The position numbers were made by a program, and so were the translations under genes. DNA of 64,000 nucleotides from an uncultured Chitinophaga sp. (GTDB taxonomy: Bacteria; Bacteroidota; Bacteroidia; Chitinophagales; Chitinophagaceae): the NCBI GenBank assembly GCA_964437415.1, contig CAYTGN010000015.1, positions 1,890-65,889 on the forward strand. The letters run 5' to 3'. This document shows, piece after piece, positions 1 to 64,000 of the stretch; position 1 is the stretch's first letter, and every line of letters starts with the position of its first letter. The notes under the pieces are model-generated. The model worked only from the letters and a program-made list of their open reading frames with translations, was not told the DNA's origin and did not search any database.

Positions 1-2
1 TG

Positions 3-167
3 AAAAAGAAAAGTTTTGCAGTCGCTGTCATTCCTTACACCTATGAGCACACCAATATTCAAACGCTGAAGCCGGGAGATACTGTTAACCTTGAATTTGA
101 TCTGCTTGGCAAGTATATACTGAGAAAGTTATCTTTGTCCAAAGGACTCCGTGAGAAAGAGAAATAA
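3..167 (+). CDS. ribE: riboflavin synthase alpha chain, C-terminal fragment (5' end lies outside the window)
   Basis: Frame-3 translation is [54 protein letters not shown]. It matches the second lumazine-binding repeat (IPxT...PGDxVNLExD) of riboflavin synthases. It is absent from the ORF track because it has no start codon in the window. Confidence 0.75.
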
Positions 168-187
168 CTAACCCATTTCTTCCATTC

Positions 188-1276
188 ATGACTGCCGACA
201 CCCCTCACAGGCCCCACTACCCTGCCCTTGATGGATTGCGGGGAGTTGCCATTCTGCTGGTGGTGTTCTATCACAATTTCGGGTTCATCAAACAAACTTT
301 TTTTGGCTGGCTGGGTGTTGACCTGTTTTTTGTGCTGAGTGGTTTCCTGATCACAGACATTTTATTGAATGCGCTGAATAAACCCGGGTTCCTCCGCAAC
401 TTTTATATGAGGAGGGTGCTGCGCATCTTTCCTTTGTATTATGCAAGCCTGGTTCTTTTCCTTTTTATTATTCCTGCTTTCACCTCCAAAACTATTAACT
501 GGGAATATTACCAGCACAATCAAATCTACCTGTGGACTTACCTGCAAAACTGGTTATATATATTCAATGAGCCGGGGTCTGCACATATCCTGAATCACTA
601 TTGGTCGCTTGCTGTGGAAGAACAGTTCTATATTTTCTGGCCTTTGATCATTTTATGGTTGAAGAAATCTAAACACCTGCTGATCTTTATCAGTTCCGTG
701 CTGTTGTTAGTCATCTTATTCAGGTTTGGATTATGGGTATATAAGATCGAAAACCTGGCCTATTATAATCTCTACACGTTTACACGTTTTGATGGAATAT
801 GTATTGGCTGCATCGTGGCAATGCTGGTACGGATGAACATTAATTTCATCAAAAAAAACACGACAGCAATTGTACTGGCCTTTGCCGCTGTCAATTTCCT
901 GTTCTTTTTCATTAACAGGCTGTACTCCTTTTCTTTTCCCTACCTCGCTCTTGTAGGCTACAGCACATTTGCCATGATGTTTGGCCTCCTGATCTATGAA
1001 GCGGTGACAAGAAACACCCCCATCCTCAACTATATTCTGGGATTTCGGCTATTAAAATTTTTTGGACGAATTTCCTATGGATTTTACATTTTTCACTGGC
1101 CTGTTTACCTGCTGATGAACAGCTACCTGCTTTCATTCGCAAAAGACCACCTGGCTGATTTTACCGCAAGATTTAGTGTTTCGGTATTCGCCACTGCAAC
1201 TGCCGTAGCTATTAGCTGGTTGAGCTACCGCTATTTTGAAAGTTATTTTCTGAAATTAAAATCCCGCTATGCCTGA
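188..1276 (+). CDS. acyltransferase family 3 (OatA/OafA-like) integral membrane O-acyltransferase
   Basis: 362-aa ORF. The N-terminal motif YPALDGLRGVAILLVVFYHN and about 10 hydrophobic segments are typical of Acyl_transf_3. Confidence 0.8.
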   Translation: MTADTPHRPHYPALDGLRGVAILLVVFYHNFGFIKQTFFGWLGVDLFFVLSGFLITDILLNALNKPGFLRNFYMRRVLRIFPLYYASLVLFLFIIPAFTSKTINWEYYQHNQIYLWTYLQNWLYIFNEPGSAHILNHYWSLAVEEQFYIFWPLIILWLKKSKHLLIFISSVLLLVILFRFGLWVYKIENLAYYNLYTFTRFDGICIGCIVAMLVRMNINFIKKNTTAIVLAFAAVNFLFFFINRLYSFSFPYLALVGYSTFAMMFGLLIYEAVTRNTPILNYILGFRLLKFFGRISYGFYIFHWPVYLLMNSYLLSFAKDHLADFTARFSVSVFATATAVAISWLSYRYFESYFLKLKSRYA

Positions 1277-1327
1277 TATTCCGCCTATACTTTCAAATAA
1301 AACGCAGGGATTGTATCTTTAACCGTC

Positions 1328-2275
1328 ATGCAAAACCGCATCATCATATTATGTCCGCTTTTCAATGATTCAGATTCATTCAAGCATTTATTGGCTGAAT
1401 TAAAGAAATCATTTGAACATCTCACAGCCTTTGATTTCAGGGTGCTGGTGATCAATGATGGTTCAACAGAACCTCTTTCCATTGAAAAAGTGGCTGGCTT
1501 TCCTGTGCATGTGTTACCTCTTTACCGGAATATCGGGCATCAAAAAGCCCTGGCAATCGGGCTTGCATATATCAAAGACAATTATCAATGTGATAAAGTC
1601 CTCATTATGGATGCCGATGGTGAAGACCGGCCTGAAGATGCCCTCGAAATGTTGCTCACATCTGAAAAGAAACCCGGTCAAGTGATATTTGCCTACCGGC
1701 AATCAAGACAGGAAGGTTCAGGCTTCAGGTTTTTCTACGGTTTATACAAACTCAGTTTCAGGATACTCACCGGCAAAAAAATCTCTTTTGGCAATTTTAT
1801 GGTGATGCCAAAAGACATGCTTGATAAGATCGTTTTTTACAGTGAAATCTGGAATCATCTTGCCGGCGGCATTCTGAAATCCGGCTTGCCCTGGTCATCG
1901 GTGCACACCCATCGGGGCAAAAGATATGCAGGCAGTTCAAAAATGAATTTTTCCCGCCTGCTTATGCATGGCCTCGGAGCTATTGCTGTTTTTATGGAAG
2001 TAATTGCGAGCAGGCTGATGATATTTTCATTCTTGCTGATTGGGTTTTCATTGCTGGTGATATTAATTCTTACCGGGATTAAAATATTCACCGACCAGGC
2101 CATTCCCGGGTGGACCTCCACCCTTATGTCGTCTATGCTGATAGTGCTGCTGCAAAGTTTTCTTTTATCGTTAGTAACACTCTTCCTTTATTTTTCATCT
2201 GAATCCCAGCGAAAATTTGTTCCGGCCCTGCATTACAAAGATTTTACCGGCCCTGTTGAAACTATCGGCGAATGA
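1328..2275 (+). CDS. family 2 glycosyltransferase, GtrB/CsbB-like (polyprenyl-phosphate sugar synthase type) with C-terminal TM helices
   Basis: 315 aa. GT2 signatures are present (IIILCPLFND..., VLVINDGSTEP, IMDADGEDRPED), plus two C-terminal hydrophobic helices as in GtrB. Confidence 0.8.
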   Translation: MQNRIIILCPLFNDSDSFKHLLAELKKSFEHLTAFDFRVLVINDGSTEPLSIEKVAGFPVHVLPLYRNIGHQKALAIGLAYIKDNYQCDKVLIMDADGEDRPEDALEMLLTSEKKPGQVIFAYRQSRQEGSGFRFFYGLYKLSFRILTGKKISFGNFMVMPKDMLDKIVFYSEIWNHLAGGILKSGLPWSSVHTHRGKRYAGSSKMNFSRLLMHGLGAIAVFMEVIASRLMIFSFLLIGFSLLVILILTGIKIFTDQAIPGWTSTLMSSMLIVLLQSFLLSLVTLFLYFSSESQRKFVPALHYKDFTGPVETIGE

Positions 2276-2991
2276 GCAATGACCATACATACCCGGGACA
2301 AGAACTTGCTCTTTTTGAAAAAGCCATCAACTGGAAATACTATTTTGCACGTTTCATTTTACCATTGCTGAAAGACAGGGTGCTGGAAACCGGCGCCGGT
2401 ATTGGCGGCAGCACACAGTTATTAAATAATAATACTGCAGCAGAATGGGTGATGCTGGAACCGGACCCATCTATGCAGCAAATGCTCCGGGAAAAAATAA
2501 CCGCTGGCTCATTACCTCATAATTGCCTGTTGAAAGAAGGAACTGTTGCTGAACTTCCAGATGAAGACCTGTATGACTGCATCATCTATATTGATGTGCT
2601 GGAACATATTCCCAAAGATGCCCATGAGATGGAGTTGGCTTCTTTGCACTTGAAACCCGGCGGTCATCTAATTATTCTGTCACCTGCTTTTAATTTTTTG
2701 ATGAGCCCTTTTGATAAAGCTATTGGTCACTGTCGTCGCTATTCAAAAAAATCCTTATCCCGCTTGCGGCCAGCTTCACTCAGCTCCGAAAAGCTGATTT
2801 ATCTTGATTCAGCAGGTTTCTTTGCATCATTAGCCAATAAATTATTACTGAAACAGTCTTACCCCACTCACAAACAGGTGCAGTGGTGGGACAAGTGCCT
2901 CATCCCTGTTTCAAAATTCACTGACCGTATTTTCTTTTATTCCTTCGGAAAAAGTATTTTGGCCGTGTGGAAGAAAACAAAAACTTCTTAA
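2272..2991 (+). CDS. class I SAM-dependent methyltransferase
   Basis: 239 aa. Motif I is VLETGAGIGGST, followed by IIYIDVLEHIP and LKPGGHLII. Its ATG overlaps the GT2 stop codon (ATGA). Confidence 0.8.
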   Translation: MSNDHTYPGQELALFEKAINWKYYFARFILPLLKDRVLETGAGIGGSTQLLNNNTAAEWVMLEPDPSMQQMLREKITAGSLPHNCLLKEGTVAELPDEDLYDCIIYIDVLEHIPKDAHEMELASLHLKPGGHLIILSPAFNFLMSPFDKAIGHCRRYSKKSLSRLRPASLSSEKLIYLDSAGFFASLANKLLLKQSYPTHKQVQWWDKCLIPVSKFTDRIFFYSFGKSILAVWKKTKTS

Positions 2992-5120
2992 ATAAGATCG
3001 GGCAACTGGTGCGTCGCAAGCAACATTACCTGTTGCTGCTGTTGATCACCCTGCTGGCTTATTGGCCTCTTAGTTTTGGTGTTTTCAGTTTAAAAAATGA
3101 TGCTCTCATTTATTTTCTTCCGTACCGCTATCATGTCAGCGAAGCCATTCAGCATGGAGAATTTCCCTGGTGGAGTCCCTGGTTATACAGCGGCCTCCCG
3201 CTGCACAGCGACATTCAAAGCGGGGTCTGGAACCCGGTGGTAATGCTTATATCCTGCTTTACCACTTACAACATGTCCGTACTGCAATGGGAACTCCTCT
3301 TTTATCTTTTTATTGCTGCCATCGGGATGTATAAGTTGGTAAAAGAGTTGGGCGGAACCTCTCAAACATCTTTTCACTCTGCTGTAGTCTATCTGTGTTG
3401 CGGCTTCATGACAGACAGTGGTTCATTTATCCCCTGGATCAGTAACGCTGCATATCTTCCCTTTGTGTTTTGTTATTTTCTCAGGCTGGTAAACAGCCCG
3501 GGCACAGGCACATCTTTAAAATTATCTCTCTCACTTTTTCTGCTGCTTACAACCGGGTACCCAAGTTTTTTCATTTTTGCAGCCTATATACTGCTGGTCG
3601 CAACAATTATCATTCTTTATAAGAACCGCCGCCAGGTAGCAAAGATCAAATCACTGCTGAAATTCACATTACTCGCTGCAATTGTTGCACTGCTGCTATG
3701 CAGCCCCGCCATATTATCCTGGCTTGATTTCTTTGATTATTATGAAAGAGGCAAAGGCGCCAGTCTTGAAAAAGCTGTTTCCGGGTCATTTCCTCTCTTC
3801 AGCACAACATCATATCTATTTCCCTCGGCAGTTTATAAAGGACATTCCTGGCTTACGACCGATGTGAGTTTACGAAACGCCTCTGTGGGTATCGTTATGC
3901 TGGTTTTCTTTTTGGTCGCATTATTCAAATCTAAAACCAGCAACAGTAAATTTTTATTCGGCACTGTCATTTTCTCCTTTCTTTTCAGCCTTGGTGATGC
4001 TACACCTTTACGGGAATGGTGCTACCGTTTTGTTCCGCTCATGGACAGCTTCCGGCACCCGTCCTGCATGAGACTATTTACAACCATTGGTATCATCCTT
4101 ATAGCCATTCCGGTTTTAAATATGGCATGGACAAACCTTTCATTGATTGCAAAGCCATTGTATAAAACAACCATTACCATTATCGTCCTTGTTGCCGGGT
4201 TCATTATTTATTATGCTGTACAAAGCGGTTTGTTGCAGCACCCCTCATTTTCGCTGAGCAAAGAAACACTGGACAAACTCAGTTTTGATGACCTCGTTGT
4301 TTTACAAGGCATTCTGCAGCTTGGCTTCCTGGCAGCTTTGCTTTTCATTATTCAAAAACAAAGAACCAGGCTTTTATTACCCATAGGCATTGCCAACTTG
4401 TTGTTGCTTTGCTGGATGGCGCAGCCATTCACTTTTTTCTCACAACTCAAAACCAGGGAAGTCAATAATCATATTGCCTCTTTCCAAAAAGGCTTTCCAG
4501 TGTCGGATGCCAATACGCCAATGATCATGACAATACAGCAAGGGTCTGCTGAGAAAAAACCATACAACGATAATGGCTTTTACAGTAAAAGACCCATGAT
4601 TCAGGAGGATATTGTGTCACCGACAGTTAACAGCCGGTATCATGAATTCCTGCTCGACAGCCAGCTCAGAAACAAGTTGAACAATTACCCATTTATATAT
4701 TTCTCCGATAGCTCTGTTTATTCAATGCATTCACTACCGGACAGCGGGAGAATAGTGTTGTTTGACAGTATTGGAAGACCTCAACCGGTTTTTGAACATA
4801 CCAAAGGCGATATAAAAATAAAGAATATTACAGCCAACAGGATTGAAATGAACGTCACCTCCGAAGGTTATGGCTTGCTGAATATTTTTCAGCAATACCA
4901 TCATGGCTGGCGGGCTTGGGTCAATGCTGTTGAAATCCCTGTTTTCCGAACCAACATTGCATTCATGAGTATCCCGGTTCCGAAGGGGAATCATACACTC
5001 GTTTTCAGGTTTGAGCCACACCTTTTTGTTAATTGGTCAATATATATTTCCACGACCACCCTGTTGCTGATATCGATATTCTTTATCTTTCAATTTGTAA
5101 AAAGCCGCAACCGATTATGA
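2967..5120 (+). CDS. YfhO-family polytopic membrane protein (GT-C-like extracytoplasmic glycosyltransferase)
   Basis: 717 aa with a GTG start. The N-terminal region (FLPYRYHVSEAIQHGEFPWWSPWLYSGLPLHSDIQSG) and more than 10 TM segments are typical of YfhO. It overlaps the upstream gene by 25 nt. Confidence 0.75.
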   Translation: MEENKNFLNKIGQLVRRKQHYLLLLLITLLAYWPLSFGVFSLKNDALIYFLPYRYHVSEAIQHGEFPWWSPWLYSGLPLHSDIQSGVWNPVVMLISCFTTYNMSVLQWELLFYLFIAAIGMYKLVKELGGTSQTSFHSAVVYLCCGFMTDSGSFIPWISNAAYLPFVFCYFLRLVNSPGTGTSLKLSLSLFLLLTTGYPSFFIFAAYILLVATIIILYKNRRQVAKIKSLLKFTLLAAIVALLLCSPAILSWLDFFDYYERGKGASLEKAVSGSFPLFSTTSYLFPSAVYKGHSWLTTDVSLRNASVGIVMLVFFLVALFKSKTSNSKFLFGTVIFSFLFSLGDATPLREWCYRFVPLMDSFRHPSCMRLFTTIGIILIAIPVLNMAWTNLSLIAKPLYKTTITIIVLVAGFIIYYAVQSGLLQHPSFSLSKETLDKLSFDDLVVLQGILQLGFLAALLFIIQKQRTRLLLPIGIANLLLLCWMAQPFTFFSQLKTREVNNHIASFQKGFPVSDANTPMIMTIQQGSAEKKPYNDNGFYSKRPMIQEDIVSPTVNSRYHEFLLDSQLRNKLNNYPFIYFSDSSVYSMHSLPDSGRIVLFDSIGRPQPVFEHTKGDIKIKNITANRIEMNVTSEGYGLLNIFQQYHHGWRAWVNAVEIPVFRTNIAFMSIPVPKGNHTLVFRFEPHLFVNWSIYISTTTLLLISIFFIFQFVKSRNRL

Positions 5121-6703
5121 AAAAAAAGGGAAGAAACTGGTTGTTTGCCCTGATGCTGACAACACCCATGGTTGTTTTCTTCCTTGGCTATTTGTTGAAT
5201 CATGATGCCTCGCTTAACCCTACCGGTTTCATCCAATACGACAATGTTTCCTATATCGCTTATGCCCGTCAATACACCGAATTAGGTCATTCAAGTATAT
5301 TTTACAATAATCCTTTTAATGATTCAGCAAACTACCCGGCTATCTATTTTCAGCCACAAACCCTGCTCTTTGCTTTGTTGCTGCAACTGGGTGTGTCGCC
5401 AGGTTGGATATTGATTCCGTTCACACTGCTTTGTTCACTGCTCTGTTTTCGTTTACTCATTGGTATTTACGATCACCTGGTTCCTGCTTCCCGGTATAGA
5501 ATAATCTGCATTAGCCTGCTGGCATGGGGCGGCGGTTTATTGGCCTTTTCAGGTTTTTTGGCAAAAACAATTTTGGGAACAGCTACAGTACCTGACATTT
5601 TTCATCTTGATCCCGGCGCCGGCTGGTGGGGATTGAACCTTGGCAGATCACTGTTCTTTTCCTGCGAAGCCTGGTATCACCTGCTTTTTCTTGCTGTGAT
5701 CTTTTGCCTGTTGAAACAAAAATGGAGGCTGGCAACATATACCTGTCTTATTCTCTCTTTATCCCATCCATTCACCGGGCTGGAGTTATTAAGTGTCCTT
5801 GCGGCCTGGGTTTGTCTTGAAAAATTTGCTTTTGCGAATAAAAAAATACCAACATGGTTTGTGGCGGCGACATTGTTATTACTATGCTTTCACATTTATT
5901 ACTATCTCTGGCATCTTCCCCGGTATGGAGATCATCGCTCAGTTAGCAGCCAGTATGAATTAAACTGGCGGCTTCGCTTTTTCAGCATGATACCGGCTTA
6001 TTGCCTTGCCGCAGCCTTTGCAGTTTTCAGTGTATGGAAAATTAAAACAGGTACTTCCTGGCTACAAAAACCTGCCAACCGGTTGCTGCTCACATGGTTT
6101 ATTGTTGCCTTTGCATTGGCAAATCATGAATTATTCATAAAAGCCCGGCAGCCCATTCATTTCACCAGGGGATATATCTGGACATCACTGATGCTGATCG
6201 GTTTGCCTGCATTGCAACTGCTTTTTGAAAAATGCCGGGGAACAATGGTGAAAAAAACAGTTGCCGCTTTCTTTGTGTTGCTGCTTTTGTCAGACAACCT
6301 GCTCTGGATCGGTTTGAACACTGCCGGTAAAGCAACAATGGCTTCCATTAAACACATTGACAAGGACCAACAAGCCATCCTCGATAAAATAGATGAAACA
6401 GCCGATACCAAAACACTTATCATCAGCCGTGATGAAGTGATCCCTTACCTCGCCACCATATATACCAATGCCTATTCATGGGTGTCACATCCTTTTACGA
6501 CTCCCTTTGTTGAAGAAAAAAAGAAGGCTATTGATTTATTTATTGAAACCGGAGCCATTGACCCGGCCTGGAAAAACAGGAAAATTATTTTCCTGTTCAG
6601 TAAAAATGATGCAGCAGAAATGAAAAGGGAAGCAGCAATGCCTTTCCCGGCAAATAGGATATTTGAATCATCTTCGATGATCATGGCAGAAGCAAACCTA
6701 TAA
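5117..6703 (+). CDS. polytopic membrane protein of unknown function (possible second GT-C-like enzyme)
   Basis: The ORF track gives 5033..6703. I prefer the internal MKKKGRNWLF start at 5117, which forms an ATGA overlap with the YfhO stop. Many hydrophobic helices are followed by a soluble C-terminal domain. Confidence 0.7.
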   Translation: MKKKGRNWLFALMLTTPMVVFFLGYLLNHDASLNPTGFIQYDNVSYIAYARQYTELGHSSIFYNNPFNDSANYPAIYFQPQTLLFALLLQLGVSPGWILIPFTLLCSLLCFRLLIGIYDHLVPASRYRIICISLLAWGGGLLAFSGFLAKTILGTATVPDIFHLDPGAGWWGLNLGRSLFFSCEAWYHLLFLAVIFCLLKQKWRLATYTCLILSLSHPFTGLELLSVLAAWVCLEKFAFANKKIPTWFVAATLLLLCFHIYYYLWHLPRYGDHRSVSSQYELNWRLRFFSMIPAYCLAAAFAVFSVWKIKTGTSWLQKPANRLLLTWFIVAFALANHELFIKARQPIHFTRGYIWTSLMLIGLPALQLLFEKCRGTMVKKTVAAFFVLLLLSDNLLWIGLNTAGKATMASIKHIDKDQQAILDKIDETADTKTLIISRDEVIPYLATIYTNAYSWVSHPFTTPFVEEKKKAIDLFIETGAIDPAWKNRKIIFLFSKNDAAEMKREAAMPFPANRIFESSSMIMAEANL

Positions 6704-6707
6704 AACT

Positions 6708-8570
6708 TCAGCTGGTTATGCTCTTCCCTTTCATCGCTGTTGAAATAGCCTTATCCATTAGTCTTTCTGCATAGGGTCTTGAAATTTCGTTCAGTTTTTC
6801 GATGGCAGCATGAATGGCGTCTTTACTGCCTGCTGACAACAAAGAAGTTAACTCAACGATCGCTGTCTGTGTATCGGCCAATTCCTTTTCTGTTAGAAAA
6901 GATTTGTTCTTATCAAGGAATTGCCGGGTTGTGTCAAGCAATTGCTGTGCCTCTGTCTGTGCTTCCACCAATGCTCTTGTTTGCATATCCTCTTTGGCAT
7001 GAGTGATTGAATCCAATAACATTTTCTCTACTTCAGCATCCGTTAGCCCGTACTGTGGTTTCACTTCAATGACCTGTTCAATTCCGCTTCTTAGCTCTTT
7101 GGCTTTCACCACCAATATTCCATCAGCATTCACCAAAAAAGAAACTTCCACTTTTGGCAAACCTGCCGGCATGGCCGGAATACCGGCAAGATTGAACTCG
7201 GCGAGTTTGCGGTTATCCTTTACCAGGTCTCTTTCTCCCTGGAAAACAGAAATGCGCATTCCGCTTTGCCCGTCTTTTTGTGTGGTATATTGCCTGGCGG
7301 CCTTTGATGGAATTTTTGAATTACGGGGGATCAGCACATCCATCAGTCCTCCCATTGTTTCTATACCTAATGACAATGGCGTAATATCAAGCAACAGAAA
7401 ATCTTTGTTATTCCCTGCAAGAATATCCGCCTGCACCGCTGCGCCCAACGCTACCACTTCATCAGGGTTCAGTGAATCATGCACCTGGCGCTGAAAAAAA
7501 TCAGTAACCGATTTTTTAACCAGCGGTACTCTTGTAGAACCTCCTACCATCACCACTTCATCAATTTCAGAAACAGGCAATCCCGAATCGGATAAAGCAT
7601 TTCTGCATGACTGTATCGTTCTGTCCACAAAAGGTTTGGCCAGTTGCTCAAATTCATGGCGGCTGAGTGAAAGTTTTTCTCCGGCCACTTCCGCCGTGAA
7701 ACTATCATGGGAACTGAGATGAATCTTGGCTTGTTCTGCAGTGAGACGGAGTTGCTGAGCAAGATTTTTATTATTGCTGAGTTCGGTTGATGTAAGTCCC
7801 GTCAACAGCATCCAGTGATGTACTATCGCCCTGTCAAAATCATCGCCACCGAGATAAGTGTCGCCATTGGTAGAAAGCACTTCAAATATGCCGCCGGTGA
7901 TGCGAAGTATAGAAATGTCAAAAGTGCCCCCGCCAAGGTCATAAACCGCAATCGTTTTTGTTTCCTCCCTGTTTAGCCCTAACCCATAAGCAAGACTGGC
8001 TGCTGTTGGTTCGTTTACGATACGCAATACATCCAAACCTGCCAGTTTCCCGGCATCTCTTGTTGCCTGCCGCTGTGCATCGTTGAAATAGGCCGGCACT
8101 GTGATCACCGCCTTATTCACCGGAGTTTTCAAAATATGTTCTGCTCTTGCTTTTAGTTCCTTTAAAATAAACGAAGACAATTCAACAGGTGACCAGAATT
8201 TTTCACCTATCTGCACCTTCACCAGGCTTTCTGTATTATCATCAATTACTTTGTAGGTAAAGAATGAAGCATAATCCCGGACATCATTGTAGGATTTGCC
8301 CATCAATCTTTTCACAGAAAAGATAGTGTTGTGCGGTTCCGCCACCAGGTACTTTTTTGCATCATCACCAACAGACAGCATGCCTGACTCACCAAAATGA
8401 ATGACGGAAGGCACCAGCGCATGACCATCATGCTCTTTCAGCACAACAGGTTTTTTGCTTTCCGGGTGAATAAGTGCCACAAGGCTATTAGTGGTTCCAA
8501 GGTCAATGCCTACGATCATCTCAGCCTGCTGCAGGCTTCCCGTTGCTATATTGATACCAATCTTTGCCAT
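6708..8570 (-). CDS. hscA: HscA-type Hsp70 chaperone
   Basis: 620 aa. Actin-like ATPase motifs are present ([48 protein letters not shown]). Length and N-terminus resemble HscA rather than DnaK. Confidence 0.8.
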
Positions 8571-8648
8571 ACGCTGATATATCCCTGTTTCCCTTTTTTA
8601 AGAATGGCAAAAATACTGCATAGCAGCCTGACTGGCTTACGGAGTTGG

Positions 8649-8676
8649 TAAAAGAAAAGCGGCCCTAAAGCCGCTT
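8649..8676 (-). terminator. Rho-independent terminator downstream of porU
   Basis: On the minus strand: AAGCGGC-TTTAGG-GCCGCTT hairpin followed by TTCTTTT. Confidence 0.6.
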
Positions 8677-8701
8677 CTCCAATATCCTGTCCAAACAATG
8701 T

Positions 8702-11700
8702 TTATCGCATCAGGTACATCTTGCCATATCCCTTATTGAAATATTTATCTGTATTATCACCCTCGGCCCTGTATTTATCCAGCGATTTGCCATTCAGGTT
8801 GGTGATCACCCTGTACAGGTAAATACCATTGGCTAATTTTTGCCCATACTGATCGGTACCATCCCACTTGAAGTCTGTGATATTTCTGCCGATACGCAGC
8901 GGCCCCAGCTCATCTTTGGTGATCTCTCTCACCACTTTACCCGTAATGGTAAGTATCTGTATTCTCAGGTTTTGCGGCACTTCACTGCCTGTGATGGTGA
9001 ATACAAAGGCTGTTGATGTGGTGAACGGGTTAGGATAGTTCAGCATATTCGAGATCATCGGCTTATTAATGACCTGGAAGGCAACCCTGTATTCGATGTT
9101 CCCGGCGCTGTTGCTGCTGCGGTCTCTTCCGGTAACGATCAGTTCATACTCACCATCTTCTGTAAAGTAAGGCCTGAAGTTCGCTGTAGCTGTATTATCT
9201 GTATTTGGCGCCTGCCCGGCAGGAATGAACTGCAGCGTGTCACTGGTGAATGTGAACTGGCGGATGCTGCCATCAGGATACCTCACACTCAGATTCACCA
9301 GGCTGTTATCATCCAGTATCATCCATTTCGACTCATCTTTCAGTTTTATTATTATATCAGGTCTTGCAGAAACGATATCCCTGTTCAGGATATGCACTCC
9401 GTCGAATGTAACATCCAGCAGCGGGTTAAGACTATCTGGTTTTACATAAAAATTACGATAGGCAAAATTGTTGAAATGGAATTGCTCCGGCTGATCATTG
9501 TCCGGATTCACTTCAATATACATTGTGTTCTGACCGGGTAAATTCTCAGTCGGAATATTAGCCCTTACAATAACAGTATCTGGTGTCAATGTCAGTTCTC
9601 TTGTTCTAGGCTGAGGAATGATGGTTGGCACATTATCACGGCCGGTAACCACCACTTTCAGAAGCAAGCTGTCAAAGTTTGCATCGCTGATATTCTGGAA
9701 TGCAACCCTGAAGTCGTAGGGTTCGCCTATATCCACCGTGTCTTTTACAGTTAAGTGGCGAGCCGGCGCTAATGCACCTTCCGGTACAGGATCATAGGTT
9801 AGTCTCCAGTAATTAAGCTGGTAAGGTGTGTAATGAACCGTGTCCATATTCATCATCCGTAAACGGACATAAGGAAAAATTTCAGCATCTATGGAAGAAA
9901 TGTCTGTATTGGCCTGGTTCATGGGTATGGCAGAAAAAAGTGTTGTTTCAGCGCCGCCTGTTCCCACACCAATAATATCAACAGTGGCTTCATCACCTGG
10001 TGTTGCATCCGGGATTATTGAACCATTCCATTTAAGTTCTTTCCATGCTTTGGCAGGGCCAAATAAAGGTGAACGGACAAAACCTAATGTATCCGGTGAA
10101 GGACAATCAGCTGACAATGTAGGGTTATCATACATGCCATCACCTACTACCCATTTGGGGATAAAAGAAGGATCGTTTTTCTTATACACTAATCCAAACG
10201 GACGGGTTCTGTAGAATGAATCCACACCTGCAAAACCCGCATCTTTCAGGTAGTGATACAAAGATTGTCCGGCGCCGTGAATTGATTCATCTGCCGCCCA
10301 ATCAGTGGCATATGCCACGGGGAAAGCAGGATACTGTGCCGGGTTAAGCGTAAAGTTTCTTACAGCCACATAATAACCATCCGGAACTATATCCCTCATA
10401 AAATCCATGATCTTTCTGCGACTGGCAGTGTCGGTATAACGGAATTCAAAACTATAAGGTCTGAACCTGATATACTGCGGTGAAGTGCTTCCGTGCAAAC
10501 CCTGTCCAAGGCTATTAGGATTTGCGGGTTCGCCGGCATATGAATGTGGCACCACCACCTGGTTTTGCCAGGGCGCAAAGGTCACAGGGTGAAACACATT
10601 GAACACAAGCGAAGAAAAGTAGTTGGTAAGCTGGATATACGGATCTTCATTTACCGCCACGGAAAATGCCGATTCCTGCGTTGAACCACTTGTATTGTAC
10701 GTTCCCATACGCAGGAATAAGTTGTTCATCACTTCTTTATATTTCCAGCTTCTTGAAGCTGTGTCTAACCGCATCCTTGTAAGTTCTGAATTGGTATGCT
10801 GATAGAAATGTGATTGACTGAACCCCGCTTCACTGTTTGCCAGGTAAACAAAAGAAGCCGTGTTCCAGACGATCGGGCCGGATACAGGCACATGACCCAC
10901 TCTCCAGTAATAGACAGTATTATCCGTGAATGTGAGACCAGGATCGAATGTTAATACCCCGCCGGGGAACTGGCCATTGCGAGTCACTTTCGATGGTGAA
11001 TTGAAAAATATGGAAGTATCTATTTCCATCGTGTACTGCTTCATCGTGCTGAAAGGATCAGCCGTTGTTGCATGGAATTTGATCCCTTGTTTATTTACGA
11101 TGGCATAGTTATATGGATAAACCGGTCTTGCTTCATCTTCAAAAATGAAAAACTCTTTTGTGATGCTGTTGTTTGTTTCATACAACTCATCAACGGCATT
11201 ATCTGCATCAACAGTGATGATGATGCTGTTCAACCCTTTCTCGGCGGGGCCGACGATAGGAATAATATAGTTTAATGAATCAATATAACGTATCCCTCGT
11301 ATTGTGTCCCTGCGAAAAATCTGTACAGAGTTATCCGGGTACTTCCTTTTCACCTCCACGACAATACTGTCGCTAACCGCTTTACCGAGATTCATAAATT
11401 TAGCGCTGACATTGAAACTTGTTTCTGCAATTGAAATGAATGAAGGATTCACTTTCACCAACTGCTCTTCGATCGCATAGTCAGGTTTCTGAGTTGAATT
11501 GATCTTAACAGCAGGGTCGCCATGCAGTGTTGATTGCTCGCAATGAAACCTGGCGTAATAATCGTTTTGGGTGGTAAGGTTAAAGACCTGCCGGATAGCT
11601 TCGATCATTGCCTCGCCAAGTGATTCGCCATATTTCAATACACCCATGGATGAATAATTGCGGGTATTATAAATGTCGAGATAATGAACAATGCCGAGGT

Positions 11701-13831
11701 GGGTGCTGGCAATGGTAGCGATACTGCCCCGGTTGGGACTTAATACAAAGTTTTCAGAGATAGTTTCTTTTGCCTGCAGCCTGAGTTGGTTAAAGTTGTA
11801 AAAATTTCCTGCATTACAACCCAGCAGGATAAAAAGCGGATACTTCCCCTGATTATCATAATTCTGAGGATTATCGAGATTGAACTGCAATGTAGTGGCT
11901 GAAGAGTGTCCAAAATAAGTGACCAGGCCAAGTCCCTCTTCAAACAATTTCTGGATGGCAGTGCTATTAGCCTGCTCCACTTCTTCAGCTGAAGTCTTAT
12001 TAAACTTCTTAACATTGCCTCCAAAAAATGTATCCTTAATAATATTGGTGAACCTGTCCATGCTGATGTTGAGGGCAAGATCAAGTCCATCATCACTGGC
12101 TCCCACCACATGGGCAACATTCTTCATCCAGGCTTTATCCTGTATCAAAGGCGACTGGAATGCCTGTGCCTGCTCATATTCGATCACCTTATTAAGATAA
12201 GCTGTTACTTCATCACCGTTTATGGTCGCAATGCGGCCAATAGGAACTTTAGGTATCTGGTCAAGACCGGGTTCGGCAGCCAATAAAATGTCAGATGCCG
12301 GCTGCCCAAAAGTGGGGACAAAAGCAAGGTTATTGATATTTGCATTAGCCTCATTATTTCGAAACTGTGCATAGTGAACCCCCTTCCCAATCAAAAAAAC
12401 ATTTTTTAAAGGACTACTGAAATTAGCCCTTGCCCACCGGATGAAGTTGCGGACTGACAATGGATGGAATTTAATGCCCAGGCCAAACTGATCTACCAGT
12501 TCATCTATCATATAAGCTTTGGCATTAAAACCGCCGCCAGCTGCCGAACTCCTGTATGCAATATAATTGGCCACCGGGTTTGCGCCGCCAGAGCCAATAT
12601 CCATTTTAGGATGGGTTATGATCAGGTAGTCGCCCTGCATGGGGGCTGATCCATAATTGATGAAATTCCGCTGCTGAAAATTTGTTATGTTGGTAATATT
12701 CGAAGCGTATTGCGCAACCAGCACCAGTTTTTGCTCCTGTACTGTCGGTAATAATGCAAACTTGACGATTGCCGGCGTACTAATATCTCCGACATATCGC
12801 CTTCCATTATTTAGATCATACAATACCGGGGGTATTCCGCTATGGTTTACATTGGATATCTCCAAATAGTTTCCGGAGACGCTGGCGGGAAGCTCGAAAT
12901 GAAAATTAGCGCTGTTTCCGAAATTAAATTGTCTCGGATAATTGATTTCAATTTGTGCCACCACCATCCTGTCTGAGCCCGGCACGGGGCTTTGGTTGGT
13001 GATTTCAATAGTGGCGTTCCCTGAACTGATCAAAGAAACCGGAAAAGGTTTGTTCACTTTCACATAATCAAAAAAGTTCAGGTCCTGCCCCAGTATAGAG
13101 TCACCATTTATACGAACCCTGAATTTCCGGGGGTTCAACCCATTATAACCGCTGGCATGAATTTTAAAGTTTGCATCTGCCGGTGCCCCAGGGCCGGTGT
13201 ATACAAACAAATTGGTCCATGAAGTGGTGTTGGTAACATTTTTTCCGATATCTGCAGATGTCCATCCTTCACCTGCATCATAAGCTGATGAATAAACATT
13301 ATCACCAACTACCTGAGCATAACCTACACCAATTCTGTCTCTCCAATAGCGGCCCTGCGTATACATAAAAAATGGCTCTGCAGGTAAAATATTGGAAGCA
13401 ACATCATTATTCTGCGTTACCAACCGAAGGTTTGGCTGGCCGGGGTTCAGCGTTAAAAAAAAGGCTGCAGTATCTGTTTGCAAACTCCATTTATCATTAA
13501 GCTGGTAATCAGGATAGCGATACATGACATTATCCGGTTTACCATCATTCATTTCACCCCAAAACTCAATGAAATCACCGGGCAGGAAAGCTCCCGTTTC
13601 CCTTGAAGTGTAAACAGGCACTTGTTGCCCATTTCTCCATAGCTGAAAATCTTCGGCATTGGCAGAAGCTATGGCAGCTGGCAATTCAGCCTGGTTGATT
13701 CGGCAGAGACCATTAGCCCCTACTTTGAATTTATAGTAGGTTTTGTTGTAGTCGATCCATTCATTATTGAACGGCTGTGAACTGGCCGCCAGGGAAACCA
13801 TCAACAACGCAAAAAGTAAAACTCGTTTCAT
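8702..13831 (-). CDS. porU: type IX secretion system sortase PorU (C25-like cysteine peptidase) with C-terminal T9SS sorting domain
   Basis: 1709 aa with a signal peptide. The N-terminus (NNEWIDYNKTYYKFKV) is PorU-like. The C25 catalytic dyad context is present (TYFGHSS ... LFILLGCNAGNF). The C-terminus has a CTD-like beta-sandwich (NYPNPFTTSTAFVFTITG...GIYLYRV). It is adjacent to porV. Confidence 0.8.
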   Translation of the reverse strand: MKRVLLFALLMVSLAASSQPFNNEWIDYNKTYYKFKVGANGLCRINQAELPAAIASANAEDFQLWRNGQQVPVYTSRETGAFLPGDFIEFWGEMNDGKPDNVMYRYPDYQLNDKWSLQTDTAAFFLTLNPGQPNLRLVTQNNDVASNILPAEPFFMYTQGRYWRDRIGVGYAQVVGDNVYSSAYDAGEGWTSADIGKNVTNTTSWTNLFVYTGPGAPADANFKIHASGYNGLNPRKFRVRINGDSILGQDLNFFDYVKVNKPFPVSLISSGNATIEITNQSPVPGSDRMVVAQIEINYPRQFNFGNSANFHFELPASVSGNYLEISNVNHSGIPPVLYDLNNGRRYVGDISTPAIVKFALLPTVQEQKLVLVAQYASNITNITNFQQRNFINYGSAPMQGDYLIITHPKMDIGSGGANPVANYIAYRSSAAGGGFNAKAYMIDELVDQFGLGIKFHPLSVRNFIRWARANFSSPLKNVFLIGKGVHYAQFRNNEANANINNLAFVPTFGQPASDILLAAEPGLDQIPKVPIGRIATINGDEVTAYLNKVIEYEQAQAFQSPLIQDKAWMKNVAHVVGASDDGLDLALNISMDRFTNIIKDTFFGGNVKKFNKTSAEEVEQANSTAIQKLFEEGLGLVTYFGHSSATTLQFNLDNPQNYDNQGKYPLFILLGCNAGNFYNFNQLRLQAKETISENFVLSPNRGSIATIASTHLGIVHYLDIYNTRNYSSMGVLKYGESLGEAMIEAIRQVFNLTTQNDYYARFHCEQSTLHGDPAVKINSTQKPDYAIEEQLVKVNPSFISIAETSFNVSAKFMNLGKAVSDSIVVEVKRKYPDNSVQIFRRDTIRGIRYIDSLNYIIPIVGPAEKGLNSIIITVDADNAVDELYETNNSITKEFFIFEDEARPVYPYNYAIVNKQGIKFHATTADPFSTMKQYTMEIDTSIFFNSPSKVTRNGQFPGGVLTFDPGLTFTDNTVYYWRVGHVPVSGPIVWNTASFVYLANSEAGFSQSHFYQHTNSELTRMRLDTASRSWKYKEVMNNLFLRMGTYNTSGSTQESAFSVAVNEDPYIQLTNYFSSLVFNVFHPVTFAPWQNQVVVPHSYAGEPANPNSLGQGLHGSTSPQYIRFRPYSFEFRYTDTASRRKIMDFMRDIVPDGYYVAVRNFTLNPAQYPAFPVAYATDWAADESIHGAGQSLYHYLKDAGFAGVDSFYRTRPFGLVYKKNDPSFIPKWVVGDGMYDNPTLSADCPSPDTLGFVRSPLFGPAKAWKELKWNGSIIPDATPGDEATVDIIGVGTGGAETTLFSAIPMNQANTDISSIDAEIFPYVRLRMMNMDTVHYTPYQLNYWRLTYDPVPEGALAPARHLTVKDTVDIGEPYDFRVAFQNISDANFDSLLLKVVVTGRDNVPTIIPQPRTRELTLTPDTVIVRANIPTENLPGQNTMYIEVNPDNDQPEQFHFNNFAYRNFYVKPDSLNPLLDVTFDGVHILNRDIVSARPDIIIKLKDESKWMILDDNSLVNLSVRYPDGSIRQFTFTSDTLQFIPAGQAPNTDNTATANFRPYFTEDGEYELIVTGRDRSSNSAGNIEYRVAFQVINKPMISNMLNYPNPFTTSTAFVFTITGSEVPQNLRIQILTITGKVVREITKDELGPLRIGRNITDFKWDGTDQYGQKLANGIYLYRVITNLNGKSLDKYRAEGDNTDKYFNKGYGKMYLMR

Positions 13832-13856
13832 TCAGAATAAAGTTTATGGGGTCAGA

Positions 13857-14969
13857 TTATTTTTGTTTTTTCTTTTCGTTCACCATGTCAAGTCTTAGTG
13901 AAAACACATGGGTGAATAAAGGGTTCGATTGATTAGCGAGATTACTAAAGGCATAGTCTATCGTAACATTCTGTATCCTGAATCCGGCACCTGCACTGGG
14001 CTGATAGATCCATACTTTCTTTTGATTCAGCGTATCACCATCGGCCAATGCCTTTTGAAAATTGTTTATCCCTGCCCGCAGGTAAAAAACCTGGTTAACA
14101 TCCAGTTCCAATCCCAATTTGGGATCGGCGCTCATGGCCTGTGAACTCAAAACAGTATTGCGTTGTCCATCGAAAGTCAAATCAATATTCGATTCTGCAA
14201 GCAAACTGGATTTTTTGCCGAGGTTAAACTTATAACCAATGCCCAGCACTAATCTTGGCGCTGTCATTTCGGTTGATTTCACAGGGATTTCATTGTTGGT
14301 CAGGTAAAGCACTTCCTTTTCCCTTTCTGTGAAGTTGAATGACCATGCATTAAAAGTGGTGCTGATGTCTCGGCCCACAATGCCGAACCGCCAGTTCTTG
14401 CTATGTATTTGCAAACCTGCATCGAGACCGAAGCCCCAGGCTTTGGCAAATTTGCCCACATTGCGGTGGATCACTTTTGCATTCAAGCCAAACTGTACAC
14501 TTTTTGTATCTGTTTCCTTTAGCTTTTGTGCATAGGAAAGCAAAAAAGCATAATCAGCCGAAGAAAACGCCTGTATGTTGTTGTAGTTGATGGAACCATC
14601 CGGTTCCACCAGGAACAAAGTGTTCATGATATCATCCACAGCGAAACGCAGACCGGTAACAGCAAATGTTCTTTTGTTGTTGGACGAAGGAAAAGCAATG
14701 CTGGCAAAATCATATTTACCAATGCCTGCAAAGTATTCCGCATGCATCAGGTTCAGTTGCGGGTTGTCTTTAATACCCACCAGCCCGGCAGGGTTCCAAT
14801 AGCCGGCTGTGCCATCATTCACCGATGCTACCTGGGCGCTGCCCATAGCAAGACCTCTTGCACCGGCGCCGATATTCAAAAACTCGTTGGAATATTTTCT
14901 AAACTGTGCTGAAGAAGACAGGAAAAAAATAGTAGCTAATAGGGTCAGGTATAAGCGGTTCGTTTTCAT
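13857..14969 (-). CDS. porV: T9SS outer-membrane shuttle/channel protein PorV (LptO) family
   Basis: 370 aa with a signal peptide. It has the motif GAGARGLAMGSAQVASVNDGTAGYWNPAGL and beta-barrel-like alternating sequence ending in an aromatic-rich strand. It sits immediately upstream of porU. Confidence 0.75.
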   Translation of the reverse strand: MKTNRLYLTLLATIFFLSSSAQFRKYSNEFLNIGAGARGLAMGSAQVASVNDGTAGYWNPAGLVGIKDNPQLNLMHAEYFAGIGKYDFASIAFPSSNNKRTFAVTGLRFAVDDIMNTLFLVEPDGSINYNNIQAFSSADYAFLLSYAQKLKETDTKSVQFGLNAKVIHRNVGKFAKAWGFGLDAGLQIHSKNWRFGIVGRDISTTFNAWSFNFTEREKEVLYLTNNEIPVKSTEMTAPRLVLGIGYKFNLGKKSSLLAESNIDLTFDGQRNTVLSSQAMSADPKLGLELDVNQVFYLRAGINNFQKALADGDTLNQKKVWIYQPSAGAGFRIQNVTIDYAFSNLANQSNPLFTHVFSLRLDMVNEKKKQK

Positions 14970-15175
14970 TCGATGAATTTTCTAATAAGCATTGGAATTA
15001 GACATGCTTTCATGGGGTCGGGCTGCTTGTAAAATTAGTCTTTAAGCCCGGAAATACACAGTGGTGGCGGGCAAAAAGGCTAACAACTGAAAACGAAACC
15101 TTTAGAAAAATATTGCCCCTCACCCTCTTCAAAGTCTTTCTGGCTTACTTTTGCCGCAAATCATTGATTTTTATC

Positions 15176-16453
15176 ATGGACCTAATAGGAGAATTACGAT
15201 GGAGAGGGATGATCCAGGATATCATGCCCGGAACGGAAGATCAACTGAAAAAGGAGATAACCACCGGTTATGTAGGCTTTGACCCGACGGCCGATAGCCT
15301 CCATATCGGCAGCCTCGTGCCCATTTTATTGCTGGTGCATTTGCAAAAAGCCGGGCACAAACCCATTGCGCTGGTAGGCGGAGCCACCGGCATGATCGGC
15401 GACCCCAGCGGCAAAAGCCAGGAAAGAAACCTGCTGGACGAAGAAACATTGGAAAAGAACGTTGCCGGCATAAAAGCTCAATTGGAAAAATTCCTTGACT
15501 TCAATAAGAGTCTTCCCAATGCAGCCGAAATGGCCAACAACTACGACTGGTTCAAGCCAATCTCATTTATTGAATTTCTTCGTGACACCGGAAAGCATAT
15601 CAGCATCAATTACATGATGGCAAAGGACAGTGTAAAGAACAGAATTGAAAGTGAAGTGGGATTGAGCTATACTGAATTTGCGTATCAACTGATGCAAGGG
15701 TATGATTTCTACTGGTTATACGAAAACAAAAACTGTAAACTCCAGATGGGTGGCAGCGACCAGTGGGGCAATATCACCACCGGCACCGAACTCATCCGCC
15801 GCAAAGCGAATGGCGAAGCCTATGCCTTCACCTGCCCGCTGATAAAAAAAACCGATGGCACCAAGTTTGGAAAAACAGAGCATGGGAATGTATGGTTAGA
15901 CCCCGCCAAGACCAGCCCCTACCAGTTTTACCAGTTCTGGCTCAATGCCAGCGATGAAGATTCAGCTGTATGGATAAAAATTTTCACCTTTCTCACAAAA
16001 GATGCTATTGACATTCTGATCCATGAACATAAAATGGATCCTTCGGCAAGAGTGCTGCAAAAAACATTGGCACAGGAAGTGACTTGTTTTGTTCATGGCA
16101 GGGAAGAATATGAAAAAGCTATTGAAACAACACAAAAATTATTTGCCAACCAGCATGTGCCTGCAGAAAGCCTGAGTGTGGAAGACCTTGAAGGCATGGA
16201 AGGTGTGGTGAAATCAGGTCTTGAAAAGGAAAAGATCGGATCAGGTATTGATGTAATCTCCTTCCTTGCAGAAACAAAGATATTCCCCAGCAAAGGGGAG
16301 GCAAGAAAATTAGTGCAGGGTGGCGGCGTTAGCATCAATAGAAAAAAAATTGAAACTGTGCAGTTGACAATTGACAATTCATTCCTGTTGCACAATAAAT
16401 ATATCCTGGTGCAAAAAGGAAAGAAGAATTATTTCCTTGTAGAAGTGCAATAA
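15176..16453 (+). CDS. tyrS: tyrosine--tRNA ligase
   Basis: HIGH-type motif (SLHIGSL), KMSKS-type motif (KFGKT) and a C-terminal S4 domain are present. I chose the MDLIGELRWRG start at 15176 rather than the upstream in-frame extension at 15113. Confidence 0.9.
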   Translation: MDLIGELRWRGMIQDIMPGTEDQLKKEITTGYVGFDPTADSLHIGSLVPILLLVHLQKAGHKPIALVGGATGMIGDPSGKSQERNLLDEETLEKNVAGIKAQLEKFLDFNKSLPNAAEMANNYDWFKPISFIEFLRDTGKHISINYMMAKDSVKNRIESEVGLSYTEFAYQLMQGYDFYWLYENKNCKLQMGGSDQWGNITTGTELIRRKANGEAYAFTCPLIKKTDGTKFGKTEHGNVWLDPAKTSPYQFYQFWLNASDEDSAVWIKIFTFLTKDAIDILIHEHKMDPSARVLQKTLAQEVTCFVHGREEYEKAIETTQKLFANQHVPAESLSVEDLEGMEGVVKSGLEKEKIGSGIDVISFLAETKIFPSKGEARKLVQGGGVSINRKKIETVQLTIDNSFLLHNKYILVQKGKKNYFLVEVQ

Positions 16454-16458
16454 CATTT

Positions 16459-17130
16459 TTGAAAAAAGTCTATTTCATCAGCGGTCTTGGTGCAGACAGA
16501 AGAGTGTTTACTCTCCTTGATCTCTCCTTTTGTGAGCCTGTTTTTATTGATTGGATCAAGCCGGAGGTAAATGAATCACTTGAGCACTATGCATTGCGGC
16601 TCAAAGCATACATCACTGAACCATCACCGGTTATAGTTGGCATTTCGTTTGGCGGAATGCTGGCTACGGAAATTGCCAAAGCTGACAACAATAGCAAAGT
16701 CATCATCATTTCAAGCAACAAAACTGCAAAAGAGTTTCCTCCATACTTAAAAACAGGCAACTATTTTCCTGTTTACAAATGGACATCCGCTTCAATGGCC
16801 AAAAGTTTTATGCTGCGTTCAAGCTGGATACTGGGAGGAAAAAACAAAGAGTCAAAAAAGATGTTGCGGCAGATCATACTTGATTCCGACACAGGATTTG
16901 TAAAATGGGCCATCAGTGCTATTCTCAAATGGAAAAACAGGGAAATACCCCTGAACCTTACCCACATTCATGGAACAGCCGACAGACTATTGCCCTATCG
17001 CTATGTGAAGCCTGATTACACTGTAAACGGAGGCACTCATGTAATGACACTTGACAACCATGAAACATTGTCTGCATTGCTTCGCCAGATACTATCCGAC
17101 AGTTCGGATTTATCCACAGGTTCCGGCTGA
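16459..17130 (+). CDS. alpha/beta hydrolase
   Basis: 223 aa with a TTG start. It has a nucleophile elbow (GISFGGMLA) and a late HG..D and H pattern. Confidence 0.7.
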   Translation: MKKVYFISGLGADRRVFTLLDLSFCEPVFIDWIKPEVNESLEHYALRLKAYITEPSPVIVGISFGGMLATEIAKADNNSKVIIISSNKTAKEFPPYLKTGNYFPVYKWTSASMAKSFMLRSSWILGGKNKESKKMLRQIILDSDTGFVKWAISAILKWKNREIPLNLTHIHGTADRLLPYRYVKPDYTVNGGTHVMTLDNHETLSALLRQILSDSSDLSTGSG

Positions 17131-17248
17131 ACCCAAATTTTATTCTATCTTAACCGTAGTTTTTGTGAAGTTCATTGCCAGCGGTCTGCCTGCGTATCAT
17201 CCCTGCCCTTTGTTTGATGATTCATTTGCTCATTCTAAAAAAGGTCAT

Positions 17249-19126
17249 ATGAAAAATTCAACTACCCCGGTTTTTCTTCGTCCGTTCTTTATTTCAGCTA
17301 TTGCAGTGATCGTTTCTGTTATTTTCATTTCTTCCGGCACTAAAAATGGCAATAACAACACACTCCCATTCTTGCCAAACATTGACCAGGTTGTTGAAGA
17401 CCAGATGACCAAGCAGGAAATTTATGGCTGTGCGGTTGCCGTCGTGGAAAACGGTAAAATTGTTCATGTAAAAGCATACGGGCATCATGACCGTCTGCGA
17501 AAAAAACCTATCAGCACCAGCACCGTTTTCCGCTGGGCTTCTATTTCCAAACCATTGACAGCAGTGGCTGCATTCAAAGCAATCGAAGCCAACAAACTCT
17601 CACTTACGGACAAAGTAAGTAAGCATGTCAGTTATTGGCCCAAAACAGGCAACAAAGACAGCCTGCGGGTTTCGCACCTGCTGAACAACCGGGGAGGTGT
17701 GAATCAATATACCAACATTCAAAAAAGTAAATACAAATCCAAGAACAACTTTAACGCTAAAGAATGTGTGGCCGTTTTTTCTGATGCCGCACTTGATTTT
17801 AACCCGGGCAACCAATATAACTACACCACATTTGGCTTTAACCTGCTCGGGGCTGTTGTTGAAGAAGCTACCAACACAGCCTATGAAAAATATGTGCTGG
17901 ATAATATTGGTAAAAAAGCCGGGATGACCAGTCTTACTCCTTACCCTGCTGATCCAGGTGGTTATAATAAGAATTGCAATGCTGCCACAATAAGCACTAC
18001 CGAAGGTGACGTAGAATGGAAATTGCCGGGCGGTGGCTGGGGTTCAAATATCAACGACCTGGCCAAATTCATGCAAGGACTGATAAACGGAACTTTTTTG
18101 TCCAACACCGCAGCGCTTTGGCAATCTGTGCCCAACAACAACAACTATTGTTTTGGTGTGTGGAGAGAATCTCTCAAAGGCGAAGCTTATGTTTATCATA
18201 ACGGCATTCACAAAGATGTGAGAACTTATATGGGATTCTATCCATCATCAAAATTCGGAGTGGTGGTAATGATCAATGCTGATGATAATGTTAGTGAAGG
18301 AAGACTCGCCAAAAAAGTGCAGGCCCTTTTTGGAAAAGACTGGGGTCTTGATGATTTCCCTGTAAACTATTGCGGACAGAATCTGAAATGCGGCGATAAT
18401 ACAACCGGAGTATGGCGAAAGACAGACAAAGGAGATGAAACAATCATCCGCAGGGGCTATTCCAAAGATGAATTTAATGCAGAATGGAACTGGCTGCTTG
18501 ATAAGGGATATTATTGCGCCGATGTGGAAACTTATGAACAGGGCGGCTCACGAAAATGGGATGGCATTTTCAAAAAAACAAATAAGAAGTCGGGTATGAT
18601 CAGGGATTATACCCATGCTGATTTCAATACAAAATGGAAAGAATTGAGTAATGCCGGGTACCGGCTCATTGATATTGAAACTTATGTGGACGGAAAAACA
18701 AGAAAATGGGCAGGATTATTTCTTCAAATGGGCGGCGGATATGTGCTGCAGCGAAACATGAGCCAGCAGGAGTTGCATGACAAGTGGGTGGAAAACGGGA
18801 AAAAGGGCCTGAAGCTGATAGACATTGAGCGATATGGCGACCAATGGGCTGCTGTATGGATAGCCGGGGAAGATGTGGCTATGGTGAGAAATTATGAAAC
18901 AAATGATTTCAGGGACAAGAGAAGAGAACTGAACGATAGAGGATGGAGGCTGATAGATGTTGACACTTATATGGACGGGAAAACAAGAAAATGGTCCGGG
19001 TTGTGGGAAAAATCTTCGGTTGCCGAACGCTACTTATATGGTTACGATTTTTGTGACTGGCTTACAACTTATCACAATGTTTACGACAATGAAGGTTATG
19101 AGCTGATTGACCTGGAAACCTACTGA
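17249..19126 (+). CDS. beta-lactamase-fold serine hydrolase fused to five C-terminal tandem repeats
   Basis: I chose the MKNSTTPVF start, which is followed by a TM/signal segment. The SxxK motif is RWASISKPLT. The C-terminal ~240 aa consist of ~45-55-aa repeats ending in (L/C)(I/A)D(I/V/L)(E/D)TY..G(K/G)(T/S)RKW(A/S/D)G(L/I)(F/W). Confidence 0.8.
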   Translation: MKNSTTPVFLRPFFISAIAVIVSVIFISSGTKNGNNNTLPFLPNIDQVVEDQMTKQEIYGCAVAVVENGKIVHVKAYGHHDRLRKKPISTSTVFRWASISKPLTAVAAFKAIEANKLSLTDKVSKHVSYWPKTGNKDSLRVSHLLNNRGGVNQYTNIQKSKYKSKNNFNAKECVAVFSDAALDFNPGNQYNYTTFGFNLLGAVVEEATNTAYEKYVLDNIGKKAGMTSLTPYPADPGGYNKNCNAATISTTEGDVEWKLPGGGWGSNINDLAKFMQGLINGTFLSNTAALWQSVPNNNNYCFGVWRESLKGEAYVYHNGIHKDVRTYMGFYPSSKFGVVVMINADDNVSEGRLAKKVQALFGKDWGLDDFPVNYCGQNLKCGDNTTGVWRKTDKGDETIIRRGYSKDEFNAEWNWLLDKGYYCADVETYEQGGSRKWDGIFKKTNKKSGMIRDYTHADFNTKWKELSNAGYRLIDIETYVDGKTRKWAGLFLQMGGGYVLQRNMSQQELHDKWVENGKKGLKLIDIERYGDQWAAVWIAGEDVAMVRNYETNDFRDKRRELNDRGWRLIDVDTYMDGKTRKWSGLWEKSSVAERYLYGYDFCDWLTTYHNVYDNEGYELIDLETY

Positions 19127-19804
19127 TCAGGGAATTTCTTTAATCACTTTCCACATTTCGGCTGCCACCAGCAGGTTGCCCTTATTGTTCAGATGCACCC
19201 GGTCGTAGGTGAGAATATCTCTTTCCTTGTTTTCCGGGTTATTGGCCTTGTTGTAATCAATAAATTTTTTTCGCAGGTCCACCAAAGGCAATTCATTCTT
19301 TGCAGCAATATCACGGATGATGTTGCTGTAGTGGTTCAGGTCGCCATCAAGGGGATTACTCATATCTGTCTTCTCTCCCACCACAGCCGGTGTGCAAAGA
19401 ATAGCCTTGATATTTCTTTCTTTTAATTTCTTAAGAATAGCCAGGTAAAACTTTTCAAACTTATCGGGATCGGTTCCTGTTCCCCGCAATGTTTTATGCC
19501 ACACATCATTTACACCTACATAGATAACAACCACATCGGGATTTTTCGACAGCACATCTTCATCCAGTCTCAAATAAAGATCGTAAACTTTGTTGCCACT
19601 GATTCCGGAGCCGGCAAGATCATACTGACTTTCCTTTTTCTCAGCTTTCACCAGGCTGTCCATAACGAGGATGTATCCTTTATAGGGTTTTTCTTTTACT
19701 CCCAGTTCCGTAATGGAGTCGCCAAAGAAGATGACCTTTGTTTTCTTTTGCGGCACAAAAGCGAACAGCAAAGCAACGGATAAACCAAAAAGTAAATTTT
19801 TCAT
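19127..19804 (-). CDS. SGNH/GDSL-family hydrolase
   Basis: 225 aa with a signal peptide. Block I is VIFFGDSITE, there is a GVNDV block, and a C-terminal D..H (DRVHLN). Confidence 0.8.
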   Translation of the reverse strand: MKNLLFGLSVALLFAFVPQKKTKVIFFGDSITELGVKEKPYKGYILVMDSLVKAEKKESQYDLAGSGISGNKVYDLYLRLDEDVLSKNPDVVVIYVGVNDVWHKTLRGTGTDPDKFEKFYLAILKKLKERNIKAILCTPAVVGEKTDMSNPLDGDLNHYSNIIRDIAAKNELPLVDLRKKFIDYNKANNPENKERDILTYDRVHLNNKGNLLVAAEMWKVIKEIP

Positions 19805-19939
19805 ATACTGAAATTGAAAAAAGCACCTGTTTACAGATGCTTCACAATATAAAACAGTTGCCCAAATCTTTAAATTATTAAGCCCTTCAACCCTGTCTGC
19901 TCACAGAGTCGGTGACCGACAGGCAGGCTTTCAACTTTT

Positions 19940-20833
19940 TCACTCCACATCCACCTGTTTCTTCACCACCGAGCCTTCAGAGGCTTCCGGGAGAAACTTT
20001 CTTTCCTTTATGAGGTAGCCATTCCCCTTTTCACAAAAATGCACTTTCAGGTTTTCAAGGCTGATGGGGTTGCCATCAGGTATATCAGCAATATTGGAAT
20101 GCAGTATCTCATGCCCGTCAATGATCACCACCAGGCCGCTGCCGAAGGCTTCCAGTTTATTGCCTTCTGTGATCAGCATGGCTGTGTCTTCGCCGAGGCC
20201 AATGCCGATGCAGCCGGGATTGGCCGCTACCGCCTGCGCCAGGCGGCCAAATCTTCCTCTTTTTTCAAAATGCGAATCAATGATAACAGAATTTAAAAAA
20301 CCAAGCCCTGTGGTGATCTTCACTTCACCTTTCAAATGTGCCCTGGTGGCATTACCTTCATAGATCATCGTGTTGCTCATGGCCATGGCGCCTGCCGAAG
20401 TGCCGGCTATGACAAAATTTTCTTCTTTGTACCTTTTTTTCAAAATGGAAAGAAACTCGGTACCTCCGTCTGTTGCACTCAACCGCAACTGGTTCCCTCC
20501 GCTGAACATCACTGCATCGCAGTGACGGATGCGTTCGACATACTCATCGTTCATAGCATCCTGCCGTGTACGAATATGTAAGAGCCCGATGTTGGTGCAG
20601 CCGATCTTACCAAATGCATCAAGATAATTTTCCCCTACTTCGTAAGGGATCATGGAAGCGGTGGTGATGACTTCGATCCTTGCGGATGTGCCGCCGGCTT
20701 CTTCCACTACCCGCCGCAGAATGCCGAGTTCAAAGAAGTTGAGATTATTGCGGTGTATCTCGCCTTTTTCTAGGTCGGTGCCCTTGTCTTCGGCGCCGCC
20801 GATGGCTATCAGTTTTCCCTTAGGATGACTCAT
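19940..20833 (-). CDS. cphB: cyanophycinase (peptidase S51), no signal peptide
   Basis: 297 aa. The N-terminus (KGKLIAIGGAEDKG), VMFSGGNQLRL and GTSAGAMAMS (nucleophile Ser) are characteristic of cyanophycinase. Confidence 0.85.
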   Translation of the reverse strand: MSHPKGKLIAIGGAEDKGTDLEKGEIHRNNLNFFELGILRRVVEEAGGTSARIEVITTASMIPYEVGENYLDAFGKIGCTNIGLLHIRTRQDAMNDEYVERIRHCDAVMFSGGNQLRLSATDGGTEFLSILKKRYKEENFVIAGTSAGAMAMSNTMIYEGNATRAHLKGEVKITTGLGFLNSVIIDSHFEKRGRFGRLAQAVAANPGCIGIGLGEDTAMLITEGNKLEAFGSGLVVIIDGHEILHSNIADIPDGNPISLENLKVHFCEKGNGYLIKERKFLPEASEGSVVKKQVDVE

Positions 20834-20922
20834 TCAAGAGGGTTTGATTAGCGACAAAATAAACGAAAAATAACAGAACGAATATTTTGTCTTTTGAAGT
20901 ATGTGTATATGTGGAAAAGAAA

Positions 20923-22221
20923 TCAGGTTTTCACAAAAGCGCTGATCCCATCTACCAGCACATCCAGGTTTTTTGTTGTAGTATATACATTCGGTGTCAC
21001 CCTCACCCCATGAATATTTTCCCAAACAATACCTACTGTATGAATCTTATATTTATCCAGCAGGAAAGAATCCAACTCTGCTGGTTTTCTTCCTTCAATG
21101 GCCAGGTTGCCGATGGCACAGCCCCATTTCGTGTGAAGCGATGTTTGCAATTTCACTTTTGGAATATCTTTCACTCTTTCCATCCAATAGTTTTTCAGGT
21201 AATGCAGCCGCTTCTGTTTTCTTTCGCTGCCGATCATGTCATGAAATTCCAGCGCCTTGCTGATAGCCTGCTCAATAAAGAAAGGTCTTGTGCCCAATGT
21301 TTCAAACTTGCGGATGTCGTCTTTCAGCGGATCTTCATTCGTTGCAAACAAGGGATAGATGTTTTTGATCTTTTCCTTTCTTACATACAACATACCGCTG
21401 CCAATCGGTGCATACAGCCACTTATGAAGACTTGCGGCAAAATAGTCTGCATCAAGGTCAGGGATTTTAAAATCAAGATGAGCAAAGCTGTGTGCACCGT
21501 CCACCACCACTTCAATGCCTCGTTTATGAGCCTCCTGTGCAATTCTTTTCACCGGCAAAATCTGCCCGTTCCAATTAATGATGTGAGTAACATGTACAAT
21601 TTTGGTTCTGGAAGAAAATGCATTTACATACTGCTGCACCAAATAATCTTCGTCTTCACTGGGTAGTTCCAGATTCACCCACACCATTTTTATTTTATCC
21701 CGGTGCTCTCTCTGCTTATAGGCATTCACCATGTTGGGATAATCCTGTTTGGCGGCTACCACTTCATCACCCGCCTTTAGTTGTAAACCAAAGATCACCG
21801 TTTCCAATCCTTCGGATGAATTGCGGTTAATGGCGATCTCTTCCGCATCACAACCCGCCAGTTTTGCAAGATTTTTTCGAAGCGGCTCCCTGCCCTGGTC
21901 GAGGATGCGCCACATATAATAACTTGGCGCTTCGTTGCTGTAATCATAATACCGCTTCATAGCCTCCTGCACCGTTTTAGGGGCCGGGCTTACACCGCCA
22001 TTATTCAAGTTGATAATGGAAGGAGAAACAGTGAACGATTGCTGTATATAATACCAGAAATCTTCTTCCGTTGCCAACTCATCAGCCGAAAGGTGGCGGG
22101 TATCCTGCAGTGCCTTTTCAAAATTTCGGCTCCAGGATGGTTGCCAAAAAGATGAAAACAACGTGGCTGCAGAAAAAAATCCAGCTCTGCTAACAAATAA
22201 ACGCCGATTGAACTTTTTCAT
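20923..22221 (-). CDS. class V aminotransferase-fold PLP-dependent enzyme with a twin-arginine signal peptide
   Basis: 432 aa. The N-terminus (MKKFNRRLFVSRAGFFSAATLF) resembles a Tat motif (RRxF). The body has an Aminotran_5-like HKWLYAP lysine region. Confidence 0.75.
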   Translation of the reverse strand: MKKFNRRLFVSRAGFFSAATLFSSFWQPSWSRNFEKALQDTRHLSADELATEEDFWYYIQQSFTVSPSIINLNNGGVSPAPKTVQEAMKRYYDYSNEAPSYYMWRILDQGREPLRKNLAKLAGCDAEEIAINRNSSEGLETVIFGLQLKAGDEVVAAKQDYPNMVNAYKQREHRDKIKMVWVNLELPSEDEDYLVQQYVNAFSSRTKIVHVTHIINWNGQILPVKRIAQEAHKRGIEVVVDGAHSFAHLDFKIPDLDADYFAASLHKWLYAPIGSGMLYVRKEKIKNIYPLFATNEDPLKDDIRKFETLGTRPFFIEQAISKALEFHDMIGSERKQKRLHYLKNYWMERVKDIPKVKLQTSLHTKWGCAIGNLAIEGRKPAELDSFLLDKYKIHTVGIVWENIHGVRVTPNVYTTTKNLDVLVDGISAFVKT

Positions 22222-22705
22222 AATATGTATTGAACACTAAATGTAGCCAAATAAGTTATTAGTACCCATGTGGAATGGATGAAAATTCTTTTGCTAACGT
22301 GTAAAAACAGCGGATCAATTTTGTCGAATTGGAATAATCTGATAGCCCCGGATTATCAAAATACTGAACCCGTCTTTTAAACATGAGAATTGAATAATCA
22401 GCTTTAATAAACGACGACGCCAGCAAAACGTCACTTTCTTATTTTATTATCAATTGTATTATACTGAATATTTATGTAGCTTTAAATATAAGAAACCATC
22501 CACATTCATTAATATCCTATCGGGGTTAGCTCTGGCAAAAAAGTAGTAGCAGTCTTTCCAAAGAGATGAAAGGTACTTTCAGCAGTTATTGAAGAATTAC
22601 AACGGTAAGACAAACACGTTTTATTCATTAGAAATCCGCTTACCTGTGAAATCAGTGCTGATTATGTGGCACTATGAGTGCTTATTGCAAAACCAACGAT
22701 AGAAA

Positions 22706-25069
22706 ATGGATTCGTTTGCCGGCACATTGTATTTTCGCCTGCAAAAAACAGCCAGGCTGCTGGTATGCCTTGTGATCATTATTGCAGCCGCTGTTTTAAC
22801 AGGCTGGTCATTTAATATTGAAACGCTGAAGCGTCCGCTGCCAGGACTGGTAGCTATGAACCCATTGTCGGCTGTTTGTCTTGCCTTATCTGCTACTTCC
22901 TTTTTATTATTATCTCACCCAGATCGGACCAGGGCAAAAATAAGCGGCATTGTGCTGGCCGTAGTGGTTATGCTGGCCGGAACAGCAACAATCCTCCATA
23001 ACATATCTGTGATTGAACCGGCTGCCGACCGATTGCTGTTTGCCGCAAAAATGGAAGCCGATAAGGCAGGCATTTCCGGAAATTTCTCCAACAACATGGC
23101 TCTGAATTCCGCCATTTGTTTTGTGCTCACGGGTATGGCTCTGTTGCTGATTCATCGAAAGCAAGAACAGAAAAAAATATTTTCGCAATTCATAGCCGTA
23201 TTTATCGGGCTCCTTAGTTTTCTTTCCATTCTGCTTTATGTGTACCGTGTTGAAGATTTTTATAGTTTGCTGGTGCATGTGCCCATGTCTATTCATGCCG
23301 GCATTTGCTTTTTACTGCTGTGTTTCGCTATCCTGCTTGCACATCCGGATAAGGGCATCATGAAAGAATTCACAGGTCCATATACCGGCAGCATCATGGC
23401 CCGCATCCTGGTACCGGCAGCAATCCTGATTCCGGTTATCCTTGGATTATTGCGGCTGATCGCAAGCTGGCAGGGAAGCATCAGCACTGAACTAGGAGTG
23501 ACATTGCTGGTATTAAGCATCATTATAATTTTTCTTGGATTCATCAGCTACAGTACAACAATACTGAACAATAAAGACCGGCTTCGGGTGAAAGCCGAAA
23601 CCGATTTGCAAAAAAGCCGTGACAGAATCCAGGAACTTTTTGATACTTCTCCTGATGCCGCTGTGATCGTTGACGAAAAGGGACTGATACAAATGGCCAA
23701 TGATCAGTCGGTGGCCCTGTTTGGCTATCAAAAAGCAGAACTGAAAGGACAGCCGGTTGAGATACTTTTACCCGAAGCAATGAGGCTTTCTCACCAGCAA
23801 CACCGCCGCAGCTACATGAAAAACCCGCATACAAGGCCAATGGGTGTTGGCATGGAATTGGAAGCTGTCAAAAAGAACGGGCAATATTTCCCCGTTGAGA
23901 TCAGCCTGTCTCCCCTGCACACCGAAGAAGGTATGGTAATCTCTGCTTCAATAAGAGATGTTACGGAAAGAAAGAAACTAGAACAGCGGCTTAAAAAATT
24001 CAATGAAGAGCTGGAAGAACAGGTTGCTATCAAAACGGCAGAGATCAAAGAAAATGAGGAAAAATTCCGGATGCTGATCGAACGCATCTCTGACGGCTTC
24101 CTGGCGTTGGACAAAAGCTGGCGTTATTCATATGCTAATAAAAAGATCGGTGAGCTGACACACCGGGATCACCATTCTCTCATCGGCAAAAATATCTGGG
24201 AAGAATTTCCGGCAGCCGTTGGCTCTGAGACTTACAAAGCTTTTATGAAAGCCATGGCAGAGCAGCAATATATCACCAACACTGACTATCATGCACCGCT
24301 TGATCTTTGGCAGGAAAATCATATTTATCCGTCAGCAGACGGCCTGTCTGTTTTTATCCGGGATATCACCATTAAAAAAAGGGCTGAACAGGAAATGCAA
24401 AAAGCCAATGAAGAACTGCACCGCTTGTCATCATACCTGCAAAGTGTGAGAGAAGAAGAAAGGGTTCATATTTCCCGTGAGATACACGATGAACTGGGAC
24501 AGCAACTCACCGGGCTTAAAATGTATGTACACAATCTGGAAAAAGGTCTTGGTGATCCGGCAGAAGACAACAGCAGCAGGATAAAAGATATTATTGAGCT
24601 CACAGACGAGATCGTAAGGTCGGTCCGTCGGATTTCATCCAATCTTCGCCCCGCAATTCTTGATGACCTGGGACTGGTGCCTGCATTAGAGTGGCTGGCA
24701 AGGGAAACAGAAAAAAGATCATCCATAAAAGTTGATTTTGAAACAGAACTTTTCCTGCTGGATATGCCTGTCAGTATATCCACAGGGCTCTTCCGCATTT
24801 ACCAGGAAGCGCTGAACAATGCCCTGAAGCACTCCAACGCAAAAAATATAAGAAGCCGCCTCGAACTTAAAGATGATTGGCTCATTCTTGAAATAACTGA
24901 TGATGGAAAAGGAATTGATCCCGCTGCAGAAAAAAGCATCAAAACCTTTGGGCTGCTGGGCATAAGAGAAAGGGTGCATATGATGAAAGGAACATTTGAC
25001 ATGGACAGCCGGCCGGGAAAAGGAACCCGGCTTACCATTGCTGTTCCTCTGACTGAAATTATAAACTGA
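22706..25069 (+). CDS. multi-TM, dual-PAS sensor histidine kinase (HisKA_3/NarX-type DHp plus HATPase_c)
   Basis: 787 aa. About 8 N-terminal TM helices are followed by two PAS-like regions (PDAAVIVDEKG..., ISDGFLALDKSW...), an H-box (REIHDELGQQLTGL), and N/G boxes (EALNNALKHS, DDGKGI, GLLGIRER). Confidence 0.85.
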   Translation: MDSFAGTLYFRLQKTARLLVCLVIIIAAAVLTGWSFNIETLKRPLPGLVAMNPLSAVCLALSATSFLLLSHPDRTRAKISGIVLAVVVMLAGTATILHNISVIEPAADRLLFAAKMEADKAGISGNFSNNMALNSAICFVLTGMALLLIHRKQEQKKIFSQFIAVFIGLLSFLSILLYVYRVEDFYSLLVHVPMSIHAGICFLLLCFAILLAHPDKGIMKEFTGPYTGSIMARILVPAAILIPVILGLLRLIASWQGSISTELGVTLLVLSIIIIFLGFISYSTTILNNKDRLRVKAETDLQKSRDRIQELFDTSPDAAVIVDEKGLIQMANDQSVALFGYQKAELKGQPVEILLPEAMRLSHQQHRRSYMKNPHTRPMGVGMELEAVKKNGQYFPVEISLSPLHTEEGMVISASIRDVTERKKLEQRLKKFNEELEEQVAIKTAEIKENEEKFRMLIERISDGFLALDKSWRYSYANKKIGELTHRDHHSLIGKNIWEEFPAAVGSETYKAFMKAMAEQQYITNTDYHAPLDLWQENHIYPSADGLSVFIRDITIKKRAEQEMQKANEELHRLSSYLQSVREEERVHISREIHDELGQQLTGLKMYVHNLEKGLGDPAEDNSSRIKDIIELTDEIVRSVRRISSNLRPAILDDLGLVPALEWLARETEKRSSIKVDFETELFLLDMPVSISTGLFRIYQEALNNALKHSNAKNIRSRLELKDDWLILEITDDGKGIDPAAEKSIKTFGLLGIRERVHMMKGTFDMDSRPGKGTRLTIAVPLTEIIN

Positions 25070-25074
25070 AACCT

Positions 25075-25707
25075 ATGCTTAGAATCCTGGTTGTAGATGA
25101 CCATGCCATTGTCCGGAACGGGCTGACCCAGATACTGCTGAAAGAATATCCTTCAGCAATCATTGATGAAGCCAATGACACCGAAACGGGCATCCAAAAA
25201 ACGATTACCAATGAGTATGACATTGTGATCAGTGATCTCACCATGCCCGGTCGCAGCGGGCTGGAATTGCTGCAACATGTAAAACATCACTACCCTAAAA
25301 CACCGGTGCTCATCCTGAGCATCCACCCGGAAGACCAGTATGCCATCCGGACACTTAAAGGCGGCGCTTCCGGTTACCTGAGCAAAGACACTGCTACTGC
25401 CGAACTGATCGCTGCTGTGCAAAAAATATTAAATGGCCGTCGCTATATTTCTTCAGCAATTGCAGAAAGAATAGCTGATGAACTGGATAAGAATCCCGCC
25501 GACAAAGCCCCTCATGAATTGCTTTCAGACAGGGAGTTTGATGTGTTCAAACTATTGGCACAAGGTATTTCGGTCTCGGATATTGCCGAAAAGTTTGCGA
25601 TCAGCCTGAGTACTGTCAGCACTTACCGGGCCAGGATATTGCTCAAAATGGGAATGAAAAGCAATGCCCAACTCACCAAATATGCCCTCACCAACAACCT
25701 GGTTTAA
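25075..25707 (+). CDS. NarL/LuxR-family response regulator (REC plus HTH_LuxR), copy 1
   Basis: 210 aa. It has the DD pair (VVDDH), phospho-acceptor context (VISDLTMPG), LSKD, and a C-terminal LuxR HTH (LSDREFDVFKLLAQGISVSDIAEKFAISLSTVSTYR). Confidence 0.9.
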   Translation: MLRILVVDDHAIVRNGLTQILLKEYPSAIIDEANDTETGIQKTITNEYDIVISDLTMPGRSGLELLQHVKHHYPKTPVLILSIHPEDQYAIRTLKGGASGYLSKDTATAELIAAVQKILNGRRYISSAIAERIADELDKNPADKAPHELLSDREFDVFKLLAQGISVSDIAEKFAISLSTVSTYRARILLKMGMKSNAQLTKYALTNNLV

Positions 25708-25863
25708 AGTCGGCAACGTTATCGTTTGCAATTGTAGCTGATATCTGACAGTATTATTCATCCGCCTGCTACCATCCGGGGAATGACTGCATTCTATTTT
25801 TGACCCGGATAATATTTACCTGTTCCAACAGCAATTATTGTCATTTAAATCCAGTCAAAACAA

Positions 25864-26481
25864 ATGCTACGATTTCTTATCGCAGACGACCACGAAATTG
25901 TGAGAAGGGGGCTGAAACATATTCTTCTCAATGAGTTTCCCTCGGCACAAATTAAGGAAGTGGCCGATGGCAGATCACTTTTGACGATAGCTTTGCAACA
26001 GGAATGGGATCTTGTAATTACAGACATCAGCATGCCAGAACTAAGTGGCATCAAAGCATTGCAGCAAATAAAAGAACAAAAACCACAAACCCCTGTACTT
26101 ATTCTCAGCCTTCAGACAGGTGAACAATATAGCAAAACAGCGTTCAGGGCCGGCGCCTCCGGCTATGTTAGCAAAGATGCTCCACCGGAAGAACTTGTAT
26201 CGGCCATCAGCAAAATACTCCGTGGTGAAAAGCAACAGCAGTCCGAAATCAGAGCAGAAAACAAACCCAGCTCTGAAAAACTACCCCACGAACTACTCAC
26301 ACTCCGGGAATTGGAAGTGCTGCGGATGCTGGCCGAAGGGAAGGCTTTGGTGGAAATTGCTACCACTCTTTCCTTATCTCCCAGCACCATCAGCAGCTTC
26401 AGGGCCCGCATCCTCAAAAAAATTGGCGCTGAAAACAATGCCGGGCTTGTTCGTTATGCCGTTGAACACAAGCTGTTATAA
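25864..26481 (+). CDS. NarL/LuxR-family response regulator, copy 2 (paralogue of copy 1)
   Basis: 205 aa with the same motif order as copy 1 (IADDH, VITDISMPE, PVLILS, GASGYVSKD, LTLRELEVLRMLAEGKALVEIA). Confidence 0.9.
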   Translation: MLRFLIADDHEIVRRGLKHILLNEFPSAQIKEVADGRSLLTIALQQEWDLVITDISMPELSGIKALQQIKEQKPQTPVLILSLQTGEQYSKTAFRAGASGYVSKDAPPEELVSAISKILRGEKQQQSEIRAENKPSSEKLPHELLTLRELEVLRMLAEGKALVEIATTLSLSPSTISSFRARILKKIGAENNAGLVRYAVEHKLL

Positions 26482-26626
26482 AGCCAATTCATTTAAAGTA
26501 GAAGTTTTACTACAAGTCCGGTGAATACTATTAGACATTGTAAACAGTGAATCCTCTATTTTATACAATAGCCGACTTTCCGTTCTTTACACCCGTAATC
26601 AATCTCCTGTTTAATTAGTAAAACTT

Positions 26627-27298
26627 ATGGAAAAATCGCCTGTAACAAACCCCGGTAAGAAAATAAGCATCCTTATTGCCGATGACCATACATTAGTAAG
26701 AGAATTGTGGACGGCGATGCTCAACAGCCAGCCCGATATGGAAGTAGTGGCCTCCTGCAGCACCGGTGAAGAAGCTGTTGAAAAAGCAAAAGAACTGAGA
26801 CCCGATGTGGTAACGATGGATATCAACATGCCCGGCATGAATGGTTTTGAAGCAGCCGGACTGATCCGTAAATATTCTCCTGCTTCCAGGATCGTTGGAG
26901 TATCATTACACAGCCAGCCCGCCTATGCAAAACGCATGATGCAAAAAGGAGCCCTGGGCTATGTGACCAAAAATTCTACTTCTGCAGAAATGATCGAAGC
27001 CATCAAAGAAGTGGCAAAGGGCAAAAAATTCATCTGTGAAGAGATCAAAAGAAATCTTTGTGATGCTGTTATCGGTGAAGAAAATAACAATAATGCTATT
27101 CACACTTTGTCCGCCAGGGAGATTGAATGTATTGAACACATCCGCCAGGGTCTTATTTCCAAAGAAATCGCCGAAACGATGAAAATATCCAACAAAACCG
27201 TAGAAGTGCACCGTTATAATATCCTGAAAAAACTCAACCTGAAAAACACAGCGGCCCTTGTGAATTTCGTCAATAACCAACCTGAGTTTGCCCGATAA
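26627..27298 (+). CDS. NarL/LuxR-family response regulator, copy 3 (more divergent)
   Basis: 223 aa. Motifs: IADDH, VTMDINMPGMNG, GALGYVTKN, LSAREIECIEHIRQGLISKEIAETMKISNKTVEVHR. Confidence 0.9.
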   Translation: MEKSPVTNPGKKISILIADDHTLVRELWTAMLNSQPDMEVVASCSTGEEAVEKAKELRPDVVTMDINMPGMNGFEAAGLIRKYSPASRIVGVSLHSQPAYAKRMMQKGALGYVTKNSTSAEMIEAIKEVAKGKKFICEEIKRNLCDAVIGEENNNNAIHTLSAREIECIEHIRQGLISKEIAETMKISNKTVEVHRYNILKKLNLKNTAALVNFVNNQPEFAR

Positions 27299-27333
27299 TA
27301 TTTTAGTAAGCAGTCGTGTTGATTTTTGCAATG

Positions 27334-27360
27334 GCCCGGTTTCAACCGGGTCATTTTTTT
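27334..27360 (+). terminator. Rho-independent terminator after response regulator 3
   Basis: CCCGG-TTTCAA-CCGGG hairpin followed by TCATTTTTTT. Confidence 0.6.
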
Positions 27361-27483
27361 GGCCTTATCTCAATTCGGCTCTGATCTCTTGCCTCTTTTT
27401 GAGCCCTTTTACCAACTTGGCTGTGAAGTCAAAAAAAACTAACTTCCAATCTGCCTTTTGCAGGCAAGATAAAATAACTGTTT

Positions 27484-30132
27484 ATGAAAATATTGGAGAT
27501 CAAAGTGCTGAAAGGCCCAAACTACTGGAGTGTCCGCCGCCCCAAACTGATACAGATGAAGCTGGACCTTGAAGAAATAGAACAGCGGCCCACGAATACC
27601 ATTCCCGGTTTTCGTGAAAGATTGGAAAAACTGTTTCCCAGTATGTATGAACACCGCTGCAGTGTGGGCAAACCCGGTGGCTTTTTTCAACGGGTGGATG
27701 AAGGCACCTGGATGGGGCATGTGATCGAACACATTGCTCTGGAACTGCAAACCCTTGCAGGCATGGATACCGGTTTTGGCCGCACCCGGACACCAGAAGG
27801 CGAAAAAGAAGGAGTGTATTATGTGGTGTTCAGTTATATGGAAGAAGATGCCGGTCTGTATGCAGCAAAAGCCTCCGTGAAAATTGCAGAGGCTTTGATT
27901 GACGGAACAGAATATGATCTTGCAGAAGATATCCAGCAACTAAGAGTGATCAGGGAAGATACAAGACTCGGGCCTTCCACCGGATGCATTGTGGAAGAAG
28001 CTGCAAAACGGGGCATACCTTTTATAAGACTGAACAAGCAAAGCCTGGTGCAGTTGGGTTATGGAATGAACCAGAAAAGGATAAGAGCCACTATCGCATC
28101 TACTACTAGCAATATCGCCGTTGATATTGCCTGCGACAAAGAAGAAACCAAGCTTTTGCTGGAGGCGGCCGAGATACCTGTGCCAAGAGGAACGGTGATA
28201 AGAACAGAGGCCGGGCTTGATGACGCCATTGAAAAATTTGGTTACCCCCTGGTGATAAAACCGATTGATGGCAACCATGGAAAAGGCAACACTACCAATA
28301 TCACCAACAAGGAACAGGCACTGAGAGCTTTTGCAGCCGCCAAAGAATACAGCCGCAGTGTGATCGTGGAGCGTTTCATCACCGGTTATGATTTCCGCTG
28401 CCTCGTTATTAATTACAAATTCATCTGCGCAGCATTGCGAACACCGGCTTCCGTGGTGGGAGATGGAGTTCACAACATTCAATGGCTGATTGACGAAACC
28501 AACAAAGACCCACGCCGCGGTTATGGTCATGAAAAAGTGCTGACACAAATAACAGTTGACCAGTTCACCCAAAAAATGCTGGATGATATTGGCTACACAC
28601 TGGAGACCATCCCGGCAAAAGATGAAAGAGTATTGCTGAAACCCACAGCGAACCTTTCCACCGGCGGCACATCCACCGATGTAACCGATGAAGTGCATCC
28701 CGCTAATATTTTCATGTTTGAAAGAATCGCAAAGATCATCGGTCTCGACATTTGCGGCATTGATGTAATGGCCTCCGATCTGCGAACACCAGTTGCAGAA
28801 AACGGCGGCGCTATTCTCGAAGTGAATGCAGCGCCGGGATTCCGTATGCACATTGAACCGGCTGAAGGTTTGCCCAGGAATGTGGCCGAACCGGTAGTGG
28901 ATATGCTTTTCCCCAAAGGAACAGCAGGCCGCATACCCATCATTGCTGTTACAGGAACAAATGGTAAAACAACCACCACCAGGCTGACTGCGCATATTGC
29001 AAAAAGTGCCGGTAAAAAAGTCGGTTATACCACCAGTGATGGTGTATATATACAAAACCAACTGATGATGAAAGGCGATTGTACTGGCCCGGTCTCGTCA
29101 GCTTTTGTATTAAAAGATCCCACTGTAGATTTTGCTGTGTTAGAATGTGCACGGGGTGGCATCCTGAAAGCAGGTCTTGCATTTCAGAACAGTGAAGTGG
29201 CTATTGTTACCAATGTAGCTGCCGATCATATGGGGCTGGGTGGTATCCATACCCTTGATGCGATGGCAAAAGTAAAGGCTGTGGTGCCGGAAACGGTTTT
29301 CCCGCATGGCTATGCCGTACTTAATGCGGATGATGACCTTGTTTATAAAATGAAGGATGACCTGAAATGCAATATCGCTTTGTTCAGTATGGACGAGAAC
29401 AATCCCCGCATTAAAGCACATGCAGCTGAAAATGGTTTATCCTGTGTGTATGAAAACGGGTATGTCACCCTGATGAAAGGCAACTGGAAGATAAGAGTGT
29501 TGCCTGCTAAAAGCATCCCCTTGACCTATGAAGCAAAAGCAACACATAATATCAATAACTGTTTACCCGCTGTGCTGGCAACCTACCTGTTCAGGGATAT
29601 TACGATTGAAGACATTCGCACTGGCCTGCAAACATTTATTCCCAGTGAAAGCCTAACACCCGGGCGGTTGAATTTCTTTCATTTCAAAAATTTCACCATG
29701 CTGGCCGACTTTGCCCACAACCCGCATGGTTTGCAGTTGCTTTGTGATTTTGTGAGCAAGCTGGATTATCCTTCGAGAATCGGTGTTATTTCAGGCACCG
29801 GTGACCGGAGAGATGAAGACATCCGTGAACTGGGGGAAATTTCAGCAAAATATTTTGATGAGATCATTATCCGATGTGATAAAAACCTGCGTGGAAGAAC
29901 GGCCGATGAAATCATCGGATTACTGAAAGAAGGTATTGAAAAAATCAATCCTTCTGTTCCGGTGATGACCATTCCAAACGAAGACCAGGCCCTTGATTAT
30001 ATTTATGAAAACCCACGGCATGGCGCTTTGTATACCATCATGTGTGATGTGGTGGCCCGTGCTTTGGATAAAATAAAGGAACTGAAGGAAAGGGAGGAGA
30101 GTGAGGCGAAACCGTTAGCAGTTAGCCATTAG
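27484..30132 (+). CDS. cphA: cyanophycin synthetase
   Basis: 882 aa. The N-terminus (MKILEIKVLKGPNYWS...RPTNTIPGF...GTWMGHVIEHIALELQ) is diagnostic. It is followed by an ATP-grasp domain and a Mur-ligase-like domain (IIAVTGTNGKTTTTRL). Confidence 0.9.
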   Translation: MKILEIKVLKGPNYWSVRRPKLIQMKLDLEEIEQRPTNTIPGFRERLEKLFPSMYEHRCSVGKPGGFFQRVDEGTWMGHVIEHIALELQTLAGMDTGFGRTRTPEGEKEGVYYVVFSYMEEDAGLYAAKASVKIAEALIDGTEYDLAEDIQQLRVIREDTRLGPSTGCIVEEAAKRGIPFIRLNKQSLVQLGYGMNQKRIRATIASTTSNIAVDIACDKEETKLLLEAAEIPVPRGTVIRTEAGLDDAIEKFGYPLVIKPIDGNHGKGNTTNITNKEQALRAFAAAKEYSRSVIVERFITGYDFRCLVINYKFICAALRTPASVVGDGVHNIQWLIDETNKDPRRGYGHEKVLTQITVDQFTQKMLDDIGYTLETIPAKDERVLLKPTANLSTGGTSTDVTDEVHPANIFMFERIAKIIGLDICGIDVMASDLRTPVAENGGAILEVNAAPGFRMHIEPAEGLPRNVAEPVVDMLFPKGTAGRIPIIAVTGTNGKTTTTRLTAHIAKSAGKKVGYTTSDGVYIQNQLMMKGDCTGPVSSAFVLKDPTVDFAVLECARGGILKAGLAFQNSEVAIVTNVAADHMGLGGIHTLDAMAKVKAVVPETVFPHGYAVLNADDDLVYKMKDDLKCNIALFSMDENNPRIKAHAAENGLSCVYENGYVTLMKGNWKIRVLPAKSIPLTYEAKATHNINNCLPAVLATYLFRDITIEDIRTGLQTFIPSESLTPGRLNFFHFKNFTMLADFAHNPHGLQLLCDFVSKLDYPSRIGVISGTGDRRDEDIRELGEISAKYFDEIIIRCDKNLRGRTADEIIGLLKEGIEKINPSVPVMTIPNEDQALDYIYENPRHGALYTIMCDVVARALDKIKELKEREESEAKPLAVSH

Positions 30133-30159
30133 TCAGAAGCCAAAAGGCTTAAAAAACCA

Positions 30160-30191
30160 TTTGGCACAAATCCCGGCAACCCCTATTTTTG
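30160..30191 (+). promoter_or_regulatory. Bacteroidota sigma-A-type promoter for tRNA-Gln (-33 TTTG, -7 TAnnTTTG)
   Basis: TTTG lies at 30160-30163 and TATTTTTG (TAnnTTTG consensus) at 30184-30191, with a 20-nt spacer, about 29 nt upstream of the tRNA 5' end. Confidence 0.55.
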
Positions 30192-30219
30192 CACCCCGTT
30201 CCGAAAGGAATGTTCAGGA

Positions 30220-30290
30220 TGAGCTATGGTGTAACGGTAGCACTACAGATTTTGGTTCTGTCTGTCTAGGTTCGAATCCTAGTAGCTCAA
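30220..30290 (+). tRNA. tRNA-Gln (anticodon UUG), CCA not encoded
   Basis: Hand-folded cloverleaf: acceptor TGAGCTA/TAGCTCA (U1:A72 as in tRNA-Gln), D-arm GTGT-AACGGTA-GCAC, anticodon arm ACAGA-TTTTGGT-TCTGT, 4-nt variable loop, T-arm CTAGG-TTCGAAT-CCTAG, discriminator A. Confidence 0.9.
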
Positions 30291-30294
30291 CGAG

Positions 30295-30319
30295 AGACCT
30301 TATGACAAGGTCTTTTTTT
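30295..30319 (+). terminator. hairpin plus T7 tract between the tRNA-Gln and the GIY-YIG ORF
   Basis: AGACCTT-ATGAC-AAGGTCT followed by TTTTTT. The T-run directly abuts the ATG at 30320. Confidence 0.65.
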
Positions 30320-30565
30320 ATGGTGCATGTTTATGTCATTGAAAGCTTACTGGATAAAACCAGGTACACCGGAATGGCTCTTGATCCGCTAAAACGGCTG
30401 GATGAACATAACAACGGGAAAAACAGATTCACTAAGGGGCACAGACCCTGGAAAATTATCTACACAGAAACTCATTCCGATTGGGCATCTGCAAGGCAAC
30501 GGGAAAAATATTTGAAATCTGCTGCAGGAAAAAAGTGGCTTGTAAAAACACTCAACCACGAATAA
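30320..30565 (+). CDS. mini GIY-YIG (URI-domain, YhbQ/COG2827-like) nuclease family protein
   Basis: 81 codons. Motifs: VHVYVIES (GIY-like), RYTGMA (YIG-like), KRLDEHN, and a conserved YTE...E..LK helix. The 134-aa track ORF (30161..) reads through the tRNA, so the internal ATG at 30320 is preferred. Confidence 0.75.
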   Translation: MVHVYVIESLLDKTRYTGMALDPLKRLDEHNNGKNRFTKGHRPWKIIYTETHSDWASARQREKYLKSAAGKKWLVKTLNHE

Positions 30566-30566
30566 A

Positions 30567-30637
30567 AGATTTTGGTTCTGTCTGTACAGGTTCCCTGCCT
30601 GACTGCGTCACGCAGTCAGGGAATCCTGGTAGCTCAA
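30567..30637 (+). pseudogene. displaced partial copy of tRNA-Gln (anticodon stem-loop to discriminator base) with a 27-nt insert in the T-loop
   Basis: 30567-30585 is identical to 30247-30265 (19/19). Outside the insert, 42/45 positions match tRNA positions 30247-30291. No acceptor 5' strand or D-arm is present upstream. Confidence 0.8.
30594..30620. repeat. 27-nt palindromic insert splitting the T-loop (TTC^GAAT) of the partial tRNA copy
   Basis: CCTG + CCTGACTGCG-TCA-CGCAGTCAGG. The 10-bp arms are perfectly complementary. Confidence 0.8.
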
Positions 30638-30643
30638 CAGATT

Positions 30644-30665
30644 CCCCGCCCCGGCGGGGTTTTTT
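30644..30665 (+). terminator. Rho-independent terminator after the partial tRNA copy
   Basis: CCCCGC-CCCG-GCGGGG followed by TTTTTT. Confidence 0.7.
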
Positions 30666-30733
30666 GTTGACCGGAAAGTGGAATTGCCCGGTTCGGCCCA
30701 TGTTCTTAACTTGGTCATACAAAATCAAAAAAC

Positions 30734-31411
30734 ATGAAACAGTTTTTTTGCCTTGCAATATTGTTTGCAGCTTTTTCAGCAGGTCATACACAACATTGTA
30801 CCGACTTTTTTTTCCTTCAGGATAATAAAACGGTGGAAATGACCAGCTATAATAAAAAAGGAAAGGAAACCGGAAAGATGACCTATGCGGTTTCCAATGT
30901 AACCAAAAGCGGCAGCAGTGTTTCTTCTACCGTTGCTTTTGAATCGTTTGATACAAAAGGAAAATCCACTACCAAAGCCATTAACAATGTGAAATGTACA
31001 GACGGAGTGATGATGATGGACATGAAAATGTTCATTCCTTCTACCCAGCAGGAGCAAATGGGAACGGCGGCTGCTTCAGCAAGTGATATGTACCTGGAAT
31101 ATCCGGCAAACATGAAAGAAGGTGATATGCTTAAGGACGGGCAGTTCAATATGGATTTTAAAATGCAGAACGGAATGGGCGGCAATGTTTCCGTAAGTAT
31201 CACCAACAGGAAAGTGCTGGGCCGTGAATCCGTCACAACAACTGCCGGGACCTGGGACTGCTTTAAAATATCTTATAAAAGCAGGATTGTAATGAAATTA
31301 GTAGTGGGCATTCCCATTAATGTGGAAACAACAGAATGGTATGCACCAGGAATTGGCGTGGTAAAAACAGAAGCTGGCGGTAGCAGAACAGAAATAACTG
31401 CCATTAAATAA
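30734..31411 (+). CDS. secreted hypothetical protein
   Basis: 225 aa with a signal peptide (MKQFFCLAILFAAFSAGHTQ). It is beta-rich and Met/Lys/Thr-rich. I recognised no family. Confidence 0.65.
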   Translation: MKQFFCLAILFAAFSAGHTQHCTDFFFLQDNKTVEMTSYNKKGKETGKMTYAVSNVTKSGSSVSSTVAFESFDTKGKSTTKAINNVKCTDGVMMMDMKMFIPSTQQEQMGTAAASASDMYLEYPANMKEGDMLKDGQFNMDFKMQNGMGGNVSVSITNRKVLGRESVTTTAGTWDCFKISYKSRIVMKLVVGIPINVETTEWYAPGIGVVKTEAGGSRTEITAIK

Positions 31412-31431
31412 AAATGAAAATACTAATTACG

Positions 31432-31460
31432 AAGCACAGCCTACCCGCTGTGCTTTTTTA
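31432..31460 (+). terminator. terminator of the 30734 gene, overlapping the 3' end of convergent rfbD
   Basis: AGCACAGC-CTACCC-GCTGTGCT followed by TTTTTTA. Confidence 0.6.
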
Positions 31461-32331
31461 TTTTTCCCATGCAATGACCAAGACTTTCGTTCCATTTCTT
31501 AAGTATGACACCGAATGTCTGCTGAATTTTTGAGTTGTCCAGCACAGAATAAGCAGGCCGTTTGGCTGCAGTGGGATACGCCGTAGTAAGAACCGGGTTC
31601 ACTTTGCAGTTGCTGCCGGCCAGCTCTTTTATTGCAATAGCAAAATCATACCAACTGATGATGCCATCATTATTGTAATGGTAAATACCGGGAACCCAAT
31701 TTTCAATTGATACTTGGCAATTGGCAATTATATCCAGGATGGCCTTAGCCAAATCGGCAGCATACGTCGGTGAACCGACCTGGTCGTTCACCACGTTGAT
31801 CTCATCCCTTTCCTTCATCAGATGCAGCATTGTCTTCACAAAATTCTTCCCGTATTCCGAATATACCCATGAAGTGCGGATGATGATGGCTTCCGCATTG
31901 AATTCTAATGCCTGTCTTTCTCCTTCCAGTTTTGAAGCGCCGTAAATACTTTGGGGGTTTACGGGTGAATTTTCTTTATAAGGAATAGTTGCTGTTCCAT
32001 CAAAAACGTAATCGGTAGAAATATGAATGAACCGGCAACCATTTTCCCTGCAAACTGCTGCAAGTACTCCCACTGCTTCTGCATTCACCTGGAAAGCAAG
32101 TTCTCTTTCTGTTTCTGCTCTGTCAACAGCCGTGTAAGCTGCACAATTAATGAGGTATTGCGGATGATATGCCCTGAAAGAATTTCTTACCAATTCGAAA
32201 TGATGGATGGGCAGATCCTCTCTTGATAAAAAGACAAAGGCAAATTGCGGATACGCTGATTCAAGCTCCCTCAGTTCTTTTCCCAACTGTCCGTTGGAAC
32301 CAGTTACTAATATCACAGGTTTATCAGTCAT
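31441..32331 (-). CDS. rfbD: dTDP-4-dehydrorhamnose reductase
   Basis: 296 aa. It has VTGSNGQLG and the YGASK (YxxxK) motif with RmlD-like overall pattern. There is a 4-nt overlap with rfbC. Confidence 0.85.
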   Translation of the reverse strand: MTDKPVILVTGSNGQLGKELRELESAYPQFAFVFLSREDLPIHHFELVRNSFRAYHPQYLINCAAYTAVDRAETERELAFQVNAEAVGVLAAVCRENGCRFIHISTDYVFDGTATIPYKENSPVNPQSIYGASKLEGERQALEFNAEAIIIRTSWVYSEYGKNFVKTMLHLMKERDEINVVNDQVGSPTYAADLAKAILDIIANCQVSIENWVPGIYHYNNDGIISWYDFAIAIKELAGSNCKVNPVLTTAYPTAAKRPAYSVLDNSKIQQTFGVILKKWNESLGHCMGKIKKHSG

Positions 32332-32888
32332 CCTTCGAAAAGAAAGCTGTTTCTGCAGTCAGCCAATAAGGGAAGCATTTTATCTTTTTCCGAAATGATC
32401 GCTTTGTCAGCCGGAATTTTCCAATCAATGGCCAACATCGGATCATTATATATAATTCCCCCTTCACTCTCCTTGTTATAAAGAGCATCACATTTATAAA
32501 GAAGTTCAGCTCTTTCACTCAAAACAGAAAAGCCGTGAGCAAACCCTTTTGGTATGAACAACTGCCTTTTATTTTCGGCGGAAAGCTCAATAGCATAATG
32601 TTTACCAAATGTCGGAGAGCCTTTCCGCAGATCAACTGCAACATCCAGAACAGCCCCTGATATTGTTCTTACTAACTTGGACTGAGCATATGGAGGTAAC
32701 TGGTAATGAAGACCCCGTATTACACCAAATAAGGAACTGGATTGATTATCCTGAACAAACTTTAGATCAATCCCTTGCTGTTTAAAGACATCTTCGTTGT
32801 AAGATTCATAAAAATATCCCCTGTCGTCTTCAAAGACTTTGGGTTCAAACACCAGCAATCCGGGAATATCAGTTGTAAAAAAAGGCAT
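32328..32888 (-). CDS. rfbC: dTDP-4-dehydrorhamnose 3,5-epimerase
   Basis: 186 aa. RmlC motifs: FEDDRGYFYESYN, RGLHYQ, PKGFAHGF. Confidence 0.9.
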   Translation of the reverse strand: MPFFTTDIPGLLVFEPKVFEDDRGYFYESYNEDVFKQQGIDLKFVQDNQSSSLFGVIRGLHYQLPPYAQSKLVRTISGAVLDVAVDLRKGSPTFGKHYAIELSAENKRQLFIPKGFAHGFSVLSERAELLYKCDALYNKESEGGIIYNDPMLAIDWKIPADKAIISEKDKMLPLLADCRNSFLFEG

Positions 32889-32890
32889 AG

Positions 32891-34180
32891 TTATAAACTC
32901 CAGTAAGAACGATTAACAATTTTATTACGGTAAATCCCTTTCAGGTCAGCTACAAGGCCATGAGGCTTGGTGATGCCAGAGAAATACTCATCACCGAGTT
33001 GCAGGTAATCATTATGTGGCACTGTAACGATCACTGCATCATAATCAGTCCCGTTTTCTTTGCTCAATCCGAAACCATATTCATGCGTTAGCTCTTCCGA
33101 ATCAGCATACGGATCTTCCACATCCACATTTATATAATATGATTGCAGGGCTTTCACCACATCCGCCACCTTTGAATTACGGATATCACTGACATTTTCC
33201 TTGAATGTGGCGCCTTTAACCAGCACTCTTGATGATTTCACATCACCTGAATTTTTGATAATATGCTGTACCACTTTTTTAGCTACATACTTCGCCATGT
33301 TATCATTGATGTTGCGTCCTGCAAGGATCACTTCCGCATCATAGCCCAGTTCATTCGCCTTATAGGTAAGATAATACGGGTCAACACCGATACAATGACC
33401 ACCTACCAGTCCCGGTTGAAACTTTAGAAAATTCCACTTGGTACCGGCTGCTTCCAGCACTTCATAGGTGTTGATGTTCATCATATCAAAAATGATGGAC
33501 AATTCGTTCATCAAGGCAATGTTGAGGTCTCTCTGTGTATTCTCAATGATCTTGGCGGCTTCAGCCACTTTTATAGAAGAAGCTTTATGTACTCCGGCTT
33601 TTACCACCAGTTCATATACTTTGGCAATTTCTTCCAATGATTCAGTGTCGCATCCGGAAACTACTTTTATAATGCTGGCCAGCGTATGATTTTTATCGCC
33701 GGGGTTGATACGTTCCGGTGAATACCCCAGCTTAAAATCAGTAATATTGTTTAGCCCGGAAAGTTTTTCAATGACAGGCAGGCAATCTTCTTCTGTGCAG
33801 CCGGGATATACGGTTGATTCAAATACCACATAATCTCCCTTCTTAATCACTTTGCCGATGGTCTCCGAAGCTTTTTGCACCGGCACAAGATCGGGTACAT
33901 TGTGCTCATCCACTGGTGTGGGAACCGCCACAATAAAAAAGTTTGCTTCTTTCAAAACATCCAATGAATCAGTAAACACAATATCGCAACCCTCAAAATC
34001 TTCTTTACTTAATTCATTACTGGGGTCAATGCACTGTTTCATCAGCTCAATCCTGCGTGTATTGATATCAAATCCGATAACAGATATTTTTTTCGCAAAT
34101 TCCAGTGCAATAGGCAATCCGACATATCCTAACCCGATAACGGCAAGTCTGGCTTTTTTATCAACTAATTCCTGGTACAT
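32891..34180 (-). CDS. nucleotide-sugar dehydrogenase (TviB/WbpO/Cap5O-like UDP-N-acetylhexosamine 6-dehydrogenase)
   Basis: 429 aa. N-terminal Rossmann fold (LAVIGLGYVGLPIALEFA) and catalytic Cys context (GGHCIGVDPYY). Confidence 0.8.
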   Translation of the reverse strand: MYQELVDKKARLAVIGLGYVGLPIALEFAKKISVIGFDINTRRIELMKQCIDPSNELSKEDFEGCDIVFTDSLDVLKEANFFIVAVPTPVDEHNVPDLVPVQKASETIGKVIKKGDYVVFESTVYPGCTEEDCLPVIEKLSGLNNITDFKLGYSPERINPGDKNHTLASIIKVVSGCDTESLEEIAKVYELVVKAGVHKASSIKVAEAAKIIENTQRDLNIALMNELSIIFDMMNINTYEVLEAAGTKWNFLKFQPGLVGGHCIGVDPYYLTYKANELGYDAEVILAGRNINDNMAKYVAKKVVQHIIKNSGDVKSSRVLVKGATFKENVSDIRNSKVADVVKALQSYYINVDVEDPYADSEELTHEYGFGLSKENGTDYDAVIVTVPHNDYLQLGDEYFSGITKPHGLVADLKGIYRNKIVNRSYWSL

Positions 34181-34244
34181 GGATAACTTTAAATAGTTTA
34201 TGGTTCAAAGAATACAGTCATAGAATAAACCGGCACTGAGCAAC

Positions 34245-35252
34245 CTACTTCATGCTCACAAATTCTTTAGGTAGCTTTCTTAATTCTTCTTCTGGCAGCG
34301 ATCTGAAATATTCGTAGGTCATCTTTAACCCTTCGCTTCGTTTCACCTTTGGCTCCCACCCCAAAATGGTTTTTGCTTTTGTAATATCAGGTTGCCTTTG
34401 TTTCGGATCATCCACCGGCAACGGTTTGTAAACGATTTTCACCTTATTGCCTGTCAGGGCAAGTATCTCTTCAGCAAATTCTTTTAATGTGATCTCATTG
34501 GGATTGCCAATATTCACTGGCATGTGATAATCGCTCAGCAATAAACGGTAAATTCCGTCGATAAGATCAGCTACAAAACAAAAGCTTCTTGTTTGCGACC
34601 CATCGCCAAAAACTGTAAGGTCCTCTCCTCTCAATGCCTGCCCGATAAATGCAGGTAATGCACGGCCATCATTGAGCCGCATTCTCGGACCATAGGTATT
34701 AAATATCCTTACGATCCTTGTTTCCACACCATGAAATGTGTGATAAGCCATAGTGATGGATTCCATATAGCGTTTGGCCTCATCATACACACCCCGCGGA
34801 CCAACGGGATTCACATTGCCCCAATATTCTTCCGTTTGCGGATGCACTAACGGATCGCCATATACTTCGCTGGTGGAAGCCACCAATATCCTTGCACCTT
34901 TTGCTTTTGCCAGTCCCAGACAATTATGTGTTCCCATCGCTCCCACTTTCAATGTCTGAATAGGAATTTTCAGGTAATCAATCGGGCTTGCCGGCGAAGC
35001 AAAATGCATGATATAATCTAAACGGCCGGGGATATGAATAAACTTAGTAACATCATGATGATAAAACTCAAACTGCTCAAGCTTGAATAAATGCTCAATA
35101 TTTTTCAGGTCGCCGGTGATCAGGTTATCCATGCCTATAACATGATAGCCTTCCCTGACGAAACGGTCACAGAGATGAGAACCGAGAAATCCTGCAGCGC
35201 CGGTAATCAAAACTCTTTTCTTTTTTGAAGAAGTTATTGCTGTACTCATCAA
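34245..35252 (-). CDS. UDP-glucuronate decarboxylase (UDP-xylose synthase)-like SDR
   Basis: 335 aa. It has [26 protein letters not shown] and YDEAKR (YxxxK). The closest pattern is UXS/ArnA-decarboxylase type. Confidence 0.8.
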
Positions 35253-35292
35253 TGCTGATATTATTACTTCTGTAAATAATTTATTAATTCAC

Positions 35293-36603
35293 TCATCCAA
35301 CCACAGCCCTGCCAACACTTACATAGTGGAAACCAAGTTTCCGCATTGTTTCCAGGTCAAAAAGATTGCGTCCGTCGAAGATAACTTTGTTTTTCAGTTC
35401 TGCGCTGATCCTTGAAAATTCAGGTGTACGAAACTCATTCCATTCTGTAGCAATGATAAGAGCATCTGCATTTTTTAGCGCATCATAGCGGCTTTCAGCA
35501 TACGTTATATTATCGCCAATAAGTGCTTTGACATTTTTCATGGCTTCGGGATCAAATGCGGTAACTGTTGCCCCGGCTTTTGTCAGTTCTTCGATCATGT
35601 ATAAGGCAGGCGCCTCCCGGATATCATCTGTATTGGGCTTAAATGACAGCCCCCACAATGCAAAATGTTTTCCTTTCAGGTTACTCTTAAAATAATGATT
35701 GATGGCAGGCAATAAATGCAGCTTTTGTTCTTCATTCACCTCCATTACTGCATTTAATATCCGGAAATCATATTTCACATCACTAGCAGATTTTACCAAA
35801 GCCTGCACATCTTTAGGAAAACAACTGCCGCCATAACCGATTCCGGGGAAAAGGAAACGTTTCCCAATTCTTTCATCACTCCCAATGCCACGACGCACCA
35901 TGTCCACATCTGCACCAAGCAGTTCGCAAAGTTTCGCCACTTCATTCATAAAAGAGATCTTGGTGGCAAGGAAAGAATTCGCAGCATACTTCGTAAGCTC
36001 TGCCGAACGTTCATCCATGAAAATAACAGGGTTGCCCTGGCGAACAAACGGCGCATACAGCTCACTCATCACTTTTCTTGCTCTTTCAGAATTGGTGCCG
36101 ATGACCACCCGGTCCGGTTTCATAAAATCTTCAACAGCCACCCCTTCTCTTAAAAATTCCGGGTTGCTCACCACATCAAACTCCCCTTTATAATTTTTAG
36201 CAATAGCAATATGCACTTTTTCCGCAGTTCCCACCGGCACGGTGCTTTTGTCCACTATCACTTTGTAATCCGACAGTATCTTACCGAGATCTTCAGCCAC
36301 ACCTAAAACATATTTCAGATCGGCTGAACCATCCTCGCCAGGTGGTGTGGGCAAAGCAAGAAAAATAATCTCTGCATCACGAATGCCTGCAGCAAGGTCA
36401 GTGGTAAAATATAGTCTTTGCTCTTTGAGGTTACGGAGAAAAATTTTTTCAAGCCCCGGCTCATAAATTGTAACCTCACCGTTGCTGAGTTTTTTCACTT
36501 TGTTTACATCAATATCCACACAGGTAACCGTATTGCCTGTTTCAGCAAAACAAGTTCCCGTCACCAATCCGACATAACCTGTTCCAACGACTGCGATTTT
36601 CAT
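35293..36603 (-). CDS. ugd: UDP-glucose 6-dehydrogenase
   Basis: 436 aa. Motifs: MKIAVVGTGYVGLVTG, GYGGSCFPKD, LWGLSFKPNTDDIREAP. Confidence 0.9.
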   Translation of the reverse strand: MKIAVVGTGYVGLVTGTCFAETGNTVTCVDIDVNKVKKLSNGEVTIYEPGLEKIFLRNLKEQRLYFTTDLAAGIRDAEIIFLALPTPPGEDGSADLKYVLGVAEDLGKILSDYKVIVDKSTVPVGTAEKVHIAIAKNYKGEFDVVSNPEFLREGVAVEDFMKPDRVVIGTNSERARKVMSELYAPFVRQGNPVIFMDERSAELTKYAANSFLATKISFMNEVAKLCELLGADVDMVRRGIGSDERIGKRFLFPGIGYGGSCFPKDVQALVKSASDVKYDFRILNAVMEVNEEQKLHLLPAINHYFKSNLKGKHFALWGLSFKPNTDDIREAPALYMIEELTKAGATVTAFDPEAMKNVKALIGDNITYAESRYDALKNADALIIATEWNEFRTPEFSRISAELKNKVIFDGRNLFDLETMRKLGFHYVSVGRAVVG

Positions 36604-36609
36604 GTAGTA

Positions 36610-37740
36610 TTATTTATTTGCGTACTCCAAAACTTTTGATGTAATAAAACTCAGTTGCTCATCGTCCATCTCAGTGTGTATTGGCAGAGAGATCACTCTT
36701 TCTGTGAGCCAGTCTGTCACCGGCATTTCCTGCGAAGCCACATTGAATTGTTCAAACATTTTTTGCCTGTGACCCGGCACAGGGTAATAGATCATGGCCG
36801 GTATCTTATGTTCAGCCAAAAACTGTTTCAGCCCTTCACGATTCACTCCATCCAGTAAGATGGTATATTGATGAAAAACATGATGGGAATATTCAGCCCG
36901 GTAAGGTGTAGTGATCTTGGGATGGCGGGCAAATGCATTATCATAAAAACCGGCAACGTTTCTTCTTGCTTCAGTATATTCATCAAGATGCCTTAGCTTG
37001 ATATTTAATATGGCTGCCTGTATAGCATCAAGCCGGCTATTGCAACCTACCACATCATGATAGTATTGACGGCTTTGACCATGATTGGCAATCATCCTCA
37101 TCTTTGCCGCCAGTTCATCATCCTGTGTGAATATAGCGCCGCCATCACCAAAAGCCCCAAGGTTCTTTGAAGGATAAAAAGAAGTGGCGCCAATATGACC
37201 AATAGTGCCGGTCTTTTTAACTGAGCCATCTGCAAACCTGTAACTACTGCCGATGGCCTGCGCATTATCTTCTATCACAAACAGGCTGTGCTTTTGAGCA
37301 ATGTTCATGATCTCCTGCATGGGTGCAGCCTGCCCGTATAAATGCACGGGGACAATTGCTTTTGTTTTGGCAGTGATCGCTTTTTCCAATGCTGCCGGGT
37401 CCATACAGAAAGTTTTGGGATCCACTTCCACAAAAACAGGTGTAAGCCGGAGCAAAGCAATCACTTCTGTGGTGGCGATATAAGTGAAAGAAGGAGTGAT
37501 CACTTCATCACCGGGCTGCAGCCCCAAAGCCATCATGGCGATTTGCAGCGCATCCGTGCCATTGGCACAGGGAATAGTATGTTTTGCTCCAAGATAAGAA
37601 GACAAAGCTTCAGCAAAATCTATTACTGCCTTCCCGTTGATAAATGCTGTGCTTTCCATTACCTCCAAAACCGCTTTATCCACCTCGGGCTTTATTTTGT
37701 GGTACTGCGTTTTTGTGTCCACCATCTGAATCGGTCGCAT
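36610..37740 (-). CDS. DegT/DnrJ/EryC1/StrS-family sugar aminotransferase
   Basis: The ORF extends to 37773. Homologues I recall start near IQMVD.K.QY, so the ATG at 37740 is preferred. The PLP-lysine context is SFYPSKNLGA. Confidence 0.8.
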   Translation of the reverse strand: MRPIQMVDTKTQYHKIKPEVDKAVLEVMESTAFINGKAVIDFAEALSSYLGAKHTIPCANGTDALQIAMMALGLQPGDEVITPSFTYIATTEVIALLRLTPVFVEVDPKTFCMDPAALEKAITAKTKAIVPVHLYGQAAPMQEIMNIAQKHSLFVIEDNAQAIGSSYRFADGSVKKTGTIGHIGATSFYPSKNLGAFGDGGAIFTQDDELAAKMRMIANHGQSRQYYHDVVGCNSRLDAIQAAILNIKLRHLDEYTEARRNVAGFYDNAFARHPKITTPYRAEYSHHVFHQYTILLDGVNREGLKQFLAEHKIPAMIYYPVPGHRQKMFEQFNVASQEMPVTDWLTERVISLPIHTEMDDEQLSFITSKVLEYANK

Positions 37741-37972
37741 CAGGGAAAGGGTTTGATGGGTCATTAAAGTCAAATTGGTCTTAAAAGTCGTTTCTCAGCA
37801 ATTCTGAAACAGTAAAATTATGTGTACCGTTGACTTTCAAAATAAGTGACGCCTGCCCATATCTTTCTCCACACAATCATTTAATTTGATACGTTCAGGC
37901 GGGCAAAAATAGTAAAATACAGGTAGTTTACATGATTGCTTTTACATTTGCCCAATCCTTAAGATCAGGACG

Positions 37973-39247
37973 TTGAGTGTTGTTTTCTACCATATATTCT
38001 TATTACTGTTCCGTGCCGGGGCAGCAATTGCTGCTTTATTCAGTGAAAAAATCAAAAAATGGAATACCGGCAGAAAAGGCCTTTTTGAACAAATGGCCCG
38101 GGCCATTCCTGCCAGCGAAAAGATCATCTGGATGCACTGCGCTTCTTTGGGTGAGTTTGAGCAGGGAAGACCGGTGCTGGAGGGTATTAGACAACAATAT
38201 CCCGGCTATAAGATATTACTCACCTTTTTCTCTCCCTCCGGCTATGAGATCAGGAAAAATTACGATGGTGCAGACTGGATTTTTTATCTGCCCATGGATG
38301 GTCCTGCCAATGCAAAGCGGTTCCTTGACATTGCCCATCCTTCCTTAGTAATATTTGTGAAATATGAATTTTGGTATTATTACCTGGGCACGGCCAGAAA
38401 AAGAAATATTCCGTTGTTGCTGATCTCTGCGGCTTTCAGAAAAAATCAGCCATTTTTCAGGTGGTATGGAGGACTGCACAGGAAAATGCTGCGCTGCTTC
38501 ACACATATTTTTGTGCAGAACAACCTCTCGCTGCAGTTGCTTGACAAAACAGGGTTTTCAGGTGTCAGCAGTCTGGCAGGTGACACCCGTTTCGACCGTG
38601 TTTCCCAAATCGCCGGCAAATTTGAACCTATACCTGTTATAGAAAGATTTGCCGAAAAGAAAAAGCTATTTATTGCTGGCAGCACATGGCCCGAAGATGA
38701 AATCGCTATCCAAAGAGCATTTGCCGGCATACATAATCCGTCATTAAAACTAATTATTGCTCCGCATGAAGTGAATGAAAAACACATTGCAGCTTTGCTG
38801 AATTTATTCCCTGGCGCTGTTCGTTTTTCCCAACTCTCTTCTGCTCCTTCACAGTCACCAGCAAGCGATGTTTTGATCATTGACAATATCGGGATGTTAT
38901 CGCGGCTATATCATTATGCCTGGATCACCTATGTGGGAGGCGCCATGAGCAAAAGAGGCATTCATAATGTGCTGGAAGCTGCAGTATATGACAAGATCGT
39001 TTTGTTCGGTCACGAATATGAAAAAAATCCTGAAGTGATTGAATTGGTGAAATCCGGCGGAGGAATCTCCATTCATGATCTGCAGAAAAATGGTGACCTG
39101 CTGCGGCAGGTGACCGAAGTGCTGCTATCAGGCAAAGAAGAATACGTACTCAGAAGCAGGGCTGCAGGCGATTTTGTGAGGGCCAACCGGGGAGCCACTC
39201 TTCACATTCTTCAGTTCATTCAGGAGAAACGTCTTTTGATCAACTGA
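37973..39247 (+). CDS. waaA: 3-deoxy-D-manno-octulosonic acid (Kdo) transferase
   Basis: 424 aa with a TTG start. It has IWMHCASLGEFEQGRPVLE and a C-terminal GT-B pattern (GGSL-type region VGGAMSKRGIHNVLEAA). Confidence 0.85.
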   Translation: MSVVFYHIFLLLFRAGAAIAALFSEKIKKWNTGRKGLFEQMARAIPASEKIIWMHCASLGEFEQGRPVLEGIRQQYPGYKILLTFFSPSGYEIRKNYDGADWIFYLPMDGPANAKRFLDIAHPSLVIFVKYEFWYYYLGTARKRNIPLLLISAAFRKNQPFFRWYGGLHRKMLRCFTHIFVQNNLSLQLLDKTGFSGVSSLAGDTRFDRVSQIAGKFEPIPVIERFAEKKKLFIAGSTWPEDEIAIQRAFAGIHNPSLKLIIAPHEVNEKHIAALLNLFPGAVRFSQLSSAPSQSPASDVLIIDNIGMLSRLYHYAWITYVGGAMSKRGIHNVLEAAVYDKIVLFGHEYEKNPEVIELVKSGGGISIHDLQKNGDLLRQVTEVLLSGKEEYVLRSRAAGDFVRANRGATLHILQFIQEKRLLIN

Positions 39248-39936
39248 TCAAAATGCACTACGACAGGATTATCATTACTCCATCCAAGTTTGGTTTTCAT
39301 TTCCCGGTTGATCCAGTATTCAGCTTCGGCATAGATATTAAAACTGTTGATGGTTTTGATGCTTCGTTCATACATAGATTCATCGCCTCTGAACAGTTCA
39401 TTGATAAAAAGGAACCTGTCATTGATGCCTATTGCTTTTCGCAGATCCTTGATCGGTGTTTCCTTTAATACCTCCACCAGTTCGGTTTTTCCCTGCCGCA
39501 GTTTATCATTGAGCGACTCGGCTCCGTCAGCAGCGCTTTCATTGTTTTCTTTCACTCTTGGCTGATGGGACAAAGTAGGTATTTCCATCATCGGGTCAAA
39601 AACCATATCCAACTGGCCATTCTTTTGTAACACGGCCACTGAGCCGTCATCCACCAGCAATGTTTCTTTCACCCGGTGGCTTTCGGTCTCTTTGGCAACA
39701 GGCGTTTCTGTTGCAGGTTTAGGTGCATACTTTTCATGCTGTGAAGCATAGATCGCCGGCGAGGCAGGCATCAGCACCGCCACTTTGGAAGTGCCGAGTG
39801 TTTTGCCGCTATTGGCCTGTTGCAACTGGCCCAGTTCCTGTTGCAGCAATTGCACGGTCATCAGCATTTGCGAAGGTTCTGCCTTTTGTTCAAACTGTTC
39901 TTTCAGTTTATGGATCAATGTTTCTATTCGTTGCAT
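39220..39936 (-). CDS. conserved hypothetical protein (N-terminal coiled coil)
   Basis: 238 aa with a coherent, non-shadow ORF. I recognised no motif. Its 3' end overlaps the convergent waaA by 28 nt. Confidence 0.6.
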
Positions 39937-40031
39937 TTTGCTACTTTTGGCCGGTTGGCAAGGAGTGGTCTAAAATTACAAACTGTTTGCCAATAATGTC
40001 AGCAAGTTTTACCCGATCCCAAATCTTAACA

Positions 40032-40604
40032 ATGTTCATAGAACCAAACATAAGGGGCGACCGGAGAGGATGGATAGAAGTGATCTGCGGCTCCATGTTC
40101 AGTGGCAAAACGGAAGAACTCATCCGCCGGCTTAAACGGGTGAAGATAGCCAACCTGAAAGTGGAGATATTCAAACCCGCAGTAGATATACGATATGATG
40201 AAGTAAAGATCGTATCGCATGATACCAATGCCATCCAGTCCACACCTATTGATAATTCACAGAAAATATTATTAATGGCCAATGACGTGGATGTGATCGG
40301 GATTGACGAAGCCCAGTTTTTTGATGAAGAGATCGCCAATGTATGTGATGAACTTGCCTACCGGGGCATCCGGGTTATCGTTGCCGGACTGGATATGGAT
40401 TTTATGGGTAACCCCTTTGGCCAGATGCCCTATATCATGGCCAAGGCAGATTATGTGACCAAACTCCATGCTATCTGTGTAAAATGCGGCAACATTGCCA
40501 ATTATTCCTACCGAAAAATACCCAACGAAGACCAGGTGATGCTCGGGGCCAAAGATGTGTATGAACCACGCTGTCGCCAATGTTATAATGAAAACAAGGA
40601 ATGA
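40032..40604 (+). CDS. tdk: thymidine kinase
   Basis: It has a P-loop ([15 protein letters not shown]), IGIDEAQFF, and zinc-ribbon cysteines (CVKCG...CRQC). The track ORF (39723..) carries an implausible N-terminal extension. An alternative ATG lies at 39996. Confidence 0.85.
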
Positions 40605-41260
40605 GCAGTCTAAAACACATATATACCCTTTTTAAAAAAGACCTGTTGCTGGAGGTGAGGCAGCAGTACAGCTTTTATGGCATTTTGTTGTATATCGGTT
40701 CAACCATTTTTGTGCTGAATCTTGCCGTCAAAGAACCTGAGGCAAGAGTGTGGAATGGCCTGTTTTGGGTGATACAATTATTCATTTGCATCAATGCCGT
40801 TGCCAAAAGCTTTTTGCAGGAAAGCCGTGGCCGTATGCTCTATTTTTATTCTATTGCCAGCCCCACTGCTTTTGTGCTGGCAAAATTGCTTTTCAATACG
40901 CTGCTGATGCTGGTGATGAGTTTATTGAGCTTGTTATTGTTCAGCATGTTTTTGGGTGTGCCTGAATTTCAAAAAACCCTTCAGTTCATCGGGCTGGTGA
41001 TACTCGGCGGGTGGAGTCTTAGTTTAGTTTTTACTTTTTTAGCTGCTATTGCCGCCAAAGCACAGCAAAATGCAGCTATCATGGCTGTCTTAGGGTTTCC
41101 GCTTATTGTGCCGCAGTTGTTATTGCTGATGCAACTCTCGAATATTGCCTTTGCCCCTTTGCTTGCTATTCCTGCCGGAACAGTATTGCTGCTTGCTGCA
41201 CTGGACGGGCTGGTCATCCTGCTGGCTATTATCCTGTTTCCTTTTTTATGGAGAGACTGA
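40601..41260 (+). CDS. ccmB: heme exporter protein CcmB-like ABC permease
   Basis: 219 aa with six hydrophobic segments and a CcmB-like N-terminus ([12 protein letters not shown]). Its ATG overlaps the tdk stop (ATGA). Confidence 0.7.
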
Positions 41261-41386
41261 CAGGAATACTCCTCCTCTTGCAATAACAAATACTATCATC
41301 CGATATTCCCCGTACTTCTGTTTGATATTCATATTTACCCTTATTTTTGCTCCACTTTAGCCGATTGCAGCTCACATTGACCTCCA

Positions 41387-42103
41387 ATGGCAGACGAAAA
41401 AAACTATATGTACAAGTCCTGGTGGAAGATCCTAAGTGTAGTCTTGCTGGTTTATACCTTCACTGCCGGTTTGTTGTTAAAAGTTCCCCGGGACAGGGAA
41501 TTGGGCGAAACGATCAGGAACCTTTTCTTTCATGTTTGCATGTGGTTTGCAATGATGATACTGTTCATCCTGTCGGTCATCCATGCCATAAAATATTTAC
41601 GGAACAATAACCTGAAACATGATATTGCTTCAAGACAATATGCCGGCACCGGTATCTTACTGGGCCTTCTCGGCTACGCAACCGGTGCCATCTGGATGAG
41701 CTATACCTGGGCCGACCCCAATGTTTCTCCATTCAATTCCTTCAGCCTGATAGCAAGTGAACCAAAGCTGATAGGCGCTGCCGTTGCATTACTTATTTAT
41801 GCCGCTTACATGGTGCTTCGCCAATCCATCACAGATATGGACAAACGGGCAAAGGTCAGCGCAGTTTATAACATCTTTGCATTTGCTATGCTGTTTCCGT
41901 CCATCTGGATCGTTCCCAGGATGTTGCCAAGCCTGCACCCTGGTGGCAGCGAAGGAAACCCGGCGCTGAATTTTAAAGATGCCTCCATGATCATGCGGAT
42001 GGTTTTCTACCCTGCCATTGCAGGATGGACCTTGCTCGCAGTCTGGATCACCACACTGAAAATACGTTTACATTTATTGAAAGAAAAAAAGATGATGTCA
42101 TGA
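41387..42103 (+). CDS. ccmC: CcmC-like heme-handling membrane protein
   Basis: 238 aa. It has an FFHV histidine in TM2, a Trp-rich external loop (GAIWMSYTWADP) and a second histidine (PSLHPGG). Confidence 0.7.
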   Translation: MADEKNYMYKSWWKILSVVLLVYTFTAGLLLKVPRDRELGETIRNLFFHVCMWFAMMILFILSVIHAIKYLRNNNLKHDIASRQYAGTGILLGLLGYATGAIWMSYTWADPNVSPFNSFSLIASEPKLIGAAVALLIYAAYMVLRQSITDMDKRAKVSAVYNIFAFAMLFPSIWIVPRMLPSLHPGGSEGNPALNFKDASMIMRMVFYPAIAGWTLLAVWITTLKIRLHLLKEKKMMS

Positions 42104-42315
42104 AGTTTTTGAAAAAAATATTATTGCTGTTGCCGCTGCTACTGACCATACTGCCGGGCATTGCTCAAAATGGTCAAACAGAAATGGCCGACCTGATGCG
42201 CAGCAACGGGAGGATTTATGTGGTGGTGGCCGTGATGCTGACAATCCTCGCCGGTCTTGTATTATACCTGGTACGTTTAGATAAAAAAATAAGCCGGTTA
42301 GAAAAAGAAAACTGA
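42100..42315 (+). CDS. CcmD-like small membrane protein
   Basis: 71 aa from the internal ATG, which overlaps the ccmC stop (ATGA). It has a signal-like N-terminus and a single TM (RIYVVVAVMLTILAGLVLYLV). Confidence 0.6.
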   Translation: MKFLKKILLLLPLLLTILPGIAQNGQTEMADLMRSNGRIYVVVAVMLTILAGLVLYLVRLDKKISRLEKEN

Positions 42316-42407
42316 CCCTGCTGATGATCCCGGTAAAAGAAGGTATTATTCGTTTGCCATTTGACTTGAGCATTTAAAACGATTGCTATAACATTAAAAC
42401 AGAATTC

Positions 42408-43823
42408 ATGTCAGACAATTACAGTTTTTTCGGCGCTGTAGAGAGAAGCTTCGATATAGCCGCCAAATTCACCAAATGGGATAAAGGTATCCTTGATCAG
42501 ATAAAAGCCTGCAACGCTGTTTACCGGATGAGATTTCCCCTGAAAAGGGATGATGGCACTGTGGAAGTGATCGAGGCATACCGGGTGCAGCACTCTCACC
42601 ACAAAACACCCTGCAAAGGCGGTATCCGCTTTGCAGCAGAAGTGAACCAGGATGAAGTGATGGCACTTGCTGCATTGATGACCTACAAATGTGCAATTGT
42701 GAACGTCCCGTTTGGGGGTGGCAAAGGCGGCATCAAGATCAATCCCAAAAAATATTCTCCTTACGAATTAGAAAAGATCACCCGTCGCTATACTGCCGAA
42801 CTGATCAAGAAAAATTTCATCGGCCCCGGCACCGATGTTCCTGCTCCTGACTACGGAACAGGTGAAAGAGAAATGGCCTGGATACTGGACACCTATACAG
42901 CCATGCACCCTGGAGAAATTGATGCTGCAGGTTGCGTTACAGGCAAACCCGTTACCCAGGGTGGTGTTCGTGGTCGTCGCGAAGCAACCGGTTTGGGAGT
43001 GTTCTTTGGTCTTCGTGAAGTATGCAACATGCCTGAAGCAATGAAAAAACTGGGTCTTACCACAGGAGTTGAGGGCAAAAAAGTAGCCGTTCAGGGCCTA
43101 GGGAATGTGGGTTACCATAGTGCCAAATTCTTCCAGGATGCGGGTGCTATTATTGTTGGGTTATCAGAACATGATGGCGGCATTTACAATGATAAAGGAT
43201 TGGATGTGGATGATGTGTTCAGTTTCCGGAAGAAAACCGGAACCATTTTGAACTATCCCGGGGCCAGCAATTTTGCGCAAAAAGAAGACCTGCTGGAAAT
43301 GGAATGTGACATCCTCATTCCTGCCGCATTGGAAAATGTGATTGATGGCAACAATGCACAGAGAGTAAAGGCAAAGATCATTGGTGAAGCGGCCAACGGG
43401 CCACTCACACCGGAAGCAGATGAGATACTGACTAATAGAGGAATACTGGTGGTTCCTGATATGTACCTGAATGCTGGCGGCGTTACGGTTTCTTATTTTG
43501 AGTGGTTAAAAAACCTGAGCCATGTCCGCTATGGCCGTTTGGAAAAACGTTTTACAGAAAACCTCAATTCTCATATTCTCTCCACCATGGAAGAACTGAG
43601 TGGAAAAAAAGTAAGAGAATCAGAAAAGGAATTCATCGTGCATGGCCCTGATGAAGTGGACCTCGTGTATAGCGGGCTGGAAGAAACGATGATCACCGCC
43701 ACCCATGAGATCATGAATGCATGGAAAGCCAATCCTGACATTCCTGATATGCGTACAGCAGCTTATGTGGTTGCAATTAATAAGGTTGGAACCAGCTATG
43801 CGGAGTTGGGTATTTTCCCATAA
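42408..43823 (+). CDS. gdh: Glu/Leu/Phe/Val-family (glutamate) dehydrogenase
   Basis: 471 aa. Catalytic-lysine region: KGGIRF...VPFGGGKGGI. NAD-binding region: VQGLGNVG. Confidence 0.85.
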   Translation: MSDNYSFFGAVERSFDIAAKFTKWDKGILDQIKACNAVYRMRFPLKRDDGTVEVIEAYRVQHSHHKTPCKGGIRFAAEVNQDEVMALAALMTYKCAIVNVPFGGGKGGIKINPKKYSPYELEKITRRYTAELIKKNFIGPGTDVPAPDYGTGEREMAWILDTYTAMHPGEIDAAGCVTGKPVTQGGVRGRREATGLGVFFGLREVCNMPEAMKKLGLTTGVEGKKVAVQGLGNVGYHSAKFFQDAGAIIVGLSEHDGGIYNDKGLDVDDVFSFRKKTGTILNYPGASNFAQKEDLLEMECDILIPAALENVIDGNNAQRVKAKIIGEAANGPLTPEADEILTNRGILVVPDMYLNAGGVTVSYFEWLKNLSHVRYGRLEKRFTENLNSHILSTMEELSGKKVRESEKEFIVHGPDEVDLVYSGLEETMITATHEIMNAWKANPDIPDMRTAAYVVAINKVGTSYAELGIFP

Positions 43824-43864
43824 ATATTTTAATCGCAGCAAAAAACCAATTGCTTATATCAAAA

Positions 43865-43893
43865 ACCTGTTCAATCGCTGAACGGGTTTTTTT
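43865..43893 (+). terminator. Rho-independent terminator after gdh
   Basis: ACCTGTTCA-ATCGC-TGAACGGGT followed by TTTTTT. Confidence 0.65.
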
Positions 43894-43895
43894 GT

Positions 43896-44333
43896 TTACG
43901 GCATCGCCGGTAATTCTGTGATGAGGACAAGGTCATTTTTTATCTTCTCCCAGCCAAAAGTGAAATGCCCGTTGGTGATAATAATAAAACTGACCGGCAA
44001 CCCAAGATGATAACGCAGCGCCTGCTGCAGCACAGCATCATCCAATGTCACTGCTGAGGCCTTACATTCGATCATCATCCACGGCTGATGATCGCTGCTA
44101 TAAACCAGCACATCAAATCGTTTATTTAATTCACCCAGCTTTATTTCTTTTTCAACAGCGACCAGCGATGCCGGATATTGCATCACCTGCACCATGTATT
44201 GAATAAAATTCTGCCGCACCCACTCTTCGGGTGTAAGCATCAGCCATTTTTTCCGCAATTCATCAAAAATGAAATCTTTTCCATTTTCCTTCCTGATACG
44301 AAAAGCCGGTTCGGGATATTCAATCTTTATCAT
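43896..44333 (-). CDS. HsdR-N-terminal-domain-like (PD-(D/E)xK fold) small protein
   Basis: 145 aa. It has TPEEWVRQNF and DVLVYSSDHQPWMMIECKA (D...ExK), as in HSDR_N_2-type proteins. Confidence 0.65.
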   Translation of the reverse strand: MIKIEYPEPAFRIRKENGKDFIFDELRKKWLMLTPEEWVRQNFIQYMVQVMQYPASLVAVEKEIKLGELNKRFDVLVYSSDHQPWMMIECKASAVTLDDAVLQQALRYHLGLPVSFIIITNGHFTFGWEKIKNDLVLITELPAMP

Positions 44334-44381
44334 CAGTCCAAAAATAAAGATTTAAATTAGCCCAATTTAATTTGATGAATC

Positions 44382-45152
44382 ATGAAGACGAAAGAAGAAA
44401 TCGTGCAAAACTGGCTGCCCCGTTACACAGGGGAGTCGCTGGAGAATTTTGGAAAGTATATACTTCTCACCAACTTCAGTAACTATGTAAACCTTTTTGC
44501 CGAATGGAATAATGTTCCGGTGATAGGTGAAGGACGACCCATGCAATGCGCCACTGCCGATAATATCAGCATCATCAATTTTGGCATGGGCAGCCCCACA
44601 GCAGCCACGATCATGGACCTGCTCTCGGCTATTGAACCAAAAGCAGCCCTTTTCCTTGGAAAATGCGGGGGGTTGAAAAAAAGAAACAAAATAGGCGACC
44701 TTATACTCCCTATCGCTGCTATCAAAGGTGAAGGAACTTCCAACGACTACTTCCCTGCGGAAGTGCCGGCGTTGCCCGCCTTTGCTTTGCAAAAAGCGGT
44801 TTCCACAACTATCCGGGATTATGAAGTGGATTACTGGACAGGCACCGTTTACACCACCAACCGCCGAGTGTGGGAGCATGATGAACAGTTCAAGGAATAT
44901 CTTTTACAAATAAGGGCTTATGCCATTGATATGGAAACGGCTACCATTTTTAGCGTAGGTTTTTATAATAAAATACCCACCGGCGCCTTATTGCTGGTGA
45001 GTGATCAGCCTATGATTCCCGACGGTGTGAAAACAGAAGAAAGCGATAAAAAAGTTACGGCAAATTTTGTGGAAACACATTTGAAAATAGGAATTGATTC
45101 TCTCAAACAACTGATCAACGAAGGAGCAACGGTGCGGCATTTGAAATTTTGA
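44382..45152 (+). CDS. nucleoside phosphorylase-fold protein (short AMP nucleosidase-like)
   Basis: 256 aa. PNP_UDP_1-like blocks: INFGMGSPTAA, GKCGGL, YAIDMETATIF. Confidence 0.65.
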   Translation: MKTKEEIVQNWLPRYTGESLENFGKYILLTNFSNYVNLFAEWNNVPVIGEGRPMQCATADNISIINFGMGSPTAATIMDLLSAIEPKAALFLGKCGGLKKRNKIGDLILPIAAIKGEGTSNDYFPAEVPALPAFALQKAVSTTIRDYEVDYWTGTVYTTNRRVWEHDEQFKEYLLQIRAYAIDMETATIFSVGFYNKIPTGALLLVSDQPMIPDGVKTEESDKKVTANFVETHLKIGIDSLKQLINEGATVRHLKF

Positions 45153-45174
45153 ATCCCGGAAATAATAATAACCA

Positions 45175-46893
45175 TTGCTACCCCTGCTGCATATAAAAGA
45201 CCTTTCCGTTGATTTCATCTCCGGCGCCGAAGTGAACCCCGCTTTAAAAAAGGTATCACTTTCTGTAAACCGTGGCGAGATCACAGCAATCGTCGGTGAA
45301 TCAGGATCGGGCAAGTCGGTAACTTCCCTTTCTGTTCTTCAGTTGCTGCCTTCTCCACCAGCAAAATATGCTGAGGGAGAGATACTTTTTTCTGAAAATG
45401 GGATAGAAGTAGTTGATCTTTTAAAAAAACAACAACATTCGCTGCAAAATATCCGTGGCAACAAGATCGCCATGATCTTCCAGGAGCCAATGACATCGCT
45501 GAACCCTGTGCTTACCTGCGGCGACCAGGTGATGGAAGCCTTGCTGCTCCATAAAAAGATCTCCCCGCGGCAGGCAAAACAAAGAACCATTGAATGGTTT
45601 CAGAAAGCGAAACTGCCCAACCCGGAAGCAGTGTTCAAGCGTTATCCCCACCAGCTAAGCGGCGGACAAAAGCAAAGGGTGATGATTGCTATGGCCATGT
45701 GCTGCGAACCTTCATTGCTGATCTGTGATGAACCTACCACTGCGCTGGATGTAACAGTACAGAAAACAATTCTGACACTTATCAAAGAATTGCAGCAGCA
45801 ATCAAACATGGGTGTCATCTTTATCACACACGATCTGGGAGTGGTGGCGGAAATAGCCGATCATGCAGTTGTGATGTATAAGGGAGAGATCGTGGAGCAA
45901 AATACCGTAAAACAAATTTTTTCAGATCCCCGGCATCCTTACACAAAAGCATTACTTGCATGCCGGCCTGTTAATCACCGGCGGGGTGAAAGATTACCGG
46001 TAGTGAGTGATTTTTTAGAACAACCTGCCGTCATGAGACAACAGCCCGCATCAACTGTTTCACAACAGCCGCATACAACAGGGCCACAAAAAGAAAACAA
46101 GGTGTTATTGTCTGTCAAAAATCTCTCGGTATGGTTCCCTGTGAGAAAAACATTTTTGGGAAAACCGCTTGATTTCACCAAAGCAGTTGATAATGTAAGT
46201 TTTGAACTTTATAAAGGTGAGACATTGGGACTGGTGGGTGAAAGCGGTTGTGGCAAAACCACGTTGGGCAGGGCATTGTTGCGACTGATAGAACCTACTG
46301 GCGGTGCTATTACTTATAATGGCATTGACCTGACAGCAAAAAAAAGAGATGAACTGAGGGAGTTGAGAAAAGATATCCAGATCATTTTCCAGGATCCTTA
46401 CTCTTCCCTGAATCCAAGACTCACAATCGGCTCTGCAATTGCAGAACCTTTGAAAGTACATGGCTTACTTGCAAATGAAAAAGAAAGAAAAGACAAAGTG
46501 ACCGAACTGCTGGAGAAAGTGAATCTGAAAGCAGAACATTTCAACCGCTACCCACATGAATTCAGCGGAGGTCAGCGGCAGCGCATTGTGATCGCAAGGG
46601 CCCTTGCCCTTGACCCTTCTTTTATTGTTTGCGATGAATCCGTATCAGCGCTGGATGTGAGTGTGCAGGCACAAGTACTGAACCTGCTCAATGACCTGAA
46701 AAAAGAATTTGGGTTCAGCATCATTTTCATTTCGCATGACCTGTCGGTGGTGCGATATATCAGTGACCGCATCATGGTGATGAACAAAGGAAAAATAGAA
46801 GAAAGCGGCGATGCAGATACCGTTTATTTCACCCCAAGCTCTTCTTATACACGACAACTTATCGCATCCATTCCAAAAGGAATTATTGCTTAA
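45175..46893 (+). CDS. ABC transporter ATP-binding protein with two fused NBDs (Dpp/Opp D-F type)
   Basis: 572 aa with a TTG start. It has two Walker A motifs (GESGSGKS, GESGCGKT) and two signature motifs (LSGGQKQR, FSGGQRQR). Confidence 0.85.
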   Translation: MLPLLHIKDLSVDFISGAEVNPALKKVSLSVNRGEITAIVGESGSGKSVTSLSVLQLLPSPPAKYAEGEILFSENGIEVVDLLKKQQHSLQNIRGNKIAMIFQEPMTSLNPVLTCGDQVMEALLLHKKISPRQAKQRTIEWFQKAKLPNPEAVFKRYPHQLSGGQKQRVMIAMAMCCEPSLLICDEPTTALDVTVQKTILTLIKELQQQSNMGVIFITHDLGVVAEIADHAVVMYKGEIVEQNTVKQIFSDPRHPYTKALLACRPVNHRRGERLPVVSDFLEQPAVMRQQPASTVSQQPHTTGPQKENKVLLSVKNLSVWFPVRKTFLGKPLDFTKAVDNVSFELYKGETLGLVGESGCGKTTLGRALLRLIEPTGGAITYNGIDLTAKKRDELRELRKDIQIIFQDPYSSLNPRLTIGSAIAEPLKVHGLLANEKERKDKVTELLEKVNLKAEHFNRYPHEFSGGQRQRIVIARALALDPSFIVCDESVSALDVSVQAQVLNLLNDLKKEFGFSIIFISHDLSVVRYISDRIMVMNKGKIEESGDADTVYFTPSSSYTRQLIASIPKGIIA

Positions 46894-49800
46894 TCGCCAA
46901 ATTCTATTTGCGACCCGAAATAATCAAAACGGTCATAGTCGCCATCCTGGTAAAAATTTTTCCCGCTTTTGCGTAGCGAATACAACTTTTTCTTTAACTC
47001 TTTTTCCAATTGTGGCTTCAGCGGTTCGTCATCTTTGATCTTGCTGTCAATAAAACCGCTGAAGTCATGATGTCCTTCGCTGCTAAAAGATGAAAGAACC
47101 AACCCGGGTATTCTCAAAATATTGCCTGTTTTTTCTCCATCAAACTCAAACTGCTTTTCATTCTGAGGTACAAGCCCCACTACGGCAAGCTTCCAGGTCA
47201 CATCATCTTTTTTATTCCTGTATTTATAGAAATATACAAAGCCTTTCTTTCCTTTCACTTCCGCAGGCAGGCGGTCCACATAAGCTAATGTATCAGGTTT
47301 GCCATACACTTTTGATGCCAGCAGTTTGCTGCGGCCAAGATCAAGATGGTTATTGTATTTGGCGGGGAAAAGCTCTTGCTTCTTCAAGCTACCGAGATCA
47401 CCGTATAATTCATAACGGTATTCATCCTGCGAAGCAAAGAATTGCAGCAATGAATCATGGTAAGGCCGTTTGTTACGGATCATCAGCATCAGTGTATTAT
47501 ACTTTAGCCGTTTATCATCCGATGCCAGCATTTGCCGGATAACCGGCTGCACTGCAGGCCTGCTGTCCCAATAAGGCAGCAACAAAGTGGCGTACAAACC
47601 CAGGTCATCGTTACCAGTATCTTTTTCGTCGTTATCATAATAAGGCAAGACCGGTTTTTTATCCAGCTTGCTTTCCTCTGCTTTCCTGATGGCCTTTTTC
47701 TTTTCTGCAATCGCCTGCTTCTTCATTTCCTGTTTGGCCTCCAGCAAGAATTTGCTGAAGTACATATCATAATCAGCCGGTTTCACCAGGTTGCTGTCTG
47801 TCATCCGGCCCAACAGCCGCATGATGTCACTTTTATAATCATCCAGGTTCAGCAGTGGCAACAGGTCGGGCAAAATGCTGCGGGTCAGTTGCAATGAATC
47901 ATGGAGTTCATTCAGGAAATTACCATCACTGATCTTTGGAAACAGGTTTCTGAAATTGCCAAACTGCGACAAAGGAGGATACATTGTCCAGCCCCGGCCA
48001 TCCGTTTTGTCAAGCACCGGCGGCTCGGAAGCAATGATCTCACGAAAAACATTGTAGGCATACTGTGCTCGCTGCTGCAACAGGCTCTCCAACGCAGTGT
48101 ATTGTAACTCCACTGTATCACCGGCGGCATAATAAATATCTTTCAGATAGTTGGCAGAGGCTGTAGTGCTGATGTCTGAAAGTTTATGAATCAAAGATTT
48201 CTTTACTTCCAAATATTTCTTCTGCTCCCAGCCAAGGGTCTCAATGGCTTTTTTCAATTGCGGAAGATCGGCTGAATCCAAAAAGATGGTTCGGATGTTT
48301 TTTACAGCTCTTTTTTGCACTGTACTGTCGCTGCTGGCAAGATCGCTGAAGAAAACCGCTGATTTCTTTTCAAACGGGTTCACTCCTTTCAGCGTATCCG
48401 CCGGTTTGAAACTTTCAAAAAATCTGCGGACAAACTCACTGGGCTGGCTCAGTGTATCAGACTGTGTCATCAGCGAAAAACCGATCCCGTCTTTATAATA
48501 ACTCTTGCTGATGATGCTGCGGCTGCTTCCGGTATCTGTCAATACCGTCTCCCATACTTTGGTTTTATCAGCCAGTTCATATTTTTTCCTTTCTCTTACG
48601 ATCCAGTTGCTGTCGCCCAGAAAAGTGAACTCCCTTTCCTTTTCCAAGCGGGTGCTGTCCTTGCTGTAGTGATAGCGGGGCGAACGGAAAAAAGAAACAA
48701 ATATCTTTTCACCTGTGCTGTCATTACTGATAGTCTTGCTGCGAAAGGCGCCGCTTTCCAGCAGGTCTTCTTCCGACTCCTCCTCTTCTTCCTCATCATC
48801 ATAATAACTGAAACGGGGAATATCTAATTTTTCCTTGTTCTCTTCAGGGAAAACAGGCGATTTCACTGAAAAATACAAGGAAGTGTCCACCCTGTCCTTT
48901 GCTTCACGATAAATGAACGGCATTAAGCGGAATGAATCCATAAAGCGCTGCATTTGGGAATGTTCCTTTTTCCCACCCGCTACTATCGTATAATAATGCG
49001 GTCCTTTGATGATGAATCGTGTCATCAATGTCAGCCCGTTCTTTGTTCTGTACCTCGCATCCAGCGAAGGATAACCCTGGTGCTTACCTGTTTTTCGCTG
49101 CAGCAATGTGTCTATAAATTCAGAGGCTGCAAAACTTTCCTGCATCAGCTCCAGGTCGAAACTGTCTTCCTCTGCAAAATGATAGTTGTGAACATCAGAC
49201 CGGATGATGCGGAAAAAAAGACCCGCCGCTTTATCCTCTGCATCGTAAATGCGGCTGCCGTCGTTGCCGTTGTAAGGTTCATGCGGCAACCCGGCGCTGA
49301 AACCACCATACACAGGTGAATATTTTATCCAGCCATTAGCAGTTGCAGCAGCCGGTATAATTTCTTTCAATTGAATGCTGCCAAAAAAACGTTTGGCCTC
49401 ATCGCCGTTTCTCACATATTCACCCGTGCCGCTCATTTTAAAAAAGATGATCTCAAACGGTGTGATGAAAATATGATAACGCTGAATATCGCCGCGGCGG
49501 GTTCTGTTGGTGATATCAAACCCATTGTAGCCATTGCGGCTGATCTTTGTTTTATTTAAAATGCGGCCGGGGATATTCTCATAGAGCAGGCTGTCTATTT
49601 TTTTATATACATCCTCAGTGTTGTGGGCCCAAAGCCAGGCATTGGTCATGATGCGGGTCACCATGTAATAGCTGCCATTGGCCATGTCGGCATACTGACG
49701 CTGATCCAATGCTTCATCATCGCCAAACTTGTAGAACTTGCCGGGAATATCCACTATGAAGAAACCATCTTCCGCTGCTTCCGGTTGAAATGTTACCGGC

Positions 49801-50741
49801 ACTCTTATTTTTTCCACCAGGTCTTTGTGGCGGCTGTCTCTTTCACCCATCATCACGGGCCGTAGTTTATAACCTTTATCCCTCAGCATTTCAATCACTC
49901 CCCTGTTACCGGGCAAGTGCGCCGCACCCACACCCACAAACAACGAAACTTTTGTTTTCAAAATGGAATCAATTGAGTTGGCCTGTATCTCATTTCGCTT
50001 ATACATGAACTTTTCATCAAAGGCATCCGAGAAACTGTTCAGCTTGTTGATGGAGTCCAGTTGGTCCAGGTTGCCCTTGCGGTAAGCCTCCTGCAGTTTG
50101 GCAATAGAATAATCCTCATCCACATCATAACTTCTCTCTTTTTTGTTCTTATCCTTTGCTGCATCCTTATAGGCCTCCTGCATCAGCCGCATACTTTCGG
50201 CATAGCTCTCCACCCCTGCCACTTTCTTGCCCCATTTTTTACCACACTGGTAGATATACATATCCAGGTAAGTGTCCTCTTCAAAATCGCTGGCATTGTT
50301 GCCATATGAACGATAAAGCAGGTTGTTGATGGTGGAAGGGTTGCTGTAGAGGGAACGTTCTATCTTTTTATCGTACTTGTAAAACTTCAGGGTGTTGATG
50401 GTGAAATAATCATCGGGCACAGCCATGTAGCCGGCAAAACGGTTGCCGGAAGCCATGTAATTTTCGCCACCAAAATCAAATTTGCTCATATCCTCCTGCC
50501 AGCTTTCGGGGTTGGTCTCCAGTGCCACCACATCGGCATTGCGGATGCCGAGATAAAAAGAATCGGAAAGGTTGAAAGCGATCTTGCTGCTGACATGCAT
50601 GGTGCCAAACAAGTAAGAAGGTTTTTTGAGCCCGTTGCCGCTGATCTCCCATAACAGGCTGGGATATTTTTTGGGCCCGGGCTTTTGGGCCATGTTAAAA
50701 TGAGGAAGGAAAAGCAACAACAAGATAAGGGGCTTCTTCAT
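46890..50741 (-). CDS. large secreted TraB/GumN-family protein
   Basis: 1283 aa with a signal peptide. It has an N-terminal TraB/GumN motif ([12 protein letters not shown] ... GAAHLPG) and an internal acidic tract ([15 protein letters not shown]). Confidence 0.75.
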
Positions 50742-51076
50742 GCGGGCTGGGAGATTTGATGATGAACAAATTTAAGATGCAGGCTGTCAATAAAACCCAT
50801 AAAATTATTTTGAAAATCAATTCATTGAAATACCCTCTTTCACTTAGCCGGTCCCGGGCTGCCCTCCGGTGCCTGTCGCTTAAAAGAATGTGCAAAATAA
50901 AACGGGATTTTGCTGTTGAAAAGTGTACCTTCGCCGCCTTTAAAAGTCATCAGGTTGAACAAACCCGGCGCCGTAAGGCCGGACTTGTCCCGACCCCGTC
51001 GGGATTTGGATCATCCCCACCCGGCTTCCCGCCACTGGTTTGTGTCCTGCGACTTCTGAATAAACCCATAACACTT

Positions 51077-52126
51077 ATGAAGCTTTCACAATTCCGTTTC
51101 GACCTTCCGTTGAACCTTATTGCCCAAAACCCTGCGAAAAGAAGAGAAGATGCCCGCATGATGGTGGTGCACCGCCACACCGGCCAGATCGAGAACAAAC
51201 ACTTCCGCGACATCCTCGATTATTTTGATGACAAGGATGCTTTTGTGGTCAATAACACCAAAGTGTTTCCTGCCCGCATGTATGGCCGCAAGGAAAAGAC
51301 CGGCGCCAAGATCGAAGTGTTTCTGCTGCGGGAGTTGAACAAACCCAACCGACTCTGGGATGTGATCGTTGATCCCGCAAGAAAGATCCGTGTGGGTAAC
51401 AAACTCTATTTCGGCGAGCAGGAAGACCTGGTAGCAGAAGTGATTGACAACACCACCAGCCGCGGCCGCACCATCCGTTTCTTGTGGGAAGGCAGCGAAG
51501 AAGAGTTTCGTGCCGTGCTGGAAAGGCTTGGTGAAACACCGTTGCCCAAATACATTAAACGCAAACCCGACGAAGAAGACAAGGAACGTTACCAGACAGT
51601 GTATGCGAAGCATGAAGGCGCTGTGGCCGCCCCCACTGCCGGCTTGCATTTCAGCCGTGAGCTGATCAAACGTTTAGAGATAAAAGGTATCCGCTTTGCG
51701 GAAGTTACCCTGCACACAGGTTTGGGCACATTCCGCCCCATTGAGGTGGAAGACCTGAGCAAACATAAAATGGATGCGGAATATTACCGCATTGATGACA
51801 CGGCCTGCAAAATTGTGAACCGTGCCAAGGAGTATGGTCATCGTATCTGTTCTGTTGGCACTACTACGATGAGGGCTTTGGAGTCATCTTTCACCGCACA
51901 AAAATTATTGAAACCATCCGAAGGATGGACCAACATGTTCATCCACCCGCCTTATGAATTCAATATTGCGGATTCGCTGGTAACGAATTTTCATTTACCC
52001 AAAACAAGTTTGCTGATCATGACCTGCGCCTTTGCCGGTTATGAGCTGACGATGGAAGCATACAAAAAAGCCATCAAAGACAAATACCGTTTCTTTAGCT
52101 ATGGCGATGCGTTGCTGATCATCTAA
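51077..52126 (+). CDS. queA: S-adenosylmethionine:tRNA ribosyltransferase-isomerase
   Basis: 349 aa from [20 protein letters not shown], with later [12 protein letters not shown] and [11 protein letters not shown]. The track ORF (50756..) has a spurious 107-aa extension. Confidence 0.9.
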
Positions 52127-52147
52127 AAGCAAAAAGAAAAGTTTATG

Positions 52148-52175
52148 AAAGCCTCACGGAAGTGGGGCTTTTTTG
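52148..52175 (+). terminator. Rho-independent terminator after queA
   Basis: GCCTCAC-GGAA-GTGGGGC (one G-U pair) followed by TTTTTT. Confidence 0.65.
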
Positions 52176-52231
52176 TGGAAAGACTTTTGTAGATTCGTAT
52201 GATAGCGCAAATAAAAGCATTAGTACCATTG

Positions 52232-52240
52232 TAAGACAAC
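52232..52240. repeat. left copy of the direct repeat TAAGACAAC(ATCT) flanking the AT-rich islet
   Basis: It is identical to the 9-mer at 53032-53040, exactly 800 nt away. The 13-mer TAAGACAACATCT reappears downstream, interrupted by TTGTGT plus a CAAC duplication. Confidence 0.6.
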
Positions 52241-52264
52241 ATCTAATTAATCTAAAAATTGCTT

Positions 52265-53029
52265 ATGACAGCAACTACAATTACAGGACAAATACGAAAA
52301 GTTGCATTTGATGTTTTAGAGGAAAAGCCAGAAGGCATGCGTTATTCAGACCTTGGAAGGAAAATTTTGGAAGTCAATCCTTCTTTTAAGCCAAACACAA
52401 TTAGCGGTGCGACATGGGACTTAGACATTCAGTTCCCAGATAAAGTTTATAAACCTGATAGAGGCGTTTTCCGACTATTAAAATTTAAAGAAAATATATC
52501 CACACAACCTGACCAGCGACCAACAACAACTGAAAAGATAACGACAAAGAAAGCGATTAAGGAGGAGGATTTTTATAAACCATTTGCTGACTGGCTTGTA
52601 AATGAACTTGAAGAGTGTACAAACGCTATAGGACTTGGCGGTAATATTTTCCGAGATAAGTGGGGAACTCCTGATGTAGTTGGAGTAAGAGAATCGAAAA
52701 GAAGTGATATTATTCAATTCCCAACAGAAATAGTGTCTGGCGAAATTAAAATTGATTCGAATGGCCTAATCACAGCATTTGGACAGGCCTGTGCTTACAA
52801 AATATTTTCACATAAATCATACATTGTAGTACCTAATGATTCACAGATTGAAGACATAACAAGATTAGATACACTTTGTAGGCAATTTGGGATAGGTCTT
52901 ATTTTGTTTGACTCAACAAATATTGAAGACCCCAACTTTGAAATCCGTGCAAGAGCAGTGAAACATGAGCCTGATATGTTTTTTGTAAATAAAAATCTTA
53001 AAATTATTGAAGACAAGCTTTTTAGGTGA
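52265..53029 (+). CDS. winged-helix plus PD-(D/E)xK (RecB/Mrr-like) nuclease-fold protein, function unknown
   Basis: 254 aa from the ATG (a TTG lies at 52259). The N-terminal ~75 aa look like an Mrr_N-type wHTH (RYSDLGRKILE...RGVFRLLKF). The C-terminal half has E(EEDFYKPFADWL), GTPDVVGV, GEIKID (ExK) and GQACAY (QxxxY). Confidence 0.6.
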   Translation: MTATTITGQIRKVAFDVLEEKPEGMRYSDLGRKILEVNPSFKPNTISGATWDLDIQFPDKVYKPDRGVFRLLKFKENISTQPDQRPTTTEKITTKKAIKEEDFYKPFADWLVNELEECTNAIGLGGNIFRDKWGTPDVVGVRESKRSDIIQFPTEIVSGEIKIDSNGLITAFGQACAYKIFSHKSYIVVPNDSQIEDITRLDTLCRQFGIGLILFDSTNIEDPNFEIRARAVKHEPDMFFVNKNLKIIEDKLFR

Positions 53030-53031
53030 CC

Positions 53032-53054
53032 TAAGACAACTTGTGTCAACATCT
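53032..53054. repeat. right copy of the direct repeat (TAAGACAAC ... CAACATCT)
   Basis: It starts 3 nt after the stop codon of the islet ORF. See the left copy. Confidence 0.6.
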
Positions 53055-53166
53055 TTCGCCTTCGTTGGTGTTTCTCCCTAACAATGAAAATACACGGTTT
53101 CCCAAACCTTTCTTAACTATCCCCTAACAGGAAAAAAGTCGTAAATTACAGAAGGAGGATAAGGTT

Positions 53167-53637
53167 ATGAAAATGATACTACTGGCAATATGTTTTGTTT
53201 CCTTAGGCGCTGGCTTGTCTGCGCAGTCTTACAGGGGTTCCGTTGCGGCCAAAAGCTACGAGGAAAAACTCAATGACATGTATTGCACAGGCATGTTCCG
53301 CTCAACGCATGGCACTATACTGGATGTAGCCAATAATATCAGCAGCCGCAGTTTTCTCAATATCCTCGACTGGCTGCAGGGTCGTGTGGCCGGTTTGCAG
53401 ATCTACAGTTCCGGCACGGGTAACCCGCTGCCCGTGATCCGTGGAATGGTGCCGGGCATTTTTGTGGATGAAATGCCCATGCCGATCAATTTTCTGAATT
53501 TTCTCAACGTAAATGATATTGCCATAGTGAAAGTGATCAAACAACCTTTCTATGGCGGCTTCAACGGTGGTGGCGGTGCTATTGCCATTTATACGCTGGG
53601 TAGCGAAGATGAAGAAGAAGCGGTGGAAACGAAATGA
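53167..53637 (+). CDS. small secreted protein resembling an isolated TonB-dependent-receptor Plug segment
   Basis: 156 aa with a signal peptide. LDWLQGRVAGLQI, VIRG and FVDEMPM...LNVNDIAIVKVIK resemble Plug-domain blocks. No barrel follows. Confidence 0.55.
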   Translation: MKMILLAICFVSLGAGLSAQSYRGSVAAKSYEEKLNDMYCTGMFRSTHGTILDVANNISSRSFLNILDWLQGRVAGLQIYSSGTGNPLPVIRGMVPGIFVDEMPMPINFLNFLNVNDIAIVKVIKQPFYGGFNGGGGAIAIYTLGSEDEEEAVETK

Positions 53638-53639
53638 TA

Positions 53640-54857
53640 TCATTTGCCGGGTTCAAAATCAAGGGGCAGGCTGTCGCCCATTTTGTCTGACCAACTCCAG
53701 TAACCAAGAAAATACATATCTCTCGGGTTGTAATAATTGCCGTTGGCCTCTATCCACACCGGGTTGAGTTGCGGCAAAAAAAGAAATGACCGCTGAAAGG
53801 ATGGCTTGCGGTTCTGCATCTGCGACTTCACATAGGCTTCGTCTTCCGTTTCCCCCATGTAGGTGACATAGAGATAATTGGCAAAATAAAAAAGTTTGTG
53901 ATTGCCGTCCTCCTGCATGATGAGGCTGTCAGCGCCAAGCAGTTCGCTGCCATACACTTCAATGAGATCAGGTTGTCTCAGCACAGAACGGTAATAGCTC
54001 AGCGTATCGGGGTGCATTCCCTGAGGAACGTTTTCAGTGATCACGGTCATTCCCCCGCCTGCCTGACCTAAGTGAAGCGGTTTATAAACGGATTTTACTC
54101 TTTCCTTTTCCGTGTTGGGCCGTTTGTACATCCGGCGCACTTCATAATCATTTTCCTTCAGGCTGTCACTGTATAAACTGCGGATGAAATGCATCATGGA
54201 ACCATAATAAGCGGCATTCCTTCTTTTTTGCAGAGCTTTCCTGTCACGGCCGGTCTCTTCATACAATGAATAGCCAAGAAACAGAGCTGTCTGTTCTTTA
54301 AAGTTCAGTTCAAATTCTTCGAGCTGGTAGCTGATAGTGTAGCCCAGCGCTTTGTTCTCGATCTTTAAAGGTTCGTCGGCAAAAGCGATAAGCCGGTTGC
54401 TTTTTCTGAAATAGCGAAAGCGAATGGCATTTTCATTTTTTATTCGGCATCGGGCAGCATTGCCGGTGTAGCCCAAAAAATTCTCGGTAAAGGTCTTTCC
54501 CCATTTATCCCAGCCTTCTTCCAAAAAAGGTTCTATGGTCACATTCTGCAGTTCCTTCACTTTTATCTGCAACTCCACTTTCAACTGCAGCGGCAGTTGT
54601 GTTTCATTAAAAGGATAGACGACCGTTTCATAACCAATGGAAGAAATGATGAGTTCATGTTTGCCGGGAGGCACAGCGCTGAGTTCAAAATTGCCTGATG
54701 CATCAGATATGGTTCCTTTGGAAGTGTTGGTGATGAATACACTGCTGCCAGAAACTGCAGTGCCGGTGACCGCATTCAGCACACGACCCTTGATGGTTCG
54801 CTGCCCCATGGCGCTGAAAGAAAGCAACAGGGAAAAAAATACCGGCCATTTTTTCAT
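53640..54857 (-). CDS. carboxypeptidase-regulatory-like (CarboxypepD_reg) domain protein
   Basis: 405 aa with a signal peptide, then IKGRVLNAVTGTAVSGSSVFITNTSKGTISDASGNFELS..PGKHELIISSIGYE. Confidence 0.7.
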   Translation of the reverse strand: MKKWPVFFSLLLSFSAMGQRTIKGRVLNAVTGTAVSGSSVFITNTSKGTISDASGNFELSAVPPGKHELIISSIGYETVVYPFNETQLPLQLKVELQIKVKELQNVTIEPFLEEGWDKWGKTFTENFLGYTGNAARCRIKNENAIRFRYFRKSNRLIAFADEPLKIENKALGYTISYQLEEFELNFKEQTALFLGYSLYEETGRDRKALQKRRNAAYYGSMMHFIRSLYSDSLKENDYEVRRMYKRPNTEKERVKSVYKPLHLGQAGGGMTVITENVPQGMHPDTLSYYRSVLRQPDLIEVYGSELLGADSLIMQEDGNHKLFYFANYLYVTYMGETEDEAYVKSQMQNRKPSFQRSFLFLPQLNPVWIEANGNYYNPRDMYFLGYWSWSDKMGDSLPLDFEPGK

Positions 54858-54939
54858 ACGGCAATTTACTTCAGCCTTTGCTGAAACAGCAGCATATTAA
54901 CCTTAATTAACCAAGCCGCTTTTTGATAACAGTGTTTGC

Positions 54940-55395
54940 TCACTTACCAGAAACGGGATTATCGTCTTTTGCCAGCAGCAAATAATCCTTGCGGCCAAAA
55001 GTGACGTAATACATAATATATAAAAGAGCCGGTAGCGCCACAATGATGAGCAGGTAGTTGAGCCACTCCGGTCTTTTGCCCACGGAAAAGACATAGTAGA
55101 AATTCAAAGCCAGCACCACAAATAACGGAAAGGCGGTTTGCCAGTAATATTTCATACCACTGCGAACAAAGAGATAGATGGTTTCATTTTCACCCAAACT
55201 GACACTGAAGTCGCGACTGCTGCACCAGTCCACCTTGCAGGAGAGGGTATGTTGTCCCGGTGTGATAATAAAATCCCTGGTGTCGCCATTGGCAATTGTG
55301 CCAGCCTGCCCGCCATCAATAAAAACTTTGAGGCTGCGGGCCCTGTTGAGCCATTCGGATGAACGGCGAAGAACAATTCTTGCTTTTCCTTCCAT
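54940..55395 (-). CDS. hypothetical membrane protein
   Basis: 151 aa. A soluble beta-rich N-terminal half is followed by two TM helices. Confidence 0.55.
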   Translation of the reverse strand: MEGKARIVLRRSSEWLNRARSLKVFIDGGQAGTIANGDTRDFIITPGQHTLSCKVDWCSSRDFSVSLGENETIYLFVRSGMKYYWQTAFPLFVVLALNFYYVFSVGKRPEWLNYLLIIVALPALLYIMYYVTFGRKDYLLLAKDDNPVSGK

Positions 55396-55442
55396 GAACT
55401 GTATTTTTTACAAGATTATTAATCCCTAAAATAATAAAACAA

Positions 55443-56765
55443 TTATTCCAGCCCAAACATACCACGGTTCAGTTGCTGCAATATCTGTGTTTTATATTCC
55501 GCAGGCACCAGCAAAGAAATATTATGCGGGCTGCCGCCATAGCTTACCATGCGAACAGGAATGTTCATGATGGAACCAAAAAGTTTTTTGACCATATCCT
55601 GTGTCTGTGAAATCTCATTACCCACCACGGAAATGATGGTTTGGTTCTTATCTACCTCCACTGTGCCGAAGGGTTCGAGTTCTTTTAGTATTTCCTTCAG
55701 GCTGGCATCGGTATCAATCGTCAATGAAACGGCCACTTCGGAAGTGGTGATCATATCAATCGGCGTACGGTATTTTTCAAACACTTCAAATATCTTCCGC
55801 AGGAAACCATAGGCCAGCAACATGCGGCTGCTCTTGATGCGGATAGCAATGATATTATCTTTAGCCGCCACTGCTTTTACGCCTACACTGCCTGCCTGTT
55901 CTGCAATCAATGTTCCTTTGGCTTCCGGCTGCATCGTGTTCAGCAGCTTTACCGGTATCTTGTATTGCTGCGCCGGCCAGATAGACGCCGGATGCAGAAT
56001 TTTCGCTCCGAAATAGGCCAGCTCAGCTGCTTCATCAAAACTCAGTTGCTCCACCGGTATGGTTTTCTTCACCATCCGCGGATCATTGTTGTGCATACCG
56101 TCTATATCGGTCCATATCTCACACACCGATGCATTGATAGCAGCAGCGATCAGGGATGCAGAATAGTCACTGCCCCCTCTTTTCAGGTTATCCACTTCTC
56201 CCCTCGCATTGCGGCAGATATAACCCTGCGTTACAAATAATTTTTTGTCCTTATGCTGTTGCAATATTTGTGAGAGTTTTACTTTGATGCTGCCGATCTG
56301 CGGTTCATCGTGACTGTCAATGCTCATAAATTCCAGCGCAGGCAGCAACAAGTGATCAATGCCCTGTTCTTCGAGATAGGTGCAGAACAGTTTGGTGGAA
56401 AGCAATTCTCCCTGTGCCAAAATATCCTTGCTCAATGCTTCACTGAAAGAGATGCGCAGAATGATATTGAGAAACTCAAAATGTTCGGCAACGATGGCTT
56501 TTGCTTTTGCCAACGCTTCGGGTTTCTTCACCAATTGCTCAATGAAAGCCTGGTAGTGCGCCTCCAGTTTATCAATAGATTGCTTGGCAGCGTTACGGTC
56601 GCCTTTGGCAATATGCTCACCAATTTCCACCAGTGCATTGGTGGTGCCGGACAAAGCGGATAATACAACGATGGCCGGTTCTGTTTCTTTGGTCACCAGC
56701 GACACAATATGGTGCATCCGTTCCGGTTTGCCCACACTGGTGCCCCCAAACTTCATGATCTTCAT
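55443..56765 (-). CDS. lysC: aspartate kinase
   Basis: 440 aa. It has MKFGGTSVG, GGSDYSA and C-terminal ACT repeats. Confidence 0.85.
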   Translation of the reverse strand: MKIMKFGGTSVGKPERMHHIVSLVTKETEPAIVVLSALSGTTNALVEIGEHIAKGDRNAAKQSIDKLEAHYQAFIEQLVKKPEALAKAKAIVAEHFEFLNIILRISFSEALSKDILAQGELLSTKLFCTYLEEQGIDHLLLPALEFMSIDSHDEPQIGSIKVKLSQILQQHKDKKLFVTQGYICRNARGEVDNLKRGGSDYSASLIAAAINASVCEIWTDIDGMHNNDPRMVKKTIPVEQLSFDEAAELAYFGAKILHPASIWPAQQYKIPVKLLNTMQPEAKGTLIAEQAGSVGVKAVAAKDNIIAIRIKSSRMLLAYGFLRKIFEVFEKYRTPIDMITTSEVAVSLTIDTDASLKEILKELEPFGTVEVDKNQTIISVVGNEISQTQDMVKKLFGSIMNIPVRMVSYGGSPHNISLLVPAEYKTQILQQLNRGMFGLE

Positions 56766-56913
56766 TTGTTCCCCCCTCCCGAGATTTTTAAAGGATATAA
56801 AACTGTCTGCCTTCGGCAGATAAACCTGTTTGTTTTCAGACAGGGCTGCAAAGATAACCGACAGGGGGATATGAATGCTGCAGAATAAGTTTCTATTTAC
56901 GAAAACGATGCCA

Positions 56914-57993
56914 TCAGAGAGTTAATCCAAATCGTTGCCCCAATTGCGAAAGATCCCTTACAACGGCATTGAGCAGTGGAATGCCGTTTTGCATCCTTTC
57001 TGCTTCAAACAACCGTTCGGGATCGCCGGGTATCAATACTTTTTCTTCGCCGGTGATAGTCTTCGCATTCCTGAATCCCTGTATCCAATGATCCATTGCC
57101 GCCTTGAATTCATCAGCCGGACGAAAAGCATCCACTCTCATCGCACCGAGAAAATGACCGATACCTTTACCCGGTTGCTGTGCAGGCATGGGCACATAAG
57201 CGGGGAATGGCGGCACCCACGGTGCATAGTTGGCGCCACTGAGCAGTGCTGAAAAAATATCTACGACAGCGCCAAGTGCATACCCTTTGTGTGAACCATG
57301 CTCCCTGTCGCCACCCAATGGTAATAAAGCGCCGCCTTTTTTCAGAATATTGGCATCGGTGCTTGGGTTTCCATCTTTGTCCTGCACCCAGCCGGATGGT
57401 GTTTCCAAATTTTTACGTTGCAAAATTTCCAGCTTGCCGTTTGCAGCGGTGGTAGTGGCAAGGTCTGCGACAAAAGGCGGTTCATTTCCTGCAGGAGCTG
57501 CTACACAAATCGGGTTTGTGCCAAGCATTTTATCAATAGAAAATGTTGGCGCCACCAGCGGACTGGCATTGGTCATCGCCATACCTATCATATCATGCTG
57601 CAAAGCCATCATGGCATGATAGGCTGCAATACCAAAATGATTGCTGTTCTGCACACTCACCCAACCGGTGCCCACCTGCTTTGCTTTTTCGATAGCGATC
57701 TGCATGGCAAAGGGAGCAACGACTAAACCTAACCCGCTGTCGCCATCCACTACGGCTGTGGAGGGTGTCTCATGAATGACTCTGATGACAGGTGTTGCAT
57801 TCACTCTCTTTGCTTCCCAGAGCCGGACGTAGCCACTGAGACGGGCAATGCCGTGTGAATCTATTCCTCTCAGGTCGGCGGACAATAATGCTTTGGTAGC
57901 AGTGGCTGCATGTTCGTCTGAACAACCTATTTGCTTAAAAACAGCTTTGGTAAAATCAGCCAGTTGATGGTAAGAGAATATTTGTTCGGACAT
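56914..57993 (-). CDS. Ldh_2-family (malate/L-lactate/ureidoglycolate dehydrogenase type 2) oxidoreductase
   Basis: 359 aa from the ATG (MSEQIFSY...). It has the GIDSHGI and NHFGIAAY motifs. The track ORF extends to a GTG at 58086 through a hydrophobic, unlikely leader. Confidence 0.8.
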   Translation of the reverse strand: MSEQIFSYHQLADFTKAVFKQIGCSDEHAATATKALLSADLRGIDSHGIARLSGYVRLWEAKRVNATPVIRVIHETPSTAVVDGDSGLGLVVAPFAMQIAIEKAKQVGTGWVSVQNSNHFGIAAYHAMMALQHDMIGMAMTNASPLVAPTFSIDKMLGTNPICVAAPAGNEPPFVADLATTTAANGKLEILQRKNLETPSGWVQDKDGNPSTDANILKKGGALLPLGGDREHGSHKGYALGAVVDIFSALLSGANYAPWVPPFPAYVPMPAQQPGKGIGHFLGAMRVDAFRPADEFKAAMDHWIQGFRNAKTITGEEKVLIPGDPERLFEAERMQNGIPLLNAVVRDLSQLGQRFGLTL

Positions 57994-58083
57994 GAGCAAA
58001 GAAACTAAAAATAAAGTGACTATCGGGTTAAGTGATCCCACATCTGTTTTGAACCACCCTTCCTTTGTCAGGGCAGGCTGCGG

Positions 58084-58153
58084 CACATAGAAACATAGAT
58101 TTTCACATAGATTTCTATGTGTTTCTTCCTATTGTGTGCTATTTGTCTATGTG
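58084..58153. promoter_or_regulatory. array of five CACATAGA/TCTATGTG motifs (candidate operator) upstream of the Ldh_2 gene
   Basis: Forward copies start at 58084, 58092 (aACATAGA) and 58104. Inverted copies are at 58114-58121 and 58146-58153. Copies 3 and 4 form the perfect palindrome CACATAGA-TT-TCTATGTG. Confidence 0.45.
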
Positions 58154-58188
58154 GCTCCATTTAAAGGTTCAGTTAAGCCGATAGTCAG

Positions 58189-58221
58189 TAAAAATAAAAA
58201 TGCCCCGGCAAGCGGGGCATT
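58189..58221 (-). terminator. Rho-independent terminator after ssb
   Basis: On the minus strand: ATGCCCCG-CTTGC-CGGGGCAT followed by TTTTTATTTTT. Confidence 0.75.
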
Positions 58222-58241
58222 TATCGGGATTGGTAGTTTTC

Positions 58242-58688
58242 TTAAAAGGGAAGGTCATCAATTGGTTCACTGATCTCATTGGCTGCAGGAACACTGCTTG
58301 CTGATGAAGATGCAGCAGATGTGTTGCCTGCATAAGAAGAACCGCCTCCGGCTCCGCTGTCGCTTTTACCACCCAGCAATTGCACTTCACGAACACGAAG
58401 GGAAAGTGATGCGCCGGCTGTTCCGTCCTGTCTTGTAAAGGATCTCACTTCGGGCTGGCCTTCCGCATAGATCTGCTTGCCTTTGGTGAGGTACTGTGCC
58501 ACTGCCGTACGGTCGGTCCAGTAGGCGCAATCCACCCAGGTAGTTTTTTCCTGGTTATTGCCCTGGCTGTCTTTGTACTTTTCAGTATGTGCAACAGTGA
58601 AGTTTATCACATTCTTTCCATTAACAGTGTTTACCACGCAGTCTTTGCCGAGGTTGCCGATAACTTGCATTTTAATCATAGTGCTCAA
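58242..58688 (-). CDS. ssb: single-stranded DNA-binding protein
   Basis: 148 aa. It has an OB-fold N-terminus (VIGNLGKD...TTWVDCAYW), a Gly/Ser-rich linker and an acidic tip (IDDLPF). The start may instead be an internal Met (MIKM/MQVIG). Confidence 0.85.
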   Translation of the reverse strand: MSTMIKMQVIGNLGKDCVVNTVNGKNVINFTVAHTEKYKDSQGNNQEKTTWVDCAYWTDRTAVAQYLTKGKQIYAEGQPEVRSFTRQDGTAGASLSLRVREVQLLGGKSDSGAGGGSSYAGNTSAASSSASSVPAANEISEPIDDLPF

Positions 58689-58804
58689 ATTTTAAGTTGA
58701 CGTAATTAGTTAGACAGCGAATGTAAGATTATTTAAACACGAAAAACAATACCACTTTTGTGGTAGCCCGTTTTGTGAACCGCCTGTGCATAACTGCTAT
58801 TAGT

Positions 58805-61366
58805 CTATTCCTCGCTCCTGGCACTGGCGGCATCAATGATGCGTCCAAAGAAAACAGCATTCATAAACAGTTTGCTGCCACCCAGCCAGAAAGCCCTGAA
58901 ATTGGGATTGTCGGCGATGTTGATGACACGGCCATTGCCTACCGCATTCACCACAACGGCAGCGGAATTTTTGATCGCCTCTTTGTTTTCCTTGCTTATC
59001 CAGCCGCTCTGCAAAGGGTTGGCGCCATAATAAAATGGTGTGGCATAGGGATTCTTGCTTTTTTCGATAAAAACACGGTTGGCTTTGAAAAGACTCACTG
59101 TTTTCTGGTTGTAACCATAAGCCAATGGATGGCTGAGGTCAACTTCCCCCCCAAGTATTGCACCGTTTAGCCGCTGTGCACCTTCAATCTGCTCCCTGTC
59201 CACATAACTCAGTTTCTGTGTGCTGTCAACCGGGGATTTTGCTCTTTTGAATTTCACATTACTGATGCCGGCCTGTGCCGCCCAGTTCACTGCTTCTTCT
59301 GTCAGGATCAATGTGCCGCCGGCCTGCACCCATGCTTTCAGCTTATCCTTGTTGATGTCGGGGTAGCTTCCACCCACCATGATAATGCTGTTGTATTTAT
59401 TGATATCAACCCTGTTGAATACGCCGGGCTCCAGGTGAGAAGCCGTGATATTCATCCGCTGATCGAGCAGGTGCCATATTTCACCCGCATCGGTGGCATT
59501 CACACCGGGACCCGTTATCATCGCAATCTTTGGCTGCTGCACAACAGCAAAACGGCTGCTGCCGAGGTCGCTTCCCGCATTCACTTGACCAGAAGAAACG
59601 GCATAGGCTTTCAGCCTGTATTTCTCAACCACTGCATTCAGCATCACTGCCACTGTTTCGCTGCTTTCTTTTTGCAGGCTCACCGGTACCATCAGTGTAC
59701 CGTAATCAAATTTTTTATTGCTTCCGGCAATGCTGGTTTCAAATTTATTGGTGGCCACTTTTACGATCAGCCCGGCTTTTAATAATTCATTCAGTGCCGC
59801 AGGGGCATAGAGTTCATTCCATTCAATGAGATAGGCGTAATCACTTTTGCCACCTTCCACTTTTCTTTTGGGCATGGGCAGTTCATTCACTTTATCACCC
59901 ATGGCGAAAGAAGCAGTCAGTTCACGGTAAGGGAGACCAAATGCCAATGGAAAAGTCCAGGCAGTGATATCATAAAACAAACTGTCTTTGTAATCAAATG
60001 TTTTCTCGAATATGGCACGGATCAAACTGTGCTGCGGCTGGTTGAGAGAAACCATATAAGCGCTGCCCTTCTCAAATTCTGTATCCTTCCAACTATCCGG
60101 GAGTTGATTTATTTCAATTTGTTGCCGCTTCAGCATTTCTGCAAAATGAAAGGTTTTGGCCAGGTCATTTTTATCGCCAAACACATATCCTTTTACCGGA
60201 TAGGCAGCAGCCCGGCTGGCTGCTTGTTTATAAAAATCTCTTTGAAACTCTAAAAACTCTTTACGCAAAGCCTTAGCTCCTTCCAGTGTTGAAAGTGTTG
60301 TAACAAACTGGTTTTTGATGGTGGCAGGAAAACTCAGCAGCCCATTATTGGTTTCCTGCAGATGACCTCTTGATGATGCCTGCTCAAACAAAATACCGAT
60401 GCAGCCCTGCACATCAGGAAAAGTGGAGCCTTTGCCATAATAAAAATCATCATAGGCTTCTTTCGTAAAATAAAGCGACCCGATACGATCTAAAAATGCA
60501 GCATGAAACTTTCCCAATTTCGCTGTCAGCTCCTGGTTCTTTTCCGGCGTCAGCGGGTTCACTCTCGAAGGAACACCCGGCTGAAAAAAGAAAGTGGCAT
60601 TACTTCCCTGTTCGTGGTGATCGGTGAGAATATTCGGTTTCCAGGCATGAAACCACTTGAGACGGTTCTGGCTTTCCACATGCACAGCGGGCAGCCAGTC
60701 ACGGTTCAGGTCAAACCAATAGTGATTGAAACGGCCACCCGGCCACACTTCATTGAACTCTCTTGAACTGGGATCACTTACCAGGTTTTTACTTTTATGC
60801 TGGTTAGCCCACGTTGAAAATCGTTGTAAGCCATCAGGATTGAAGGAAGGATCAAACAATATCACGACATTATCGAGCAATTCATCAACCTTCCTTCCCT
60901 GTGCCGCAGCGAGATAATAGGCACTCACAAGGCTTGCATTCGCCCCGCTGGCTTCATTGCCATGGATGGAATGACCGACATACACCACGATGGGCATGTT
61001 CTCAATATTCAATGAAGCCGATTGGGACGGATCGGTCAGTTGCACATGCTGCTGACGAATCTGTTCCAGGTTTGCATGATTCTTTTTTGAAGTGATAATG
61101 AGCATCACCTGCGGACGGCTTTCATAGCTCAGTCCCATTGTTTCCAGTTTCACCCTGTCCGGCGCAGCGGCAGCGATGGCCTTCATATAATTCACCAGCC
61201 GGTCGTGAGTAATATGCCATTCCCCCACTTCGTGGTAAATCACTTCTTTGGGTTTGGGAATGGCAGGGTTGTAGCTGACAGAGTCGGGAAGGAAATAATC
61301 CAGAGCCTGTGACTGTGACTGGCTTGCTGCAACCAGCAAGCAAATTGCGATAATGATCTTTTTCAT
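58805..61366 (-). CDS. secreted M14-family zinc carboxypeptidase with a large C-terminal extension
   Basis: 853 aa with a signal peptide. The zinc motif is HSIHGNEASG (HxxE), with a later DHHE-type histidine region. Confidence 0.75.
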   Translation of the reverse strand: MKKIIIAICLLVAASQSQSQALDYFLPDSVSYNPAIPKPKEVIYHEVGEWHITHDRLVNYMKAIAAAAPDRVKLETMGLSYESRPQVMLIITSKKNHANLEQIRQQHVQLTDPSQSASLNIENMPIVVYVGHSIHGNEASGANASLVSAYYLAAAQGRKVDELLDNVVILFDPSFNPDGLQRFSTWANQHKSKNLVSDPSSREFNEVWPGGRFNHYWFDLNRDWLPAVHVESQNRLKWFHAWKPNILTDHHEQGSNATFFFQPGVPSRVNPLTPEKNQELTAKLGKFHAAFLDRIGSLYFTKEAYDDFYYGKGSTFPDVQGCIGILFEQASSRGHLQETNNGLLSFPATIKNQFVTTLSTLEGAKALRKEFLEFQRDFYKQAASRAAAYPVKGYVFGDKNDLAKTFHFAEMLKRQQIEINQLPDSWKDTEFEKGSAYMVSLNQPQHSLIRAIFEKTFDYKDSLFYDITAWTFPLAFGLPYRELTASFAMGDKVNELPMPKRKVEGGKSDYAYLIEWNELYAPAALNELLKAGLIVKVATNKFETSIAGSNKKFDYGTLMVPVSLQKESSETVAVMLNAVVEKYRLKAYAVSSGQVNAGSDLGSSRFAVVQQPKIAMITGPGVNATDAGEIWHLLDQRMNITASHLEPGVFNRVDINKYNSIIMVGGSYPDINKDKLKAWVQAGGTLILTEEAVNWAAQAGISNVKFKRAKSPVDSTQKLSYVDREQIEGAQRLNGAILGGEVDLSHPLAYGYNQKTVSLFKANRVFIEKSKNPYATPFYYGANPLQSGWISKENKEAIKNSAAVVVNAVGNGRVINIADNPNFRAFWLGGSKLFMNAVFFGRIIDAASARSEE

Positions 61367-61485
61367 AACGTAGTGTGTACAATAAATAAGCAGGAAAATT
61401 ACAGAATCAGGCCCAAACCGCAGGCTGAGAAAAAAACTTTATTTTGTGGGTCATTAATCATTCTTCCAAACCAAAAACCCTTTAT

Positions 61486-61968
61486 ATGTTCAGGAAAATA
61501 TTTTTTGCTACCGCATTACTGATATTCCTTGCTGGTTGCAAATCAAACGAAGCGTTCAATATCAACCAGGAGATCGCAAAAAAAGAAAAAACGCTGGAGG
61601 CTGACATCCAAAAAACAGAAGACGCTGTTGGCCGTTTCATCAGGGCCGGGCAATATGACAGCATGGCCCTGGTAAGCACCAATATGGTCAACCTCGTTGA
61701 CAAAACACTCGATGACATCAAAGAAATGAAATGGTCGTCAGTTAAAGAAGGTGATGATTTTAAAAATGAAACTGTCCGTTATTTTGAATTTATGAAAAGC
61801 CTGTATACCGGGTATGTAGAATATGGCAATGCCGGTACAGATGAATCCCGGGAGGCAAAAATGGACGAGATCAAAAAGATTGTTGACAGAAGGATGGAAG
61901 TGGCTGCTGATATGCAGCGGGCACAGAAAAGATTTGCCGATGCCAATGGTTTTAAGTTAAAGAGTTAA
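61486..61968 (+). CDS. lipoprotein of unknown function
   Basis: 160 aa from MFRKIFFATALLIFLAGC (lipobox LAGC). The track ORF begins at a TTG at 61444. Confidence 0.6.
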   Translation: MFRKIFFATALLIFLAGCKSNEAFNINQEIAKKEKTLEADIQKTEDAVGRFIRAGQYDSMALVSTNMVNLVDKTLDDIKEMKWSSVKEGDDFKNETVRYFEFMKSLYTGYVEYGNAGTDESREAKMDEIKKIVDRRMEVAADMQRAQKRFADANGFKLKS

Positions 61969-62051
61969 GACTGTCCTTGTGGATTTGAAACGGGCGGCTT
62001 CACCAAACTGCAAAAAGGTGAAACCGCCCGTTCGTCGTATATTTGCAGCTT

Positions 62052-62083
62052 GCCGCTCCTTCGGAGCGGCTTGTATTTTTTTC
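62052..62083 (+). terminator. terminator-like hairpin plus T-tract ending 5 nt before the mnmA ATG
   Basis: GCCGCTC-CTTCG-GAGCGGC followed by TTGTATTTTTTT. It is preceded by a TAnnTTTG box (TATATTTG, 62038-62045). Confidence 0.55.
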
Positions 62084-62087
62084 AATT

Positions 62088-63206
62088 ATGAGCAGGAAAG
62101 GAAAAGTGCTGGTAGCTATGAGCGGCGGTATTGACAGTACCGTTACCGCCCTTATGCTCAACGACCAGGGATATGAAGTGGTGGGCATCACCATGAAAAC
62201 ATGGGACTATGCCCACAGCGGCGGCAGCAAAAAGGAAACAGGCTGCTGCAATGTGGATTCATTTAATGATGCCCGGCAGGCCGCCGTGGAGCATGGTTTT
62301 GCACATTATATCCTTGACATAAGAGAAGAGTTCGGGGATTTTGTGATTGAGAATTTTGTTGATGAATATCTCGCAGGCCGCACCCCCAACCCCTGTGTGC
62401 TCTGCAACACGCATATCAAATGGAGGGCATTGTTAAAAAGGGCTGATGCATTGGACTGTGATTTTATTGCTACGGGACACTATGCCAAAATCCGTCAACA
62501 CGACAATGGCCGCTTTGTTGTAAGTAAAGCAATTGACGACACCAAAGACCAGAGTTATGTGCTGTGGGGATTGCAGCAAGATTTATTAAGCAGAACACTA
62601 TTACCCCTTGGGCCCTACCGCAAAACAGAGATTCGTCAGATGGCGTTGGACTATGGTTATCCCGAACTGGCAAAAAAAAGCGAGAGCTACGAAATATGTT
62701 TTGTTCCAGACAATGATTATCGTGGTTTCTTAAAACGCCGGGTGGAAGGCCTTGAAGAAAAAGTGGCTGGTGGCAATTTCATTGACAAACAAGGAAACAT
62801 CCTCGGAAAACACAAAGGCTATCCTTTCTACACCATTGGCCAGCGGAAAGGTTTGGACATTGCATTTGGCAAACCTGTGTTTGTCACTAAAATTGATCCT
62901 GAACACAACACGGTGATGCTGGGGGATGAAGAAGACCTGGAGCAAAATGAAATGAAAGTGGGCAAGCTGAACCTGATCAAATATGATACCATCACACCCG
63001 GTATGGAAGCGGTAACTAAAATACGATACAAGGATAAAGGTGCGTTATCCAATCTTTACCCGGACACTTCGGCTTCGCCTGCTGTAACTGTCAGGTTTTA
63101 TGAACCTGTCAAAGGCATCGCCCCCGGGCAAAGTGCTGTGTTCTATGAAGGAGATGATGTGACCGGTGGTGGCATCATCCAGTCCGGCGTACTTATACAT
63201 CAATAA
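62088..63206 (+). CDS. mnmA: tRNA 2-thiouridine(34) synthase
   Basis: 372 aa from MSRKGKVLVAMSGGIDSTV (PP-loop SGGxDS). It has CNTHIKW and KDQSYVLW. The track ORF (62043..) reads through the hairpin. Confidence 0.9.
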   Translation: MSRKGKVLVAMSGGIDSTVTALMLNDQGYEVVGITMKTWDYAHSGGSKKETGCCNVDSFNDARQAAVEHGFAHYILDIREEFGDFVIENFVDEYLAGRTPNPCVLCNTHIKWRALLKRADALDCDFIATGHYAKIRQHDNGRFVVSKAIDDTKDQSYVLWGLQQDLLSRTLLPLGPYRKTEIRQMALDYGYPELAKKSESYEICFVPDNDYRGFLKRRVEGLEEKVAGGNFIDKQGNILGKHKGYPFYTIGQRKGLDIAFGKPVFVTKIDPEHNTVMLGDEEDLEQNEMKVGKLNLIKYDTITPGMEAVTKIRYKDKGALSNLYPDTSASPAVTVRFYEPVKGIAPGQSAVFYEGDDVTGGGIIQSGVLIHQ

Positions 63207-63428
63207 AATTCAGGCGATTTGAATCCTTATTCTTTCCATGCATTTGCGGTTGAGTGAACGCCGCAATCATGTTCCCTTGCAACAAGGTTATAAGAAGATA
63301 TAATGTATAAACCCCCTGACTCCCCGGCTTTTCCTTACAACAGCTTCCTTTATTCACTGATGTGTATAATTTTCAATGCGCTTCTTAATGATCCATGGCG
63401 AACTTAGGAACCAATCAAAGAATATTCA

Positions 63429-64000
63429 ATGAAATACTATTTACTCCTCTTATTTTTCTCTTTCAGCATTTTCGGTTATTCACAACCCAACTATGCGATA
63501 CCACTAAATGGCAGCAATCAATATGTAAATATCGGGGCTCCTGTTCCCAACAGCAGTTCTTACACCAGGGAAGCCTGGGTATATGTCGGCGTGGTCGGTG
63601 GTCCTCAAAACATCATTTCGTCTTCAAATGCTCCTCTATGGCTCAATAACGGACTACTCTCCGCCGGGCATGGCGGAAACTATTCACAGGTATCAGATTT
63701 TAGTTCTTTTCCGGCAGGGCAGTGGGTGCATGCGGCTGTAACTTATGATGCCGCTACTACCACTATGCGACTTTTCCGGAACGGCGTACAGGTTGGCGTC
63801 AATACCAGTGTGGCCAGCAATTATGCAAACGAAACCACTTTTATCGGGTCGCACAGCGGCGGCAATAGCCTTATCAACGGCATGATAGATGAAGTTCGTA
63901 TCTGGAATTTTGCACTGACAGCGGCACAGCTCAAGCATAATATGTTCAGGGGGCCGTCTCTTTCAGAACCAGGTTTGCTGGCCTATTATAAATGTGATGA
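63429..64000 (+). CDS. secreted LamG/concanavalin-A-like (Laminin_G_3) domain protein, 3' end outside the window
   Basis: This is an open frame from the ATG at 63429 to the window end, translating MKYYLLLLFFSFSIFGYSQ...GQWVHAAVTYDAATTTMRLFRNGVQV...MIDEVRIWNFALTAAQL. It is not in the ORF track, probably because no stop lies in the window. Confidence 0.7.
   Translation, partial: MKYYLLLLFFSFSIFGYSQPNYAIPLNGSNQYVNIGAPVPNSSSYTREAWVYVGVVGGPQNIISSSNAPLWLNNGLLSAGHGGNYSQVSDFSSFPAGQWVHAAVTYDAATTTMRLFRNGVQVGVNTSVASNYANETTFIGSHSGGNSLINGMIDEVRIWNFALTAAQLKHNMFRGPSLSEPGLLAYYKCD

Follow-up and report, generated by a model that had tools for sequence, protein, structure and literature searches.

A candidate homing-type cassette of about 0.3 kb at a Chitinophaga tRNA-Gln gene, built from a minimal GIY-YIG gene and a palindrome-split partial tRNA copy

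Anatomy and polymorphism of the tRNA-Gln locus

The DNA analysed here is a stretch of 64,000 nucleotides from an uncultured Chitinophaga sp., hereafter called the window. It carries an intact tRNA-Gln(UUG) gene followed by an inserted unit of 347 nt, whose boundaries are free to rotate across the ~10 shared nucleotides at the 3' end of the tRNA. The locus spans 30161–30638 plus a displaced terminator, and its features are as follows:

30161–30190, + strand: promoter-like region of the resident tRNA-Gln (TTGGCA-17-TATTTT), containing TATTTTTG
30220–30291, + strand: intact resident tRNA-Gln(UUG) (ARAGORN; Rfam RF00005, 63.4 bits over 30220–30290)
30292–30638, + strand: inserted unit of 347 nt, comprising terminator, ORF and palindrome-bearing partial tRNA copy (delimited against the empty locus L081 and the two units of locus L001)
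30292–30319, + strand: element-borne terminator-like hairpin and T-run, abutting the ATG of the ORF
30320–30565, + strand: GIY-YIG nuclease gene, 81 aa, single domain (81 codons plus TAA; Pfam PF01541)
30567–30593, + strand: inner arm of the partial tRNA-Gln copy (tRNA positions ~27–54; 26/29 identical to the resident tRNA)
30594–30620, + strand: palindrome (HP), CCTGCCTGACTGCGTCACGCAGTCAGG, 27 nt, splitting the T loop at canonical C56|G57
30621–30638, + strand: outer arm of the partial tRNA-Gln copy; direct repeat of 18 nt shared with 30274–30291 (17/18)
30644–30665, + strand: native terminator of the tRNA-Gln locus, CCCCGCCCCGGCGGGG plus T-run, now displaced 3' of the insert

A first-pass annotation had described the tRNA-Gln, the hairpin, the 81-codon ORF and the second, partial tRNA copy, and all four lie where it had placed them. 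Its description of a tRNA-tied cassette with a single ORF and no integrase also holds, the 347-nt unit containing the GIY-YIG ORF alone. The region 30161–30190 is the sole promoter-like match across 30000–30800; we take its TATTTTTG to be a Bacteroidetes-type -7 box, and comparison of the loci showed that its cccctatttttgcacc is conserved in L001 and L081. The same scan of 30000–30800 gave nothing promoter-like between tRNA-Gln and ORF, in agreement with the earlier view that the ORF has no dedicated promoter. As judged from these motifs, 30161–30190 probably serves as the single promoter for both tRNA-Gln and ORF.

The partial tRNA copy (30567–30638) begins one nucleotide past the stop codon of the ORF. 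Its inner arm covers the anticodon stem-loop, the variable loop, the 5' strand of the T stem and the TTC of the T loop, and its outer arm covers the GAAT of the T loop, the 3' strand of the T stem, the 3' acceptor strand and the discriminator +1. Both arms form direct repeats with the resident tRNA: 30247–30273 with 30567–30593 (spacing 320, the first 19 nt being identical) and 30274–30291 with 30621–30638. When the 27-nt insert is left out, 43 of the 47 aligned positions are identical. Reading the sequence confirmed the three differences already named in the annotation, i.e. 30266 (C in the resident tRNA, A in the copy), 30267 (T, C) and 30281 (A, G); at the last two, a T-A pair of the T stem is replaced by a compensatory C-G pair, the T-stem allele of the second copy being a different one. 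When the tRNA was aligned locally with the region that follows the ORF, the score was z=11 against shuffles. This score, together with the recurrence of the same geometry in dozens of independent loci, indicates that the similarity is not due to chance. A search of 29500–31500 with Rfam at permissive thresholds returned the tRNA only, the partial copy and the palindrome being without match. Note that ARAGORN calls the partial copies "tRNA-???", which makes them a source of spurious tRNA calls.

The syntenic site (cphA, tRNA-Gln, DUF3108-like gene) contains no unit in L081, one in the window and two tandem 347-nt units in L001; tandem units also occur in L003, L006, L013, L018 and L073. L081 thus provides an empty orthologous site of the kind that the first-pass annotation had proposed to look for in relatives. 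Its tRNA is present as a single copy, to which the resident tRNA-Gln of the window is identical over the whole length. The native CCCCGCCCCGGCGGGG terminator lies directly 3' of the tRNA in L081 and after the last unit in L001, while the element-borne hairpin (30292–30319), which is unlike the native terminator, is 100% identical in L001. The window and L001 units are 96% identical, with no difference in their first 178 nt, whereas the flanks are only 87% and 79% identical. This shows a recent transfer or conversion of the unit between genomes. In the window and in both L001 units, the variant T-stem allele is found on both sides of the palindrome. Given that the resident tRNA has kept the L081 sequence and that both arms of the partial copy carry the variant allele, the most economical interpretation is an untouched resident tRNA and an insert that starts immediately 3' of it or inside its final ~10 nt. 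L081 could itself have become empty by precise secondary loss, since the more distant L007 is filled.

The GIY-YIG protein and the palindrome

The 81-aa product matches the Pfam GIY-YIG family PF01541 over residues 2–71 (E=1.3e-15, 57.9 bits for a cut-off of 22.6). The AF2 model (pLDDT 96 (96.3)) has the GIY-YIG fold, a three-stranded sheet against which helices pack, with elements in the order E-E-H-E-H-H, and Foldseek matched it to BH0048, Slx1, EF2693 and I-TevI. Structurally, the protein is nearest to BH0048, a UPF0213 protein, and to Slx1, a structure-specific nuclease (TM 0.64–0.70; rmsd 1.6–3.6 for the Slx1 matches). phmmer against the PDB gave 1zg2 (E=1.1e-3) and 1ywl (E=2.9e-3). These matches are weak, and they point at best, at the subfamily level, to a Slx1/UPF0213-like minimal GIY-YIG protein. 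Homologues are labelled "predicted GIY-YIG superfamily endonuclease", presumably the label linked to COG2827, or "putative endonuclease" at JGI. Searches of NCBIfam, PHROGs and PADLOC with the ORF product gave no matches, which rules out a known defence component or a named phage family.

In an alignment of 35 homologues, Y5, Y16, R26 and E62 are invariant. Y5, Y16 and E62 correspond in position to Y6, Y17 and E64 of SsnA, shown to be essential in that protein (PMC11893778). Nuclease activity, along with a cut site, is what we infer for the 81-aa protein. The ORF is under purifying selection, with dN/dS values of 0.02–0.23 in most pairs (full range 0.02–0.43) at saturated dS.

The segment 30594–30620, which the first-pass annotation had set aside as an ignorable 27-nt insert in the T loop, is a conserved palindrome and, by sequence comparison, the most conserved part of the element: pairwise nucleotide identity is 84% for the palindrome, 64% for the ORF and 48% for third codon positions. 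It holds a perfect 11+11 inverted repeat that lengthens the T arm into a long hairpin (DNA fold of -15.3 kcal/mol, z=-3.8). The same palindrome is common to the Chitinophagaceae elements at tRNA-Glu, tRNA-Leu and tRNA-Gln, always at C56|G57. More generally, the palindromes are GC-rich and clade-specific, the hairpin type tracking the protein clade. The repeat arms differ in their match to the resident tRNA: in 18 related loci, the outer 18-nt arm shows 1 mismatch in 324 nt and the inner arm 52 in 360. Taken as sequence conservation, these data show that constraint acts on the ORF, the palindrome and the outer repeat.

Several other origins of the palindrome were considered and rejected. Neither HP nor its core CCTGCC..GGCAGG occurs a second time in the 64-kb window, which argues against a dispersed REP- or NTS-like repeat. 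No matching arm lies across the ORF, the palindrome being present on one side only, so that its arms are not terminal inverted repeats of a larger ORF-containing element. Nor is it a random repair scar, as it is conserved across tRNA hosts, and more so than the ORF.

Recurrence beside tRNA genes and comparison with known systems

The association of this ORF family with tRNA genes and duplicated tRNA parts, proposed from the window alone, was observed in 79/79 homologous genomic loci. An intact tRNA on the same strand lies within 120 nt of the ORF in 62 of the 79; in 7 others it lies at 136–422 nt, separated from the ORF by a further unit or by a decayed one, and the remaining 10 display tRNA ends or partial copies, as judged by eye. 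By comparison, we estimate the chance rate of association at ~0.5%. The occupied tRNA genes, from several bacterial phyla, represent ~20 different anticodons. In most of the 79 loci, a partial tRNA copy scoring z>10 was detected beyond the ORF, on the side away from the intact tRNA, and these copies carry a palindrome at a defined tRNA position.

Two arrangements were found. Type A, to which the window belongs, consists of intact tRNA, terminator, ORF and 3' partial copy; type B consists of 5' partial copy, ORF and intact tRNA. The functional tRNA is never disrupted in either type. Where terminators are not also duplicated, the repeat stops 0–8 nt beyond the tRNA 3' end in type A and 0–5 nt before position 1 in type B. 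The outer repeats measure 18 nt in Chitinophagaceae type A elements versus 9–54 nt in type B, and a target-site duplication of fixed stagger was therefore rejected. The start point of the partial copy ranges from tRNA position 8 to 52 among loci (the second tRNA of L077 is almost complete, with positions 8–76), and a start in the anticodon stem looks like the product of erosion rather than a target. In a rough NJ protein tree built on ~80 residues, close ORFs are found at different tRNAs and types A and B are interleaved. Neighbouring genes differ between loci, many Chitinophagaceae genomes carry a cassette at the same tRNA-Glu locus, and decay is common among the copies, in the form of ORFs cut short, palindromes that have been lost and arrays devoid of ORFs. 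In Hanamia caeni BO-59 (L022), the palindrome of the copy is truncated.

The family comprises 10,368 clusters at 50% identity (E<=1e-3) from Bacteroidota, Patescibacteria, Ignavibacteriota, Chlorobiota, Dehalococcoidia and others. The metagenomic contigs that carry the gene are mostly short, which could be explained by repeat-induced assembly breaks. A search of plasmids found no copies and IMG/VR viral contigs contained no relatives, so these searches point to no transfer vehicle; the 12 phage matches (homologues from Rhizobium phages) are ~41% identical and do not adjoin tRNAs.

Among known systems, phage SegB and the Ssn hairpin nucleases come closest to the cassette, which belongs to neither. 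SegB, a GIY-YIG nuclease with its gene among tRNA genes, cuts inside these genes and drives recombination-dependent tandem amplification of the tRNA-segB unit; it has an enriched motif, RAWTSGAAC, and is reported with a C-terminal region beyond the GIY-YIG domain, of which a 28-aa truncation was described (PMC13096335). By our own reading, this motif is the reverse complement of the T-loop DNA GTTCGAATC, the sequence that the palindrome splits here. The two systems have in common a nuclease gene among or next to tRNA genes and tandem units (in L001 and others), a likeness of behaviour rather than homology. By contrast, the cassette encodes a bare 81-aa domain in cellular chromosomes instead of a phage protein with a C-terminal region, this domain has no PHROGs match and resembles I-TevI-type enzymes at the superfamily level only, and no palindrome-split tRNA copy is reported for SegB loci.

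Ssn-family proteins, 94-aa GIY-YIG nucleases, bind hairpin repeats beside their own genes and cut ssDNA nearby; the authors remark on the IS-like look of the hairpin-gene-hairpin arrangement, and the main text does not mention tRNA (PMC11893778). Like Ssn proteins (cd10448), the cassette protein is a single GIY-YIG domain of ~90 aa (81 aa here) with the same catalytic layout, its gene adjoins a conserved hairpin repeat, and hairpin and protein apparently diversify together. The cassette palindromes differ in being one-sided, embedded in a tRNA copy and not dispersed in the stretch examined, dispersal being judged on the 64-kb window and, for the other genomes, on short stretches.

UPF0213/COG2827 proteins (YhbQ, BH0048, EF2693) and the Slx1 domain are closest in sequence and fold, the cassette protein having no extra domains, and a minimal GIY-YIG form was described for prokaryotic Slx1-like proteins (PMC1564403). 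The similarity is weak, however (E~1e-3, 30% identity, no NCBIfam match). To our knowledge, classical UPF0213 genes are not tRNA-linked. As with phages, ICEs and islands that target tRNA genes, a complete and a partial tRNA bracket the insert, the identity block stops at the tRNA end and a functional tRNA is kept; the cassette nevertheless lacks a tyrosine or serine integrase, measures ~350 bp rather than kilobases, has a partial copy split by a palindrome and exists in 3'-end and 5'-end versions. It resembles IS200/IS605 and REP/RAYT elements in its small size, its hairpin near one end, its lack of classical terminal inverted repeats and an insertion site whose short sequence also ends the element, but has a single hairpin and no HUH (Y1) transposase, GIY-YIG being its sole Pfam match. 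GIY-YIG enzymes are hydrolytic, and we know of no strand-transfer activity among them.

Origin of the cassettes

We favour, with slightly more confidence than doubt, the view that the window holds one copy of a widespread and apparently undescribed class of ~0.3-kb tRNA-end cassettes, of a homing-type selfish nature and possibly partly domesticated. Each would consist of a bare gene for an 80–90-aa GIY-YIG protein of the Slx1/UPF0213 type and a palindrome-split partial copy of the neighbouring tRNA. A full-text search found no publication connecting small GIY-YIG genes with partial tRNA copies, its incomplete coverage making this an absence of evidence only. The starting points of the model are direct observations, namely the anatomy of the unit, its association with tRNA genes and the presence of zero, one or two copies at a single site. 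Low expression of the nuclease would depend on the tRNA promoter, through read-through of the terminator in type A and co-transcription in type B, and the enzyme would break either tRNA-gene DNA or its own palindrome, guided by structure or by a hairpin; host homologous recombination would then use the short tRNA-identical outer arm and the intact tRNA as homology. Such a combination of break and recombination would copy the cassette into cassette-free alleles of the tRNA in question, generate tandem arrays and occasional precise losses, and keep the outer repeat identical to the resident tRNA. Dependence on host recombination is a part of the model that we infer, as is the route into new tRNA species. 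Among the observations that run counter to homing, the putative T-loop target is still intact in the resident tRNA, which would expose it to self-cleavage, and tRNA-specific sequence separates the ORF from the palindrome, yet both reach new tRNA species.

A bolder proposal, which we regard as unlikely, is that no autonomous DNA mobile elements smaller than these cassettes (~0.3 kb) are known and that they move without transposase or integrase. The mini Slx1-like nuclease would recognise single-stranded tRNA-gene DNA folded as a cloverleaf or hairpin and cut it at the base of the acceptor stem, i.e. at the tRNA boundary, and in the T, D or anticodon loop; host repair would join the element at these cuts, with the palindrome, as a super-stable imitation of a tRNA arm, marking where the element ends. 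Such a scheme would account for repeats that end at the mature tRNA boundary, for palindromes at loop positions and for the use of ~20 tRNA species without a DNA-binding domain.

A purely selfish homing gene is expected to decay after fixation. In most orthologous pairs, however, the ORF is about as diverged as its flanks; this, together with saturated synonymous sites and strong purifying selection, indicates that the cassettes have long been vertically resident and that a domesticated gene is no worse a fit than a purely selfish one of the homing type. The nuclease could accordingly be a locus-resident one, once mobile and now kept by the host, the palindrome-bearing copy serving as regulator, decoy or repair template. 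We hold this to be clearly less probable than a homing-type cassette, though the most probable of the rival explanations. Possible uses would be amplification or conversion of tRNA genes, for which SegB and phage tRNA-Tyr set a precedent of useful amplification, or shielding of the 3' end of the tRNA against the integrating elements that favour it as a site. The low dN/dS (0.02–0.23 with saturated dS), the tRNA-Glu locus filled across many Chitinophagaceae genomes and the failure to find plasmid or viral copies also speak for domestication. It is at odds with the differences in presence and copy number between close relatives, the occupation of ~20 tRNA genes, the frequency of decayed copies and a window-L001 unit far younger than its flanks; moreover, neighbouring genes vary by locus, which suggests no evident host benefit. 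It is rather improbable that the unit is an Ssn-type pair, in which a site-specific ssDNA nuclease and its cognate palindrome would cut incoming or replicating hairpin ssDNA, for instance to control transformation, the tRNA link reflecting an ancestral insertion preference. Size and layout are indeed like those of SsnA (94 aa; Y6, Y17, E64 versus Y5, Y16, E62 here), a conserved hairpin adjoins the gene and its type follows the protein clade. Yet the published SRM pattern (HGTCWYN(0-2)YYVSBRHN(0-5)WNVSBRGN(0-2)RNCYNB) fails, with 1 match on both strands of 80 loci, none near the ORF, versus 0–1 in shuffles; the hairpin is one-sided, single in 64 kb and undispersed, 60 of the 86 palindromes of these types in all loci lying within 150 nt of an ORF; and the partial tRNA copy, the near-perfect outer repeat and the tRNA-boundary rule are left unexplained.

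Two further readings came from the first-pass annotation, and neither fared well. It had proposed attL/attR-like integration at the anticodon stem of tRNA-Gln, with the gene restored by the 3' half carried by the cassette and the downstream copy being the displaced original. The unit is bracketed by one full and one partial tRNA as this would require, rotation of the boundaries is compatible with the final structure, and a G-U intermediate would permit an alternative assignment of the alleles. The intact tRNA is nevertheless the empty-site allele throughout, three unit copies carry the variant T-stem allele on both sides of the palindrome, the partial copy starts at widely different tRNA positions among loci, a recombinase is absent and the displaced original would have to gain the same conserved palindrome independently each time, which makes targeting of the anticodon stem very unlikely. 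We give hardly any credence to the alternative of two tandem tRNA-Gln genes, decayed and separated by an unrelated ORF, or of a remnant of an integrase-borne island. Some loci do keep a nearly complete second tRNA, as L077 does, but the empty site has a single tRNA, zero, one or two units occur at one and the same site, the whole unit is tandemly repeated in L001 and is 96% identical between genomes against 79–87% for the flanks, the triad of ORF, tRNA copy and palindrome recurs at many tRNAs in several phyla, and integrase and island sequence are absent.

If the homing-type reading is true, the very common annotation "GIY-YIG nuclease family protein" conceals a cassette resident on tRNA genes that is mobile or was so in the past. 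It would provide a minimal model for persistence and spread by means of a bare nuclease domain, a single hairpin and ~18 nt of homology, and a cellular counterpart of phage SegB, i.e. a route to nuclease-driven amplification or conversion of tRNA genes. The family would also supply more paired nuclease and hairpin specificities, of the kind sought for ssDNA tools in the work on Ssn.

Anatomy of the tRNA-Gln cassette and its empty site

The only tRNA gene that ARAGORN finds in the entire 64-kb window is tRNA-Gln(UUG), and the surroundings described for it in the first-pass annotation (a GIY-YIG ORF followed by a partial second copy of the tRNA) are present in every feature, as judged by ARAGORN, Rfam, PF01541 and repeat searches.

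Features of the cassette and its context in the window
30220-30291, plus strand: tRNA-Gln(UUG) (ARAGORN; Rfam, 63.4 bits)
30292-30319, plus strand: 10-bp hairpin and T-run, directly 3' of the tRNA
30320-30565, plus strand: GIY-YIG ORF of 81 codons, ATG at 30320 (PF01541, E=1.3e-15)
30247-30273 and 30567-30593, plus strand: direct repeat 1, the tRNA restarting at the anticodon stem (repeat search)
30274-30291 and 30621-30638, plus strand: direct repeat 2 (repeat search)
30594-30620, plus strand: palindrome of 27 nt, perfect 11+11, splitting repeats 1 and 2 (repeat search)
27484-30132, 30734-31411 and 31441-32888: context genes, confirmed (cyanophycin synthetase; DUF3108-like; rmlD and rmlC, minus strand)

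The tRNA aligns to the region 3' of the ORF with z=11 against shuffles; the three substitutions listed earlier between the two copies are real, and two of them form a compensated T-stem pair in the sequence. None of the context genes is common to cassettes at other tRNAs. The source record's gene call for the ORF (30374-30565, 63 aa) seemingly begins at Met19, given that protein P0002 is 100% identical over 78% of the 81-aa query; this start would remove the GIY motif, and the conserved start is the ATG at 30320.

The first-pass annotation had called for an empty site in a relative. Metagenomes scanned for the predicted empty junction yielded L081, a locus in which both flanks keep the gene order of the window (cyanophycin synthetase gene upstream, DUF3108-like gene downstream; 88% and 78.5% nucleotide identity). 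Its tRNA-Gln shows no difference from the intact tRNA of the window and is directly followed by the terminator that occupies 30644-30665 there. The window therefore holds 347 extra nucleotides (30292-30638), which comprise a terminator brought by the element, the ORF and the partial copy of the tRNA. In L001, a relative with the same synteny at a similar distance (87% and 79-82%), the 347-nt unit occurs twice in tandem. The unit is self-contained and is found at one site in zero, one or two copies. Between the window and L001 it is 96% identical, its first 178 nt without a difference, while the flanks differ by 13-21%; the unit is thus younger than the host genomes, and on these sequence grounds its recent exchange between them is shown.

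The partial copy carries the T-stem allele CCAGG/CCTGG, the best-paired form, whereas the resident tRNA has CTAGG/CCTAG. Each of the three unit copies (one in the window, two in L001) has the variant allele on either side of its palindrome. This distribution favours a partial copy that moves with the element, with insertion either at the tRNA 3' end or inside its final ~10 nt, and argues against the earlier proposal that the anticodon stem is the target and that the element repairs the tRNA with its own 3' half. That interpretation survives as regards a selfish mini-cassette; its alternative, a decayed tandem tRNA pair, does not.

Association with tRNA genes and the palindrome

A scan of 185,579 species-representative genomes retrieved 79 loci with relatives of the ORF, at identities down to 36%, and the proposed survey of this family against tRNA genes with partial copies revealed an association. 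Indeed, an intact same-strand tRNA lies at most 120 nt from the ORF in 62 of the 79 loci, either upstream, as in the window (type A, 40 loci), or downstream (type B, 22 loci), where it often overlaps the ORF stop codon. In seven further loci the tRNA lies 136-422 nt off, beyond another unit or a decayed one, and the other ten hold tRNA ends or partial copies, by inspection. A partial copy of the neighbouring tRNA is nearly always found on the far side of the ORF, the 3' part in type A and the 5' part in type B. About 20 anticodons are occupied (Glu, Gln (2), Leu (3), Arg (2), Ser (4), Asn, Lys, Ile, Ala, Met, Val, Asp, Thr), in Bacteroidota, many Patescibacteria lineages, Ignavibacteriota, Chlorobiota, Dehalococcoidia and others. 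Contigs with family members in the metagenome match table are mostly shorter than 2 kb.

L002 (2740-3000) yields no call of an intact tRNA-Leu(CAA). There, the 57 nt at the 5' end of the tRNA continue into an ORF remnant of ~47 nt, followed by a palindrome-bearing copy; a deletion may have destroyed the functional tRNA. In L054 (3306-3360), a type B cassette, an extra 3' fragment of tRNA-Gln(CUG) (gaaatcctagtcccgcagc) lies ~35 nt downstream of the intact tRNA.

All reasonably intact partial copies are interrupted by a GC-rich palindrome. In Chitinophagaceae, elements at tRNA-Glu, -Leu and -Gln have one common palindrome, usually of 27 nt, at one common site, C56/G57 of the T loop in canonical numbering (GGTTC/CCTGCCTG..CAGGCAGG/GAATCC), and it turns the T arm into a long hairpin (-15 kcal/mol, DNA fold). 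Palindromes differ by protein clade, with CCCGCCTCG..CGAGGCGGG in Patescibacteria and TCCGCC..GGCGGA in Bacteroidales-type elements, and in other clades they sit in the D loop (GGWTA/GAR), between positions 9 and 10, in the anticodon loop or arm, or in the T loop. There are 86 palindromes of these types across the loci, compared to 0-3 in shuffles, and 60 of the 86 are at most 150 nt from the ORF. Pairwise identity averages 84% for the palindrome, 64% for the ORF and 48% for third codon positions; by this measure the palindrome is under sequence constraint. The ORF and the palindrome are kept apart by tRNA-specific sequence. In ORF versions of 88-90 aa, the frame extends across tRNA positions ~34-55 and into the palindrome, past its 5' arm, to a stop in its loop, so that the conserved tail GDTGSLPA is merely translated tRNA and palindrome.

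The Chitinophagaceae palindrome (30594-30620 in the window, and homologues) is built of 4-nt periods, CCTG CCTG ACTG / CAGT CAGG CAGG; variants have lost or gained one period on either arm, and most are still exactly 27 nt long. A second palindrome with an AT-rich loop is nested inside the first in L007 (3260-3328) and L004 (3258-3325), which implies that palindromes can be added in separate events, and L071 and L051 have at least two within one partial tRNA. In the ORF-less arrays of L030 (2840-3130) and L014 (3160-3299), an intact tRNA-Met is directly preceded by one or two tRNA-Met copies, each with a TCCGCC..GGCGGA palindrome in place of ~10 nt of the anticodon arm (ARAGORN, 'tRNA-???'); these arrays look like type B cassettes minus the ORF.

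Measured where terminators are not also duplicated, the identity of the two tRNA copies ends 0-8 nt past the tRNA 3' end in type A and 0-5 nt before position 1 in type B. The outer arm, the 18 nt that lead from the palindrome to the end of the tRNA, shows 1 mismatch in 324 nt against the resident tRNA (18 loci), while the inner arm, on the ORF side, is decayed (52 mismatches in 360 nt, truncations included). Because many elements look old, the outer repeat must be selected or continually homogenised. ORF divergence is close to flank divergence in most orthologous pairs, the window and L001 being the clear exception, and ORF dN/dS is 0.02-0.23 in most pairs, with synonymous sites often saturated; together, divergence and dN/dS point to long residence with a working protein. 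In a rough protein tree, tRNA species are interleaved, as are types A and B. Tandem arrays, truncated ORFs, lost palindromes and ORF-less tRNA-Met arrays with palindromes are common among the loci.

The GIY-YIG protein and its probable expression

By sequence and predicted fold, this is a GIY-YIG protein of the minimal Slx1/UPF0213-like type. The AF2 model of the 81-aa protein (pLDDT 96) best matches UPF0213 BH0048 and the Slx1 nuclease domain (TM 0.64-0.70), with I-TevI and UvrC far behind; a PDB sequence search returned two UPF0213 proteins (E~1e-3) and nothing else. Y5, Y16, R26 and E62 are invariant in the family alignment. As the 81 residues include no DNA-binding domain, specificity must stem from the catalytic domain, oligomerisation or DNA structure. 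The family comprises 1,635 clusters at E<=1e-10 and 10,368 at E<=1e-3; where sources give a name, it is no more specific than "GIY-YIG nuclease family protein", "predicted GIY-YIG superfamily endonuclease" or "putative endonuclease". Rhizobium phages have a small GIY-YIG gene (~41% identical; L082, phage RHph_TM30, 107038-107298) that neighbours an HNH endonuclease gene in a stretch of ordinary CDSs and has no tRNA close by.

The sole promoter-like site is upstream of the tRNA and includes a TATTTTTG box kept in L001 and L081; there is none between the terminator T-run and the ATG, which abut. Expression of type A ORFs would consequently depend on read-through transcription alone. For type B, joint transcription of partial copy, ORF and tRNA would start from the original promoter. 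At several type B loci the ORF stop is the TAG within GGTAGCTCA of the tRNA. Since the stop lies inside the tRNA, RNase P would remove it during 5' processing and leave a non-stop mRNA, as expected from established tRNA processing. The ORF overlaps the intact tRNA by 10-23 nt in the type B loci L047, L049-L052, L056, L058, L064 and L075, often with the TAG of GGTAGCTCA as stop.

Proposed mobility and known systems

Sequence comparison shows that a short, near-perfect repeat of the tRNA end delimits the unit and that its palindrome and its nuclease gene are both constrained. We propose that the nuclease breaks DNA, directed by DNA structure or by its own palindrome, and that host recombination then works via the tRNA-identical outer arm and the intact tRNA. 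If recombination in the outer arm were of the Campbell type or a double crossover, its product would be exactly the one observed: the former host's terminator would end up behind the resident tRNA and the native one behind the partial copy, the element's T-stem allele would stay in the partial copy, and the identity block would stop at the tRNA boundary. Any crossover inward of the palindrome would destroy the tRNA and go unobserved.

Two published systems make this mechanism plausible. SegB, a phage GIY-YIG homing endonuclease, cleaves inside tRNA genes and brings about a tandem amplification of a tRNA-segB unit that depends on recombination (PMC13096335); its motif RAWTSGAAC is, by our reading, T-loop DNA, the exact sequence that the palindrome splits here. 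The cassette behaves alike, but the two proteins are related no closer than at the superfamily level and the cassette is not phage-borne. Ssn proteins, of the same size, bind a hairpin beside their own gene and cut single-stranded DNA a few nucleotides upstream (PMC11893778). The arrangement of gene and hairpin is similar, but the cassette palindromes fail the published Ssn repeat pattern (SRM) and the criteria of two-sided, dispersed repeats, and the main text of that paper does not mention tRNA (PMC11893778). With integrase-borne tRNA islands the cassette shares the repeat geometry, without an integrase. Full-text literature searches brought up no account of a small GIY-YIG gene with a palindrome-split tRNA copy as its partner.

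Persistence, turnover and decay together are the mix expected of a homing-type element, with real room left for domestication, and there is a realistic chance that these cassettes represent a new mobility mechanism.

What the first reader, a model, noticed from the sequence alone, without database searches (positions are those of the whole stretch)
52127..53166. AT-rich 800-bp single-gene islet after queA: a wHTH plus PD-(D/E)xK/QxxxY protein flanked by TAAGACAAC direct repeats
Directly after the queA terminator the composition drops. My hand counts of three 60-nt lines inside the ORF give 33-43% G+C, against 58% for one queA line.

The only gene is a 254-aa protein. Its N-terminus looks like an Mrr_N-type winged helix. 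Its C-terminal half carries a nuclease-like motif series: E (in FYKPFADWL), PD (GTPDVVGV), ExK (GEIKID) and QxxxY (GQACAY).

The ORF is bracketed by the 9-mer TAAGACAAC at 52232 and 53032, exactly 800 nt apart. The left copy continues as ATCT. The right copy has the same 13-mer interrupted by TTGTGT plus a CAAC duplication. This resembles a target-site duplication or att remnant.

No recombinase, methyltransferase or partner gene is present. Candidate interpretations are a solitary type IV (modification-dependent) restriction or defence nuclease, or a self-mobilising nuclease cassette. It has the same one-nuclease-ORF-between-direct-repeats layout as the tRNA-Gln/GIY-YIG locus.
Basis: partly seen in the sequence, partly recalled or inferred. 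Interest (0 to 1): 0.65.

Follow-up and report, generated by a model that had tools for sequence, protein, structure and literature searches.

The report
Stranded integron cassette encoding a nuclease
The AT-rich islet after queA is a single integron gene cassette that landed outside any integron and lost its recombination site; it carries an uncharacterised, highly conserved DNA-binding nuclease, probably a defence gene, that integrons have spread across bacteria and archaea.

Summary
A 254-aa ORF (52265-53029) sits in a 33-40% G+C stretch between queA and the next gene, and TAAGACAAC occurs at 52232 and 53032. It is a real insertion. None of 80 queA relatives carries the gene, and six relatives with the same gene order have a 137-203 nt spacer where the window has 1040 nt.

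The protein is a Rok-like winged helix joined to a PD-(D/E)xK nuclease (AlphaFold pLDDT 94). No Pfam, NCBIfam, PADLOC or PHROGs family matches it.

The new result is that this gene family is an integron gene cassette. In relatives the ORF is preceded by G|TTAG... and followed by a textbook attC site (GCCTAAC...GTTAGGC, 58-135 nt, folding as a hairpin). It sits in attC arrays, and in two loci beside an integron integrase.

The window copy keeps only decayed R' and R'' boxes, has no foldable attC, and has no integrase within 64 kb. It is a stranded, domesticated cassette.

The 9-mer repeat is not a target-site duplication. It lies just inside the cassette ends and is no rarer than chance.

The function is inferred, not shown: a partner-less defence nuclease, possibly type IV-like, under very strong purifying selection (dN/dS 0.02-0.05).

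The parts
51077..52126 (+). queA (349 aa from MKLSQF...), the host gene on the left of the insertion
   Evidence: ORF. 80 metagenomic relatives share 82-96% amino-acid identity.
52150..52175 (+). queA terminator-like hairpin (AGCCTCAC-GGAA-GTGGGGCT followed by a T run); host sequence
   Evidence: Read directly. An equivalent hairpin plus T run follows queA in relatives L097, L098, L099 and L165. The simple terminator scan did not list it.
52219..52232 (+). Decayed left cassette end: ATTAGTACC-ATTGT. It corresponds to G|TTAGCACCAATTGT, the 3' half of the R' core site plus its extension, in intact relatives.
   Evidence: Alignment A5 and flank listing. Exact GTTAGCACCA sits upstream on + and downstream on - in L012, L015, L016, L018 and L019. 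Homology between independent insertions starts exactly here.
52232..52240 (+). It lies in the cassette leader, just inside the R' remnant.
   Evidence: Relatives carry AAGACGAC, AGAACGAC or AAAGCAAC at the same place.
52265..53029 (+). Cassette ORF, 254 aa. Residues ~6-71 form a Rok-like winged helix, ~78-98 a low-confidence linker, and ~100-254 a PD-(D/E)xK nuclease domain (E100, D137, E160, K162, Q174, Y178).
   Evidence: dN/dS is 0.02-0.05.
53032..53040 (+). Right copy of TAAGACAAC. It overlaps the start of the R'' remnant.
53036..53050 (+). Decayed R'' (inverse core) box: ACAACTTGTGTCAAC. It corresponds to ACAACTGGTGCTAAC, which opens the attC site in intact relatives. The rest of the attC is missing.
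   Evidence: This is the only match in the 64-kb window to ACAACTGGTGCTAAC at up to 3 mismatches, and it lies 7 nt after the stop codon. Alignment A6. Window 53036-53130 does not fold (z = +0.2), whereas relatives' attC sites give z = -2.4 to -5.6.
53051..53166 (+). Host leader of the downstream gene (CTTAACTATCCCCTAACAGG...GGAGG), conserved in relatives that lack the insertion
   Evidence: L097, L098, L099, L101, L165 and L171 carry CTTAACTATCCGCTAACAGC...GGAGG directly after the queA terminator.
53167..53637 (+). Host gene on the right (156 aa, signal-peptide-like N-terminus)
   Evidence: Homologues (42-56% identity) lie 137-203 nt after queA in six relatives.

Best explanation
The islet (about 52219-53050, roughly 830 bp) is one integron gene cassette that has been stranded in the chromosome.

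How it moves (shown in relatives). In its mobile form the cassette is a circle made of a short leader, one ORF and an attC recombination site. An integron integrase (IntI) inserts it by crossing over between the G and the TT of the GTTRRRY core. The integrated cassette therefore begins with TTAG... and ends with attC (R'' ...YTAAC, hairpin arms, R' G|TT).

What happened here (inferred). This copy was inserted between the queA terminator and the leader of the next gene, outside any integron. The likely route is IntI acting at a non-canonical genomic site. Afterwards it lost the hairpin part of its attC and accumulated substitutions in the R' and R'' boxes, so it can no longer be excised.

What the ORF is (fold shown, function inferred). 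The ORF has stayed intact under very strong purifying selection. It encodes a winged-helix DNA-binding domain fused to a PD-(D/E)xK nuclease with an intact catalytic set. The gene travels alone, without a methyltransferase, immunity gene or other partner, through many phyla and into archaea. The most likely function is therefore a self-contained nuclease that spares host DNA and cuts foreign DNA, such as a modification-dependent (type IV-like) or otherwise foreign-DNA-specific defence enzyme.

Shown: the insertion, the fold, the cassette nature of the family, and the decay of the window's att boxes. Inferred: the route of insertion and the biological function.
For: Insertion:
- None of 80 queA relatives (82-96% amino-acid identity) carries the gene.
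- Six relatives with queA followed by the same downstream gene have a 137-203 nt spacer, against 1040 nt here. Their spacers share the host terminator and leader.

Discrete unit:
- Homology between copies in unrelated contexts ends sharply: -37/+47 (L015/L016), -38/+36 (L089/L063), -47/+26 (L017/L019) and -74/+67 (L037/L038) relative to the ORF.

Cassette ends:
- A left end GTTAG/GTTAT/GTTAA... is complementary to a ...CTAAC box just after the stop codon in 19 of 80 loci, against 5% in shuffled controls. The inner bases co-vary by clade: GCACCA, AACTC, GGCGAA, ACAT, TCCGGC.

attC sites:
- Sites of 58-135 nt, such as GCCTAAC...GTTAGGC, lie directly after the stop codon in L015, L018, L019, L027, L037, L039, L047, L055, L062 and L072. 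By eye they also occur in L016, L038, L044, L073 and L088.
- Their bottom strands fold as an R stem, an unpaired spacer and a long L stem, with z = -2.4 to -5.6.

Integron context:
- attC arrays occur in L037, L038, L047, L055 and L062.
- Integron integrases score above the TIGR02249 cut-off of 265 bits in L037 (489 bits) and L047 (349 bits). The L047 integrase is divergent and 180 nt upstream of the gene.

Window remnants:
- ATTAGTACC-ATTGT at -46 and ACAACTTGTGTCAAC at +7 lie at the same positions as the intact boxes.
- There is no foldable attC and no IntI.

Protein:
- The AlphaFold model has pLDDT 93.9.
- Foldseek hits to the nuclease domain are all PD-(D/E)xK: AF2093, FokI, YaeQ, SfsA, MUS81, XisH and phage MmcB-like proteins down to E = 1e-7.
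- The N-terminus matches the Rok winged helix.
- The catalytic residues are conserved and dN/dS is 0.02-0.05.

Solitary and widespread:
- There is no recurrent neighbour.
- The family has 3419 clusters at 90% identity and 923 at 50%.
- It occurs in many bacterial phyla and in Methanophagales and Methanosarcinales.

Literature:
- IntI inserts cassettes at genomic GWT sites, isolated cassettes (SALINs) are common, and attC hairpins are easily deleted (10.1101/2022.09.11.507474).
- Cassettes are enriched in defence functions, including restriction endonucleases, and integrons occur in archaea (PMC10661359).
Against: - The window copy itself has no attC and no integrase within 64 kb. Its cassette origin rests on homology of its decayed end boxes to intact relatives.
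- The base before TTAG is A, not G. The exact junctions cannot be resolved, because the closest empty-site relatives are too divergent in the spacer.
- My attC scan is crude. Its genome-wide hit rate (0.081 per kb) is barely above the control rate (0.064 per kb). Only the positional enrichment, the textbook core sequences and the IntI neighbours carry weight. No covariance model was built.
- Only about 5 of 83 loci are in evident arrays.
- In the Bacteroidota clade I saw only solitary copies and no IntI, so how they move there is not shown.
- On function: there are no hits to PADLOC or any known type IV family, no phage or defence-island association was tested, and the closest viral structural matches are annotated as DNA-repair (MmcB-like) nucleases.
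Confidence: 0.72

Rival explanations
1. It is an autonomous mini-transposon. The wHTH-PD-(D/E)xK protein would be its own transposase, binding the GTTAG...CTAAC terminal inverted repeats, with TAAGACAAC as a target-site duplication.
For: Inverted repeats of 10-15 nt bracket the ORF in many loci and co-vary by clade. The unit has sharp boundaries. Many metagenomic contigs break within about 1 kb of the gene.
Against: The 'TIRs' are the R' and R'' boxes of attC sites. The right one opens a 58-135 nt hairpin that ends in a second GTTRRRY. Integron integrases and attC arrays flank relatives. The 9-mer lies inside the conserved ends and is similar at different insertion sites, so it is not a duplication of the target. 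Copy number is about one per genome: 252 matching stretches in the GTDB scan, of which two listed loci (L057, L088) come from one MAG and two short contigs (L071, L077) from another.
Confidence: 0.04
2. The cassette origin is the same, but the protein is a DNA-repair or structure-specific nuclease (MmcB-like, Hjc-, RecU- or NucS-like role), not a defence enzyme.
For: The best viral structural matches are annotated as MmcB-like DNA repair proteins, with E = 1e-7 to 1e-4. MUS81, SfsA and XisH are among the PDB hits. The protein is not toxic despite lacking any partner. Conservation is extreme.
Against: Distribution is sporadic and driven by horizontal transfer. The gene's G+C is below its flanks in most loci. 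It is carried in integron cassettes, which are enriched for accessory and defence traits. The fused winged helix of the Rok / HARE-HTH kind is typical of enzymes that read foreign or modified DNA; this last point is from established knowledge and was not tested here.
Confidence: 0.18
3. The cassette origin is the same, but the nuclease is a selfish stabiliser. It would be addiction-like, or would act on attC hairpins or empty sites, and the sub-terminal direct repeats would be its binding sites.
For: Sub-terminal direct repeats recur just inside both cassette ends: window TAAGACAAC twice, L017 TAGAACGACA twice. Toxin-antitoxin-type selfish cassettes are common in integrons.
Against: There is no antitoxin or immunity partner. 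The stranded copy, with its attC lost, is still under strong purifying selection. That argues for a benefit independent of cassette mobility. The repeat is statistically weak.
Confidence: 0.06

Closest known systems
Integron gene cassettes, including isolated cassettes outside integrons (SALIN; IntI-mediated insertion at genomic attG / GWT sites; Loot et al., bioRxiv 10.1101/2022.09.11.507474)
   Same: It has one ORF with a short leader. The left boundary is at G|TTRRRY. Relatives carry an attC with R''/R' cores and a folded hairpin, sit in arrays and lie beside IntI. Solitary copies occur in unrelated chromosomal contexts. Loss of the attC hairpin after insertion is anticipated in that paper.
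   Different: The window copy lacks the attC that defines a SALIN, so it is a further decayed, domesticated stage. The junction base is A rather than G. No IntI was seen in any Bacteroidota-clade locus within the flanks held.
Type IV (modification-dependent) restriction enzymes of the Mrr kind (N-terminal winged helix plus C-terminal PD-(D/E)xK)
   Same: It shares the two-domain plan of a winged helix followed by a PD-(D/E)xK nuclease. It is solitary with no methyltransferase, is horizontally mobile, and has low G+C.
   Different: There is no detectable sequence relationship to Mrr_N, Mrr_cat or any PADLOC type IV model. The winged helix is nearest to Rok, and the nuclease domain is nearest to MmcB-like proteins. 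Activity and substrate are unknown.
MmcB-like PD-(D/E)xK proteins (phage and bacterial 'DNA repair protein MmcB')
   Same: They are the closest structural matches for the nuclease domain: Foldseek against BFVD gives E = 1e-7 to 1e-4 and target-normalised TM 0.5-0.7 over about 150 residues.
   Different: Sequence identity is only 13-20%. The MmcB-like proteins listed are 138-229 residues and align over about 140-190 columns, matching the nuclease domain only. There is no Pfam hit to that family.
Phage-defence cassettes of mobile and chromosomal integrons (bioRxiv 10.1101/2024.07.02.601719; 10.64898/2026.03.17.712381)
   Same: It is a compact, single-cassette accessory gene of unknown function carried by integrons, with a nuclease fold.
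   Different: I found no evidence that this family is among those tested. It comes mostly from environmental MAGs (Bacteroidota, Ignavibacteriota, Planctomycetota, archaea), not from Vibrio or clinical integrons.

Membership tests
Integron gene cassette (the gene family) | The ORF is followed by an attC site: an imperfect palindrome of about 55-140 nt bounded by R'' (RYYYAAC) and R' (GTTRRRY), which folds as a single-stranded hairpin. | tested here: met
   Relatives L015, L018, L019, L027, L037, L039, L047, L055, L062 and L072 meet it, and by eye so do L016, L038, L044, L073 and L088. Folding z-scores are -2.4 to -5.6. The detection was heuristic, not IntegronFinder.
Integron gene cassette (the gene family) | It occurs in cassette arrays next to an integron integrase. 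| tested here: met
   L037 has IntI at 489 bits (TIGR02249 cut-off 265) plus five attC sites with same-strand ORFs between them. L047 has IntI at 349 bits, divergent and 180 nt upstream.
Integron gene cassette (the gene family) | The left boundary lies at G|TTRRRY, and the leader is complementary to the cassette's own R'' box. | tested here: met
   19 of 80 loci meet it, against 5% of shuffled controls. Homology between independent copies begins at GTTAG.
Integron gene cassette (the gene family) | IntI excises and integrates the cassette. | not testable with these tools
   This needs a recombination assay.
Isolated cassette / SALIN (the window copy) | A CDS with its own attC site, and no integrase or other att site nearby. 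| tested here: not met
   There is no IntI in the 64 kb. However, there is also no attC: only a 15-nt R''-like box with 12 of 15 matches, and the downstream DNA does not fold. It is best described as a decayed former cassette.
Isolated cassette / SALIN (the window copy) | It is an insertion relative to an empty site in relatives. | tested here: met
   the spacer is 137-203 nt in six syntenic relatives and 1040 nt here.
Isolated cassette / SALIN (the window copy) | The junction lies at a GWT (attG) target. | tested here: inconclusive
   The left junction reads A|TTAG. Relatives with the empty site are too divergent to place the crossover.
PD-(D/E)xK nuclease superfamily | An alpha-beta-beta-beta-alpha-beta core carrying D...(D/E)xK on beta2 and beta3. 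| tested here: met
   The model has pLDDT 93.9, with H100-113, E120-123, E138-142, E155-161, H165-178 and E184-190. D137, E160 and K162 are conserved. Foldseek hits are PD-(D/E)xK proteins.
PD-(D/E)xK nuclease superfamily | Metal-dependent phosphodiester cleavage. | not testable with these tools
   This needs a biochemical assay.
Type IV restriction enzyme (Mrr-like) | Sequence membership in a known type IV family (Mrr_N, Mrr_cat, or PADLOC mREase models). | tested here: not met
   Pfam gives only weak WH_Rok and HARE-HTH hits (E = 0.15-0.22). PADLOC and NCBIfam give nothing.
Type IV restriction enzyme (Mrr-like) | No cognate methyltransferase, and cleavage only of modified DNA. | tested here: inconclusive
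   No conserved neighbour of any kind was found. Dependence on modification cannot be tested here.
Autonomous transposon / insertion sequence | A target-site duplication that differs between insertion sites, plus a self-encoded transposase. | tested here: not met
   The repeat lies inside the conserved ends and is similar across insertion sites. The ends are attC boxes, and IntI is supplied in trans.
Free-standing homing endonuclease | Recurrent insertion at one homologous target. | tested here: not met
   Each of the 83 loci has a different neighbourhood.

The most novel reading that the evidence does not exclude
This unnamed wHTH-PD-(D/E)xK family may be a new single-protein defence system against phages or mobile elements. 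The family has no Pfam, NCBIfam or PADLOC model, comprises thousands of sequence clusters, and keeps 55-60% identity between bacteria and archaea. It could be a nuclease that reads modified or otherwise foreign DNA through a Rok-like winged helix. Integron cassettes would be its main vehicle, including across domains. Stranded copies such as this one would show that hosts keep it after it can no longer move.
Probability: 0.35. Interest if true: 0.7.

Novelty: new member of a known kind. Interest (0 to 1): 0.45.

Why it matters
The finding explains an apparently orphan AT-rich islet by a known mechanism, an integron cassette inserted outside an integron. It also gives a natural example of the end state predicted for such insertions: the attC is lost while the gene is kept under selection.

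More useful still, it flags a very widespread, unannotated and extremely constrained nuclease family that integrons move between phyla and between bacteria and archaea. Cassette cargo is now being mined for compact defence systems, and this family is a concrete candidate that can be tested with one gene.

Tried and rejected
1. Family and sequence searches. Pfam, NCBIfam, PADLOC, PHROGs and a PDB sequence search with the single protein gave nothing significant.

2. AlphaFold with a shallow alignment (26 sequences, all at least 73% identical) gave pLDDT 53 and no usable nuclease domain. A 68-sequence diverse alignment fixed this.

3. I first read the GTTAG...CTAAC inverted repeats as transposon TIRs. 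I then read the about 66-nt palindromes flanking L037, L038, L076 and L082 as REP elements with a RAYT-like arrangement. Both readings were dropped once the units proved to be attC sites with GTTRRRY/RYYYAAC cores and an integron integrase was found next door.

4. A first attC heuristic was unspecific: 0.48 hits per kb against 0.26 per kb in controls. A stricter version still gave 0.081 against 0.064. Only position-specific results are used in the argument.

5. An arms-only attC alignment gave no RNAalifold consensus. The outer three R''/R' pairs pair in only about half of the sites. No covariance model was built.

6. An exact-sequence look-up of the 156-aa downstream protein found nothing.

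7. A literature search for AF2093, the top PDB structural hit, returned only unrelated papers.

8. The phage database had no homologue. The plasmid database had a single homologue at 38% identity on an unannotated Novosphingobium megaplasmid.

9. Rfam found nothing above threshold in the flanks. The sigma-70 promoter scan was at chance level.
Full report
**Observation.**
- The window has a 254-aa ORF at 52265-53029 on the + strand.
- G+C in 300-nt windows falls to 0.33-0.40 between about 52000 and 53100, against 0.44-0.53 on either side. The gene is 35.8% G+C and its flanks 46.8%.
- TAAGACAAC is present at 52232 and 53032, 800 nt apart. The same 1.1-kb AT-rich stretch contains three other exact repeats of 9-10 nt. 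The repeat is real but not by itself beyond chance.

**It is an insertion.**
- I scanned metagenome contigs with the QueA protein and obtained 80 loci with 82-96% identical QueA. None encodes the 254-aa protein.
- In six of them (L097, L098, L099, L101, L165, L171) queA is followed by a homologue of the window's 156-aa downstream gene. The spacer there is 137-203 nt. In the window it is 1040 nt.
- Those short spacers contain the same parts as the window's outer flanks: a terminator hairpin after queA and a CTTAACTATCC(G/C)CTAACAG...GGAGG leader before the next gene.
- About 830-850 nt is therefore extra in the window.
- The relatives are too divergent in the spacer to fix the junction to the base.

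**The protein.**
- Single-sequence searches of Pfam, NCBIfam, PADLOC, PHROGs and PDB gave nothing significant.
- The family is nevertheless very large. There are 3419 clusters at 90% identity, with the best 120 being 74-94% identical and about 250 aa long. There are 923 clusters at 50% identity, 264 of them with E below 1e-30.
- With a 68-sequence diverse alignment, AlphaFold gave pLDDT 93.9.
- Residues 6-71 form a winged helix. A family profile matches the DNA-binding domain of Rok (PDB 5zuz, E = 1e-4), Pfam WH_Rok hits 5 of 68 members, and Foldseek finds Rok and Fur/Zur winged helices.
- Residues 100-254 have the alpha-beta-beta-beta-alpha-beta core of PD-(D/E)xK nucleases. PDB matches are AF2093, FokI, YaeQ, BsmI, SfsA, MUS81 and XisH. 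The best matches in the viral library are MmcB-like proteins, with E = 1e-7 to 1e-4.
- E100, D137, E160, K162, Q174 and Y178 are invariant or nearly so across the diverse alignment.
- Pairwise dN/dS between copies is 0.02-0.05, even where synonymous sites are near saturation. For the window against L009, dS is 1.45 and dN 0.033.

**Distribution and context.**
- A scan of one genome per GTDB species found 252 matching stretches.
- Hosts include Bacteroidota, Ignavibacteriota, Planctomycetota, Acidobacteriota, Nitrospirota, several proteobacterial classes, candidate-phyla-radiation bacteria, and Methanophagales and Methanosarcinales archaea. Bacterial and archaeal copies are still 55-60% identical to the window protein.
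- In 83 distinct loci no neighbouring gene family recurs in more than 5. Contexts of the closest relatives are all different.
- The gene's G+C is below that of its flanks in most loci.
- No homologue occurs in the phage collection. Only one distant homologue occurs in the plasmid collection.

**The ends.**
- I aligned the flanks of the closest Bacteroidota copies. A conserved non-coding sequence appears about 45 nt before the start, GTTAGCACCAATTGT. Its reverse complement appears just after the stop, ACAACTGGTGCTAAC.
- Exact GTTAGCACCA flanks the gene in inverted orientation in L012, L015, L016, L018 and L019.
- Across all clades, a left end beginning GTTAG, GTTAT or GTTAA is complementary to a ...CTAAC box after the stop in 19 of 80 loci, against 5% in shuffled controls. 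The inner bases differ by clade.
- Homology between copies in unrelated contexts stops sharply 35-75 nt before the start and 20-67 nt after the stop.
- I first took these ends for transposon TIRs, then for REP-like palindromes. Both readings were wrong.

**Integron cassette.**
- The motifs are the integron core sites, R' = GTTRRRY and R'' = RYYYAAC.
- After the stop codon, relatives carry complete attC sites. One example is GCCTAAC-N-GTTATGC in L039 (91 nt). Others are GTCTAAC...GTTAGCC in L062 (99 nt), TGCTAAC...GTTACCA in L027 (58 nt) and TTCTAAC...GTTAGCA in L037 (70 nt).
- Folded as single-stranded DNA, their bottom strands form an R stem, a short unpaired spacer and a long L stem, with z-scores of -2.4 to -5.6.
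- L037 (a Propionivibrio MAG) is a complete integron. It has an integrase scoring 489 bits on TIGR02249 (cut-off 265), followed by same-strand ORFs separated by attC sites at 2585, 2953, 3925, 4758 and 6673. The nuclease gene lies between the third and fourth.
- In L047 (a Phycisphaera MAG) an integron integrase (349 bits) lies divergently 180 nt upstream, so the nuclease gene is the first cassette.
- L038, L055 and L062 show attC arrays.
- Caveat: my attC detection is heuristic, and genome-wide it is hardly better than its control (0.081 against 0.064 hits per kb). The argument rests on three things: the positions of the sites directly after the stop codon, their textbook core sequences, and the integrases.

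**The window copy.**
- At the places where intact relatives have G|TTAGCACCAATTGT and ACAACTGGTGCTAAC, the window has ATTAGTACC-ATTGT (52219-52232) and ACAACTTGTGTCAAC (53036-53050).
- The latter is the only match in 64 kb to the right-end consensus at up to 3 mismatches, and it lies 7 nt after the stop.
- Beyond it the DNA resumes host-like leader sequence and does not fold (z = +0.2 and +1.1).
- No integron integrase is encoded anywhere in the window.
- The copy is therefore a former cassette that has lost the attC hairpin and can no longer be excised. The closest nucleotide relative, L009 (83% nt, 93% aa), lies in a different context and shows the same kind of decay.
- This matches published work. 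IntI inserts cassettes at genomic GWT sites, isolated cassettes (SALINs) are frequent, and attC hairpins are easily deleted, which leads to domestication (bioRxiv 10.1101/2022.09.11.507474).
- The window copy fails the formal SALIN definition because it has no attC.

**The 9-mer repeat.**
- TAAGACAAC lies immediately inside the left R' remnant. On the right it overlaps the start of the R'' remnant.
- Relatives have similar purine-rich sub-terminal sequences at both places. L017 even has an exact 10-mer, TAGAACGACA, at both.
- It is therefore part of the cassette, not a duplication of the target. Its role, if any, is unexplained.

**Function (inferred).**
- The protein has an intact PD-(D/E)xK catalytic set and a fused winged helix.
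- It has no methyltransferase or other partner, shows very strong purifying selection even in stranded copies, and is carried by integrons. Cassette pools are enriched for defence functions, including restriction endonucleases (PMC10661359).
- Together these point to a self-contained nuclease that discriminates foreign from host DNA. A type IV-like, modification-dependent enzyme is the simplest model.
- There is no sequence membership in any known type IV family.
- A repair or structure-specific role, suggested by the MmcB-like structural neighbours, is a serious rival.

**Verdict.**
- The islet is real and is explained by a known mechanism.
- What is new is the identification of its cargo as a very widespread, unannotated cassette-borne nuclease family.
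- Novelty: new member of a known kind. Interest: moderate.

Noticed in passing
window 30220-30640: tRNA-Gln (30220-30291) is followed by a small GIY-YIG ORF (about 30322-30565). After that comes a second copy of the tRNA's 3' half (AGATTTTGGTTCTGTCTGT..., about 30567-30640) in which the T-arm is replaced by a long hairpin. The locus is bracketed by a tRNA-half duplication and has no GTTRRRY or attC features, so it is a different kind of element from the queA islet.
   Followed up: partly
L063:4001-5241, L071 and L077 (whole contigs): The 'Candidatus Argoarchaeum ethanivorans' MAG and the MAG of its syntrophic partner, Desulfobacteraceae Eth-SRB1, carry 98-99% identical copies of the nuclease gene plus 500 nt of identical downstream flank. 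The partner's copies are on two 1267-nt contigs. This is either a very recent archaeon-bacterium transfer or mis-binning.
   Followed up: no
L007:6765-7349 and L008:841-1425: In a Kapabacteria genome a 194-aa ORF with no Pfam hit starts at the stop codon of the nuclease gene. It may be a lineage-specific second gene replacing the attC.
   Followed up: no
L017:3940-4790; window 52232-52240 and 53032-53040: Sub-terminal direct repeats recur in this cassette clade just inside R' and just before R'': TAGAACGACA twice in L017 and TAAGACAAC twice in the window. They are not explained by the integron recombination model. They could be a binding site for the encoded winged helix, or chance.
   Followed up: partly
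L003-L006 and L034 (Ignavibacteria), 6977-9186 in L003: Immediately downstream of the nuclease gene lie a 451-aa protein with no Pfam hit and a Dam-type methyltransferase (MethyltransfD12). They may form a separate restriction-modification pair next to the cassette.
   Followed up: no
window 53076-53090 and 53122-53136: CCCTAACA(A/G)... is duplicated 46 nt apart in the leader of the downstream 156-aa gene. The second copy is conserved in relatives as CCGCTAACAGC and looks like a host promoter or leader element. It coincidentally contains CTAAC.
   Followed up: partly
L076:600-1480 and L082:3930-4830: In two high-G+C loci the gene is flanked on both sides by a 34-42-nt palindromic element (CTCCCCTCTCCCG...CGGGAGAGGGG) in inverted orientation. 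It is unlike the attC sites elsewhere. It may be a host REP-type repeat or a divergent attC.
   Followed up: no
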